DNA from: a virus
DNA length: 64,000 nt
Virus record (IMG/VR): IMGVR_UViG_3300045391_005035
Reading direction: 5' to 3' (one strand)
The position numbers and the translations under genes are program-made. Under the pieces are notes generated by a model. It saw nothing but the letters and a program-made list of their open reading frames with translations, searched no databases and had not been told where the DNA came from. The stretch's first letter is position 1, and the number at the start of each line of letters is the position of its first letter. Positions 1 through 64,000 of the stretch are shown here, one piece after another.

Positions 1-60
1 GCCGGGCACGAAGCTGCTGGTCGACCCCGACGGCTACGTCATCAACCTGAGTGCGTCACG

Positions 61-345
61 ATGAAGCGCACCTACCGAACCCCGCTCGGTCGCGAGAGCG
101 ACGACGAGAGCGTGCTCAGACATTGGAATCGACTCGCCGATGCGATCGCGAGCCCAACGTGGGTGCATCTCGGCACGGACGACCGCTATGGGACGCTCAC
201 GTTCAGCTCGAAGCGGCCGACGGAGGTGTTCTTGTCGCCGCACGGCGGAGGCCACGAGACCTTGCACGTGGAGCATGCGCTCTGGCTGTACGAGCGTATC
301 CACGGGCGACCGTTCAGCGAAGAGGAGGTTGTGCCGTGGTGCTGA
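61..345 (+). CDS. hypothetical protein
   Basis: ORF in co-directional overlapping gene train. Confidence 0.6.
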   Translation: MKRTYRTPLGRESDDESVLRHWNRLADAIASPTWVHLGTDDRYGTLTFSSKRPTEVFLSPHGGGHETLHVEHALWLYERIHGRPFSEEEVVPWC

Positions 346-554
346 GCGAACATCAGATCCTGACCTGTCTGGAAGGTCAGTGCGCGGCCATCACGAAGCT
401 CGGCGAGATCGCGATGAAGCAGCAGGCTGCCCTTCGCGCTCATCGGCTCGGGCTCATGCGCTTGATGGATCAATGCGCGCCAGCGCGCCGCATCCAGAAG
501 CGTCCCAACCCACTGAGGACACGCCCGCGGACGTGGACCTGGAGGTCTCCGTGA
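336..554 (+). CDS. hypothetical protein
   Basis: GAGGAGG RBS before GTG336; overlaps neighbours. Confidence 0.5.
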   Translation: MVLSEHQILTCLEGQCAAITKLGEIAMKQQAALRAHRLGLMRLMDQCAPARRIQKRPNPLRTRPRTWTWRSP

Positions 555-793
555 AGGCGTACGGCTTCGATACGGTTTGCGATCTGTGCGGCGGCCATGG
601 CCTGTCGCGCGGGCCGCGCAACTACACCTGCGGCTACACGCATATCGATCCGCAGACGTGCCGCGACAACATTGCGGCGCAGAAGCGGCGCGAGCAGGAA
701 GCGCGCGAACGCCAGGCCCGCCGACCCATCGGCGAGCGCGTCAGCGGCCTCTGGAGGGACGCCCTGACCGACGCGAAGGCCGGTGCGCGATGA
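551..793 (+). CDS. small Cys/His (zinc-finger-like) protein
   Basis: GGAGG RBS, CDLCGG...C..H...C. Confidence 0.55.
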   Translation: MKAYGFDTVCDLCGGHGLSRGPRNYTCGYTHIDPQTCRDNIAAQKRREQEARERQARRPIGERVSGLWRDALTDAKAGAR

Positions 794-981
794 TGCGGCA
801 GCAGGTGAGGCGAGGACGACACCGCGTGGTCTGTGTGATCTCCGGCGGCGAAAAACGATGGCGCTTCGACAACGGCAAGCTCGTGCACTCTGTGCTCGTC
901 GGTGCCGACGTTCGTGTTCACGCGGATGGGTTCAGCGTGGGCACGTACTACCTCGACGCGAAGAAGGCCGGTGCCCGGTGA
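790..981 (+). CDS. hypothetical protein
   Basis: ATGA overlap with upstream gene. Confidence 0.5.
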   Translation: MMRQQVRRGRHRVVCVISGGEKRWRFDNGKLVHSVLVGADVRVHADGFSVGTYYLDAKKAGAR

Positions 982-1394
982 CGCTCTCGCTTCAGGCAGT
1001 GCTCCGGGTGGAGTGCCCGACATGCGCGGCGGCCGTCGGCACCCAGTGCGAGGGCACGCCGTGGAAGTACATCGGCCACGCTGCGCGCGTCGACGCTGCG
1101 AAGCGCGGGGCGGTGACGCTGCGCGACAACACTGGTCGCGACGTCGCGCTCGCGCCTGGCGACGTCGTTACCACGATCTACGACAGACGGTACCGCGGTG
1201 CGCGCGGGCGCGTGGCGCACCGGTACGTCGTGGTCAGCGTGAAGCTCGATCACTCGTGCGGAACTGGCGTGCTGGTCCATGTTCGCCGAGAGGGTGCGCG
1301 CCGTGGCGGCCCCACGCTCGACCTCGACTGGTTCCGCGGTGAACTGGCGAGCGACTACCCGAACGCCGTCTACAGTGCGCGTGGCTCGACGTGA
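978..1394 (+). CDS. phage zinc-finger domain protein
   Basis: VECPTCAAAVGTQC...H..R motif; GTGA overlap. Confidence 0.6.
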   Translation: MTLSLQAVLRVECPTCAAAVGTQCEGTPWKYIGHAARVDAAKRGAVTLRDNTGRDVALAPGDVVTTIYDRRYRGARGRVAHRYVVVSVKLDHSCGTGVLVHVRREGARRGGPTLDLDWFRGELASDYPNAVYSARGST

Positions 1395-1582
1395 CGCTCG
1401 TCGCGAAGACCACTCGGATGCGCAAGTCGCGCCGGTGTCCCGCCTGCAAGGGCGAGGGTGGTGAGTCCTACACGCGAATCGAACGGTACGAGACGTTCGA
1501 CATCGGCGTGAGCGCATTCCGGCGCTGCGAGCGGTGCGACGGTACCGGACGGTTGGCGCCCAAGAAAACGAGGAAGCGATGA
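1391..1582 (+). CDS. DnaJ-type CxxCxGxG zinc-finger protein
   Basis: CPACKGEG and CERCDGTG. Confidence 0.65.
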   Translation: MTLVAKTTRMRKSRRCPACKGEGGESYTRIERYETFDIGVSAFRRCERCDGTGRLAPKKTRKR

Positions 1583-2472
1583 GCGAGGGTATGGGGTCCC
1601 GACTTACTCCGGAGCGCGAGGCGTTGATTCGCGAACGCGCGGCAGACCCCGGCGACGAACTCATCGCCGAGCTGGACGCTACGAGGGCCGACCTTGCTGC
1701 CGCTATCGCGCGGGCGGAGACAGCGGAGCGGCAGGCGGCGCAGCAGGCCGGCAACGTCATCGTCGCGCACAACCAGATCGAGCAGCAGCGCGCCCGCGCG
1801 GACGAGGCCGAAGCAGATCGCCAGTATTTCAGCAAAGTGATCGCTGCGATGCACGAGCAACGCGCCGTGGCCGAGAGTGAGCGGGACGAAGCCATCGTTC
1901 GCGCAGAGAAGGCAGAAGCAGCGCTTCCGGCGGCGACCTATGCCGAACGCAAGCGCATCGCAGAGGCCGACGCGGGGACATTCGCGGCGATCCGCGCGAG
2001 GGGCCGTGTGCTGCTCGATGCGCTCCGGCGCGGCGAGAGCAAGGAGGTCGTCGCTGCCGCAGCGTGGGGTCCCGAGGGCCTTGATCGCGCACACTTCTAC
2101 AGTGACTGCGAGCGGACCGCACAGGACTACGAGGCCACGGTGCGGGCGCAGGGGCGCGACGCTGCGATCGAGGAGTTCGACGCCGAGATGAACGCAGCGA
2201 TCGACGCCGGACTCGGGCTGCGCGAGGGCCCGCTTACCGGCGGGGACGGCGTGTGGCAAGGCCGGCTCATGATGCGGATCGCCGAGATCCGCGAGGACGA
2301 GCGGAAGGCGGAGCGGGCGCGGTGCGTGACGCTTATCACCGAGCGCGCCGCTGCCAGGCGCGCGATGGCAGCGCAGCAGCAGAACGGCGCAGACGCGGTG
2401 GAGATGCAAGAGCAGGCGGCGGGCATGGAGGAAGCCGCCGACGCGCTTGCGATCGACGCACGAAGGAGATAG
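1579..2472 (+). CDS. coiled-coil hypothetical protein
   Basis: Ala/Glu/Arg-rich helical ORF, RBS, ATGA overlap. Confidence 0.65.
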   Translation: MSEGMGSRLTPEREALIRERAADPGDELIAELDATRADLAAAIARAETAERQAAQQAGNVIVAHNQIEQQRARADEAEADRQYFSKVIAAMHEQRAVAESERDEAIVRAEKAEAALPAATYAERKRIAEADAGTFAAIRARGRVLLDALRRGESKEVVAAAAWGPEGLDRAHFYSDCERTAQDYEATVRAQGRDAAIEEFDAEMNAAIDAGLGLREGPLTGGDGVWQGRLMMRIAEIREDERKAERARCVTLITERAAARRAMAAQQQNGADAVEMQEQAAGMEEAADALAIDARRR

Positions 2473-2474
2473 CG

Positions 2475-2690
2475 GTGGGAACACAGAACGACGCATTGAC
2501 GAAGATGCTCACGCTCGTGTGCTGTAACTGCGGCAGCCGCCACGAGGTCGAGCCCGACGGCGCGATCCAGGACCCGCTCGCAAGCGACCTGGAGGTCGAA
2601 GACGCAGGCTGGTTCGGCGTCTGCGACGGCCCGAGCCACTGCCCGCAGTGCGGCGGCGGACGCTTTCAGTACGACAGGAGCAGCTCGTGA
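2475..2690 (+). CDS. zinc-ribbon protein
   Basis: CCNCG...HCPQCG; AAGGAG RBS. Confidence 0.55.
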   Translation: MGTQNDALTKMLTLVCCNCGSRHEVEPDGAIQDPLASDLEVEDAGWFGVCDGPSHCPQCGGGRFQYDRSSS

Positions 2691-3082
2691 GACCGGGCGA
2701 CGCCGCTCGTGTGGTCGCTGAGGCGCGCGAGGCGTTCGAGGAGAGCGTGCGTCTCTTCCCGAACTCCACCGTGCCGATCTTCGGACACGACGAACTGGAG
2801 GCGCTCCTCGCCGCCGTCCGAGTCCACGAGCGCGCTGTTTTGATGGGGAAGTGGCTCCACGACGGACAGCCGCTGACCAACGACGACTTCATCGCGATCA
2901 AGCTCCGCTGGAGCACCGGCCCCGAGCACCTACAGCACGACGCCGACGCGCTCATCTGCGCCGTGAGCGACCTGCGAAACGCCGCTCGCGCGGTTCTCAC
3001 GGCGCCGGTCGACGAGCGCGCGAAGCTCGTAAACGGTCAGGCTCTCGACGCGCTGAATCGCCTCATCGGAGGCTGCCCATGA
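2687..3082 (+). CDS. hypothetical protein
   Basis: overlapping gene train. Confidence 0.55.
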   Translation: MRPGDAARVVAEAREAFEESVRLFPNSTVPIFGHDELEALLAAVRVHERAVLMGKWLHDGQPLTNDDFIAIKLRWSTGPEHLQHDADALICAVSDLRNAARAVLTAPVDERAKLVNGQALDALNRLIGGCP

Positions 3083-4236
3083 ACTCGGACGCCGCTGGAA
3101 CGAAAGCGCTCGTCTCGCGTCTCTCGGCGGCGAAGAAGGCGGAGGATCTCTTCGGCGCGATCGCGCCAGGACCTACGTCCGAGCGTCTGCTTGCCGTGAA
3201 GCACCTCTTCGCGAGCTTCGTTGTCCTCATCCACCCGGACCAGAACCCGAACCTCGAAGACGCTGGCCAGCACATGGCCCGGCTCGTGGCGCTACGCATG
3301 GAAGCCGACGCGCTGCTGCGCGAGGGTACGTATGGAACGCATCGCAAGGCGGTGATCGATGCAACGCTCCGATCACCCGCCGGCGTCTACAAGGTCATCG
3401 ATGAGTTTCGCGAGGGCGAGGTCGCCGACCTGTTCGTGGCCGAGAACGCGGGCAAGCGTTGCCTGCTCAAGGTCGTGCGCGAGCCCGGAGACAACGACCT
3501 TCTCGATGTTGAGGCCCGCACGCTCACTGAGCTGCATCGCTCAGCAGACGCGAAGGCCCCCGTATTCCGGAAGTACCTTCCGCAGTTGCTCGACTCGTTC
3601 GTGATCATCGAAGGGGGGCGCGTGCGCCGGCGCGTGAACGTGCTCGACGTTGCCGAACCGCAAGTCGAGTACCTGCGCATCCACAAGCAGAAGAAGGGGA
3701 TCGACGCACCGACCGCCTACTACTCGCTCGCAGAGATCCGCGACGCGTACCCGAACGGCATCGACACCCGCGACGCCGCCTGGATGCTCAGGCGCGTCTT
3801 CGAGGGCATCGGCTGGGTGCATTCGGTGGGCTACGTACACGGCGCCATGCTGCCCGAGCACGTCCTCGTGCACCCGTTGGAGCACGGCGGCCGGCTCATC
3901 GACTGGACCTGTGCGGTTCGTGCCGGTCAGCGTCTGACCACCATCAGCACGACGCACAAAGCGCTGTACCCGGCAGGCGTCTTCCGTCGCGAGCCAGCGA
4001 CGCCCGCACTGGACGTCCAGCTCATTGGTACATGCGGAAAGTTGCTCCTGTCTGACAGCAGTGGGGCGCTGAACGCTGACGTACCGAGGGAGATGGTTAC
4101 CTTCCTCGACGCCTGCGTGAACGGCCGCGTCGCGAGTGGGTGGGACGCATACCGGACGTTCGACGACGTCCTTCAGAAGCTCTACGGCAAGCGAGCGTAT
4201 CGTGCGTTCGAGATGCCGGTGGTGAGAGGAAAGTAG
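3079..4236 (+). CDS. J-domain-like (HPD) + protein-kinase-like fold protein
   Basis: N-terminal IHPDQN; LLKV (beta3 Lys), EARTL (alphaC), VHGAMLPEHVLV (HRD position), LIDW (DFG position). Confidence 0.7.
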   Translation: MNSDAAGTKALVSRLSAAKKAEDLFGAIAPGPTSERLLAVKHLFASFVVLIHPDQNPNLEDAGQHMARLVALRMEADALLREGTYGTHRKAVIDATLRSPAGVYKVIDEFREGEVADLFVAENAGKRCLLKVVREPGDNDLLDVEARTLTELHRSADAKAPVFRKYLPQLLDSFVIIEGGRVRRRVNVLDVAEPQVEYLRIHKQKKGIDAPTAYYSLAEIRDAYPNGIDTRDAAWMLRRVFEGIGWVHSVGYVHGAMLPEHVLVHPLEHGGRLIDWTCAVRAGQRLTTISTTHKALYPAGVFRREPATPALDVQLIGTCGKLLLSDSSGALNADVPREMVTFLDACVNGRVASGWDAYRTFDDVLQKLYGKRAYRAFEMPVVRGK

Positions 4237-4242
4237 GGAACC

Positions 4243-5217
4243 ATGGGATACGGAAGCTGGTCGGGCGACGCGTACGATCACATCAGCGCGCCTCGCAAGG
4301 GCATGGACTACGGCACCGCCCGTAGCACCGTCTTCTCGGGCAAGCTCAAGGAGAGTCTCGACCCGAAGGGCGTGAAGATGCGCGAGTCGCGCGATTCGGA
4401 CGCGCACCCCGAGAGCAACGCGATCGGCGTGCTCTTCGATGTGACCGGATCGATGGGCGACATCCCGGTGGAGTTCGCGCAGCACAAGCTCGGCGGCCTC
4501 ATGAAGATGCTCGTCGACAAGTCTGTCATTCCGCACCCGCAGGTGCTCTTCGGCGCGATCGGCGACGCGTACGTCGACCGCGCACCGTTCCAGGTCGGCC
4601 AGTTCGAGTCTGGCATCGAGATGGACCAGTGCCTGACCGACATCTACATCGAGAGCGGCGGCGGCGGCCAGATCAAGGAGTCGTACGGCCTCGGGCACTA
4701 CTTCTTCGCCCGGCACACCGCGATCGACTGCTGGGAGAAGCGCGGCAAGAAGGGCTACCTCTTCACGCTCGGCGACGAGCAGACGTGGCCAGAGATCACG
4801 CCGGACGAGGCGCTCAGGATCTTCGGCGACACGATCCAGGGCAACGAGAAGGTCGTGGACCTCATCCGCGAGTGCGAGCGCCGCTACGAGGTGTTCCACA
4901 TCGTCGTGGCCACGGGAACGAGCCAGAGCCATCCGGAGGTGCTGGGCGACTGGCGCAAGCTGCTCGGCGAGCGAGCGCTCCAGCTCGACGACCCGAACAA
5001 CGTCTGCGAGCTGATCGCGGCGACGATCGGGCTCTGTGAGGGCCAGACGATCGACGCGATGAACGAGGTGCTCCGTGCTGCGGGCGCCAGCGCGAAGACC
5101 GTGAAGTCGGTCGGCGCGGCGATCGTCCCGCTTCGCGACTCGCTCGCGCGCTCGGGCGGCTCGGTCGAGGGCAAGCTCGCGAAGAGCGGCAAGAAGTCCG
5201 GCGCAGCCAGGATCTGA
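4243..5217 (+). CDS. vWA domain protein
   Basis: MIDAS-like FDVTGSMG, GGGGQIKESY, YLFTLGDE. Confidence 0.8.
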   Translation: MGYGSWSGDAYDHISAPRKGMDYGTARSTVFSGKLKESLDPKGVKMRESRDSDAHPESNAIGVLFDVTGSMGDIPVEFAQHKLGGLMKMLVDKSVIPHPQVLFGAIGDAYVDRAPFQVGQFESGIEMDQCLTDIYIESGGGGQIKESYGLGHYFFARHTAIDCWEKRGKKGYLFTLGDEQTWPEITPDEALRIFGDTIQGNEKVVDLIRECERRYEVFHIVVATGTSQSHPEVLGDWRKLLGERALQLDDPNNVCELIAATIGLCEGQTIDAMNEVLRAAGASAKTVKSVGAAIVPLRDSLARSGGSVEGKLAKSGKKSGAARI

Positions 5218-5227
5218 GGAGACGACG

Positions 5228-6523
5228 ATGCCCTCTACGCACATCGTCGTCGATCTCGGCTTCGGCGACGCCGGAAAGGGCACCATCGTCGACGCGCTCG
5301 CGCGCCGCTGTTCGTCACCACCACTCGTGGTCCGACACAACGGCGGCGCGCAGGCAGGTCACAACGTTCACCTCGCGGACGGCCGGCACCACACGTTCTC
5401 GCAGTTCGGGTCGGCGACGTTCGTCCCCGGCTCGCGCACGCTGCTCTCGCACAACTTCGTCTTCCATCCGGCTGGACTCATGACCGAGCACGAGCACCTC
5501 GTCTCGGTTGGCGTGAAGGACGCGCTTGCGCGCCTGATGGTCGACGAGCGCGCTCTCGTCATCACCCCGTACCAGCAGGCGATGAACTGGCTGCGCGAAC
5601 TGGAACGAGGCGACAAGCGCCACGGCACGTGCGGCCTGGGCGTGGGCGAGACGGTAGCCGACTCGCTGGACGCTCCAGAGGATGTCGTCCGCGTCGGCGA
5701 CCTGCTCGACTGGGACACGCTGATCCAGAAGCTCGCGCTGATCCGCGGCCGGAAGCTCTCGCAGGTCACGGCCAGCATGCCGCGCGATGAGCACCTCGCG
5801 CTCCTTCAGAACTCCGACAGCATCAAGCGGACGGCCGACCTGCTCACGACGATCGGTCGCCAGCTCCACATCGTGCGACCGCTCCAGGTCGACCACCTCA
5901 TTCGAGAGACGCCCGACGTCATCTTCGAGGGCGCCCAGGGCGTGCTGCTCGACGAATGGTACGGCTTCCATCCGCACACGACGTGGAGCACGACGACGCT
6001 CCAGCGCGCCGAGGAGATGCTCGCGGAGGCGGGACGCGTCGACTTCGTGACCAAGATCGGCGTCGTGCGTGCGTACGCAACGCGCCATGGACAGGGTCCG
6101 TTCCCCACGGAGAGCGCGAACCTGACGCAGCTCCTGCGCGAGGTGACCAACACCGACGATGGTCCCCAGGGCTGCTTCCGCAGCGGCTGGTTCGATACGG
6201 TGTTGGCGCGCTACGCGATCGCCGCGTGTCCAGGACTCACGTCGCTCGCGGTGACTTGTCTGGACCGCTTCGCGTCAGTGGAGAAGCCGCTGATGTGCGT
6301 GGCGTACGAGGCCGACGAGCAGCGCATCGAAACGCTGCTCGCCAAGCCTGGCGACCTCGACCACCAGGAAAGACTTGGGCGTGCGATCGGACGCATGGTA
6401 CCGCTCCTCGCGAAGGCGCCGCGCGACCCGAATGAGTACACGCAGCTCCTCTCGGAGCGGCTCGCTCTGCCGGTGTCGATCCAGTCGCACGGGCCCGCAG
6501 CCGAGGACAAGCGATGGCTCTGA
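5228..6523 (+). CDS. divergent adenylosuccinate synthetase (PurA-like)
   Basis: DLGFGDAGKG, GGAQAGHNV, HGTCGLGVG, FEGAQGVLLD, RAYATRHGQGPFPTE. Confidence 0.85.
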   Translation: MPSTHIVVDLGFGDAGKGTIVDALARRCSSPPLVVRHNGGAQAGHNVHLADGRHHTFSQFGSATFVPGSRTLLSHNFVFHPAGLMTEHEHLVSVGVKDALARLMVDERALVITPYQQAMNWLRELERGDKRHGTCGLGVGETVADSLDAPEDVVRVGDLLDWDTLIQKLALIRGRKLSQVTASMPRDEHLALLQNSDSIKRTADLLTTIGRQLHIVRPLQVDHLIRETPDVIFEGAQGVLLDEWYGFHPHTTWSTTTLQRAEEMLAEAGRVDFVTKIGVVRAYATRHGQGPFPTESANLTQLLREVTNTDDGPQGCFRSGWFDTVLARYAIAACPGLTSLAVTCLDRFASVEKPLMCVAYEADEQRIETLLAKPGDLDHQERLGRAIGRMVPLLAKAPRDPNEYTQLLSERLALPVSIQSHGPAAEDKRWL

Positions 6524-6837
6524 AGCCGGTAGCCGAGATGACGCCGGTCGAGCTGCTCTCCGAGTTCAGCCGGAAGTACGAGTATCACGAGGCCGTCGCC
6601 GAGGCGCGAGAGTGGATCGCGTCTGCCGAGGGTCAAGATTGGGCCGCCAACGTCGGGCCCGTTGTGCACGATGCGCGTGGCCGCGGCCGGGTGCTGTGGT
6701 GGAAGTGCGTCGGCAAGCCGATGGGCGAGGTCCGCGAGCCGCGTCCCGATGAGGACGCACGCTGGGCCGAGCTGTGCGCCGAGATCAACCGCCGCTTCAC
6801 GCAGCGACCGCCAGCCTTCAAGGGGCCCTACAGATGA
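6514..6837 (+). CDS. hypothetical protein
   Basis: ORF with RBS in gene train. Confidence 0.55.
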   Translation: MALKPVAEMTPVELLSEFSRKYEYHEAVAEAREWIASAEGQDWAANVGPVVHDARGRGRVLWWKCVGKPMGEVREPRPDEDARWAELCAEINRRFTQRPPAFKGPYR

Positions 6838-7049
6838 AGTACCAGCTCGACTACGGCGTGCAGCATCTCACCATCGCCACCGGCGTCACCGTGCTCGTGC
6901 GCGTCGGCCGCGACGAGATGCATGTCGACCACGTGATGATGGTCATCGACGGTCGTGATGCGGGTAGCTTCAGCGGCACGCTCGACCAGTGCGAGGTGTG
7001 GGCTGGCGGATGGATCGCCGGCTGGGTCAATCGCGACGGAAGGAAGTGA
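6834..7049 (+). CDS. hypothetical protein
   Basis: ATGA overlap. Confidence 0.5.
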   Translation: MKYQLDYGVQHLTIATGVTVLVRVGRDEMHVDHVMMVIDGRDAGSFSGTLDQCEVWAGGWIAGWVNRDGRK

Positions 7050-7531
7050 TGATGATCAGATTCGCGCCGTGGGACGACCGTCCCCAGTTCGCCGTGTGGA
7101 AGAAGGACGTGCAGGTCGCTGTCGAGGCCGACGACTTCGCGCACAACGTCCTTTGGGCGCAGTGGTCTCGCGGCGGCGCCGACTTCTGGCGGCGCGCGAG
7201 CCACGGTCTCCACCGCGAAGTCGAGCTGCCGGGCGATCCGCTTCGTATCAGCTGGGAGCAGGGTCGCGCAGGGACGATGGCGCAGGTCGGCAAGCCCATG
7301 GCCGGAACACGCTCGAAAGACGTGCTGACATGCGTGAGCCTCAACGTCGACACGCTCAACGGCGTCGCGGTGCTCTTCTACTGCGCGACGAGCGTGCTGG
7401 TGGATCACGACGCCGTGCGCGAGTTCATCCAGGAGGCGTTCCCCAATGCCAGAGGCCGGCACCACGACGCATCCAACTTCCACAACGCGGTGAAGGATAT
7501 CCGCGAGATCTACCGGGAGCGTTCGCGATGA
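7049..7531 (+). CDS. hypothetical protein
   Basis: AAGGA RBS, gene train. Confidence 0.55.
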   Translation: MMIRFAPWDDRPQFAVWKKDVQVAVEADDFAHNVLWAQWSRGGADFWRRASHGLHREVELPGDPLRISWEQGRAGTMAQVGKPMAGTRSKDVLTCVSLNVDTLNGVAVLFYCATSVLVDHDAVREFIQEAFPNARGRHHDASNFHNAVKDIREIYRERSR

Positions 7532-7782
7532 AGTTCAAGTGCTGGATGATCGGCTATCGTGAAGAATGCGCAACCGACATCGACGACGCGCTCGACGCGG
7601 AGGACGCCGCGCAGCTCGCGTGTGAGAAGTGGGAGAGCGGCGGCACGTTCGCCGGCGATCCTCATCCGAACCCGATCGAAGTCATGGTGCGCGACGAGAA
7701 CGACGTCCTCCTGCTGGTCGAGGTCGAGCCGCAGTACGACGTGTCGTTCTGGGCTGCGCGCTCGCGGTCGGTGACGCCGTGA
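7528..7782 (+). CDS. acidic hypothetical protein
   Basis: ATGA overlap; DAEDAA motif common in phage ORFans. Confidence 0.55.
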   Translation: MKFKCWMIGYREECATDIDDALDAEDAAQLACEKWESGGTFAGDPHPNPIEVMVRDENDVLLLVEVEPQYDVSFWAARSRSVTP

Positions 7783-8288
7783 GCGCGACCGGCGACGGCG
7801 CGGTGATCTCTCCGTGCGAAACGTACCGATACGTTCTCTGGCGCAGTCTCACGCCTGTCGGCGACGAGGCGCTCAGCGCTGGGACGGTCCTGTGGATCTG
7901 CTTGAACCCCAGCACGGCCGACGCATCGAAGGACGACGCTACGCTCCGCAAGATCTGCGGCTTTTCGCGTCGCTGGCGCTTCGGTCACGTACGGCTCGTG
8001 AACCTCTACGCGCTGCGCTCACGTGAGCCGAAGGCGCTCTGGAAGCACGCGGACCCGATCGGACCAGAGAACGACGCGCACATCGTAGAGGAATCGGCGC
8101 AGGCCGACGCGATTGTGTTCGCATGGGGCGGCAACGCGGAGCCGGAACGCGCTCGCCGTGTCACCGACCACGTGTCGACGGTCACGGACGGTCACGTTCC
8201 AGTGTGGAACCTGGGGCTTACCGGCGGCGAGCAGCCGATGCACCCGCTGATGCTCAGCTACAGTACGCTGCGTAAGGAGCATTTCTGA
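7779..8288 (+). CDS. DUF1643 family protein
   Basis: YRYVLWR, LNPSTAD...DDAT, NLYALRS, AWG, HPL. Confidence 0.85.
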   Translation: MSATGDGAVISPCETYRYVLWRSLTPVGDEALSAGTVLWICLNPSTADASKDDATLRKICGFSRRWRFGHVRLVNLYALRSREPKALWKHADPIGPENDAHIVEESAQADAIVFAWGGNAEPERARRVTDHVSTVTDGHVPVWNLGLTGGEQPMHPLMLSYSTLRKEHF

Positions 8289-8599
8289 TGGCGAAGGGCG
8301 AACGAGAGGTCGAGACCGATGACGAGGTGATGGACGGCTTCGCGGCGGCTGTGGCCAGCGCGCGTAGCGAGATGAAGGAGCCGTACTTCGGCCTTGTCTG
8401 CATTACCGGCTCCGACGGATACGTCAGCTTCATGCGGTCGATGAAGGCCTGCGAAGGACGGCATCTTCGGGAGGCAGCCGGTCTGCTGCTCGGCTACGCG
8501 AACAGACTCACCAAGGCTGCCGACGAGATGGAGGGCGAACGCGTCTTCCTGGTCGACCGCTTCGACATCACGCCGCCGACGGATCCGAACGCGTCCTGA
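8288..8599 (+). CDS. hypothetical protein
   Basis: AAGGAG RBS. Confidence 0.55.
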   Translation: MAKGEREVETDDEVMDGFAAAVASARSEMKEPYFGLVCITGSDGYVSFMRSMKACEGRHLREAAGLLLGYANRLTKAADEMEGERVFLVDRFDITPPTDPNAS

Positions 8600-8614
8600 G
8601 CTACCCTCGCGCCG

Positions 8615-9184
8615 ATGGCCAACTACCGGCACCTTCCCGATCCTCCATTCACGCCGCCGACGGACGTGGAGCTGGAGCACGGGTACTTCCTGGACTGCCC
8701 CGGCTGCGGCCGACAGTGGGCGCAACGCTTCGTCGATCGGCACCTGAACCGCTGCATCCCGTGCGCACGCGCGTGGCGACGGGAGGACACGGCCTCGCGT
8801 CGCAAGGGACTTGGCGGCGTTCCGCTCACTACGAAGCCGGCCGAACACCAGTTCGAGTCACGGACGCTTCGCACGACGGTCGATCTGAACAGCCCAGCCA
8901 CGCACAAGCTCATCGAGACGAACGAGCGGTTCCGCGACGAGGTCACCGCGTACATCGCGAAGCTCGTTGCGCAGAATGCGAAGCCAAAGACGCCGCTGCA
9001 CGGAGTGCTGCCTCTGCTCGCGCGCTCGAAGCCGCGTGCAAAGGCGGAGCGCGTCGAGATCGTGGAGAACGAGAGCGTCGCGCCACCTCCTGATGGCGCA
9101 GAGGAAGCCGTCGACAGTGTGGTGGGCAAGGTGATGAACACCGTAGACGCCGAGGTCGTCGGCGTGAGCAAGAAGCATCGATGA
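8615..9184 (+). CDS. zinc-finger hypothetical protein
   Basis: CPGCG...CIPC. Confidence 0.55.
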   Translation: MANYRHLPDPPFTPPTDVELEHGYFLDCPGCGRQWAQRFVDRHLNRCIPCARAWRREDTASRRKGLGGVPLTTKPAEHQFESRTLRTTVDLNSPATHKLIETNERFRDEVTAYIAKLVAQNAKPKTPLHGVLPLLARSKPRAKAERVEIVENESVAPPPDGAEEAVDSVVGKVMNTVDAEVVGVSKKHR

Positions 9185-9360
9185 GCGCCATGCTGCGCCT
9201 CGGACTCGTTCTGGCCATGAGCTTCGTGTGCAACGGCGACGCAGAGCTGGTGCGCGAATGCGTGCAGGACTGCGGTCCGTTCGGTGTGCGCGTGATCGTG
9301 ACCGACGACTGGGAGAGCGAGGGCATCTATTGCTCGTGCGACGACTGGAAGCGGTAGTTC

Positions 9361-9389
9361 TTGACACGTGCTCAGGTTGTCGCTACATA
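9361..9389 (+). promoter_or_regulatory. sigma70-like promoter of thyX-like gene
   Basis: perfect TTGACA, 17 nt, TACATA (imperfect -10) in short intergenic gap. Confidence 0.45.
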
Positions 9390-9397
9390 CGCAACCA

Positions 9398-18385: not shown

Positions 18386-18934
18386 CTACCGGGACGTACG
18401 CTTCAGGCGCGGCATGTCCCACGGGTCGTCCGTGGTTGCGAGGCGCCATGAGACGACCTTCGACGGATCGAACAGAACGATCCAATCCTCGTCGAACTTG
18501 CTCACGTGCGACGCGCTGATGCCGAGGCTGGTGAAGAACTCTGCGAGCGCGATTCCTCGATCGCCGGAGGCGACCTCGTAGTTCACCATCAGGTTGAGCA
18601 GCACGTTCGCTCTCACCATGCCCGGATGCTTCTCGCGCAGCCGGTCGGCGTTGCGCAGGATGTCCGCGATGATCTGCTTCTTCGCGCGCATGCCGCGCTG
18701 CTGCTCCACCCACCGCACGACGACGTCGGTCGGCACTAGCGCGTCTTCGAGCCAGACGAGCGACGGATCCAGCTCTACACGCAGAAGCGTGCGCCGTCCT
18801 TTGGCGTACGTACGTGCGACCTCACGTGACGTAGTGAAGTAGAGACCAGGGCCCTCGGCGACCCGGCCACGCTTCGCGCCGATACGTGGCCGACCCTCCC
18901 AGACCTGCGACCCGGTGTAGACGCTGATGGTCAC
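18386..18934 (-). CDS. ADP-ribosyltransferase-fold-like protein with C-terminal KRTSR tag
   Basis: VYTGS...GPGLYFTTSREVARTYA...WIVLFDP. Confidence 0.55.
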   Translation of the reverse strand: MTISVYTGSQVWEGRPRIGAKRGRVAEGPGLYFTTSREVARTYAKGRRTLLRVELDPSLVWLEDALVPTDVVVRWVEQQRGMRAKKQIIADILRNADRLREKHPGMVRANVLLNLMVNYEVASGDRGIALAEFFTSLGISASHVSKFDEDWIVLFDPSKVVSWRLATTDDPWDMPRLKRTSR

Positions 18935-20340
18935 GTCGTGATCTCCACGACGGACCGCAGCTCGCGCACGACCTCTGCGACGCGATGCGCCCACAACCAC
19001 TGGTCCCACTCACGGTCGTAGAACGTGCCGCTGCTGTCCGGGATCTCGTGCCATTCGACCGGCACGATGGTCCCGGTGTACCCGGCGGCGACCGCCCACT
19101 CCTTCGCCATCTCGACCACGGAGCGATGCCGAGCACCGGCTCCCCATGTTCCGCGATCGCTCGCGTCTGGCACCACCAGGTACGGGAACTGTGTCAGGGC
19201 GATCGTCTCTCGGCCCTTTGCTTCGCAGTACACGTACTTTTCGTCGGTGCCGCCCAGCTCCTGGTTGAGCCGTGCGAACGCTTCCGGCGTGCGGACCTTC
19301 GCCCATGGCTTCAGACGGCGCTGGATCGCGCGCTTCAGTTGGCTGGTCTTGTCGAGCGCCTCGTTGCCTTCCGACGGTCCGCCGAATGATACGCGGGGCG
19401 TACCGAGGATGGCGAACCCATGTCCGTACACGTAGTCGTCGTGCCCGTGCAGCTCGTCGAATAGATCGCGGGCCATGCTCTCCATGAACGACTTGACGGT
19501 CCCAGACCACACGTCGGTGCCGTAGACCCAAACGCTCGGGTCATCGCCACGGGATCGGTATGGCTTGAGGCTGTCGATGACCAAGCCGAGGCGCGCGACG
19601 AGGCACCCGTAGCCGAAGTTGGCGGCGGGGATCGGTCCAACTGAGAGCGATGGGAAGAGCAGGCCTCCGCAGGCGCGAATGCTGCTCGCGCGCTCGGTCA
19701 TCGGATCGTTCGGCGTGAACGACATCGAGTGCGCGACCATCACCGGAGAACCGCCCAGCATGCCCATCACTGGCTCGTGTTTCGTCGCCACGACCGGCTT
19801 CGCCGGAAAGACCAAGCATGGGTTCACGCCATGGAGCGGGCGCGATGGGCTACCGGGCGACGCGTCCCGATCAGCCACCTCGATCAGCCACCCTGGGCGC
19901 TCTGGGGTGACGGCGCGCTTCTTCTTGGCGTCCCAGTACGAGCGGACGGGCCACGGGTACCCTGGCTCGGGGATGAACGTCAGCGTGACGCTGCCCGGCA
20001 GCAGATTCGCGAGCCGCTGGAGGAACTCGGAAAAGTGGATGTTGTTGTCGTAGGCGAAGATGTCAGCGTCCTGGCCGAACACACGTCGCGCGAGCCGATC
20101 GAGCCAGCTACCGCGCATGCCGTACTCGTGGTCCTCGTCGAGCGACGGCATGTGCCCAAACAGGCGCGCCACCTTGAGTGGGTTGCCGACGAGAGCGGCG
20201 TGCAGGCCGTAGCGCTCGCTCCACACGTAGGCGTTCGTGAACGTGCCACGTCCGAAGTGCGACCCGAACTCCAACAACGACGCGCCGACGTCGCGAACGA
20301 GCTGCTGCTCTGTGAGGGGCGTCTGTGCTTCTTCTTCCAC
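18931..20340 (-). CDS. hypothetical protein
   Basis: 469-aa ORF with globular composition; TACGAT 6 nt upstream of GTG. Confidence 0.7.
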   Translation of the reverse strand: MEEEAQTPLTEQQLVRDVGASLLEFGSHFGRGTFTNAYVWSERYGLHAALVGNPLKVARLFGHMPSLDEDHEYGMRGSWLDRLARRVFGQDADIFAYDNNIHFSEFLQRLANLLPGSVTLTFIPEPGYPWPVRSYWDAKKKRAVTPERPGWLIEVADRDASPGSPSRPLHGVNPCLVFPAKPVVATKHEPVMGMLGGSPVMVAHSMSFTPNDPMTERASSIRACGGLLFPSLSVGPIPAANFGYGCLVARLGLVIDSLKPYRSRGDDPSVWVYGTDVWSGTVKSFMESMARDLFDELHGHDDYVYGHGFAILGTPRVSFGGPSEGNEALDKTSQLKRAIQRRLKPWAKVRTPEAFARLNQELGGTDEKYVYCEAKGRETIALTQFPYLVVPDASDRGTWGAGARHRSVVEMAKEWAVAAGYTGTIVPVEWHEIPDSSGTFYDREWDQWLWAHRVAEVVRELRSVVEITT

Positions 20341-20352
20341 CAGGCGATCGTA

Positions 20353-20769
20353 CTACGAGCCCGTCTTCTTGCGAGCCAGCGGCCTGTTCCGCGGCCGATG
20401 CGGCTTGTCGAGCCCGAGCGTCTCTCGCTTCGGATGGTCTGGCGACATTGAACTGCATCCGTGATCACGGTACGAGCGTAGGTCGCGCACTACGCGGCCG
20501 AGGAGTGCGTTTCGCGGCTCGTGCCGGAACAACGACTCCGCCCGCTCCAGAGACTTCTTCATCGCCGCCAGCACCGGGAACTCCCACGCGACGCCGGTTT
20601 CTTTCGTCTCGGGCACGTACGCCGCGTGCACAGCGGACGCCCACGTGCGCCACGCGACGATGCCTGCCCGATCTTCGAGCGGCATGAACCACTCGTGCGT
20701 CGCGTCGGGCGCATCGGGGCGGCCGAGCCGCTTGCGCAACGCCGCCCACGGCTTCGGCGCGTCGGTCAC
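20353..20769 (-). CDS. hypothetical protein
   Basis: GTGA overlap with HTH gene. Confidence 0.5.
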   Translation of the reverse strand: MTDAPKPWAALRKRLGRPDAPDATHEWFMPLEDRAGIVAWRTWASAVHAAYVPETKETGVAWEFPVLAAMKKSLERAESLFRHEPRNALLGRVVRDLRSYRDHGCSSMSPDHPKRETLGLDKPHRPRNRPLARKKTGS

Positions 20770-20927
20770 CGCTGCTGCCAGCGCCAGATCGTCGACGGCG
20801 CCCGGCGAATCTTCTTCGCGATCTGGCGCATCGTCGCCCCCTTCTTCGTCATCGTCTTCACGGTGGCGATCTCCTTCTTGGAGAGATGGGTGATCTGCTT
20901 CCGCGTCTTCGTCTTCTTCTTGGCCAT
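20766..20927 (-). CDS. small basic helix-turn-helix protein (53 aa, below ORF-track cutoff)
   Basis: MAKKKTKTRKQITHLSKKEIATVKTMTKKGATMRQIAKKIRRAPSTIWRWQQR; purine-rich RBS. Confidence 0.7.
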   Translation of the reverse strand: MAKKKTKTRKQITHLSKKEIATVKTMTKKGATMRQIAKKIRRAPSTIWRWQQR

Positions 20928-20944
20928 GATTCTCTCTCTTTCCT

Positions 20945-22630
20945 CTAGTCGAACAAGATCGGTGACGCCTGCACGCCATCACGCGACACCTGCGTGAGCT
21001 TGCGTGCGCCGAGGCGTTGCAGGTATGCGTTGCGCGTCGACGTCTTGAAACCGGTCACCCTCGTCACCTCGTCGCGGCTGACGTATTCCGGGTAGCGGTC
21101 CGTCAGAGACCTCAGCACCTCGGCCTCGCCCGACGGCAGTTGGTCCAGCCAGTGCGTGAGCAGCGCGGAACCGGTAGGCAACGGCTCGAAGTCTGGTCCC
21201 AGCAGCGCGAGCGCTCGCTCCGTGGCAACGAACGGCTCGTCGCCCACGAGGCCCTTCAGCCGCAGCCGTTGCAGATACGCGTTGCGCGTCGACGTCTTGA
21301 AGCCGGTCAGCACCGTGACCTGTTCTCGCGACACGCCTGCATCGCCATGCTGCGCCACGGCCACGAGCACTGCACGCTCTCCGGAACCGAGCTGCTCTGC
21401 ATCGTCGTCGCCGAAGCGATCTGCGCCGGGCTCCGTGGTACGCCGCCGTGGTGCCGGGCGTGGCGCCGGCTGAGGCTCGCGGCTCGCGGGCTGCGCAAGG
21501 ATCGGCTTCGTGCTGAGGCGCTGGACCGTCGCGTTGATCTTGTTCGCCACCTCGTCGATCTCACCGGCGATCTTCACCGCCTCGCGGATCTCCCGCAGGC
21601 CCTCCCGCAGGTTGTCGCGTACCAGCTCGAACGCGGCGATCACGTCTCGGCCCACGACGGGCACCTCGATCGGCTTCGCGGGAGGCGCCGGCGGCGGCAC
21701 AGGCTTCGCCGCCAGCTCGCGCTTCAGCCGCGCGACCTCCTGCCGCAGCTCCTCGACCGACTTCGCGCGCTCCTCCGCCTCCGCCGGCAGATCGCTGAGC
21801 TTCGGGAGCAGGGCCTTGATCTTCGAGGTCGGCGGCGGCGGCTTGTGCGCGATCCTCGCGCCCGCCTTCGGATGCGTCGTGAGCACCGCACCGACCTTCA
21901 CCGGCACGACGCCGCGCTGGCTGAACGCCGGCCCCGAGGCGAAGAACGAGCCGGGCGTCAGCTCCTTCAGCTCGCCCCAGCGCGCCTTCGGGAACCCCAG
22001 CTCGTCCGAAGCTCGCAGCAGGTCCACGTCCAGCGACGTACGTCCGATGAGCTTGTTGTTCAGCTCCGCCGCCGCGTCCTTGTGAAGTTTCGCGATGCGC
22101 TGCGTCGCGAGCATGGCCGAGTAGCCGCGCTTCCGACCCCGGCTACACAGGTCGATCACGGCCGATGCGCTCTCCGCACTGCCGACCTGTGGACAGAACA
22201 CGTGTGCCTCGTCGACGACAACGAGCGCGGGGTGCCACAATCGCTTCGGGGCCTCGATCAGCGCTTCGAGGAATAGCCGCACGAACTGGATGCGCTCATG
22301 CGCCTTCAGCTCGTACAGGTCGAGCACCGCCGAGACGCCCAGCTCCAGCAGACGCTCGGCAAGCAGGCCGGCCGAGCGCGGATGCGCAACGGTGTCCCCG
22401 CCAGCCCGTGCGGCGTGCACGTAGTCGTACTCCTCGCGCAGCGACGCGAACTCACCTTCGGGGTCCAACACGAGGTGCTGCACCTTGCCGTGCGTCTTTT
22501 CGAGGATGTGCCGCACCGCCCAGCTCTTGCCGCCGCCGCTGTTGCTCTGCACGAGCAGACGCGTGTCCACCAGCGTGTCGATGTCGCACGCGAGCTTGTG
22601 GGCGTCATCGATATAGAACCGCTTGCTCAC
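20945..22630 (-). CDS. HerA/FtsK-superfamily P-loop ATPase with duplicated C-terminal wHTH-like repeats
   Basis: QSNSGGGKS, LDPEGEF, VVVDEAH, RGRKRG, ATQR; 2x VSR..VT..TGFKTSTRNAYLQRL. Confidence 0.85.
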   Translation of the reverse strand: MSKRFYIDDAHKLACDIDTLVDTRLLVQSNSGGGKSWAVRHILEKTHGKVQHLVLDPEGEFASLREEYDYVHAARAGGDTVAHPRSAGLLAERLLELGVSAVLDLYELKAHERIQFVRLFLEALIEAPKRLWHPALVVVDEAHVFCPQVGSAESASAVIDLCSRGRKRGYSAMLATQRIAKLHKDAAAELNNKLIGRTSLDVDLLRASDELGFPKARWGELKELTPGSFFASGPAFSQRGVVPVKVGAVLTTHPKAGARIAHKPPPPTSKIKALLPKLSDLPAEAEERAKSVEELRQEVARLKRELAAKPVPPPAPPAKPIEVPVVGRDVIAAFELVRDNLREGLREIREAVKIAGEIDEVANKINATVQRLSTKPILAQPASREPQPAPRPAPRRRTTEPGADRFGDDDAEQLGSGERAVLVAVAQHGDAGVSREQVTVLTGFKTSTRNAYLQRLRLKGLVGDEPFVATERALALLGPDFEPLPTGSALLTHWLDQLPSGEAEVLRSLTDRYPEYVSRDEVTRVTGFKTSTRNAYLQRLGARKLTQVSRDGVQASPILFD

Positions 22631-23178
22631 GCGCTCCTCATCGCGTCGACGAAGACCTTGAGGCCGCCCTGCGAATCGATGTGGTAGCTGTCGACGGTGA
22701 CCGTGCGGTAGAGCCGCTTCAGCTCCTCCGGCGAGGTCGCGAGCGGACCGTTCTCGCCGCGAAACAGCGGCCCGAGAGCCTTCGCCAGGGCACCGTCGAG
22801 CGTACCGTCTTTGAACTTCGCGTAGAGTCGCAGATCGTTCTCGCCGCGTAGGTACTGGATCACCCTGCCCGCTTCGTCGCGGTATGTGAGCCACGGGTCT
22901 TCTGGCGGCGGGCAGCCGCAGTGCCCCGCCACACGCACATCACGCCGTCCGTACGGCCGCTGCTCGTACATCTGCATCGCAACCACGATCGGCACCGGAC
23001 CCGTCGCGACCCAGTAGTACCAGGCGCGATGGAACCAGATCTGCCCGAGCCGCCCGACAATGCTCGTACGCACCTCGTAGTCGCGCGGCTCTGGCAGGCG
23101 CTCGACCTCGATACCAGCGACGAACAGCTCTTCCTCGACGAGGGGGTCGGGATCTTTGTGCCCTGCGAGATTGATCAT
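22627..23178 (-). CDS. phage hypothetical protein
   Basis: F.RAWYYW, RVAGHCGCPPP, YHIDSQ.GL. Confidence 0.65.
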   Translation of the reverse strand: MINLAGHKDPDPLVEEELFVAGIEVERLPEPRDYEVRTSIVGRLGQIWFHRAWYYWVATGPVPIVVAMQMYEQRPYGRRDVRVAGHCGCPPPEDPWLTYRDEAGRVIQYLRGENDLRLYAKFKDGTLDGALAKALGPLFRGENGPLATSPEELKRLYRTVTVDSYHIDSQGGLKVFVDAMRSA

Positions 23179-23561
23179 CGACGTACCCTCCGTAGCGCGT
23201 GCCGCACGAACTCTTCCGGCGGACGCACCTGATGCTCTTCGAGATAGTGCGCGAATCCCTCCGGCCAGATGTAGACGCCGTCGTCGACGTCGCATGAGCC
23301 GTTGTCTTTGCCGCAGAAGCGGCACGTCGAGTGGCCCATGTACGACATCCCAAGCGGGACCGATTTCAGGTACCTGACGACGGCGTCGCGTTGCTTCGGG
23401 TCCCACGTGGGGTCGACGAGCTGCCGAGGATCGGGCCTTCCCATCAGCTCGCGGCCCAAAAACCACGCGCCCACGAGAAGCAGGTCCGCGGCCGTCCTCG
23501 GCGTCGCCCCAGCGGGATTCCATTCGCTGCGCCAGAACCCGACCTCGATCAGCCGCTTCAT
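23175..23561 (-). CDS. hypothetical protein
   Basis: YMGHSTCRFCG..NG...WPEGFAHYLEEH.V.PP. Confidence 0.65.
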   Translation of the reverse strand: MKRLIEVGFWRSEWNPAGATPRTAADLLLVGAWFLGRELMGRPDPRQLVDPTWDPKQRDAVVRYLKSVPLGMSYMGHSTCRFCGKDNGSCDVDDGVYIWPEGFAHYLEEHQVRPPEEFVRHALRRVRR

Positions 23562-23595
23562 TGCGCACTCTGTCTGACAGGTTCTTGCAACCAAG

Positions 23596-24060
23596 TCAAC
23601 CGACCCAACACGCGGGATGGCTGCTCCACGAGTACCCGTTCTCGATCGGAGCGGCGCGGTGGTTGCCATGTGGACAGTGCGTCCTGTCCATCGGAGGGCG
23701 CACGTTACCACGGGAGTCCATGCGATCGGCGATCGTGTCTGTGTCGTAGAACGCGTGGCCGTCGTCGTCGAGGTGGGCCTTGTCCGATTCGCTTTCACCG
23801 CAGCGCCCGCAGCGCTCGTGGTCGACGACATGGTCGTGCACCATCGGCGGCGCGAACTCGTGCCGATCTCCGAAGACGTCTCGCGCCAGACGCCCACCGC
23901 ATGCGCCGCACTTCAGGTACGAGCCCCACTTGCGATGGAAGCTGATGCGCTGACGCAGGAGCGCCGCGTCTCGTGCGCGCTCGGCTGCTTCGCGTAGCTC
24001 GCGAACCGCGGCGGGCTCAGCGAGATCCAAGGAACTGCTTTCCGGCGCCGACGAACCCAC
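23596..24060 (-). CDS. Cys/His-rich hypothetical protein
   Basis: CGACG, CGRCG. Confidence 0.5.
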   Translation of the reverse strand: MGSSAPESSSLDLAEPAAVRELREAAERARDAALLRQRISFHRKWGSYLKCGACGGRLARDVFGDRHEFAPPMVHDHVVDHERCGRCGESESDKAHLDDDGHAFYDTDTIADRMDSRGNVRPPMDRTHCPHGNHRAAPIENGYSWSSHPACWVG

Positions 24061-24280
24061 GGATCATTGCGAGGTGCATCAGCGACTGCTGACCCACTTC
24101 GATGGCGATACTTACGTCGCCGATCTTCTTCGAGACGCGCACGCCGTTGCCGCCATCCGTGAGCGTGAGATCTTTCGCCTCCACGCGCAGGACGGTCGGC
24201 AGGTTGAAGCTGTCGAGAAAGCCGTTGAGGTCCTCGGCGATCAGCTCGCGGCGATCTTTCGTCTCTGTGGCCATGGTCAT
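24017..24280 (-). CDS. hypothetical protein
   Basis: ATGA overlap with rtcB stop. Confidence 0.5.
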   Translation of the reverse strand: MTMATETKDRRELIAEDLNGFLDSFNLPTVLRVEAKDLTLTDGGNGVRVSKKIGDVSIAIEVGQQSLMHLAMIRGFVGAGKQFLGSR

Positions 24281-25440
24281 CCCTTCACGCAGAGGATCTG
24301 CTTGAGCTGCGCCTCGATCTCCACGAGATCGGACTGATTGTCCATAACGGCATCGATGTCCTTGTACGCACCGGGAATCTCGTCGATGACCCCACCGTCC
24401 TTGCGACACTCGACGCCCTTCGTCGCCGCGGCCAGGTCGTCGAGCGTGAACTTCCGCTTCGCTTCACCGCGCGACATCCGTCGGCCGGCGCCGTGCGACG
24501 CCGAGTGGAAGCTGTCCGGATTCCCGAGGCCCCGGACGATGTACGAGCACGTGCCCATCGAGCCTGGAATGATGCCGCGCTCGCCGGTCCGTGCAGAGAT
24601 CGCGCCCTTCCTCGTGACGATGACGTCCTCGCCGAAGTGGTGCTCTTCGCTCACGTAGTTGTGGTGGCACGAGATGGGCTCGTCGAACGACACGCCGTCG
24701 AAGACCTTGCGGAGTATGTCTTGGTAGATCGCAAGCATCACTTCGCGATTCTCCTTCGCGTAGCGCTGACTCCAAAACAGATCGCGCCGGTACGCTGCCA
24801 TCTCGGGCGTCTTCGCGAGGAAGACGGCCAGATCTTTATCCGGCAGCTCCGCGTTGTGCGCGAGCTTCTTCGCGCGAGCGATGTGCACCTCGGCGAGGCA
24901 CTTGCCGATGTTGCGCGAACCCGAATGCAGCATGAGCCACACGCAGTCGTCGGTGTCGAGGCACAGCTCGATGAAGTGGTTGCCACCGCCGAGCGTGCCG
25001 AGCTGCTTCTGAGCGTTGCCGAGCTTGTCCTTCACGCTCTCGTCGAGATTCTTGAACTCGGACCAGAGCGTCGAGCGACGTGCGAGCGGGTGCGTCTCCT
25101 CGTGGCTGCTCGGGCCGACGGGGATCTGCGCTTCGATCATCGAGCGCAGCGAGCTGAGCGAGTCAGGCAGCGCCTTCGACGTCAGGTTCGTGCGCACTGC
25201 GGCCATGCCGCAGCCGATGTCGACGCCGACCGCGGCGGGCGACAGCGCCTCCTTCATCGCAATGACGGAGCCGACGGTCGCGCCTTTGCCGAAGTGCACG
25301 TCCGGCATGACTGCGACGTGGTGGAATGCCCACGGCAGGGCGGCGATGCCCTTGAGCTGGTCGAGCGCAGCAGACTCCACCTCGTGGAGCTGCGTCCAGA
25401 GCTTCACCGGAACGACCTTGCCCTTCATCTCGGAGATCAT
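24277..25440 (-). CDS. rtcB: RNA 3'-phosphate/5'-OH ligase RtcB
   Basis: MPDVHFGKGATVG, VGVDIGCGM, GTLGGGNHFIE, LHSGSR, HHNY, RKGA, IPGSMG, SHGAGR, DEIPGAYK. Confidence 0.95.
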   Translation of the reverse strand: MISEMKGKVVPVKLWTQLHEVESAALDQLKGIAALPWAFHHVAVMPDVHFGKGATVGSVIAMKEALSPAAVGVDIGCGMAAVRTNLTSKALPDSLSSLRSMIEAQIPVGPSSHEETHPLARRSTLWSEFKNLDESVKDKLGNAQKQLGTLGGGNHFIELCLDTDDCVWLMLHSGSRNIGKCLAEVHIARAKKLAHNAELPDKDLAVFLAKTPEMAAYRRDLFWSQRYAKENREVMLAIYQDILRKVFDGVSFDEPISCHHNYVSEEHHFGEDVIVTRKGAISARTGERGIIPGSMGTCSYIVRGLGNPDSFHSASHGAGRRMSRGEAKRKFTLDDLAAATKGVECRKDGGVIDEIPGAYKDIDAVMDNQSDLVEIEAQLKQILCVKG

Positions 25441-25694
25441 GGCTTCCTCAGCAGTGTTGCGTACTCGCCGAGGTCCAACGCATGCGGACCAGCGGCCTCG
25501 TGGCTCGGACAGACGAACGCCAGATGCGCAGGCATCTGCCGCGTGCCAGTGTGCTTCTCGTGCTGGTACGTCGCGAGCTTGCACTCGCCCCACGCGCGAC
25601 CGCCGATGAACCGGCTGTGCTTGCACGTGCCGCAGGTCGCGACGAGGCGAACGCCGCGATCGGCGAATACGCTCAACTTCGACTTGTCGGGCAT
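25437..25694 (-). CDS. Cys-rich hypothetical protein
   Basis: CGTCKH...C...C. Confidence 0.55.
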   Translation of the reverse strand: MPDKSKLSVFADRGVRLVATCGTCKHSRFIGGRAWGECKLATYQHEKHTGTRQMPAHLAFVCPSHEAAGPHALDLGEYATLLRKP

Positions 25695-25736
25695 GCGCGA
25701 GGTGTCGCATGTTCTTGCAACACACGCAACCGCGTT

Positions 25737-25904
25737 CTACCAGTACCAGCCCTTCTTGGCTCGCAGCGGCGGGAGTAGGTCGTAGCGTCCGGTGCGGATC
25801 AGATGCTTGCAGCGAGCGCGGTGCAGCCGCGAGTGTTGTCGACGATACCAGGCGGGATCACGCCAGTTGCCGCCGATCGACTTGTGGTGCTTCGTTCGGG
25901 CCAT
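25737..25904 (-). CDS. small basic protein
   Basis: GGAGGA RBS; MARTKHHK...GWYW. Confidence 0.5.
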   Translation of the reverse strand: MARTKHHKSIGGNWRDPAWYRRQHSRLHRARCKHLIRTGRYDLLPPLRAKKGWYW

Positions 25905-25968
25905 GGGGTCCTCCAGGCCCGGAGGAGATCTCCGGGTCCTATCAGGACCACCTGGCGCAGCTCGCGCA

Positions 25969-26403
25969 TCACTCGTCCTCGTCGACGTCGTCGACCCAGA
26001 TGGGCGTACCAGGGCCCATCCACGACCCAACGACGTTGAACTCGAAGAACTCGTGCGCTTCCTCGGACGTCATGCCGCGAGCCTTCAGCACGAGCAGTGC
26101 GCTCGCCATCGAGAACGCGGCGATGGGCGGCTGACCGCACCGCCGAGCGAGTCCGATGAACGCGTCATCGAACCCATCGGGCCAGAGTGCGTCCGGGTTC
26201 TCGTCGGCCAAGAGCGCTCGGTGCCGCTCGACAAGCTGCCGGTGCTTGGCGACGAACTTCTGCGCTGCTCGCCGCGCCGCGATGGCGCGCGTAGCTGCGA
26301 CGCGAGCGGAGATCTTATCGGCGGCCTCACGCTCGGCGTCGCTCAGATCGGCGCGCAGGTCCTTCAGGACCTTGCCGAGCGTGTCGTCGAGCGCGTCACC
26401 CAC
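25969..26403 (-). CDS. phage hypothetical protein
   Basis: DGFDDAFIG...GM..EEA.EFFEFNV.G.W.G..TP motif. Confidence 0.7.
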   Translation of the reverse strand: MGDALDDTLGKVLKDLRADLSDAEREAADKISARVAATRAIAARRAAQKFVAKHRQLVERHRALLADENPDALWPDGFDDAFIGLARRCGQPPIAAFSMASALLVLKARGMTSEEAHEFFEFNVVGSWMGPGTPIWVDDVDEDE

Positions 26404-26459
26404 GGCCGGACAGTATGTTGCATAAACCATGGCGTCAAGCTGTGGTACGCTATTTTCCT

Positions 26460-27449
26460 ATGCCGACTCCCTCCTGCCGCGACCTTCTGAGCCGCGAGAT
26501 CTACGACCCCGTCTACGATCCGCTGACCGGGATCTGCTACCGGAACCCATGCGCCGCAGAGGAGGCGGGGATCGTCGACTGGATGCCCGGCTGCGGCGCC
26601 ACCATCCCGAGTTACGCGATCGACACGGGTCCCACGTGGGTGGAAGAGGCGTGGTGGAACGACGGCGGCGGGCGTGGTCGTCGCCGTCGTCGGCGCTCAG
26701 GACATCCGCTCTCGCCTCCCGGAGGCGGCCGCTTCGGTCCTACCCTCGGGCCGCCCATGCTCCGTCCTGGCGGGGGCATGAAGTCGTCGGGCGGTGGAGG
26801 AGATCTGCTCCCGCCGATGCACTCTGGTCCGACGATGTTCGGCCAGGCGTCCGACCCGGCGAATCGTCGCATGGGCGGCGCAGGCCCGGTAGGCCCAGGG
26901 CTCGACGTCGATCGACCGACGTACTCGCCGCACTACGGCGGCCAGGTCATGGCGCCATACGCGCCGTCCTCGGTACAGCTGCGCACGCAGCCGACGAGCT
27001 ACGTGGGCACGTACCGTCCGGCAGCGAGCAGCTACCAGGCGAGGCCGTACGCAGCCACCATGGCTCCGATGCGAGCGGCGTCGATGCAGATGCGCCCTCA
27101 GGCCGTCTCGGCGTCGAAGGGGATGCGTGGGCTCGGGCAGACGCCTCCGACGGTGCCCGGCGTGTCCGCGCCGTGCGACACGCTCATGTGCCGCATCAAC
27201 ACGTCGCCGTTCAATCCGATCCGCGCCGTTCGCGGCGTCTGGTTCCCCGAACCAAGTGGCAATCGCTTCGCTGGCATCGGCATCGCGCTGTACCGAGGCA
27301 TCGCCGTCGCAGGGGCACTCGGGGCGTCGTACGCGACCTCGCGTCGAACGCGCTCCGCAGCAAAGATCGTGGCCGCTGGCGTCGCCGGCCTTGTGTTCGC
27401 CCCGATGGGCCTCGACGCAGCCGTCAACGCATTCCGGAGCCGCGCGTGA
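26460..27449 (+). CDS. membrane protein with Kazal-like N-terminus and MRGLGQ motif
   Basis: C....IYDPV....G.CY.NPC.A; low-complexity linker; GLG; two C-terminal hydrophobic helices. Confidence 0.65.
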   Translation: MPTPSCRDLLSREIYDPVYDPLTGICYRNPCAAEEAGIVDWMPGCGATIPSYAIDTGPTWVEEAWWNDGGGRGRRRRRRSGHPLSPPGGGRFGPTLGPPMLRPGGGMKSSGGGGDLLPPMHSGPTMFGQASDPANRRMGGAGPVGPGLDVDRPTYSPHYGGQVMAPYAPSSVQLRTQPTSYVGTYRPAASSYQARPYAATMAPMRAASMQMRPQAVSASKGMRGLGQTPPTVPGVSAPCDTLMCRINTSPFNPIRAVRGVWFPEPSGNRFAGIGIALYRGIAVAGALGASYATSRRTRSAAKIVAAGVAGLVFAPMGLDAAVNAFRSRA

Positions 27450-27712
27450 GCCTCGACTATCTTCTCCACTGCGACAACTGGGCCCAGGCCCCCAACCTGA
27501 ACGCAGGACGCTCAACCGTTCGCGGCCTGCGCAACGCGATCCGTGCTGCTGCGCGAAAGCTCTCCACCAACAGCGAAGACACGTGCCGCGTGTACCTGCC
27601 GAAGAACGGCTGGCTCCGACCGGGCGACGAGGTCGCTGCCGTTCGCCGGACGAAGAGCGGCTTCGCGGTGAAATACAACCCGAAGTTCGCACGCCACCTC
27701 GTTCCGACGTGA
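27446..27712 (+). CDS. hypothetical protein
   Basis: GTGA overlap. Confidence 0.5.
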   Translation: MSLDYLLHCDNWAQAPNLNAGRSTVRGLRNAIRAAARKLSTNSEDTCRVYLPKNGWLRPGDEVAAVRRTKSGFAVKYNPKFARHLVPT

Positions 27713-28032
27713 AGCTCATCGACCTCGAACCGACGTTTCTACAGATCGTCGGCCCCGGGCGGCGACTGCGCATCGACACGCTTCCGGCCGACGGCCTGAT
27801 GTTCCTGTGCCCAAAGTGCTTTCTCGCGAACAAAGGCAACGTCGGCACGCACAGCGTCTGTTGTTGGCAGCCGCACGTTCCGCAGACCGAACTACCCACC
27901 CCTGGGCGCTGGTCACTGGTCGGCACCGGGTACCACGACCTCACGCTCGTCGCCGGCTCGTCGTCGATCTTGCTCACCTCCGGCTGTCACGCTCACTTCT
28001 TCATTCGGAACGGCCTCATCGAGTGGAGCTAG
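27709..28032 (+). CDS. Cys/His hypothetical protein (DUF6527-like)
   Basis: FLCPKC...H...W....DLTL...SI...GC.HFFIRNG. Confidence 0.55.
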   Translation: MKLIDLEPTFLQIVGPGRRLRIDTLPADGLMFLCPKCFLANKGNVGTHSVCCWQPHVPQTELPTPGRWSLVGTGYHDLTLVAGSSSILLTSGCHAHFFIRNGLIEWS

Positions 28033-28037
28033 GTTGC

Positions 28038-28066
28038 TTGAACCTGTCGGACACCTCGGCTACCGT
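28038..28066 (+). promoter_or_regulatory. sigma70-like promoter, probably leaderless transcript
   Basis: TTGAAC-17-TACCGT-6-ATG. Confidence 0.55.
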
Positions 28067-28072
28067 CGCCTC

Positions 28073-28504
28073 ATGAACGACGCTGGCGCGAAGGACCAAG
28101 GCCTCGGAGCGAAACTGTTGAAGGAGCTGGAGAACGGTCTCCTGATCGCGTATCGCGTGAAGAATCACGCGCTCGACTACTCGATCATGAACCGTCCCGA
28201 GCCGAACCTCAGCGGCGTCGACGACCACGCGCTCGCGACGGCGATCGTGTACGCCGGCAACAAGTTCAGGATCGTGCACTCGCCAACGCTAGCCTCTCGC
28301 CCCGAGAAGGTCTCGCGTTCCGACGGTCGCACCATCACATACGACGAGCTGATCGACATCGACTTCGATGAAGGCGTCATCCGTACGAGTCGCCGCGAGA
28401 CGATGACGCTCCAGATGCTTCAGGGCATCGTCGGCGATCTGATGTCCAAGGCGACGAAACCATCACCCGGCGTGATGACAGAGAAGCCCAGGTCGGCGAA
28501 CTGA
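28073..28504 (+). CDS. hypothetical protein
   Basis: ORF directly after promoter. Confidence 0.6.
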   Translation: MNDAGAKDQGLGAKLLKELENGLLIAYRVKNHALDYSIMNRPEPNLSGVDDHALATAIVYAGNKFRIVHSPTLASRPEKVSRSDGRTITYDELIDIDFDEGVIRTSRRETMTLQMLQGIVGDLMSKATKPSPGVMTEKPRSAN

Positions 28505-28505
28505 G

Positions 28506-28790
28506 CTACGCGTCGAGGAAGATGAAGTCGAAACCTGCGCTGGTGATGAACCAGCACAGCTGGTCGCCCCAGACGGAACGAAAGACGCCCGCGTCGGGAT
28601 CCTGAGCAAACGCGTTCGCCAGGAACTCACGCGGCGTCTCGTCGTCGTCCAGGATCGGCGACAGATCGACGTGACGCAGGAACGAGCTTGGAGTGACGCG
28701 CTTGGCCACGCGCATCATCTCGTGCCAGTTCGCCTCGTCCGTTGCGCTTCGGCGACGGACGACGCTACATTGGCCGACGTAACGGCTCAC
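28506..28790 (-). CDS. hypothetical protein
   Basis: GTGA overlap; YVGQC...SAGFDFIF. Confidence 0.55.
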   Translation of the reverse strand: MSRYVGQCSVVRRRSATDEANWHEMMRVAKRVTPSSFLRHVDLSPILDDDETPREFLANAFAQDPDAGVFRSVWGDQLCWFITSAGFDFIFLDA

Positions 28791-28972
28791 GCGGCGCGCT
28801 TCAGGTCCGCCGATCGCTCGCCGACGCCGAGCACGGCCCTGCGATCTGCGCCGCTCATCATCGACCAGATGGCACGCAGCTCGGCCTCGAAGCCGTCCGT
28901 GTCGTCGCCGCGAAGACGCGCGGCCCGCAGGCGCTCTCGCGCCGCCCTGTACATCTCGACCTGGTTGCCCAT
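28787..28972 (-). CDS. hypothetical protein
   Basis: GAGGAG RBS. Confidence 0.5.
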   Translation of the reverse strand: MGNQVEMYRAARERLRAARLRGDDTDGFEAELRAIWSMMSGADRRAVLGVGERSADLKRAA

Positions 28973-28990
28973 GGAACACTCCTCGTAGGA

Positions 28991-29029
28991 GAAAAGGAAA
29001 AGCCGCCTCAGAGACTCCTCCGAGGCGGC
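28991..29029 (-). terminator. intrinsic terminator
   Basis: GCCGCCTC/GAGGCGGC stem followed on minus strand by TTTTCCTTTT. Confidence 0.55.
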
Positions 29030-29226
29030 CCACGTGCAGCGAATGCAGCAGAGGTGCTTACGGAGGAGATGTTGCGTTCTTGATGTCGTTGCCGGCTTCG
29101 ACCGAACTCACTTTCGCGACGGGGCATGCCGGGCACATGGACCCGGTGCCACACGTGGCACCACCGTCGCGCAAAATGAGAATCGGCTTCAGCACGAAAC
29201 TCTTGTCCCACGTCGTCGCAACATCG

Positions 29227-29652
29227 TCAAGAAGAATGTTGCGTCGGTCGCGTTGGTCTCGTGAACAGTGCGATCTCTTCGTCGTTGAGCCAGCGGCGAT
29301 CGGTCGCGTTGTAGACAAACGTCGGCTTCTGGGCTTCGAGCGCGAGTCGCACGCTGTGCATCGTTCCGCGTGATGCTCCGTCCCAGCAGGCGATCAGCTG
29401 TTCGCACGCGTCGACGATCTGCTGGTTCCGCTTGAAGCCAGCTCCACGCCCATACTTGTCCCAGTCGGCCGGGAAGATCACGGGCGGCCGCTTGCAGAGC
29501 TTGCGGGCAACCTTCTCCGCAAGCGTGTCGGCGCCACGGGCGCCGCCGCTGACGATGACGACCTCAGGATCGTGCTCCAGCAGGCGCGTCACGATGCGCT
29601 CCATCACCTTCATGTCCATGAAGGTCCTCGACCCGACGATGGCGACGTTCAC
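29227..29652 (-). CDS. SLOG-superfamily (DUF2493/YspA-like) protein
   Basis: AIVGSR, IVSGGARGAD, ADWDKYGRGAGFKRN, WDGASRGT. Confidence 0.85.
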   Translation of the reverse strand: MNVAIVGSRTFMDMKVMERIVTRLLEHDPEVVIVSGGARGADTLAEKVARKLCKRPPVIFPADWDKYGRGAGFKRNQQIVDACEQLIACWDGASRGTMHSVRLALEAQKPTFVYNATDRRWLNDEEIALFTRPTRPTQHSS

Positions 29653-31106
29653 CGGAGCGGCCTGTACGGCTGGTCGAAGCCTACGCATGCCTCGGTGTTC
29701 GGCTGGAGCTGACGACGAGGAGGCCGGCCAAATGCACCGTGTTGTCGGTACAGGTCAACCGTCTGGTACATCGAGTTCGCCGAGCGCATGTCCGATACGG
29801 CACTGGGATCGATACCGAAGCCGCTCAGTACGCTGACCCAGAAGATGACCTCGTCAGGGAACTTGATCTCTGCCGCGTGTGCAGCGGCGAACCCCGGTGA
29901 CCGGTTCGCCTTGCCCTTGATCTGCTTCACGTTCTCCGCGCGGAGCACTGCCTCGTCGGCGTCTGGCTCGCGCATCTGCTTGCGGATGTCCTCTGCGTAG
30001 ATCTGCGTATCGATCTCCAAGGTGAAGCGCGGCTTGTTCGCTCGCGAGCGGAGCGACCAGACCTCGATCTCGCCGTCCTTCAGCGCTCGTACGTAACCCA
30101 TGCCCTGATCGCCGACGCAATGTCGCATCAGCGTTCCTTCGAGACGCAGATCGCCCGGATGCAGCTTGATGAGCTTCCACGGCGCCTCTTCGTAGAGCGG
30201 GCCCTTCGTGATGCCCATCGCGCGCAGATCCGCTTGCGTCCACTCGCCGATGACCTCGCGCGGATCGTCGCGCCCTGACTCCAGCGCCGCGAAGTATTCC
30301 TTCAGGGTCTGGTAGACCTCCTCGCGCTCGTCTTCGCCCTCGAACCACTTGATGACGAAGCCGAGCAGTTCCTCATCGGGCAGCGGCTGCTCGCGCAGCT
30401 TCTTGGCGAGAATCGAGTTCTCCGTCTCCAGCGCCGAGAAGAACACCTCCTTCGCCTTCTGCGGGTCATTCTCGACGACCTCGTTGAGGTAGGCGGAGAT
30501 CAGGTCGCGGCACCACTCGTAGAACTCTTCCCGGTTGGACGTGATGTAGACCGGCGATCCGGAAGTACGACCCCAGTTCTCTTCGACACGGTCGACCTGA
30601 TCCCACCAGACCTGACCGTCGAGCGACTTCCAGAACTCCCGCGCCAGTTCTGGCGGGATGTGCTCAGCACCGTCTGGGACTCGCGCGTGCGGGAAGTAGA
30701 CGCTGTCCTCTGTTTCCACCCGGAACGAGAAGACATCCGGATCGCTCGACCAGGTGAACGGACCCCAGTGCGGCCAGCCGCCCAGGCGGTGGTGCCGCGA
30801 CCGTCGTCGCTCACCGTCGGCTGCCTCCTTCAGCGCCTCGACAACCCGTTCACGCGGCACGTAGTCCAGGTTGTACTCCGCGGGGCTGTCGTAGATCACC
30901 TGGTCCACGAACTTGTCGTCGCTGGCCCAGATCGAAAAATCAGGAACCGGATCTTCGTCGGCGTCGCGGTGGGCGTGGAGGCCCTTGGTGTCCCACCAGT
31001 ACATCGCCTGATCCAGCTTCTCAGCGATGTCGGCGCGGAGTTCCTCGTCGTTACTCGCCAGGTGGCGCTGGACCTGCTCCATGGAGACTGCATCTTCGAG
31101 CAGCAC
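29649..31106 (-). CDS. PcfJ-like domain protein
   Basis: L.LEGTLMRHCVG..Y....VWSLR....P.FTLE...QIKGKAN. Confidence 0.7.
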   Translation of the reverse strand: MLLEDAVSMEQVQRHLASNDEELRADIAEKLDQAMYWWDTKGLHAHRDADEDPVPDFSIWASDDKFVDQVIYDSPAEYNLDYVPRERVVEALKEAADGERRRSRHHRLGGWPHWGPFTWSSDPDVFSFRVETEDSVYFPHARVPDGAEHIPPELAREFWKSLDGQVWWDQVDRVEENWGRTSGSPVYITSNREEFYEWCRDLISAYLNEVVENDPQKAKEVFFSALETENSILAKKLREQPLPDEELLGFVIKWFEGEDEREEVYQTLKEYFAALESGRDDPREVIGEWTQADLRAMGITKGPLYEEAPWKLIKLHPGDLRLEGTLMRHCVGDQGMGYVRALKDGEIEVWSLRSRANKPRFTLEIDTQIYAEDIRKQMREPDADEAVLRAENVKQIKGKANRSPGFAAAHAAEIKFPDEVIFWVSVLSGFGIDPSAVSDMRSANSMYQTVDLYRQHGAFGRPPRRQLQPNTEACVGFDQPYRPLR

Positions 31107-31107
31107 G

Positions 31108-32634
31108 TCAGGCCTCCATGTCCTCGACGGCGGTGAGCGCCTTGTCGATCATCTCGTCGGTCAGGTGCTCGGCCTTGTAGACGCCTGGGTAGCGCTTACG
31201 CTGCATGAGCGCGTCGCGTACCGCCACGACGACCGGCACCTTCTCCTCGTCGTCGTCATCGCCGCCGTAGACCGTGGCGGCGTTGTTCGCGACATCCGAT
31301 CCGAGACTCGCTCCCACGAACGGACTGATGCGCCGCGCGATCTCTCTCGCGATGTCGTGCACGCGCCCGTTCTCGCGCACGCCCTTCACGGCGTAGTCGT
31401 GTCCCTCGACGTCGCCACCGGTGGGACGGCGCACGAACGGCTCGATCCAGATGACCTTCCGCAGCGCCCGCCCAGGCCCGTGTGCCTGCTGACGGAAGTG
31501 ACCGCGCACGAGGATGTCGTCCTTCGTGAGCGTCCGCTGGATCCGCGTCACCTGACGACCGACATCCCAGAGTGAGAAGTTCTTGCCGATCGTGACCTGA
31601 CGTCGAGCACCGCTGCCGGCGCGGCGAGCATGCTCGGCCTTCTCGACGACCTCTGGCCAGGTCTGGCGACCACCGGTCGGCTGGATGTCCGGGTTCGGGC
31701 TCGACAGGTAGAGGCAGAAGTTGACCACGAACTTCCGCAGCAGCTTGTACCCGTCCTCGTACGCAAACTCGACGCCCTGCCATCGAACGAACGGACGACG
31801 CTCCCTCCGGCTGTCCATGCCATCGTCGTCGATCGTTGCTTCGTACTCCTCGATCGAGCCGTCGAACCCCTCTGGCAGCGATACGAAGTTCACCTGCGCA
31901 TTGTCGTCGGTCGCAGAGGTCGACTTCTCGTTCGGCTCGCCCCAGAAGAGCGACAGCAGCAGACGCCCCTCACGGGGGCCGTCGTTCGCACGCCCCTCTG
32001 CCACGCCCACGAGCGAAACCTTGTGCCAGCCGGTGACGGAGTTCCACATCTCCAGCGCGCCCGGCGGCATCTGGATGTAGAAGCCTGGGAGCGGCGGTCG
32101 CACGTCGCGCGGCCTGACGGAGTCCGCGTCCGTGAGGATGAGCTTCTCGGCGAGGCTGTCGCGCAGCTCGAAGACGCTCGGAGCGCCGAAGCGGCGTGCC
32201 GACATGTAGATGAACAGCGCGGTGAACGGAAGCTGAATCGCCGCGAAGAACTGCTGCCCCGACATGCGGTGGCCGTACATCTGGAGCTGCCCGAGCAGTG
32301 CGTTGGCGGCGACGTCGATGAGCTGCTTCCACTGCTTCGTGTTGCCCGGTCTCATCAGGTCGATGAGGTCGGTGGCGGTCCCCATGTCCAGGTCTTCTGG
32401 CGCGATCCCCGTCTGCACGTGCCAGAGCATCGGCGACAGAACCGTCTGCGACCGGCGCTGCACCGGCTTCCCTTGCCGCCAGAGCTTCTCGACCTCGTCC
32501 ATCGTTGCCAGCAGCTTCTTCTGCATGTCCGGCGTCGCATGGCGCAGCGCCATCCCGGGAGAGCTGGCCAGCTCGACGGCGCGCTGCTTGATGGTGTCGG
32601 AGATCGTCCAGAAATCATCGTTCTCGCCAGCCAT
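31108..32634 (-). CDS. phage hypothetical protein
   Basis: VRGHFRQQAHGPGRALRKVIWIEPF motif; VRENGR junction before C-terminal module. Confidence 0.7.
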   Translation of the reverse strand: MAGENDDFWTISDTIKQRAVELASSPGMALRHATPDMQKKLLATMDEVEKLWRQGKPVQRRSQTVLSPMLWHVQTGIAPEDLDMGTATDLIDLMRPGNTKQWKQLIDVAANALLGQLQMYGHRMSGQQFFAAIQLPFTALFIYMSARRFGAPSVFELRDSLAEKLILTDADSVRPRDVRPPLPGFYIQMPPGALEMWNSVTGWHKVSLVGVAEGRANDGPREGRLLLSLFWGEPNEKSTSATDDNAQVNFVSLPEGFDGSIEEYEATIDDDGMDSRRERRPFVRWQGVEFAYEDGYKLLRKFVVNFCLYLSSPNPDIQPTGGRQTWPEVVEKAEHARRAGSGARRQVTIGKNFSLWDVGRQVTRIQRTLTKDDILVRGHFRQQAHGPGRALRKVIWIEPFVRRPTGGDVEGHDYAVKGVRENGRVHDIAREIARRISPFVGASLGSDVANNAATVYGGDDDDEEKVPVVVAVRDALMQRKRYPGVYKAEHLTDEMIDKALTAVEDMEA

Positions 32635-32663
32635 GACGACGAACGTTACCACGGAAAAGTGTG

Positions 32664-32691
32664 TTGCAAGAACTACCGCGCATGTTACCGT
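32664..32691 (+). promoter_or_regulatory. promoter overlapping GTGTGTTGCAAGAAC motif
   Basis: TTGCAA-16-TACCGT-6-ATG. Confidence 0.55.
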
Positions 32692-32697
32692 CGCGTC

Positions 32698-32877
32698 ATG
32701 AAGTCCATGGAACAGCAGCTGGAAGAGGCCCGTGAGGAGATCGACGCGCTCAAGCGAATGGTCGCTGGGCGCGACGATGCGATCGAGACGCTGCGCGCGA
32801 TGGTGAAGCGCGCCGCGCGTGAGATGCGCGCCGGCTCGAAAGACATCCTCGCCGACCTGGAGAAGGTCAAGACGTGA
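32698..32877 (+). CDS. small coiled-coil protein
   Basis: ORF after promoter. Confidence 0.55.
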   Translation: MKSMEQQLEEAREEIDALKRMVAGRDDAIETLRAMVKRAAREMRAGSKDILADLEKVKT

Positions 32878-33119
32878 CGTTCCTCAATGCACGGCAGCGC
32901 GAGCACGCCGCGGCGCTTCTGATGCGCGAGCTGATCTGCGAGAAGATCTACCGCGAACGCGACAAGTGGACCGCGGTCCATCCCTGCCGTGCTCTCGGCG
33001 TGCGAACGCTCCCGTTCGACGTGAGCGACTACATCACCAACGACCTCTTGACCTTGGATGCGCCGCGTTTGCGCGCATACGCGGCCGAGGTGCTCGACCT
33101 GCTGGAGAAGCGCAGATGA
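32874..33119 (+). CDS. hypothetical protein
   Basis: GTGA overlap. Confidence 0.5.
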   Translation: MTFLNARQREHAAALLMRELICEKIYRERDKWTAVHPCRALGVRTLPFDVSDYITNDLLTLDAPRLRAYAAEVLDLLEKRR

Positions 33120-33376
33120 GCGACGATCAATCCGAGGCGAATCCAATGGCCGGCGTCAGCTTCGGTGTCCTCGCAGTGCCTGGCACCGAGGTCCGCGGCC
33201 GTACGAACTGCAACCACCCGAAAAACCGGCGTCGCGAAGGCGAGCGCATGTCGCTCGTGTACGGCTCCGCTCCGACGGAGGAGTGCACGCTGTGCGGCGC
33301 ATGGCGGCCGACAGATCGCTGGCTCGGCCCGTGGCGTCGTGCGACCGTGTCGCGTGGAGACCGCGATGACGAATGA
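33116..33376 (+). CDS. hypothetical protein
   Basis: ATGA overlap; C.H...C..CG. Confidence 0.45.
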   Translation: MSDDQSEANPMAGVSFGVLAVPGTEVRGRTNCNHPKNRRREGERMSLVYGSAPTEECTLCGAWRPTDRWLGPWRRATVSRGDRDDE

Positions 33377-33848
33377 ACGCTCGGTCATCGAGCGCGCGAG
33401 GGAGATCTCGCAGGTCGCGCTAGATCACGGATGGGACGCGCCTACGTGGGACAACTTCCTCGCGAAGCTCATGCTCGTCATGACCGAGGTGCAGGAGGCC
33501 GAGGATGCGAGCACTCATGACGAAGCGGTGATGGAGCTGGCTGACGTCGTCATTCGAACGCTGAACGTGCTCTTCACGCTCAACGGTGATGGTCCCGTGC
33601 CGATGGAGGAGCCGTTGCCGCCGAGCGACGACCTGCTCCTCCGTACGCGCCAGGTGCTCTGCCGCTCCGCTGAGTTCTATCGCCGCGGCATGGATGGTCG
33701 CGCTCTCGGCGAGCTGTGGGACCTGATCGTCGGAATCGAACGGTGGTGCACCGAGCGCGGCTGCGACATCTGGGTCTTCGTCGATAAGAAGACGGAGATC
33801 AATCGAGATCGTCCGCGCATGCACGGCAAGAAGCGCTCGATCGGCTAG
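33366..33848 (+). CDS. MazG-like NTP pyrophosphohydrolase
   Basis: KLMLVMTEVQEA...ELADVVIR...K..IN..R..MHGK. Confidence 0.8.
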   Translation: MTNERSVIERAREISQVALDHGWDAPTWDNFLAKLMLVMTEVQEAEDASTHDEAVMELADVVIRTLNVLFTLNGDGPVPMEEPLPPSDDLLLRTRQVLCRSAEFYRRGMDGRALGELWDLIVGIERWCTERGCDIWVFVDKKTEINRDRPRMHGKKRSIG

Positions 33849-34117
33849 CGCGCTCGACTTGCTCCGACGAAGCGCTTGAGCTGACGTTCGAACCAATCGT
33901 CCCACTCGCGCTCCCACTGCTTCACGAGAGCGTCTGGTAGATGCGTCTTCGCGACGAACTCGGCGTGGAGCTTCGCCGACTTCGCGGCCGCCCTCGCCTC
34001 GCCTTCGAGGTCGCCTTCGAAGTGGCAGAACCACCAGCGCCGTCGCTGCTCCCACATCGCTTCTAGCTGCGCGACGGAGTTACGAACGTACCTGCGCTGT
34101 GCGGCGCTGATCGACAC
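33845..34117 (-). CDS. hypothetical protein
   Basis: ORF in minus-strand train. Confidence 0.5.
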   Translation of the reverse strand: MSISAAQRRYVRNSVAQLEAMWEQRRRWWFCHFEGDLEGEARAAAKSAKLHAEFVAKTHLPDALVKQWEREWDDWFERQLKRFVGASRAR

Positions 34118-34120
34118 GTG

Positions 34121-34492
34121 TCACGTCCACCTGAAGCCGAGTAGTGCCATGCAGAACGCCGCGATCTCCTGCGCTGGCGCGCTGGAGTGAGATGCGAGGA
34201 TGCGCAGAAACGCGTGCAGCACGGAGATGTCTCGGAACGTGATGAGCACGTTCTGCCCGCGGAAGCTGATCGTGACGCGATCGGCGAAGCCCATGCCCGC
34301 TGAGAGGTACGTCGCGAGCGTCGCTGCCTGGTCCGCTTCGTCCTTGTCGTCGAGCACCAGCGTGAAGACTTCCGGTGGTGCGCAGAGCGCGCTGTGTCCA
34401 CGCTCGTCGCGATAGCGCCAGATGTGCCGCTTGAACTCCCGGAACGGCGGGACGGTGCCAGCGGGTACGGCGAGGCGCGGAACGGCGCTCAC
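34121..34492 (-). CDS. hypothetical protein
   Basis: GTGA overlap. Confidence 0.55.
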   Translation of the reverse strand: MSAVPRLAVPAGTVPPFREFKRHIWRYRDERGHSALCAPPEVFTLVLDDKDEADQAATLATYLSAGMGFADRVTISFRGQNVLITFRDISVLHAFLRILASHSSAPAQEIAAFCMALLGFRWT

Positions 34493-35085
34493 GTCGCCAC
34501 GCTCCGCACCTTCATCATCACCTTGAAGGCGCGATCGATCTCCTCGAACCTCGCTCGCGCTGCCTCCTTCTCTTCGGAAGGTGCTCCCGGTGGCACGCGA
34601 TCGGGGTGTGCCGCGCCCGCGAGCTTGCGGTACGCCTTCTTGATCTCATCGATGGGCGCGTCGGCATCGACACCGAGCACCTCCCAAGGCTTCGGCCCCT
34701 TCGGCACGCCCGCCTCCGGCGCACGGCCCGGAGGGGCGCCGCGGGCCGCGTTTTTCGCGAAGTCGGACATGCCGTTCTTGAGCGCGAGCATCTTCTCGTT
34801 GCCCGCATGCCACATGAACTTGAAGCAGCGCTCGCACGTCGCGAAGCCGTCGCCCTTCGCGCTGATCATCGCGAGCGCCTCGAAGGGGAACATGTTGTGA
34901 CAGCCGCTGCACTTGTAGGCAGCGCGACGCAGCTCCTGCGGAATCTGCTGCATGGCGGCGCGCTGGCTGTCTACGCGGCCCTGGAAGAACTCCGTCGCGC
35001 GCTCGAATACGGCGTCGATGCCGACATCGATGGCGCGATCCAAGACGTCGTCGAGGCGTGCCTGATGGCTGGGCTTGCGAGGCAT
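34489..35085 (-). CDS. zinc finger + C-terminal J-domain protein
   Basis: PWEVLGV...EIKKAYRKLA...HPDR...F.EI..AF; CSGC/CERC. Confidence 0.85.
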   Translation of the reverse strand: MPRKPSHQARLDDVLDRAIDVGIDAVFERATEFFQGRVDSQRAAMQQIPQELRRAAYKCSGCHNMFPFEALAMISAKGDGFATCERCFKFMWHAGNEKMLALKNGMSDFAKNAARGAPPGRAPEAGVPKGPKPWEVLGVDADAPIDEIKKAYRKLAGAAHPDRVPPGAPSEEKEAARARFEEIDRAFKVMMKVRSVAT

Positions 35086-35095
35086 CCGTGTTCCC

Positions 35096-35404
35096 TCAGA
35101 TCACGACGAGCGTGGAGCCGAGCCCGGCCGCCGGCACGAGTCGCCCTCGAAGCATCATGCGCCGATCGGCGCGCACGGCGAGGCCTGCGCCAGGGTTCAC
35201 GAACCCGCCGAGTCCGTCGTCCGGGCAGCCGAGCGGAAAGGGGAGCGGTGCGTAGTTGCCGATCGCGCGACCGCCTCGCGCGTTGTACGCGACCGTCTCG
35301 TTCGGAATGATGGTCCTGAGCTGACGCGCCCAGACGCTGTGCGCATTCGCGAAGCGACGCATCGGCTGCGTGCCGGGGAGGACCTTGGCGACGTGGTAGC
35401 TCAT
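35096..35404 (-). CDS. small protein with MSY start and GLG motifs
   Basis: MSYH..., DDGLGG, AAGLGS. Confidence 0.55.
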   Translation of the reverse strand: MSYHVAKVLPGTQPMRRFANAHSVWARQLRTIIPNETVAYNARGGRAIGNYAPLPFPLGCPDDGLGGFVNPGAGLAVRADRRMMLRGRLVPAAGLGSTLVVI

Positions 35405-36279
35405 GAACGAATCCTACCCTTCTTCCGGCTGGTTCGCCGCTTCTTGCGGCTCGTTCGCTTGTTCGGGGCGACACGGCGATGCTTCATCGACGCGCTCCGT
35501 TGCGACGTAGACAGCGACGTGCGCTTCGATGGCGTTGCGGCAATCCAGTTGTCGTCGAGCGGCACGATGGTCGTGGACATGTCCTCGTGCAGCGCCGGAA
35601 AATAGAGCGAGTCGATCTCCGCCACGTGACCCACCAGCGCGGGAATCAGCTGGCCCCACCGATCGCGAGCATCGACGAGACGCACGTACACCATCTGGTA
35701 GATCGTGTACCCGTGCGTTTTATCGAAATCCGTCGTCACGTGATCGACAACACCACGTGCCCCCGCCGGAATGGTGCCGGCCAACGATTCGACCGCCGCC
35801 GAGAACTTCACGCGCGTGCCTGGCGCGTAGGTGTGCTGCACCCAGTTTCCATACGCCGCCGACGCCAGCGTCGTACCTGACAGCAGCGGTGCCGGTGGCA
35901 CCGGGTTCGGCGTCGTGTGTCGTCCTTTCCACGAACGCTTGAGCGGAACCGTCTGCGGACCCCAGTTGTCGACCAGCGGGCGGAGCGTTGTGTGGGCGAC
36001 CTCGTAGTCGACGTCCGCCCACCACTTCTCCTGGTGAGCGCCGAACAGAAGCGGTGTCGCAACTGTCGTTTCGAGCCCGAGGTCACGAGAGCTTCGATAC
36101 AGGCGTCGGACGCGAGCGACGGTGCCAGCCGGCAGGATCATCTCTTCCAGATCGTCACCGACCTTCGTGAAGAACGCGACCGGCTTCAGTAGGCGGACCG
36201 GCGTATCGACAGCGTAGGTCTTCTCGACCCAGTCGTCCCACGGCGGAATGTAGTGGCCAACCGGCGGCGGCGGGATCAC
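35401..36279 (-). CDS. tandem SH3-like repeat protein with KRTSR tail
   Basis: 2x PP..P...W...TYA..T.V.....PL.DNW; tail VAPNKRTSRKKRRTSRKK. Confidence 0.65.
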   Translation of the reverse strand: MIPPPPVGHYIPPWDDWVEKTYAVDTPVRLLKPVAFFTKVGDDLEEMILPAGTVARVRRLYRSSRDLGLETTVATPLLFGAHQEKWWADVDYEVAHTTLRPLVDNWGPQTVPLKRSWKGRHTTPNPVPPAPLLSGTTLASAAYGNWVQHTYAPGTRVKFSAAVESLAGTIPAGARGVVDHVTTDFDKTHGYTIYQMVYVRLVDARDRWGQLIPALVGHVAEIDSLYFPALHEDMSTTIVPLDDNWIAATPSKRTSLSTSQRSASMKHRRVAPNKRTSRKKRRTSRKKGRIRS

Positions 36280-37325
36280 AGGAGCCTCCTACGCTTCAGT
36301 TCGTCGTAGATCTCCTGCTGCTCTTCCGGAGACCACTGATCGTCATCGATGTGGATCGACCTTCGCGTCGACGATCCGGTAGCGTAGTCCTCGTTCGCAT
36401 CCGACTGCGTATACCATCGGGCCGGACCAGGATAGTCGCTGCCTTCGACGTGGCCGAGTTCTTCCGCGATGATCTTGGCCGCTCGCTGCGCGAACGACTC
36501 ACCCTCGTCTAGGTCGGCTGCGTCGATCTCGATGTCACTCAGCGACTCGTGATCGATCTCCGGGTACACGTCCGGCTCGCTCGCGTGCACCGTCTCGCTC
36601 GTAAACCCGAGCCGACGCGAGCCACCGAGCTGCGCGGCCGCCTCTGGCGCCACTCCACCGCCCACCGTGCCGCCGATGTAGTAGCGACAATCGCGGTTCG
36701 CGCAGTCGCGGTTCCAGATGCCTTCGAAGTAGTCGTGCGAGCCGCAGGACGGACACGTTGCGTTCGGTGCGAGCCTGCGATGCTTCATCGACGACGGCCG
36801 CGTCTGATGCGGAGCCCAGTTGTCATCGAGCGGGACGAGCCACGTCAGAATGTGAGAACCAATCGGCCGCGTCAGCAGGTTCGTGTTCTTGGCGTCGAGG
36901 AGCTTCCACATGTCCTCGATGTCGGCCGCTACCCAGCTCTGGGCTTCTCCAGGAGCCGCATCGGCGACGTACGAATACGAGCGCGCATCAACAACGCGCA
37001 CAGTGATCTGCAATGGGTAGTTATACGCATCGTTGCGCGTAACAGCGACCACCGTACCGCGCGTACCGTCGGGAACGAGCGCGGCCACGGTCGACGTCCG
37101 CAGGTCGTGTGGACCACCTGGGTACCACCCCACTCCGCCGCCCCAGAACTTCACTGGCGTCCCAGGGGCGAACGTGCGGCGCGACCACTTCTCCAGGTCG
37201 TCGACGCCGTGGGTAAGGGCCTGCGGCGGCGGAGGGATTGGGTTCTGATGAACGCGCCGGCTCGTTCGCTTCGTCGGATTCTTCGACGTGCGCTTCGGAC
37301 GCCGTGATGTACGCCGCTTCGTCAC
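36276..37325 (-). CDS. RTSR-tagged modular protein
   Basis: TKRRTSRRPKRTSKNPTKRTSRRVHQNP leader; shared repeat; LAPN then CPSC finger. Confidence 0.65.
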   Translation of the reverse strand: MTKRRTSRRPKRTSKNPTKRTSRRVHQNPIPPPPQALTHGVDDLEKWSRRTFAPGTPVKFWGGGVGWYPGGPHDLRTSTVAALVPDGTRGTVVAVTRNDAYNYPLQITVRVVDARSYSYVADAAPGEAQSWVAADIEDMWKLLDAKNTNLLTRPIGSHILTWLVPLDDNWAPHQTRPSSMKHRRLAPNATCPSCGSHDYFEGIWNRDCANRDCRYYIGGTVGGGVAPEAAAQLGGSRRLGFTSETVHASEPDVYPEIDHESLSDIEIDAADLDEGESFAQRAAKIIAEELGHVEGSDYPGPARWYTQSDANEDYATGSSTRRSIHIDDDQWSPEEQQEIYDELKRRRLL

Positions 37326-37918
37326 CAGTCCTCGTCGCCGCGGTCCCGCTCGGACCACTCCATGTAGCGTTCGTCCTCGTTCCAGTGCTCGTAGGGGCGC
37401 ATCATGCGCGCTCCCAGCTCGCCCAGCAGCTCTTCGACGACCTGCATGCGCAGCCCGGTGTCATCGCCGTGCTTCTTGTCGTTCTGGTAGAACTCGTCCG
37501 TGAACTTCTGATGCTGTTCGAGCACCTCGGAGGGCCACTGTCGCTGCGGCTTGTTCAGGACGTTCTCGTCGAACGGCGCGCCTTGGCCGATCTGTTCCTG
37601 AACCCACAGGCCGAGCTTCTCGTCGGCGTAGTCGGCCGCGCGATCGGCCATCGCGTCGGCTTCTGCCTCGCGGTCCTCGTCTGACCTGAACGAACGCTCT
37701 TCGAGCTTCGAGTTCAGGTCGTTCCATTCGCTCGCGAGCTTGTCGATCATCTCGCGACGAATCTTCGCCCTCAGGTCGTTCTCGTCCTCGGGCTCGCGAT
37801 CGTCGCTGTACGACCAGCCGCGCGTCGGGGCTCGGTAGTTGCTCCGCAGTGATGCTCCCGGGGAACGCTTGCTCGTTCGGCGCTTGCTCGACTTCTTCTT
37901 GCTCGTTCGCTTCGTCAT
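37322..37918 (-). CDS. RTSK-tagged acidic protein
   Basis: MTKRTSKKKSSKRRTSKR...LRSN then strongly acidic body. Confidence 0.65.
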   Translation of the reverse strand: MTKRTSKKKSSKRRTSKRSPGASLRSNYRAPTRGWSYSDDREPEDENDLRAKIRREMIDKLASEWNDLNSKLEERSFRSDEDREAEADAMADRAADYADEKLGLWVQEQIGQGAPFDENVLNKPQRQWPSEVLEQHQKFTDEFYQNDKKHGDDTGLRMQVVEELLGELGARMMRPYEHWNEDERYMEWSERDRGDEDW

Positions 37919-37921
37919 TGG

Positions 37922-38158
37922 TCAGCGTCTCCTTTTCGACGAGCGCTTGCGCGATGTTTTCAGCAGGCGGTACGCGCGCACGATGAGACTGCCAGCGGTG
38001 CGAGCCTTCCGCGAATCCACCGGACTGGCCACGCTAGCCGCGGCGTACAGTTCGTCCCACGCCTTCACGAGATGAAGACTGGCCGCGTTGATGTGCTCCT
38101 GGGTGTCGCGAGAGACGGTACGCGGCCCAGCGGCCTTTCGACTCGTTCGCTTCGTCAT
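37922..38158 (-). CDS. small RTSR-tagged basic protein
   Basis: MTKRTSRK...KTSRKRSSKRRR; AAGGAG RBS. Confidence 0.6.
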   Translation of the reverse strand: MTKRTSRKAAGPRTVSRDTQEHINAASLHLVKAWDELYAAASVASPVDSRKARTAGSLIVRAYRLLKTSRKRSSKRRR

Positions 38159-39087
38159 GCGGCCGCTCCTTCGTTCGCCGGCAGACCTGCGCGGCGTAGC
38201 GCGTCCTCGACACGGTACACGATGCGTCCGTGCGCACCGTATCGCCGCGCAACCACCGGCCACTCGCCGTCCCAGTCGATGAGCGTCGACTCGCCAGATC
38301 GCTTGCCGCTCTCGGCGCCGTCGACCATCGCCGAGCAGATGTCGGCCTTCCGATCGAGCGCTGAACCGTGCGACACATAGAGACCGGGCGGGAGGTGTCC
38401 GAGCGCCCGCCGGGCACCTCCGGGCAGTCGCTGTGGCAGCTCCTGCTCGCGCGCGATTTTCACCGCAGCCATGACGCGCTTGCCCGTGGCTTCCGATGTC
38501 TCCACCGTGCCGCTCTCGATGTCCTCGACCGCTTCCTCTGCGTCGTCGGGCTCCGGCTCCACTGCCGGCGTCTTCGCCTCGAAGCGACTGCCGAAGCCGG
38601 CTGGCGGCATCGCCGCGTACGTTCGGATGGGCGCCGTCGCGATAGGCGCCGGCGCAATCCTACGGCGCAGGCTGCCCTCGATAATGCGGCTCGTCTCGCG
38701 CACACGGTTCTCCGCGGCGAGCATGCGGTGCTCCAGCTCACGTACTTCCGTCGCGAGCCAGACAGCTCGCGGATCCGCGCACATGCTCAGGTACTCTGGC
38801 GCGTCGATCATCGCCTCGCTGACGAGCACGTCGGCGACCGCCCGGCGAAGCTCGGCAGTGAGCGGAAGCGTGTCGATGTCGACTCCGGCCGCCGTCGCGA
38901 GCGCGGTGAGCGCCTCGGGCAGCGGCACCTCCGAGAGCGTGACCGCGAAGAAAACGCCTTCGTCGTACCCGAACAGACGATCGAAGAAACGGAGCTTGCG
39001 ACCCACGTACCGCAGGGTGATTGCTCCGGTACTCCTGTCCTGGCTCTGCCTGATGTCGACGCGCGAGAGGTAGGTGAGGCGGCTCAT
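38155..39087 (-). CDS. hypothetical protein
   Basis: GGAGG RBS, 310-aa ORF. Confidence 0.65.
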   Translation of the reverse strand: MSRLTYLSRVDIRQSQDRSTGAITLRYVGRKLRFFDRLFGYDEGVFFAVTLSEVPLPEALTALATAAGVDIDTLPLTAELRRAVADVLVSEAMIDAPEYLSMCADPRAVWLATEVRELEHRMLAAENRVRETSRIIEGSLRRRIAPAPIATAPIRTYAAMPPAGFGSRFEAKTPAVEPEPDDAEEAVEDIESGTVETSEATGKRVMAAVKIAREQELPQRLPGGARRALGHLPPGLYVSHGSALDRKADICSAMVDGAESGKRSGESTLIDWDGEWPVVARRYGAHGRIVYRVEDALRRAGLPANEGAAA

Positions 39088-39237
39088 GAGCGGGACCTCC
39101 AGAAGAACAGAACCTGAAGCGAGGACAGTATGTCTGCTCTCAGACTTGTGGGGCACGCCTGGACCAGGTCGAACTCCTTGATGGAGCCGCCGGATCGGAC
39201 ACACCGTCCCCGCTTCAGACTCTGTTCTACCACTACC

Positions 39238-39924
39238 TCATGCGGTGATGCGACTCAGGATTGTCTGGAGGATGCGCTGGTCCATGTTGTAGCCGGAGAA
39301 CTCGGCCGACATCATGCGCACGTCGAACGGCGGCTCGCGCAGGACCTGCACCGTCAGCTCGATCGCGTCGCCGCTCATCGCGTACGAAGCGAACCCTTCG
39401 CCGAGCGGGTTGTTGGTCCCCGAGAACGGGAACGCGGTGCCCTGGCCAGGCACCGGCGGCACGGACAGCCCGGCGGCGCCCTGCGAGGGCTTGTAGTTGA
39501 TGACCTGGCCACGCGCCGTGACGTTCGTGACCATGTCGTACGGCGAGCGGTTGCCTACCTTCACCTCGAAGCCGAAGTAGCTCGCCACGCGCGCCGCCGG
39601 CACCTCGGTGATGTCCTCCACTCCGATGCCGGACTGCTGGTACACCTTGAACCCGAAGTTCTTGATGAGGAACGCCTGGTTCTGCGGCACGACCAGCTTC
39701 ACAACCGGCAGCGGCACCGGGAACGGGGGCAGGTTGCCGACGAATAGCGGCTTCGGATAGTTCCGAAAGAAGATCCTGTTGAGGAAGACGGTCGACTTCG
39801 CTGGCAGGAACTGCCAGAAGCCGTTGACAATCTGCGCGGTGACGACGGGCCTGCTGACCTCTCCTTGAGGGAGAGGCGCCGGCGGCAGGTCCTGCCGAGC
39901 ACCACGTCGCATGGAGCCGTTCAC
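39238..39924 (-). CDS. putative minor capsid (jelly-roll-like) protein
   Basis: beta-rich; VPQNQAFLI..F.F and terminal AEFSGY parallel the candidate MCP; adjacent to it. Confidence 0.4.
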   Translation of the reverse strand: MNGSMRRGARQDLPPAPLPQGEVSRPVVTAQIVNGFWQFLPAKSTVFLNRIFFRNYPKPLFVGNLPPFPVPLPVVKLVVPQNQAFLIKNFGFKVYQQSGIGVEDITEVPAARVASYFGFEVKVGNRSPYDMVTNVTARGQVINYKPSQGAAGLSVPPVPGQGTAFPFSGTNNPLGEGFASYAMSGDAIELTVQVLREPPFDVRMMSAEFSGYNMDQRILQTILSRITA

Positions 39925-39932
39925 GGCCTACC

Positions 39933-40871
39933 TCACGTCGCCGGCGACTGCGCCTGGAGGATCTTGTAGCCGAGCATCGTGAAGTAGAGCGTGCCGCCGA
40001 TCGCGACGACGGCGCGGCCCACGGTCGGATCGTCGCCCGACGGATCGGGCGGCGGCTGCTGCTGACCCTCGGCGAAGCCGTTGGGCAGCTGCGCGTAGTT
40101 GACCTCGGCGAATCCGAGATCGCGCGTGAGCGTCGCCTTGAACTGGATCACCGCGCTCTGCGAGAAGAAGTCCGAGATGGGCAGGTACAGAGGCCGATCG
40201 AACTCGCTGAAGATGTAGCGGCTCGGGATCGGAATCTGGTTCTGCCGGTTGCGGTCCACCGACGCATCGTAGATCTCGAAGAGGAAGTCGGCCTCACCAG
40301 GGCGGAACGTCTGGACCGCCTGCGCGCCCGCGACCGTGATCGGACCCACGCGTGCTCCGATGTACGCGCCCGAGAACGGGTCGGCGGTGCTGGCGACCGG
40401 ACGGAAACGACCAGTGAGCGGCGTGATGACCTCGGTGCCCGCCACCGGGTCGCCCGGACGCCCCTCGTTCTGGCTGCCGTAGGGGCCGACCGAGTACGTC
40501 TTCATCAGCATCGCGCTGAGGTACGTCGTGCAGACGAACGGGCCGTCCTGCGAGATCGGCTGCGTGTCCTGCATCTGCTTGCCGGCGAGCGTCACCGACG
40601 GCTGATCCGGACCCGGGATGTTGATCTGGAAGTTCAGGAAGTAGGGCACCCGCTTGCCGGGGATGTCCTCGATGTAGCGGATGCGCTTCGCTGCCTTCGC
40701 GAGCGAGTCGGCGAGGCGACGCAACTCCAGCTTGTTGTCCGCGAACTCGCCCGCCATCTTGCGGTACGCGCGATGCAGCGCTTCGAGCTGCGTGCGCTGA
40801 CGAAGCTCGCGGTCCTCCATCTGACGGAGGTAGGCGGAGACCTGCGGGTCGCTTACGAACGGGGGCGGCAT
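39933..40871 (-). CDS. putative minor capsid/penton-like protein
   Basis: N-terminal coiled coil then beta-rich domain, ISQDGPFV, PLYLP, terminal LYFTMLGYKI. Confidence 0.45.
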   Translation of the reverse strand: MPPPFVSDPQVSAYLRQMEDRELRQRTQLEALHRAYRKMAGEFADNKLELRRLADSLAKAAKRIRYIEDIPGKRVPYFLNFQINIPGPDQPSVTLAGKQMQDTQPISQDGPFVCTTYLSAMLMKTYSVGPYGSQNEGRPGDPVAGTEVITPLTGRFRPVASTADPFSGAYIGARVGPITVAGAQAVQTFRPGEADFLFEIYDASVDRNRQNQIPIPSRYIFSEFDRPLYLPISDFFSQSAVIQFKATLTRDLGFAEVNYAQLPNGFAEGQQQPPPDPSGDDPTVGRAVVAIGGTLYFTMLGYKILQAQSPAT

Positions 40872-41008
40872 CGTGACCTTCCTCTGCCCGTTGTTCGGGC
40901 GTTGGCTTGGTGTTTCGGCTGTTGGTCGCCGTCTCCGAAATCGAGCTGGTGTTCGATCTCAGAGACCGCGAGGCGGCCCCGCGAAGGGCCGCCCAGCGAT
41001 CGCGTCGC

Positions 41009-41776
41009 TCAGAGAACGTCGCGCGAGTGGATGCCGTCGATCAGGTACTTGATGTCCTTCTCGATGTCGTCCGTGCCGGCGACCGACACGTCGCCGGTCG
41101 AGAGGGCCGTCTGACCCGTGGTGATCGCCGCGAGCGGACCGACGCTGCCGTCGATCAGGCCCAGGAGCTGCTCCTGGATGCTCGCGCCCGGCGCCTGGCC
41201 CATCTGGGCGAGCGTCGCGATGCACTGGAAGCCCTGACGGGGCGGGATGAGGATCGGACGCGCCAGGCGCATCAGCGCCGACGACGTCGGCACGCCGTTG
41301 TTCGCGCGCGGGAGGCGCGAGTCGGCGAAGAAGCCGTCGAGGCCGCCGGCGAACGGCGTGTACGCCGTGAACGTCGTCAGCTGCGGCTTGTCGCCGGCCT
41401 GGAACTGCCAGAACAGCTGGTTCTGGCTCTGGTGGTAGAGCTTGTGGACGCGCATCGTGCGGTCCGGGAACACGCCCGGAACCGAGCCGACGGACTGCGT
41501 CGCGCCGGCGACGGTGTAGGTGGCCTCCGGGTTGAACCGGAAGTAGCACCAGACGCGCACGGCGAGCGTGATGAACGTCTGATCCGACGGGAAGGTGCCA
41601 CCCGTCGTGAGGTTGCTGACCGCCAGCTCCGCGCCCGAGCGCAGGAAGAGCTGCACGCGGCTGGAGAGCTGGTTCGCGCCCGGGTTCGCGCGGAGGTCGA
41701 CGTGACCGTCCGTGCGGATGAGGCTGTCGTAGAAGGGCTGGTGGACGCGCTCGCGCGTTCCGACGATCTTCGGCAT
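41009..41776 (-). CDS. putative major capsid protein (single jelly-roll-like)
   Basis: QPFYDS...SNL..GG.FP..Q.F...AVRV...NGVP...L.RPILIP....F...YLIDG..SRDV; very strong C/G third-position bias; long 5' leader. Confidence 0.55.
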   Translation of the reverse strand: MPKIVGTRERVHQPFYDSLIRTDGHVDLRANPGANQLSSRVQLFLRSGAELAVSNLTTGGTFPSDQTFITLAVRVWCYFRFNPEATYTVAGATQSVGSVPGVFPDRTMRVHKLYHQSQNQLFWQFQAGDKPQLTTFTAYTPFAGGLDGFFADSRLPRANNGVPTSSALMRLARPILIPPRQGFQCIATLAQMGQAPGASIQEQLLGLIDGSVGPLAAITTGQTALSTGDVSVAGTDDIEKDIKYLIDGIHSRDVL

Positions 41777-41969
41777 GTTCGTTCTCACTCCCGGAGCTGT
41801 GCTCCGTTACGTATCGCCCGAGACCCCTCGGGTGATGTCCACGCCAAGTCCACTACCTGGCACCCCACGATGTTCGAATCCTTTTCAGGGGATTCTTTCT
41901 GCGACCCGGAACTCCCTCGTGGTCAGAGAGCTTTCACCCGTCGGCTACCGGGTCACAGGAAGTCTTGTG

Positions 41970-42686
41970 TCAGCTCCCACCCGCACTGAAGATGTTGCGA
42001 GCGTAGATGCCTCCGGCCCAGCCGCGATCGCGTGGCGAGCCCATCGTCTCCGTCACCGGGATGAACGCCCTCTTGCGGATCGCAGGCAGAGCCATGTCGA
42101 TCGGCTCGACGGTCGAGATCGCCTCGACCGCAGAGAGAGCATCGTCCGCGTCGTCGACGCCGAGCATGCCCTTGTACGGCGCACCCGCGTGGCTCACGTC
42201 GACCATCAGACCACCACCGAGCGACGAGCGCTGGTAGTACCCGCTCAGCACGTTCGCCGGCGGGGGCGTCGCAGCCGATGCGTTCGCCGCATCGACCGGG
42301 AGCATCGAGGAAGGAATCAGGGGCAGCAGTCCGGCGACGCCGGCGCCAGCGGCGACGGTCATCTGCGTCTCGGGGGAGAGCCCGAGCGAGTCACCGAACA
42401 TGTACGCGCCGTACGCGGCTGCCGACGAGGCGACGGCCGCGATCAGCCGGCGGTCCTGCCCAGGCAGGATCATCGGGCCGACCTTCGAGCCGAGCCACTG
42501 CGTGAGCAGCACGCCGCCCGTCGCGCCGAGCGCCGGGAACACGATCTTCTCCATCACGTCGATGCCGCCGAGCGTCGCGTTGCGCGCGAGACGACGCAGG
42601 GCACCACGAGCGTTCGTGAGCAGCACGTACCGGTTGCGACGTACCTTGCGGCGGCCGCTCCTGCTCGTGCGCTTCTTCTTGCTCAT
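41970..42686 (-). CDS. multi-TM membrane protein with basic leader; paralog of 42733-45039 C-terminal half
   Basis: MSKKKRTSRSGRRKVRRNRYVL; ~3 TM; PIDMA...GGIYARNIF. Confidence 0.7.
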   Translation of the reverse strand: MSKKKRTSRSGRRKVRRNRYVLLTNARGALRRLARNATLGGIDVMEKIVFPALGATGGVLLTQWLGSKVGPMILPGQDRRLIAAVASSAAAYGAYMFGDSLGLSPETQMTVAAGAGVAGLLPLIPSSMLPVDAANASAATPPPANVLSGYYQRSSLGGGLMVDVSHAGAPYKGMLGVDDADDALSAVEAISTVEPIDMALPAIRKRAFIPVTETMGSPRDRGWAGGIYARNIFSAGGS

Positions 42687-42732
42687 GGTGCCCTTGCTCC
42701 TCGTGATGGGTGGATGCGTCAGTTGCTGACCA

Positions 42733-45039
42733 TCAGGTCAGCGAGCCGCCGAAGATCGAGCGGGCGAAGATGCCGCCCTCGCCGGTGCGACCCTCGGACG
42801 TCACCATGGACGTCTTGATGGGCAGCGTGCGGTGCATGACGCTGGTGACCTCGCGCGCCATGTCGATCGGCTGCTCGATCGACACGAACGGCGGCTGCTG
42901 GAGGCCGCCGGGGCCGACCGGCGGCGTGAGCGTCGGGACCGCGATCGGCGAACCGACCACGCCCGGCGTCCCCGCGTCACCCATGCCGGCCGCCGCGTAC
43001 ATCGTGCCCATGCCGGCCGCCGCCTCGTAGGCGCCGACGCCCGCGGCCGCTTCCATGGTGTCCATCAGGCCGTCGACCGACGCCTGATCGCCCATGCCGG
43101 CCGCCGCGTACATCGTCGGCGATCCGAGGCCGCCGAGCGGCTGGTCGACGTACTCGCCCATCGGCTGATCGACGTACTCGCCCATCGAGGGGTCCTGCAC
43201 GTACGCGCCGAGCGGCTGATCGACGTACTCGCCGAAGCCCGCGCCCCAGCGACCGAGGTACGGCGCCGCCTGCGTGCCACGCAGGAGCCGCACGGCGACC
43301 GCGCAGCCCATGCCCGCGACGATCGGCGTGAGGTTCTGGCGGAGCATCGCCGGCAGCTTGCCGCCGAACGCGATCGCGAGACCCGCGACGCCAGCGCCGA
43401 CGAGCGACTTCGTGACGATCGGGTCCGCGCGACCCGCGTCGAGCATGTTCGTGATCGCCGGGACGCCAGCGGCGAGGTTCGCCGCTGCGTTCGCGGCCAT
43501 CAGGCCGCCCACGGCGTACGCACCCGGGATCGCGACCTGGTTGATCGGATCGACGCCGAAGATCGTCATGTTGCGCATCAGCACGTAGCGGTTCCGCTTC
43601 ATGCCCTTCGAGTGACGACGACGACGGCCGTTGCGGCTGACGTGCTTCTTGCTGTGGCGCTTCCGACTGTTCCGACGCATCGAGGACCTCCCGTTCGCGC
43701 TCACGCGCTTCTTGCTGTACCGCTTCTTGCTGTACCCGGACCGCATCGCGCGGGCGTGGGCATCCGACGCCGCTCCACCGAAGTGGAACTTGCGCACGTA
43801 GGCGCGCTCGCTCACGTGCCCCGGCACGTAGACGGCGTAGCCCTTGCGCTTGCTGCGCGGGCCGAACTCGACGAGCTGCACGCGCTGCCCGGTCGGGAGC
43901 CCACGACGCTGGCTGACGCGGCCGAGCATGTTCGCCGCCATGCGGATGCCCGCCGCCCGACGCTTCGGGTGCTTGCTCGTGATGTGGATGTACGGCGGGT
44001 TGAAGAGCCGACCGGTGCGGAACGGCGACGCCGCGAAGCCCTTGACGCGCTTGTAGCCGCCACGTGCCTTCGACGTCAGGTGGAAGCGTCCGTGCTTGCG
44101 GCTGAGACGACCACGCTGCTGCGCCTTGCGGCTCGCCCTCGCAGCGACCGCCGCAGCGGACTCGGCAGCCTTCGCGGCGCGACGCGCCTTCGCGGCGGCC
44201 TTGTTCGCCGCCTTCTTGGACGACTTCTTCGCCTTCTTCGCCTTGCTCGTGGCCTTCGAGGCGGCCTTCTTCGCCTTGCTCGCATGCTTGCGTGCGCTCG
44301 CGGCGGCCTTGCTCGCGACCTTCTTCGACGTCGCCTTCTTCGCCTTCGACGCGGCCTTCTTCGCAGCGCTCGCCTGCTTGCTCGCGCTCTTCGCAGCCTT
44401 CGACGCGGCCTTCGCCGTCACGCGGCCGCCGGTCACGGTCGCCGCCGACTTGCTCTTCTTGTGCGACCGCTTCGAGGCCGACGCGAGAGCGCTCGACACG
44501 CGCTTGCGCTGCGCGCTCGTCATCGACGCGAACGCTGCCTGCGGACCCGTCGCCTTGCGTCCGCCCTTCGAGCGCCGCCGACCGCTTCCGACGTCGATGC
44601 CGCGAGCCGCGGCCTTCACGGCCTCGCGATCTGCGGTCGACATGTTGCGACGCATCGCACGCTTGAGCGCCTTGAGGTTGTACGCCATCGAGCTTCTCCC
44701 TGTGTTCCGAAGGACCTGCTTGCGGCTCATGGGACGAGCCATGACCGTTCCCCACTCGTCGACCGCGACGAGGCGAGCACCGTTCGAGTCCGCGTGCTTC
44801 TCGGCCCAGCCGCGGGCACCGCGCACCGTTCGATACGCAGGACTGAGACGCTGATTGCGACCACGCGTCGCGCCGCGGATCCACTGAAATGGATTGCGCA
44901 CAGGCGGGCGACCAGGGTTGATCACCGTCATGTGCGTAACGCCGCCCACGTTCGGCTCCATGCCGGGGCTGCGCTCGTACTTCCGAGCGACGGACTTCGT
45001 GCTCTTGCGGTAGACCAAGGCCATCTGGACGCAACTCAC
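42733..45039 (-). CDS. histone-H1-like basic core protein fused to TM region and GEYVDQP/AAAGMG repeats (putative polyprotein)
   Basis: long K/A/S/R-rich tract, many [VLM]xxN junctions, ~3 TM, acidic repeats; start could be 45024. Confidence 0.75.
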   Translation of the reverse strand: MSCVQMALVYRKSTKSVARKYERSPGMEPNVGGVTHMTVINPGRPPVRNPFQWIRGATRGRNQRLSPAYRTVRGARGWAEKHADSNGARLVAVDEWGTVMARPMSRKQVLRNTGRSSMAYNLKALKRAMRRNMSTADREAVKAAARGIDVGSGRRRSKGGRKATGPQAAFASMTSAQRKRVSSALASASKRSHKKSKSAATVTGGRVTAKAASKAAKSASKQASAAKKAASKAKKATSKKVASKAAASARKHASKAKKAASKATSKAKKAKKSSKKAANKAAAKARRAAKAAESAAAVAARASRKAQQRGRLSRKHGRFHLTSKARGGYKRVKGFAASPFRTGRLFNPPYIHITSKHPKRRAAGIRMAANMLGRVSQRRGLPTGQRVQLVEFGPRSKRKGYAVYVPGHVSERAYVRKFHFGGAASDAHARAMRSGYSKKRYSKKRVSANGRSSMRRNSRKRHSKKHVSRNGRRRRHSKGMKRNRYVLMRNMTIFGVDPINQVAIPGAYAVGGLMAANAAANLAAGVPAITNMLDAGRADPIVTKSLVGAGVAGLAIAFGGKLPAMLRQNLTPIVAGMGCAVAVRLLRGTQAAPYLGRWGAGFGEYVDQPLGAYVQDPSMGEYVDQPMGEYVDQPLGGLGSPTMYAAAGMGDQASVDGLMDTMEAAAGVGAYEAAAGMGTMYAAAGMGDAGTPGVVGSPIAVPTLTPPVGPGGLQQPPFVSIEQPIDMAREVTSVMHRTLPIKTSMVTSEGRTGEGGIFARSIFGGSLT

Positions 45040-45151
45040 CCGCTCGACCCCTGAGAGCAGGTGAGAAGCGCGAGAGCGCGCCCCAGGTCTTCGATGAGAA
45101 CCCTACGGGGGTCCTTTCCTCGATGCAAGAGAAATCGTCAGCGAGTGATCG

Positions 45152-45370
45152 CTATCCGATCCGACGCGTCGTGTCGTCTGGATGCGGCATAGGCGGGTTC
45201 TGCAAATCGTAGTCGTCCATTCGTGGCGAAGTCGCAGCCTGCATGCGCTCGCTCTTCGGAAGAAGACGCAAGCCACGTGCAGAATCCTTCACGCCACGAG
45301 CGACTCGTCGCACCTCGGCGAGCTGACGACGCATCTCCGACACATGTGGGTCGACTTTGGTCTCGCTCAT
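45152..45370 (-). CDS. hypothetical protein
   Basis: GGAGG RBS. Confidence 0.5.
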   Translation of the reverse strand: MSETKVDPHVSEMRRQLAEVRRVARGVKDSARGLRLLPKSERMQAATSPRMDDYDLQNPPMPHPDDTTRRIG

Positions 45371-45708
45371 CTAGACCTCCCGTAGCCTCCCGTGGAGACG
45401 CTTTTCCCCACGATCGCTTCGAGTGAGCTGATTCGCGTTTCGACGCGCGCCAGCGCCTCGATCATGTTCTCGCTCACAGCACGCGTTTCCGCCTGTGATC
45501 GAACTTGCTCTCTCGCTGCCTCGCTGAAGTCTTTGATGACTGCGATCACCGTGCCAGACACGGCCTTCGAGTCTTCGATGTGCTCCTTGCGCGACTTCGC
45601 AAGCTCTCGCGTCTGATGAAACGCAAATCCTGCAAGCGGCGCGAGGACCAGGAGGAATACTGCTCCGAACGCGCCCCACTGCTGCGTGATCAGCTCGGCG
45701 TTTTCCAT
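45367..45708 (-). CDS. holin-like single-TM coiled-coil protein
   Basis: QWGAFGAVFLLVL TM followed by coiled coil. Confidence 0.5.
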   Translation of the reverse strand: MENAELITQQWGAFGAVFLLVLAPLAGFAFHQTRELAKSRKEHIEDSKAVSGTVIAVIKDFSEAAREQVRSQAETRAVSENMIEALARVETRISSLEAIVGKSVSTGGYGRSR

Positions 45709-45711
45709 GAC

Positions 45712-46380
45712 TCAGCCGTCGATACCTTCCTTGAGCACTCGCAACTTCCCCCCCTTGAGAATACAGAGGAATCCTGCGTCTCCGTTCGGCTGCGGCTTCG
45801 GAGAGAACACTGCGAGCGTGTGTCCATCCGGAGCCGCGAGCAGCCACGTGTTACGTGGGTTCACCTCGTGAATCTGACCGTCGTCGTCACGACGGACGAA
45901 CAACCCGAGGCAGTAGCCAAGGCGCGCCCATGCCGACGACGGCGGCAGCGACACCCTCTCGACGCCCGCGTTGCGCTTCAGCTGCGCCTCCGCGAACTTG
46001 GCGTTTTCGTAGAGCCGGACGCCCTTGCCTTCGCGGTATTCGCGACCTTCGTAGGGCTCGTGCCGGTGCTTGTAGTCGGTGTCGACTTCCTCTTCGCCGT
46101 CCTTCGTCCACTTGCTCGACCGGTACATCACCGAGAGCGCGTCGCCGACTGGGACGATCTGCGTGGGCGGGTTGTACGGCACGCGAACCACCATGCGCGG
46201 TGCCTTCTGCTGAAAGATCTCGTACCGATCCATCGCTCGGTCGAGCGCGGTGCCAGCGGCGCCGTGGATCTTGTCAGGATCGATCTCCGTTCCGAATGTC
46301 CGCGCTTCGACGGTGCGATTCGGCTTGAGCTGACGACTCGCTCGACGACCTCGGCTCGACCTCTTGCTCGTGCGCTTCAT
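45712..46380 (-). CDS. RTSK-tagged protein
   Basis: MKRTSKRSSRGRRASRQLKPN; Y.S.KW...Y.H.H...GG.L.V...GI.G. Confidence 0.65.
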   Translation of the reverse strand: MKRTSKRSSRGRRASRQLKPNRTVEARTFGTEIDPDKIHGAAGTALDRAMDRYEIFQQKAPRMVVRVPYNPPTQIVPVGDALSVMYRSSKWTKDGEEEVDTDYKHRHEPYEGREYREGKGVRLYENAKFAEAQLKRNAGVERVSLPPSSAWARLGYCLGLFVRRDDDGQIHEVNPRNTWLLAAPDGHTLAVFSPKPQPNGDAGFLCILKGGKLRVLKEGIDG

Positions 46381-46706
46381 CGACGCCTCCACCACCATGC
46401 GGCCGCCGCCCCGACGAGACCGCCGATCGCGTACTTCTTGAGGTCGTCGTTGCTCGGCATGTCGAGACCGAGTCCCGCGAGCGGACCGGTGCCTCGCACG
46501 CGAACCTCTCCGCGGCACATGTGGTCGTAGCCGACGAACTGTGCGTCGGACGGCAGCGGATTCATCTGCGTGTCGGGGTCCGCGCCGAGACGGCCGACGT
46601 TCCGCGGTCGCGGTGGCTTCGGATCGTCACCCACGGAGGCGGGACGGGCGTCGCGATAGATCGCCCACGAGTTGCGGTCCCAGTCCCAAACGGAGTACAG
46701 CGCCAT
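46377..46706 (-). CDS. small C-terminal TM protein
   Basis: LAGLG then TM and WWWRRR. Confidence 0.65.
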   Translation of the reverse strand: MALYSVWDWDRNSWAIYRDARPASVGDDPKPPRPRNVGRLGADPDTQMNPLPSDAQFVGYDHMCRGEVRVRGTGPLAGLGLDMPSNDDLKKYAIGGLVGAAAAWWWRRR

Positions 46707-46770
46707 CGGTCCCTTCCTCGGTGACCAAGCGTGCCCGACGTCAGAGTAGCATGGTGATCGTCGACGCCGC

Positions 46771-47376
46771 TTATTTGTTCGCTCGACGCGCGCCGAGCCA
46801 ATCCCTCGCAGAGAACGGTCGCCCTTCGTTCCCACTGTTGCGTCGCATCCGGCTCGGATGCGTCTCCAAGCCGTGGCGACGCAGCAGTGCTTCGACGTTG
46901 CGAACCTGGCGCGGCGCGCCGAGGTCATTGCTGACGTAGACGGGCGGCACGTTCTTGTCCGGCGACCTGAAGACCAGGTGGCCGGAGCGAGTGTGCTCGA
47001 TCTCCCAGCCAGCTTCGCGCGCCATGTCTTCGATGCGTCGGATGTCGCTGCCGCCGCGCCCACGACTGACGCGCTTGCCGCCGTTCGCGCGCAACGGGTT
47101 CTTCTTCGCTGCCCACCATTCGTGGTCGAGCTTGGCGGTCGCGTCTTCGAGCGCCTCGATCTTCGCGTCGAACACGAGCTTCTCGCGGTCCCAGTCGTCC
47201 CACCGCTCCGCCTTCATCAGCTCGTACATTCGATCGCGTCGCTGCTCCTGAAGCCTCGCGATCTTCTCGTTGATGGGATCGGCTTCCTTGCGGATCTGCG
47301 CTCGCGTCCGGCCTGCGTTCGGGCGAACCTGACGACTCGTGCGACTTGCGATCTTGCGTGATGTTCGTCGCGCCAC
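46771..47376 (-). CDS. RTSR-tagged protein with HicA-like domain
   Basis: AREAGWEIEHTRSGHLVFRSPD...VYVS...RNVEALLRRHG flanked by LRAN and MRRN. Confidence 0.65.
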   Translation of the reverse strand: MARRTSRKIASRTSRQVRPNAGRTRAQIRKEADPINEKIARLQEQRRDRMYELMKAERWDDWDREKLVFDAKIEALEDATAKLDHEWWAAKKNPLRANGGKRVSRGRGGSDIRRIEDMAREAGWEIEHTRSGHLVFRSPDKNVPPVYVSNDLGAPRQVRNVEALLRRHGLETHPSRMRRNSGNEGRPFSARDWLGARRANK

Positions 47377-47378
47377 GA

Positions 47379-48566
47379 CTACCTCTTCGAGGACTTGACC
47401 TGTACCGCAACCGGTACGCCGACGAGCGTCTTGGCGTACTCCTCGACACGGAAGTAGCTCCGACCTTGGTCGTCGATACCGCGCACGATGACCGGGAACT
47501 TCGGGTCGAAGTTGTCGACGATCCAGTGGTACTCGCCCACCTTCGAGGCCCCGATCCTCGTCGACGTCATCGCGCCCTTCAGCGACGCGTTCTTGAACTG
47601 GACGATCGCCTCGCCCTTCTTCGGCCCGTAGCCGTACTTGTAGAGCCCTGGAGGCAGGCGCTTGAACTTCGCCGCTACACCGGGCGGCAGCATGTCCGCC
47701 ATCGTTGTCGGATGACCCTCTTGACGAACGAGCGCGATCGAGTTCCAGACGTCCATCTCGCTCAGCTTGTTGGTCGAGAGATGACGCCCGTTTCGACGAA
47801 TCGGCTCCGAGTGCCACGGCGTGATGTGCGCCTGCCTCAGAGCTGCACCGAGGCTGCGGATCTCGCTACGCTGCGATGGCGTCGCGAAGTCGGCGAGCGC
47901 CTCGATGTGTGCGAACGCGTCCTGTGCGCGCCACGAGTCGCCAGCGCGGAGAGACGACCATGCCTGGGTCAGCTCGCGCTCCAGCTCGTGCTCCAACATG
48001 TCGAGCCGTTCTCCGCCACGGTTCGACTGGAGACGAACACGATCACGCGGTTCGAGCGACAGGTGCGAGTGGCCTCGGCCGTCGATGACGTAGGCGCTTC
48101 TCATCGACGGATCGCCGAGCCACCGAGCCATCGCCGTCTCGCGCATCGCGCCGACTGGACCTGCCCCGAACGCATGACGGTGCCCAGCGCTGTCCACGCC
48201 GATCGCGCGGTACAGCGGAGGCGGGTTGCGTGAAATGCGGCGACCGTTCTTCCTCGGCGGCAAGCCCTTCAACTCGCGCCAGATCGGCTCGTACTTCTTC
48301 GTCGGCGAGATGATCACGGCGAACGATGCTTCGCCGGCGCGGCTGCGCGATGGCACTTCGCGGACCTTCGCGGTGAAGGTGTCTCGGTACGCCGTTCGGA
48401 GCATCGTGGCCTGCTTCTCGGCCTGCTCGCGCGTCTTGAACCGTGATTCCTCGTGCTCCAGCACTTCGCGCGGCGCGGAGCGCTTCGAGCGGAACATCCC
48501 GAAAGCGTTGCGCGAGACGCGGCGAGCGTTGCGGCTGGTCCTGCGACGTGACGTGCGCTTCACCAT
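47379..48566 (-). CDS. RTSR-tagged multi-module protein
   Basis: modules separated by VSRN, ISRN, LQSN, IRRN, LSTN. Confidence 0.65.
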   Translation of the reverse strand: MVKRTSRRRTSRNARRVSRNAFGMFRSKRSAPREVLEHEESRFKTREQAEKQATMLRTAYRDTFTAKVREVPSRSRAGEASFAVIISPTKKYEPIWRELKGLPPRKNGRRISRNPPPLYRAIGVDSAGHRHAFGAGPVGAMRETAMARWLGDPSMRSAYVIDGRGHSHLSLEPRDRVRLQSNRGGERLDMLEHELERELTQAWSSLRAGDSWRAQDAFAHIEALADFATPSQRSEIRSLGAALRQAHITPWHSEPIRRNGRHLSTNKLSEMDVWNSIALVRQEGHPTTMADMLPPGVAAKFKRLPPGLYKYGYGPKKGEAIVQFKNASLKGAMTSTRIGASKVGEYHWIVDNFDPKFPVIVRGIDDQGRSYFRVEEYAKTLVGVPVAVQVKSSKR

Positions 48567-49042
48567 AAAAACCAACCCTTCTTCTTCGGAGCTGCGGCAT
48601 GGGCACGCGCCGCCTCTTGGACGCCAGCGTTGCGTGCTGCGGTGATCAGGCGCTCGATGCCGTCCTGCGCGCTGTTGATTAGCTCACCACTCCGGAAGCA
48701 TTGCTCCGAGTTCGTGTCTTCGCAGTTCAGTTCGAACGCCACTTCAGCGAGCATCGCGGCGCGGACGAATGTGTGCGCGGCTGCCTGAAAGTCGTAGGTT
48801 GTCCAGGCGCGTTCCGCTGCCGCCTCGGCCTTGCGGATCATCGCCGCGGCCTCGTCGAGCATGGTCTCCAGATCGTCGCGCAGAAGATGCCTGGCCTCGT
48901 CCTCCCGTTGCCGGAAGTCGCCGAGATGATGCTCATGCATCTCCGGGATCGTCGAGTTGCGGACGGGCTCGTGCACGCGCCTGCTCGTGCGATTCTTCGC
49001 GCTACGCGGAGCGCGACTGGTCCTTCGCGCCGCGCGAGCCAT
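48560..49042 (-). CDS. RTSR-tagged helical protein
   Basis: MARAARRTSRAPRSAKNRTSRRVHEPVRN. Confidence 0.65.
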   Translation of the reverse strand: MARAARRTSRAPRSAKNRTSRRVHEPVRNSTIPEMHEHHLGDFRQREDEARHLLRDDLETMLDEAAAMIRKAEAAAERAWTTYDFQAAAHTFVRAAMLAEVAFELNCEDTNSEQCFRSGELINSAQDGIERLITAARNAGVQEAARAHAAAPKKKGWFLW

Positions 49043-49045
49043 GGC

Positions 49046-49522
49046 TCACGCAGCCGAGCGGTAACGCGACTTGCGCGAACGCTTGTTGCGGCGGACGTGG
49101 CGACGATTCGCCTTCACCGGACCCTTCACGTTCCAGCTCATGTAGGCGATGCCGCCGAGCACCGCGACGCCCACGCCGATCATCACCGGCCAGTACCAGT
49201 CCGGACTCGCGGAGACCGGCGGTGCGGTGGCGGTAGCCGGATCGATGGCCGGAGTCGTCGTGGCCGGAGTCGTCGTGGTCTGCTGACCCGTCGCTGCGCC
49301 GACGATGCTGCTGATGAGCGAGCCACCTGTCGTGAGCGCTGTCGACCAATCGGACGCGGTGTGATCCGCCGTCGTCGTCGTTGTCTTGGTCTGCCCGAGC
49401 CCGAAGAGCCCGTTCGCTCGGTACGGACCCTTGCCCCATCCGAAGAGGCCATGCGCCTCGTAGGGGTTGCCGAGTCCAGCTGCCGCGAAGATTCCGCGGT
49501 TGACGCGATTCGTGTAGCTCAT
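49046..49522 (-). CDS. putative virion membrane protein
   Basis: MSY, GLG x2, TM, VKAN/VRRN basic tail. Confidence 0.7.
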   Translation of the reverse strand: MSYTNRVNRGIFAAAGLGNPYEAHGLFGWGKGPYRANGLFGLGQTKTTTTTADHTASDWSTALTTGGSLISSIVGAATGQQTTTTPATTTPAIDPATATAPPVSASPDWYWPVMIGVGVAVLGGIAYMSWNVKGPVKANRRHVRRNKRSRKSRYRSAA

Positions 49523-49848
49523 CACTTCCTCTTCTTTCGGCTCTTCAGCCACCACATGACACCGGCTCCGACGAGCCCCACGCCGACCACGCCCGCGACC
49601 CCGACACCGACCACCGCGGTCTCCGTCTGCCCGAGGCCGTAAGGTGCAACGCACCCGCGGTACCGCAAACAGGGGAGCACGAGCGACGGCGGCTGGCTCC
49701 AGCACTCGGAGCACGGGCTGTAGGCGACGTAGTCGATGAAGCCGGGGCCATACCATCCGCCACGCCAGCCACGACGCACCCAGCCGTGGCCGCCGCGACG
49801 AAAGCCGCCGCGGTGGCCCGCGCCATGATGACCCCCGCCGCCACTCAC
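49522..49848 (-). CDS. putative virion membrane protein
   Basis: Gly/Arg-rich, 4 Cys, YGLGQ, TM, KSRKKRK. Confidence 0.6.
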   Translation of the reverse strand: MSGGGGHHGAGHRGGFRRGGHGWVRRGWRGGWYGPGFIDYVAYSPCSECWSQPPSLVLPCLRYRGCVAPYGLGQTETAVVGVGVAGVVGVGLVGAGVMWWLKSRKKRK

Positions 49849-50429
49849 CTGCGCCTCCGCCTGCGCCGACCGTTGTTGTTCAAGATCTTGCTGACCGTGC
49901 GGATCTTCGCCCACTGCGCGAGCACGTATCCCGTGACGCCGAGGCCGAGAATGCCGACGCCGGCCCACATGAGGCCGCGATCGCCCATGCGAGAAAACCA
50001 ATCCCCCCACGACACGTACGAGTGCGTCGAAAGGGTTGGCGCCCCGATGAGAGAACGGTATCGGACCTCGAATCCGTTGTACTCGTTCGCGAAGTTGTGC
50101 AGCGACGATGCCAGACTTCCGCTCGCATACTGACCATCCGCACGGACAGTCGACGACAGCCATTCGCGAAGTCCGGAGGCCGATGCGTCTCCGCTCGCGA
50201 CCTGAAGCTGTCGGAAGAACGGCTGCCAGCGCTGCGTGTACCAGACGAGCCACTCGTTGTAGAGGCGTGCCTTGTCGGGGCCGCCACCGAGCAGCGCGCC
50301 CGCATGGGACGTGATGTCGGTGTTCAGCGCCTGCGCCGCGGTATTGATCTGCTGCCCCGCCCCGGTCATGTCACCCGGCGTGTACAGAGACTCCGCGACC
50401 GTCACCTCTCCGAGGGCTCGGTAGCTCAT
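49845..50429 (-). CDS. putative virion membrane protein
   Basis: MSYRALG, TM, LNNNGRRRRRRR. Confidence 0.7.
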   Translation of the reverse strand: MSYRALGEVTVAESLYTPGDMTGAGQQINTAAQALNTDITSHAGALLGGGPDKARLYNEWLVWYTQRWQPFFRQLQVASGDASASGLREWLSSTVRADGQYASGSLASSLHNFANEYNGFEVRYRSLIGAPTLSTHSYVSWGDWFSRMGDRGLMWAGVGILGLGVTGYVLAQWAKIRTVSKILNNNGRRRRRRR

Positions 50430-51004
50430 CGCGCTCCCCGACGGCGACGGTTCCGAAGAAGCCGACGCCGATTCGACGCCATCTTCTTGCGGCGCATCAT
50501 CACGACGCCCGCCACGACGACGACCGAGCTGACGACAGCGACCGGCACGAGCCACGCGCTCGGGCTGCTGTCGGCTGGCGCGAGGGTCGGATCGAGCGCA
50601 GGCGGGACCGGCGTCGAGACGTACGACGTGCCGCTTGTGATCGCGGACGGAGATGGCGGCAACGGCAGGTTCGTCCGGCCGGTCACCGTCGCGAGCGCCG
50701 ACCGCGTGTTCGTGCCGTAGATCCCGTCCACCGCCAGGCCGTGGCCGTAGGCGAGCTGGAACGTGCGCACCGCGGGGATCGGCAGGCGGTTCTGTACCGC
50801 CGTCGGGTTCGCGATCACGGCGGAGATGGCCGCGTTCGCGGTCACCGTCGGATCGGTCTCCGCCAGCGTGAACGTCATGTCCGGCGCCGTCGGCGCCGCG
50901 GCGCCAAGCCCGAGCAGGCCGAACAGACCCGTCGTGCGGCGACGCTTGCCGCCGAAGCTCGCGCCTCGGTAGAACGGAGTCGATCCCAATCCTGCGTAGC
51001 TCAT
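50426..51004 (-). CDS. membrane protein with peptidoglycan-binding domain
   Basis: VRTFQLAYGHGLAVDGIYGTNTRSAL; MSYAGLG; TM; MASNRRR. Confidence 0.75.
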   Translation of the reverse strand: MSYAGLGSTPFYRGASFGGKRRRTTGLFGLLGLGAAAPTAPDMTFTLAETDPTVTANAAISAVIANPTAVQNRLPIPAVRTFQLAYGHGLAVDGIYGTNTRSALATVTGRTNLPLPPSPSAITSGTSYVSTPVPPALDPTLAPADSSPSAWLVPVAVVSSVVVVAGVVMMRRKKMASNRRRLLRNRRRRGAR

Positions 51005-51040
51005 GTTCTTCCTCAACCCTCGCGGCTCATGCCGCTGTGA

Positions 51041-51682
51041 TCAGACCTTCTGTCCCTCGTCGCGCAAGGCGTCGATGTAGTCCTCCCACGCCTTGCCCTT
51101 CTTGCCGCCGCCCGGATAGAAGCCGACGACGCCGCCCTCGTGCTCGACAGCAGAGAGACCCTCGCGCTTCGCGAGCTTGTCCAGCTCCTTGATCGGAGGC
51201 TTCACGCCCTTGCAGTGGATCGTGACGAGCGGCGAAACCTGCTTGAGCTTCTTCGCTGCGTCGTCGGCGTCCGTATAGATCGTCGTCTTGTCCCCGACGC
51301 CGTTCTTCTGAAGGCTCACTCGAAGCCGATCGCCGAACGCCGACCGACTCGGTGACCACCCGGCAGGCAGCGCCGGCAGCGAGGAGCCGCCCTCGGAGTC
51401 GCCTGGATTCTTCGCGACGGCGTCCTTGTTCTTCGTGAAGAAGTAGTAGGCGAGGCCGGCGCCGACGGCACCCAGGCCCCATCCCCAGACCGGAACGCCG
51501 GCCAGACGGCGCTGAAGCAGCGACTCCGGCGCCGTCTGCGTCGGAATCTGCGCGAGCGAATGCGCCTGCTGCTGCGCGATCGACAGCGGAAAGAGCTGCA
51601 TCTGCATCGACGGCGGCGCGTGTCCCGGATGCTGCTCCATGTACTCGGCCTCGATCTGGTCGTACTCGTCCATGTGCCCCAC
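51041..51682 (-). CDS. single-TM protein
   Basis: VPVWGWGLGAVGAGLAYYFF TM, VAKNP. Confidence 0.65.
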   Translation of the reverse strand: MGHMDEYDQIEAEYMEQHPGHAPPSMQMQLFPLSIAQQQAHSLAQIPTQTAPESLLQRRLAGVPVWGWGLGAVGAGLAYYFFTKNKDAVAKNPGDSEGGSSLPALPAGWSPSRSAFGDRLRVSLQKNGVGDKTTIYTDADDAAKKLKQVSPLVTIHCKGVKPPIKELDKLAKREGLSAVEHEGGVVGFYPGGGKKGKAWEDYIDALRDEGQKV

Positions 51683-51693
51683 GTTCCTTCTCT

Positions 51694-52074
51694 TCAGCGA
51701 CTGTGCCGGCGCGAGCGACGCCGACGCTTGCCACCACGGTTGGCCGTCACGGTACCACTACGACGACCGCCTCTCATCATGAGAACGGCGACCAGGCCGA
51801 CGACGGCGACGCCGCCGACGACGTAGAGCACCGTGTTGTTGTTCGACGCGGGGGCCGTGTACGCGCTGGGCGGCGGCATGTACGCCGCGCCACCGCTCTT
51901 GTCCGGCGCTGGCGGCATGTACGCCGCGCCACCGCTCTTCGCTCCCGTGGTGGCGCCGCCGGTCGTGGCGAGCGTCGAGATCAGCTCGTCGGACGCCGCG
52001 TCCGGAAGCGGAGCTGTCGCCGTCGTCGTCTGGCCGAGGCCGTCGAAGAGGTTGCCACCGAAGATCCCAGCCAT
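51694..52074 (-). CDS. putative virion membrane protein
   Basis: LFDGLGQ, KSGGAAYMPP x2, TM, VTAN basic tail. Confidence 0.7.
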   Translation of the reverse strand: MAGIFGGNLFDGLGQTTTATAPLPDAASDELISTLATTGGATTGAKSGGAAYMPPAPDKSGGAAYMPPPSAYTAPASNNNTVLYVVGGVAVVGLVAVLMMRGGRRSGTVTANRGGKRRRRSRRHSR

Positions 52075-52076
52075 GA

Positions 52077-53054
52077 TCACGCCTTCTTCCTGCGCCGCTT
52101 GTTCGCGGTCACCTTGTGCGACGAACGAAATGCGATCGCGGCGATTCCCACGCCGGCCGCACCGACCACCCACCACTTCAGATCCACACCCATCGGCCTG
52201 ATGGCCCAGCGCGATGGCGACGACGACGGTCCCGTCGTCAGCACCGGCGCGATCGTCACCGGACCGACTGGCGTAAAGTCCGGCGCCGTGGAGTCGCTCG
52301 GCGGCGCCGCGTTCGGCACACAGAGTCCGCTCGCATCACGGAAGTACCCGTCCGTGCACTGGACCTGTGCATCCGGCTGCGTCGACAGGGACTCCGCCGC
52401 CTGAGCCGCCGCCTGAGCCGCCGCCGCCTCGCTCGCCGCTTGATTCGCGACTGCCTGAGCCTGCTGCGCCGAAGCGACCTGCACGGGCGTCTGAGCCTGC
52501 TGCGCTTGCGCTGTCGCCGTCGTCTGCGCGGCGTTCGCGACAGCCACCTTCTGCGCCGCGAACGTTCGTGCAGCGAGCAGTCCGCCCGGACGCAGCGGAG
52601 ACGTCGCGAGCGTTGGCGTTGGCGCGTGTCCGGCGTACTTGCCGGCGGCGATGTCAGCGAGCAGCTTCTCGATGCTCACACCGACGAGGACTGGCGGCGT
52701 GGGGTTCACCGCGTTCCTGTAGCCACCGACGACGATGCTCTGCGTCACGAACTGCTTGAGGTTCGGAGACAGCGTGTTCAGCGCGGCGGCTACTGCCGCA
52801 GGATCGATCTTGCCGAACGCGTTGGGCTTCGCCCGCGACAGCAGGGCGCCGGCGAGGAAGAGCGGAGCCATCGAACGGTTGTTGTTGCTGGTCGCATACA
52901 GCTTCGACATCCAGCTGCCGAGCGCTGCGATCATCGCCGCGTTGACACCGACGTCGACCATCGGCGCCGTGGGCGCACGATTGACTGGACCCGGCGTCGC
53001 CGGCGCGAAGCCGGTCCGCAGCAAGGTCGCCTGACCCAGGCCTTCGTAGCTCAT
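52077..53054 (-). CDS. putative virion membrane protein
   Basis: MSYEGLGQ, A/Q stalk, C..GY....G.C, TM, VTANKRRRKKA. Confidence 0.7.
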   Translation of the reverse strand: MSYEGLGQATLLRTGFAPATPGPVNRAPTAPMVDVGVNAAMIAALGSWMSKLYATSNNNRSMAPLFLAGALLSRAKPNAFGKIDPAAVAAALNTLSPNLKQFVTQSIVVGGYRNAVNPTPPVLVGVSIEKLLADIAAGKYAGHAPTPTLATSPLRPGGLLAARTFAAQKVAVANAAQTTATAQAQQAQTPVQVASAQQAQAVANQAASEAAAAQAAAQAAESLSTQPDAQVQCTDGYFRDASGLCVPNAAPPSDSTAPDFTPVGPVTIAPVLTTGPSSSPSRWAIRPMGVDLKWWVVGAAGVGIAAIAFRSSHKVTANKRRRKKA

Positions 53055-53419
53055 CGACGACTCCGCCTGTGACGACGACGACCGTTCGGCGTGACCGAGC
53101 TGCGGCCGCGGAAGTAGTAGTAACCGCCGGCGATCGCCGCGAGCGCCCACCAGCGCAGCGCGATACCGAACGGCGCCGCCGGCAGCGAGAACGACATCGG
53201 CGTCTTGCTCTTGTCATCCGTGTTCATCGGCGCGAGCGGAACGAGCGGCGTCGGCTCCGGTGCCGGCATGAACGGCGGCGGCGACGGCGGCGGAGCTGGC
53301 ATCGGGATCAGGTCCGACGGCCCAGGCTCCGTGGTGAACACGGCTGGATCCGTCGTCATGGGCGTCGCGGGAGCGATGTCGGTCCCGAGACCCGTGAGCG
53401 AATAGTGTCTGTAGGCCAT
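53051..53419 (-). CDS. Pro-rich putative virion membrane protein
   Basis: LTGLG, TM, VTPNGRRR. Confidence 0.7.
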   Translation of the reverse strand: MAYRHYSLTGLGTDIAPATPMTTDPAVFTTEPGPSDLIPMPAPPPSPPPFMPAPEPTPLVPLAPMNTDDKSKTPMSFSLPAAPFGIALRWWALAAIAGGYYYFRGRSSVTPNGRRRHRRSRR

Positions 53420-53430
53420 GGCCGTTCCTC

Positions 53431-53730
53431 TCAGCGCTTGCGCTTCTTCCGACCGTTGCGAGTCATCGCGCGCGACCGCATCACGAACCACGCCGTGAGC
53501 CCGAGCCCGACGAGCGAGTACAGCTCCATCCGGAGTGGCCGAGCGTCCGCCGAGGTCAGATCGGAAACGATCTGTCCGAGCGGATGCATGCCCTCACGTG
53601 GCGGATGCGTCTGCCACACGTACTTGCTCGGCACGCGACGTCGCTGCGGCTGCGACAGGTCCGCGTAGACCCATGGGTTCGTGACAGCCCACGGCGCGTA
53701 GCCGAGGTGTCGCTTGACGGCGTACGTCAT
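53431..53730 (-). CDS. putative virion membrane protein
   Basis: PLGQ, TM, MTRNGRKKRKR. Confidence 0.65.
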   Translation of the reverse strand: MTYAVKRHLGYAPWAVTNPWVYADLSQPQRRRVPSKYVWQTHPPREGMHPLGQIVSDLTSADARPLRMELYSLVGLGLTAWFVMRSRAMTRNGRKKRKR

Positions 53731-53734
53731 CGAG

Positions 53735-53992
53735 TCACTCCTCGTTCTTCTTCAGCTTCGCCTGCATCGGACGCCACCAGGCGAAGTAGGCCCACGCGGC
53801 TCCGACGACCGCCGCGCCAGCCCCGAAGCAGACGAGCGGTCGTCGGTAGAACGGCACGGCCTCCACCTGGCCGAGAGGCGGGAGCCCATAGAGCGGATAC
53901 GCTGGCATGCCCTCGGTGGGCACCGCACCTCCGCTCATCTCGGACGCCTGCTGCTCGTACTGCTGCGGCTGGACGTACTGATCGAAACGCAT
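53735..53992 (-). CDS. small membrane protein
   Basis: PLGQ, TM, LKKN; GGAGGAG RBS. Confidence 0.65.
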   Translation of the reverse strand: MRFDQYVQPQQYEQQASEMSGGAVPTEGMPAYPLYGLPPLGQVEAVPFYRRPLVCFGAGAAVVGAAWAYFAWWRPMQAKLKKNEE

Positions 53993-54019
53993 GGGCTCCT
54001 CCTCCGTCAGCGAGAAGGA

Positions 54020-54427
54020 TCAGCGGCTGTGGCGCCGACGCGAGTGGCGGCGGTTCTTGCTCACGCGACGACGGCTGCGACGACGACCGTTCTTGCTCAC
54101 GCGACGACGGCTGCGACGACGACCGTTCTTGCTCACGCGCTTCTTCGAGTGGCGCTTGCCCTTCGACGTGCGCTTCTTCGAGTGGCGCTTGCGCGACGTG
54201 CGCTTCTTCGACACGCGACCCACCGAGAACATCTTGCTGCCACGCTTGATGCTCACGTGCTTGCTGCCGCGCTTGATGAGACCACGCGCCTTGCGACGCG
54301 CTGCACCGAGCTTCGACGAGCGCGCGACCACGCGGTGCGTCTTGCCGCTCAGGATCGCGAACAGCTTGCTGTCGAGCTTGCTGCGCGAGTGCTTCTTCCG
54401 GCTCTTCCGCTTCGTTCCCATGATCAC
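54020..54427 (-). CDS. protamine-like DNA-condensing protein
   Basis: extremely K/R/S-rich; KKRTS, VSKNGRRRSRRR repeats. Confidence 0.75.
   Translation of the reverse strand: MIMGTKRKSRKKHSRSKLDSKLFAILSGKTHRVVARSSKLGAARRKARGLIKRGSKHVSIKRGSKMFSVGRVSKKRTSRKRHSKKRTSKGKRHSKKRVSKNGRRRSRRRVSKNGRRRSRRRVSKNRRHSRRRHSR
54053..54139. repeat. 36-bp coding tandem repeat (~2.4 copies)
   Basis: GTTCTTGCTCACGCGACGACGGCTGCGACGACGACC at 54053, 54089, partial 54125. Confidence 0.85.
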
Positions 54428-55833
54428 TTCACTCCCATGTTGCGCGCGAACTTTCGCGCGTGCCTCTTCACGTTTCGCTGCACCGATCTGCCCTGCTTAG
54501 TCTGCGTGAGGAAGTAGTACCCCACACCTACGGCCGCAGCGCCGAGTAGAAGATTCCGACCCATGCTGGCCGTCGGCGCCGCTTCTGGCGTCGCGACCTG
54601 TCCCATGCCCAGCGCCGCCGGGCTACTGACGAGCGCCGCGACGTCGGCCTGCGCCGCGTTCTTGTTGCCGGCGATCGGCGCAACATGTGCGACGACTGCC
54701 TGCTGAAGCACGCCAGAGTTCGCGCGCAGCTTCTCGCCCATCTTGTCGATGCGCGGCAGACCCGAGCGGCCCTTCGCGCGATCGGCCATGTCCTTCATGG
54801 TCGCGTGCATCACGCAGTGTGCGAGCGTGTCTTCGAGCGCAGTGTCTGGACGATAGCCCATCGCGACGAGGCGCTCGGATACCTGGCGGCACTTCGCCGC
54901 CTGTCCCGCGCCGAGCGCTTCTGTCGCCTGCGTGAGGAACGACGAGCGTACCGTCGGGTTCGAGATCATGCGGGCCTCGTCGACGACGGCCTTGGCCGCC
55001 GCACGTCCGAACGCCTCGATGTGCGAACGCGGCCCGGTTCTCTCTGGGCGCATGCTCGGCATCTGCTGATCGACGAATGGAGACGACGTCGGCTTGAGGT
55101 CTCGCACGTTGCGCGCGAACGTGACGCCGCCGCCGGATGGCTGCACGACACGCCAGTTGTTCGCGACCGAGTCCCACATCTGCGACTGCTGCACGTCCAG
55201 CTCGCCCTCCTGGGCGATGTACGCGGGCAGCGCGTAGTCGTTGGCGAAGGATCCGTCGCGCGGATTCCACACGACGCCCTCTTCCATGTCGAAGATGCCG
55301 GTGCCGATCACGTTCTGCGGATCATCGTCGTACTCGAACGAGCCGCGGTCGTAGATCGTCGCCGGATCGACGCCAGCGTTCGACGGCATGCGGTTCCGCT
55401 GCGGATGACGCGACGCCGGACGCACCGGCTGCGGCGAGCCGCTGACTCGGATGGCGATCTCCTGCGCTGGCGACGCGCCCGATGCGGGGTCGTCTCCAGA
55501 GAGATCCGTGCGCATCGAGGCGGGGCGGTAGCCGCCGCCTCCTCCGACCTTCCACGGATACGAGCCGTACTCCGTCTCGGACATCCCAGGATCGTCCTCG
55601 GTCGAGTCCGTCAGGTCGAACTCCGACATGCCGTCCACGTCCGATGCCGGGCCCGCGCCAGATCCCGGCGTCGACGGCGTGTCCTCCTGAAGCTCGTCGT
55701 CGAGGAACGACGAGTCGGGATCGCCGGGCAGACGCTGGTAGTCCTGCACGTCGAGATTCGCGTTTCCACGCATCGTCGGCATGTCCAGATCGCCTGCACC
55801 GTCATCGAGATCGAAGTCGAAATCGCTCATCAC
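54424..55833 (-). CDS. acidic N-terminus, C-terminal TM protein
   Basis: D/E-rich start, ALGMGQ, TM, VQRN basic tail. Confidence 0.7.
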   Translation of the reverse strand: MMSDFDFDLDDGAGDLDMPTMRGNANLDVQDYQRLPGDPDSSFLDDELQEDTPSTPGSGAGPASDVDGMSEFDLTDSTEDDPGMSETEYGSYPWKVGGGGGYRPASMRTDLSGDDPASGASPAQEIAIRVSGSPQPVRPASRHPQRNRMPSNAGVDPATIYDRGSFEYDDDPQNVIGTGIFDMEEGVVWNPRDGSFANDYALPAYIAQEGELDVQQSQMWDSVANNWRVVQPSGGGVTFARNVRDLKPTSSPFVDQQMPSMRPERTGPRSHIEAFGRAAAKAVVDEARMISNPTVRSSFLTQATEALGAGQAAKCRQVSERLVAMGYRPDTALEDTLAHCVMHATMKDMADRAKGRSGLPRIDKMGEKLRANSGVLQQAVVAHVAPIAGNKNAAQADVAALVSSPAALGMGQVATPEAAPTASMGRNLLLGAAAVGVGYYFLTQTKQGRSVQRNVKRHARKFARNMGVK

Positions 55834-55858
55834 GTTCTCCGTCCGCGCCCCACGCGCG

Positions 55859-56575
55859 TCAGTCGAGTACCATCCACGCAGCGCCGAGCACCGTCAGCAG
55901 GATAGCGCCGCCGACAGCCACCGTCTGAAACCGATGCTTCCGCGATGCCGCCTCGGCGGCCGCCTGCTGACTCGCGGCCACTTGCTGTGCCGCGGCGAGC
56001 TGCGCCTGTGCTCGCGCCGCCGCCGTCGCAGCATCGCGCGCTTCCTTACCACAGTCGAGCACCTGACCGGCAACGGTGCTGCCGATGCTCGTGACGAGGC
56101 CGACGATCTGCCCGTACACCGGAACGACCTGCGCCACGCCGCCGACCATGTTGGCTCCGGATGCGATCATGCATCCAGTCGCGCGATCGTCCGCGCCGCT
56201 ACCGAGACCCACGTCGACCAACGAATCCCACCCGCTGCGCGTCGCAATGTTGTGCCTGATGTTTTCGAGGCTTCGATCGAGGCGCGTGTTCGCAATCGCA
56301 AGGCGCAGAGCATCGAACGCAACCTGATCGGGATTCGCGCCGGACACCAGGCCCTTCTTCATCTCCATGAGCACAGGCGCCGATGGCACTTCCAGCTCAT
56401 CGAGCGACGATTCCATCACCTGTAGCCGACGCTCGCTAGGCACCTTCGCCATCGCGAGCATGATCGACGACGCATCCAACGACGCCTTGGCCAGCACCGG
56501 ATCGCTGAACGCGCGCTTCCCCACGCCAACGGGCGTGACGTCGCCGAGCGCTCGCGATGCCGACGCGTAGCTCAT
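55859..56575 (-). CDS. putative virion membrane protein (paralog of 56572-57324)
   Basis: MSYASASRALG; AS..ML.MA.VP...RL; DQ..FDA.R.AIA; GLG; C...C; TM. Confidence 0.7.
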   Translation of the reverse strand: MSYASASRALGDVTPVGVGKRAFSDPVLAKASLDASSIMLAMAKVPSERRLQVMESSLDELEVPSAPVLMEMKKGLVSGANPDQVAFDALRLAIANTRLDRSLENIRHNIATRSGWDSLVDVGLGSGADDRATGCMIASGANMVGGVAQVVPVYGQIVGLVTSIGSTVAGQVLDCGKEARDAATAAARAQAQLAAAQQVAASQQAAAEAASRKHRFQTVAVGGAILLTVLGAAWMVLD

Positions 56576-57324
56576 GCCGCCTTCTTCAACATGGCGTAAC
56601 CGATGCCGAGGGCGGCGATCGCGCCTCCGCCGACCAGCACGTAGCGCATGAACCGTGCGTCCGCGGCCTGCTGCATCGCGAGCGCCTGAACGGTGCCCTG
56701 CTGTGCCAGGCGCGCCTGATCGAGCGCCTGCTGTCCGCGGATCACGAGCTGCCCAGCGCCGCAGCCAGCGATCTGGCCAGCCGTCTGGGTACTCGACGTG
56801 AGCGCTCCGGTGCCAGATCCGGTACCGGTCTGATCGAGCACGCCGCCGATCATGCCGACGGTACCCGCGACGTACGAGCAGAAGATCGCGTTCGCGTCGT
56901 TGATGTTCTGACTGGTGCGGCCCTGAGCCTCGGCGATTGTCTGCCCCAGCCCGGAACCGGCCGGTCGCTGCGCCAACGTCTGCTGCACGAAGTGGTCGGC
57001 GATCGCGGCGCGGATTGCGTCGAACATCGCCTGGTCCACCTTGTTCGCCGGCGCAGTCGCCACCCGTCGAGCGAAGTCGGCGCGGGCAGAATCTCCGAGT
57101 CCACGCTGCACCGCATTGAGGGTGCGCACCATCTCGGCGAGGCGCTGACTGCGCGGCACCGACGCCATCTTCAACATGACGTTGGACGCGAGTAGCGATG
57201 CGGTCGACAGAATGGGGCTCGACTGAGCCATGGTGCCCAGCTCGATCGGAGCCTGATCCGGCACGACGGACGCACCGAGTCCCATGAGCCCACGTGCAGC
57301 ACGGCTGCGCCCTGCGTACGTCAT
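56572..57324 (-). CDS. putative virion membrane protein (paralog of 55859-56575)
   Basis: LMGLG, GSGLGQ, same internal motifs, TM, KKAA. Confidence 0.7.
   Translation of the reverse strand: MTYAGRSRAARGLMGLGASVVPDQAPIELGTMAQSSPILSTASLLASNVMLKMASVPRSQRLAEMVRTLNAVQRGLGDSARADFARRVATAPANKVDQAMFDAIRAAIADHFVQQTLAQRPAGSGLGQTIAEAQGRTSQNINDANAIFCSYVAGTVGMIGGVLDQTGTGSGTGALTSSTQTAGQIAGCGAGQLVIRGQQALDQARLAQQGTVQALAMQQAADARFMRYVLVGGGAIAALGIGYAMLKKAA

Positions 57325-64000: not shown

Follow-up and report, generated by a model that had tools for sequence, protein, structure and literature searches.

Of what use to a virus are proteins in which small, unrelated modules are strung together with short basic peptides that end in asparagine? 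The question is raised by the minus strand of positions 45712–49042 in the window (the whole 64-kb stretch of DNA analysed, belonging to a soil virus of ~176 kb), where four soluble proteins and one small membrane-protein gene are encoded. Each of the soluble proteins starts with a (K/R)RTSR-type basic leader terminating in Asn. In the first-pass annotation they had been taken for cargo polyproteins, packaged through basic tags and released by cleavage; the features it listed proved to be all present, on the minus strand, and only small corrections were required.

Organisation of the locus

48560–49042, minus strand: g160, an open reading frame with a 29-aa basic leader (MARAARRTSRAPRSAKNRTSRRVHEPVRN, 48956–49042) and module S (48563–48955)
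47379–48566, minus strand: g398 (395 aa), with a leader (48507–48566), module M1 (48246–48506), the linker GRRISRN (48225–48245), module M2 (48021–48224), module M3 (a three-helix bundle, 47790–48020), the linker GRHLSTN (47769–47789) and module C (47382–47768)
46771–47376, minus strand: g201, with a leader (47317–47376), helical hairpin A (47083–47316), a basic mini-linker plus HicA-like module H (46837–47082) and a C-terminal tail (46774–46836)
46377–46706, minus strand: a conserved 109-aa gene (MALYSVWDW...) between g201 and g268, with a hydrophobic C-terminus ending WWWRRR
45712–46380, minus strand: g268, re-called at 222 aa, with the leader MKRTSKRSSRGRRASRQLKPN (46318–46380) and core module K (45715–46317), which ends ...LRVLKDGIDG

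The g201 start is a GTG, and a homologue with 80% identity, which opens with MARRTSRK, confirms it; the protein runs from its leader MARRTSRKIASRTSRQVRPN (Asn 20) through the helical module, LRAN (98), the basic stretch GGKRVSRGRGG and the GW...RSGHLVF module to MRRN (180). For g398, the ATG at 48566 (MVKRTSRR, 395 aa) was preferred over 48575, and the database protein P0152 is called identically. This protein had been credited with about four modules; it has four, set apart by RKN-GRRISRN-P, LQSN and IRRN-GRHLSTN. The true start of the open reading frame at 45712–46518 is almost certainly the ATG at 46380, which overlaps the stop codon of the 109-aa gene as ATGA. The latter gene, missing from the first-pass annotation, has homologous open reading frames in the related loci L006 (4222–4584), L007 (4918–5271) and L008 (4421–4771). 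The description of the four proteins as soluble held up: none has a membrane-span-like stretch (maximum Kyte–Doolittle 19-mer ≤1.09; neighbouring membrane proteins, 1.6–2.2). A Pfam search of g160, g201, g398, g268 and seven related cargo-region proteins revealed no peptidase family, an NCBIfam search gave no match, and the ESM Atlas yielded nothing of use on either g268 or module C.

Peptide-pattern scans of IMG/VR with g201 and g398 found no direct relatives, and relatives were collected via the capsid-like gene g259. No cultured relative of g259 or of the window's H module was found in 50,697 phage records. The DNA sequencing runs containing this virus were soil metagenomes, with no RNA run among those listed.

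Basic tags and an asparagine motif

Tags of the (K/R)R(T/S)S(R/K) type were found on 52 of the 192 proteins collected for the analysis. In the window they occur at the N- or C-terminus of at least 12 proteins, mostly of the capsid/membrane-protein block, so that otherwise unrelated proteins have a short terminal peptide in common, as in a T4-type cargo system. The tag border likewise bears a conserved motif, at which cleavage is putative. In the four proteins of the locus, 13 of 33 Asn lie in [VLIM]xxN, against 5.8 ± 2.1 in residue shuffles (P = 0.002). Among the 52 tagged family proteins, V, L, I or M occupies position –3 of 56% of the 206 non-redundant Asn in a basic context, while for nine control residue types the corresponding values were 4–19%. 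The Asn motif is therefore real. It goes with the upstream unit and is present only where another unit comes after: an internal H module ends GLxxN, whereas H modules in last place (L007, P0008 and P0018) end GL(D/K)V, with no Asn. Some observations count against the mechanism proposed below: the leader of g160 closes with PVRN, not a strict [VLIM]xxN; some copies of the motif lie within folded modules (IVDN in module C, three in module K); and ~9% of motif Asn precede Pro, a residue that many endopeptidases refuse at that position.

The neighbouring gene is built of similar units:

42733–45039, minus strand: g768, a giant basic protein with Arg-rich units, each ending [VLM]xxN

Its units end VSAN, MRRN, VSRN, MKRN and LMRN; relatives contain tandem 14-mers, e.g. 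SRRRRSRRTSVRRN three consecutive times in L008. This arraying of tag units with motif ends in g768 and its homologues was counted in favour of the mechanism proposed below.

Module borders and shuffling among relatives

If the motif separates modules, as had been supposed, it should lie outside confident folds. This is what AF2 models, invariant junction residues and breakpoints between relatives all showed. In g201, Asn 20, 98 and 180 fall in low-confidence segments flanking two confident folds. In g398, pLDDT exceeds 90 for residues 185–245 and 270–381 and dips at 256–264, so that N259 and N266 lie within the dip between two folds of >90; residues 1–34 and 67–123 are below 50, and the fold borders of M1 and M2 were drawn solely from homology because these modules were poorly modelled. 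The pTM values of both models were low (0.40–0.48). Asn 114, 182 and 259 of g398 are invariant in five homologues, while the surrounding linker residues vary. Whole-model Foldseek searches with g201 and g398 gave no match at E ≤ 1e-3, and the list returned by a VIA-wide search with g398 was filled by generic three-helix bundles.

Across ~50 relatives the same modules were found split, fused or reversed in order, with breakpoints at Asn. The order is M2–M3 in the window and M3–M2 in P0177, H–C in P0003 and C–H in P0158; M2–M3–C and M2–M3–S both occur, P0154 and P0155 begin at M2, and a Nudix module that stands alone in L006 is part of a fusion in L003 and P0013. Of the homology breakpoints, 39% fell no more than six residues from a motif Asn; for random positions the figure was 16%. 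In the closest relative, P0172, module S stands in frame behind M2–M3, joined by the linker ARN-ARRRTSRSRSGFQRRVVRN-N; the g160 leader is therefore the counterpart of an internal linker. Similarly, what is a leader in L007 (...KRIRAN-SPPPLY) has its counterpart inside a protein of the window (...RISRN-PPPLY). Module K, always C-terminal, was found in nine of ten related loci with 37–49% identity (the tenth, L001, spans only ~1.4 kb upstream of the capsid-like gene). The leaders that precede it differ, but end LKPN, LRPN, MRPN or LQAN; L009 has module K at the end of an 817-aa protein, after three KRTSR...N linkers. The idea of fused genes that had retained their start sites was rejected, the joints having no consistent ribosome-binding site plus start codon.

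The HicA-like module and its missing partner

The first-pass annotation had proposed that module H is HicA-like, and the modelled structure agrees: an alpha-beta-beta-beta-alpha (HicA/dsRBD-like) fold was predicted, which aligned over the full length of four solved HicA chains. His133 (of RSGH), the first residue of the strand 133–137, is kept in at least 90% of 85 aligned sequences, and hhalign paired it with the His of one canonical HicA in an alignment that was not significant. Sequence scores were low. The module reached 14.4 bits (E 0.041) with Pfam PF07927, below the curated cut-off of 27 bits; the H modules of relatives scored 14.5–17.9 bits, and of ten stand-alone family members seven were sub-threshold and one reached 27.0 bits. 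A search of PDB sequences with the H-module profile met HicA only at a non-significant E of 0.6–0.8. The module, which has the distinctive motif TPSD-x-R-x3-N, belongs to a HicA-like subfamily of 3988 representatives (E ≤ 1e-3). A putative RNase, it shares its fold with the HicA of HicAB type II toxin–antitoxin systems and has a conserved His, where strand 2 begins, that may correspond to the catalytic one; it differs from canonical HicA in its sub-cut-off Pfam score, in this motif, in having no HicB and in being embedded in a tagged multi-module protein.

The annotation had also stressed that no HicB is evident nearby. Indeed, neighbouring open reading frames gave no match to HicB or UPF0150, a tblastn search of the 64-kb window with the HicB-like module of a relative gave none either, and PF15919 and PF21748 were absent at E ≤ 1 from the complete relatives G001–G003, all of which carry the H module. 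The observation stands, but weighs less than was implied: at two inspected loci of cultured tailed phages, stand-alone H relatives have no annotated HicB neighbour, and the absence of HicB is therefore typical rather than special.

Genomic context and a candidate protease

The genes described here form part of a morphogenesis block whose packaging ATPase is of the HerA/FtsK type; in the 64-kb window, no gene for a terminase came to light. The only protease candidate found was a papain-fold protein, the product of a conserved core gene in the same block:

57647–58204, minus strand: a transglutaminase/papain-fold protein with Cys-His-Asp motifs (Pfam Transglut_core, E 6.2e-4)

Its Transglut_core score was 20.5 bits against a cut-off of 23. 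Copies with 64–71% identity were found in four of four complete relatives, and two relatives' copies, when aligned, retain DCD, HTHVF and LDPV. The protein could instead be a cross-linking transglutaminase. Legumain (C13), adenain (C5), C48 and S78 peptidases were absent at E ≤ 1 from the four complete relatives.

A model of loading and release, and its alternatives

The explanation that we favour, with a probability of roughly 45%, is that the tags load the cassette proteins and a virus protease cuts after Asn, freeing soluble modules. Each unit, be it a basic tag of the (K/R)RTSR type or a folded module of small size, ends in [V/L/I/M]-x-x-Asn if followed by another. The protamine-like tags would bind the genome or a giant basic core protein, and the modules would be co-condensed in the particle interior. 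A virus-encoded maturation protease would then cut after Asn (P4 hydrophobic, P1 Asn), releasing the modules together with short basic peptides. The soluble modules so freed could enter the host with the DNA; in this virus the HicA-fold module would be among them, and in relatives modules of the Nudix, HicB-like and DUF3140-like kinds. A fuller version is decidedly more tentative: in a soil/freshwater lineage of large prokaryotic viruses, probably tailless and membrane-containing, the tags would load the modules onto the genome, and a P1-Asn/P4-hydrophobic protease, possibly the one with the papain/transglutaminase fold, would cut every junction and release a variable mixture of injected effectors (a HicA-fold RNase, Nudix and others) plus DNA-condensing peptides.

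It is possible, though we think it the less likely account, that nothing is cut. The Arg/Ser/Thr-rich tags would then be permanent flexible linkers, nucleic-acid-binding or condensate-forming (RS-/ARM-like), that anchor the modules on viral DNA or in a compartment for replication or assembly, and [VLIM]xxN would be a docking or capping motif and not a cut site. Independent modules in free order are equally expected of such uncleaved beads on a string, and pTM values of 0.40–0.48 fit them equally well; the Asn-Pro at some joints and the lack of a recognised Asn-specific protease in the four complete relatives also speak for them. However, this leaves unexplained why the motif brackets tags at both ends (RKN-GRRISRN, IRRN-GRHLSTN), why last-placed modules lose the Asn, and why conservation is limited to the non-prime side, as at protease sites.

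A more doubtful proposal is that the junctions are scars of recombination, similar tag-coding DNA at starts, ends and joints having provided the micro-homology for cassette exchange or in-frame fusion. The motif would be the conserved end of an ancestral leader that served targeting only, and its internal copies would go unprocessed. Leaders and linkers do swap between close relatives (g160 and P0172; L007 and the window), and fused and split states alternate for the Nudix module and modules S and K. However, the joints of g398 and g201 lack a consistent in-frame start codon with a Shine–Dalgarno site, and the motif is also the end of units other than leaders, namely folded modules (M2 ...LQSN, M3 ...IRRN, H ...GLxxN). 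That the Asn is invariant while its flanking residues drift points to selection on the peptide. Such exchange, moreover, accounts for the shuffling and not for the existence of the tags, and is compatible with release by cleavage.

Finally, it is improbable that H is an ordinary cytoplasmic phage HicA-like protein (for host shut-off, defence or counter-defence), fused by chance and neither packaged nor delivered, for although its family is large and stand-alone relatives, annotated 'HicA-like toxin' and without an annotated HicB neighbour, lie amid genes for DNA metabolism in tailed phages of Microbacterium and Rhodobacter, in this virus group H is placed in the late capsid/membrane-protein block, most of its copies are in multi-module proteins bearing KRTSR-type tags, and the junction motif follows it wherever another unit comes after (window, P0002, L003, L006, L008, P0004–P0020).

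Comparison with known systems

The internal-protein tag of phage T4 is cut by the gp21 prohead protease at L/I-x-E, with hydrophobic residues upstream of P1. The T4 internal proteins (IPI–III, Alt) are unrelated effectors that have only a short N-terminal capsid targeting sequence in common, are loaded into the head and are injected with the DNA (PMC3012670). The putative cargo here resembles this in consisting of unrelated proteins that share a short tag. It differs in that the tag is strongly basic and also found internally and C-terminally, the motif ends in Asn rather than Glu, the proteins are multi-module, and the window revealed neither a T4-type protease nor a portal or terminase. In phiKZ and SPN3US, many head-interior proteins are cut by the gp175/gp245 protease, some at several sites, and in SPN3US the motif at which the propeptides of ejection proteins are cleaved favours Val at P4 (PMC10052503). 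A hydrophobic P4 preference would be shared, and the cargo of these phages sits within the packaged genome; they are, in contrast, tailed viruses with long acidic or neutral propeptides, A-x-E-type sites and no shuffled cassettes.

The Arg-rich, DNA-condensing peptides of adenovirus, pVII and pX (Mu), are freed by adenain at (M/I/L)XGX-G, also with a hydrophobic P4, and these core precursors are DNA-bound inside the particle when they are processed. Here, unlike in adenovirus, C5 and C48 peptidases are absent from four complete relatives, and the putative P1 is Asn and not part of a Gly-based code. Asn-directed cleavage is itself known from legumain (C13) and, among viruses, from asparagine peptide lyases, for example nodavirus alpha and reovirus mu1 (N42-P43); viral capsid maturation can proceed by cleavage after Asn, Asn-Pro included. 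The asparagine peptide lyases, however, act at one site in a folded, assembled capsid protein, while here there are many sites in disordered basic linkers, and a legumain system would differ in that no C13 homologue was found in the four complete relatives.

In polyvalent proteins (Iyer et al. 2017, PMC5512222), one polypeptide unites several conflict-related domains; it is predicted to accompany the invading DNA, and in some cases a peptidase processes it. Several unrelated conflict-type domains per polypeptide were also found here or in relatives: a HicA-like module paired with a helical hairpin (window), with Nudix (P0013) or with a DUF3140-like module and a membrane span (L006), and DUF3140-like with Nudix (L003). 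Polyvalent proteins nevertheless differ in being very large, usually with an embedded zincin-like or assemblin-like peptidase, and come mostly from portal–terminase phages or conjugative elements (PMC5512222). Such a processing peptidase (a zincin-like MPTase or an assemblin-like one), widespread among them without being universal, was not found by Pfam in the four soluble proteins of the locus or the seven related ones, and the description of polyvalent proteins contains no occurrence of HicA and no mention of basic tags or an Asn junction motif (PMC5512222).

Significance

The locus is a real, unusual variant of virion cargo/polyvalent-protein systems, in which the mechanism is what we infer. 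Should the tags prove to load cargo, and the Asn motif to be cut, both a code for virion maturation and a protease specificity would be new, and would come from a virus group without a cultured member. The T4 capsid targeting sequence is already in use for protein delivery; a comparable natural plug-and-play means of packaging arbitrary proteins with DNA would be at hand here. The modules would then form a catalogue of small, mostly unknown proteins that such viruses may introduce into soil bacteria at the onset of infection, an antitoxin-less HicA-fold protein among them. Even without cleavage, the residue-exact shuffling of cassettes is a clear case of domain-level recombination in viral proteins.

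Genes of the tagged block

The stretch, which is contained in soil metagenomes, has a G+C content of 66% and belongs to a virus contig of 176,411 bases. It encodes ThyX, a 5'-3' exonuclease and RtcB, together with an ATPase and an adenylosuccinate-synthetase homologue, which may be either PurA or an enzyme of the PurZ type that base-modifying phages have. A general gene survey of the window showed no terminase or portal. On the minus strand, a long co-directional block comprises genes for small membrane proteins and a giant basic protein, along with two beta-rich genes of capsid size. The gene at 34489-35085 (-) encodes a zinc-ribbon protein with a DnaJ domain (Pfam E 3e-12). The capsid-like gene at 41009-41788 was without match in any cultured phage, and led to ten related IMG/VR loci (numbered L001 onwards; 66-72% identity, contigs of 9-298 kb). 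Within 45712-49042 (-), the features described in the first-pass annotation were found in the sequence, but a conserved 109-aa gene had been overlooked.

Genes of the segment 45712-49042 and other window genes discussed here
49042-48560, minus: g160, ORF
48566 (ATG) to 47379, minus: g398, 395 aa; start identical to that of database protein P0152
47376 (GTG) to 46771, minus: g201; start backed by P0002, 80% identical and beginning MARRTSRK
46706-46377, minus: conserved 109-aa gene; homologues in L006, L007 and L008
46380 (ATG) to 45712, minus: g268, 222 aa, beginning MKRTSKRSS (best reading)
42733-45039, minus: giant basic protein of Arg-rich units each ending [VLM]xxN; also at L008 6320-9034 and L006 6136-8955
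20945-22894: HerA/FtsK-type ATPase (DUF87 plus Zot)
5228-6523, plus: adenylosuccinate-synthetase homologue (E 3e-69)

The product of the 109-aa gene (MALYSVWDWDRNSW...) has a short hydrophobic C-terminus with a WWWRRR end, and the stop of this gene and the re-called g268 start share an ATGA overlap. Unlike neighbouring proteins, the four tagged proteins (g160, g398, g201, g268) have no membrane-span-like segment.

Modules are shuffled at Asn-containing joints

In an AF2 model of g398 (modules M1-M2-M3-C), confidence was low for the leader and M1, weak for M2, high for a three-helix bundle (185-245), reduced at 256-264 and high again for the alpha/beta module C (270-381). The comparative evidence is stronger. 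P0154 and P0155 (the latter being the L007 protein) have M2 as their first module, and their leaders end in VRSN or IRAN at the very position of the window's internal ...ISRN; in P0177, M3 precedes M2 (joints VVRN-RGGERLD and VVAN-KGAPPSVY); and in P0172, from the closest relative, ARN-ARRRTSRSRSGFQRRVVRN-N joins M2-M3 to the g160 body. The HicA-like module of g201 (H) lies before module C in P0003 and after it in P0158, and has as further fusion partners a membrane span (P0012), DNW-repeat domains (L007, P0006, P0018) and a Nudix domain, to which it is joined directly in P0013. The NUDIX hydrolase module (Pfam E 2e-14) follows a QLRAN joint within a fusion protein in L003 3539-4750 and is free-standing in L006 3730-4167. 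Five homologues all keep N114, N182 and N259 of g398, while the flanking residues differ. These split, fused and reordered homologues, with the invariant joint Asn, bear out the multi-module layout separated by xxN sites that had been proposed. The window protein at 36276-37358 (-) has a leader (...KRRTSRRPKRTSKN-PTKRTSRRVHQN-PIPPPPQ) resembling that of the L007 DNW-repeat protein, whose last module is HicA-like, so shuffling extends past the segment.

The motif [VLIM]xxN holds 13 of the 33 Asn of the four proteins (shuffles, 5.8 ± 2.1; P = 0.002). Among 206 non-redundant Asn in basic context, from 52 tagged proteins, 56% had V/L/I/M at -3, as compared with 4-19% for the control residues Q, D, H, T, G, S, E, P and A; the residue following the motif Asn varies (A, R, G, P, V, T). 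Of 271 homology breakpoints, which are not independent cases, 39% lay no more than 6 residues from a motif Asn, vs 16% for random positions. Judged from sequence comparison, the motif is part of the upstream unit and occurs only where another unit follows; H ends GLxxN when internal, whereas proteins in which it comes last (L007, P0008, P0018) end GL(D/K)V. At least 12 window proteins bear a tag at one end. C-terminal KRTSR tags occur on the proteins at 14578-17061, 18386-19009 and 35401-36279 (all minus), two of which lie outside the capsid block; in two of the three an Asn precedes the tag (VRSN-KRSKKRTSRRIAA, VAPN-KRTSRKKRRTSRKKGRIRS). The giant basic protein and its homologues contain arrays of tag units, each ending in the motif; in its relatives there are tandem 14-mers such as SRRRRSRRTSVRRN, as well as a membrane-like region and repeats of GEYVDQPMG at the C-terminus, and it looks like a poly-protamine precursor.

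A HicA-like module without HicB

HicA_toxin was the only Pfam match to H (E 0.041, below threshold) and was matched independently in three relatives, likewise sub-threshold (E 0.0033-0.04); such scores do not place the module in the HicA family by sequence. In PHROGs it matched phrog_2089 (E 6.7e-7), a group with no function assigned. Out of 1.8 billion, a five-sequence profile recovered 3988 representatives (E <= 1e-3), which included many stand-alone proteins of 64-85 aa; of ten sampled, seven gave a sub-threshold HicA_toxin match and one reached the cut-off. The AF2 model of g201, built with an 85-row alignment, showed a disordered leader (1-22), an antiparallel helical hairpin (25-92, pLDDT about 96), a basic linker of low confidence (98-106) and then H, with helix 107-121, strands 125-128, 133-137 and 146-149, and helix 155-167 (pLDDT 90-97). 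At least 90% of sequences keep G123, W124, H133, R156, N160, L165 and G169, His133 opening strand 2. From this model and these residues, the earlier claim of a HicA-like fold holds; an RNase role is putative.

The reported lack of a nearby HicB was upheld: none was found in neighbouring ORFs or by tblastn against the window, and three complete relatives carrying the module (G001-G003) gave no match to either HicB family (PF15919, PF21748) at E <= 1. At 5250-5704 (+), a fourth relative (L009, 298 kb) encodes a HicB-like protein (UPF0150-like, below cut-off at E 2.5e-4) whose N-terminus bears a KRTSR-type tag, MKRTSRNTPSKRTSRRLLKS; directly downstream is a canonical 61-aa HicA (PF07927, 28.7 bits, over cut-off). 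At this locus the tag carrier is the antitoxin-like partner, and the toxin is untagged. Stand-alone relatives annotated 'HicA-like toxin' occur in Microbacterium, Streptomyces, Mycobacterium and Rhodobacter phages. The two loci inspected, both in cultured phages and amid nucleotide-metabolism genes (Microbacterium, NC_073431.1 23307-23504; Rhodobacter, OP186293.1 107225-107422), had no annotated HicB neighbour; the antitoxin-less state therefore looks typical of this HicA-like subfamily.

Possible processing of the tagged proteins

The joints have a P4-like hydrophobic position, a fixed P1-like Asn and a loose prime side; they are located in disordered linkers, each tag is bracketed at both ends, tandem arrays occur, and the motif is lost at true C-termini. 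This looks like the code of a maturation protease. Adenovirus core precursors are one of the nearest precedents. The others are the T4 capsid targeting sequence, carried by otherwise unrelated internal proteins (PMC3012670), the SPN3US ejection proteins, cut at multiple sites with a P4 Val in the motif (PMC10052503), and polyvalent proteins (PMC5512222). From the joint layout and these precedents, the reading favoured, at a probability of about 0.45, is that the tags would co-condense the attached modules with DNA, and that cleavage after the motif Asn would then release them. Confidence is no higher because four complete relatives encode neither a standard maturation protease nor an Asn-specific one, and because the sole candidate processing enzyme, a transglutaminase/papain-fold protein at 57647-58204 (-), is sub-threshold (Pfam E 6.2e-4). 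This protein, with DCD, HTHVF and LDPV motifs, is a core gene (4/4 complete relatives, 64-71% identity) and may act either as a protease or as a cross-linker. The main rival is that the proteins stay uncleaved, like beads on a string, joined by tags that serve as permanent nucleic-acid-binding linkers. An origin of the joints as recombination scars is compatible with either reading. Internal start sites retained at joints were looked for and none was found.

The first-pass interpretation, in which packaged cargo polyproteins are cleaved and delivered, is supported in part, namely in the modular proteins, the xxN sites between modules, the HicA fold and the lack of HicB. The tagged proteins, with their unusual junction code and an orphan HicA-fold module, are a variant of virion-cargo or polyvalent-protein systems in which loading and cleavage are putative.
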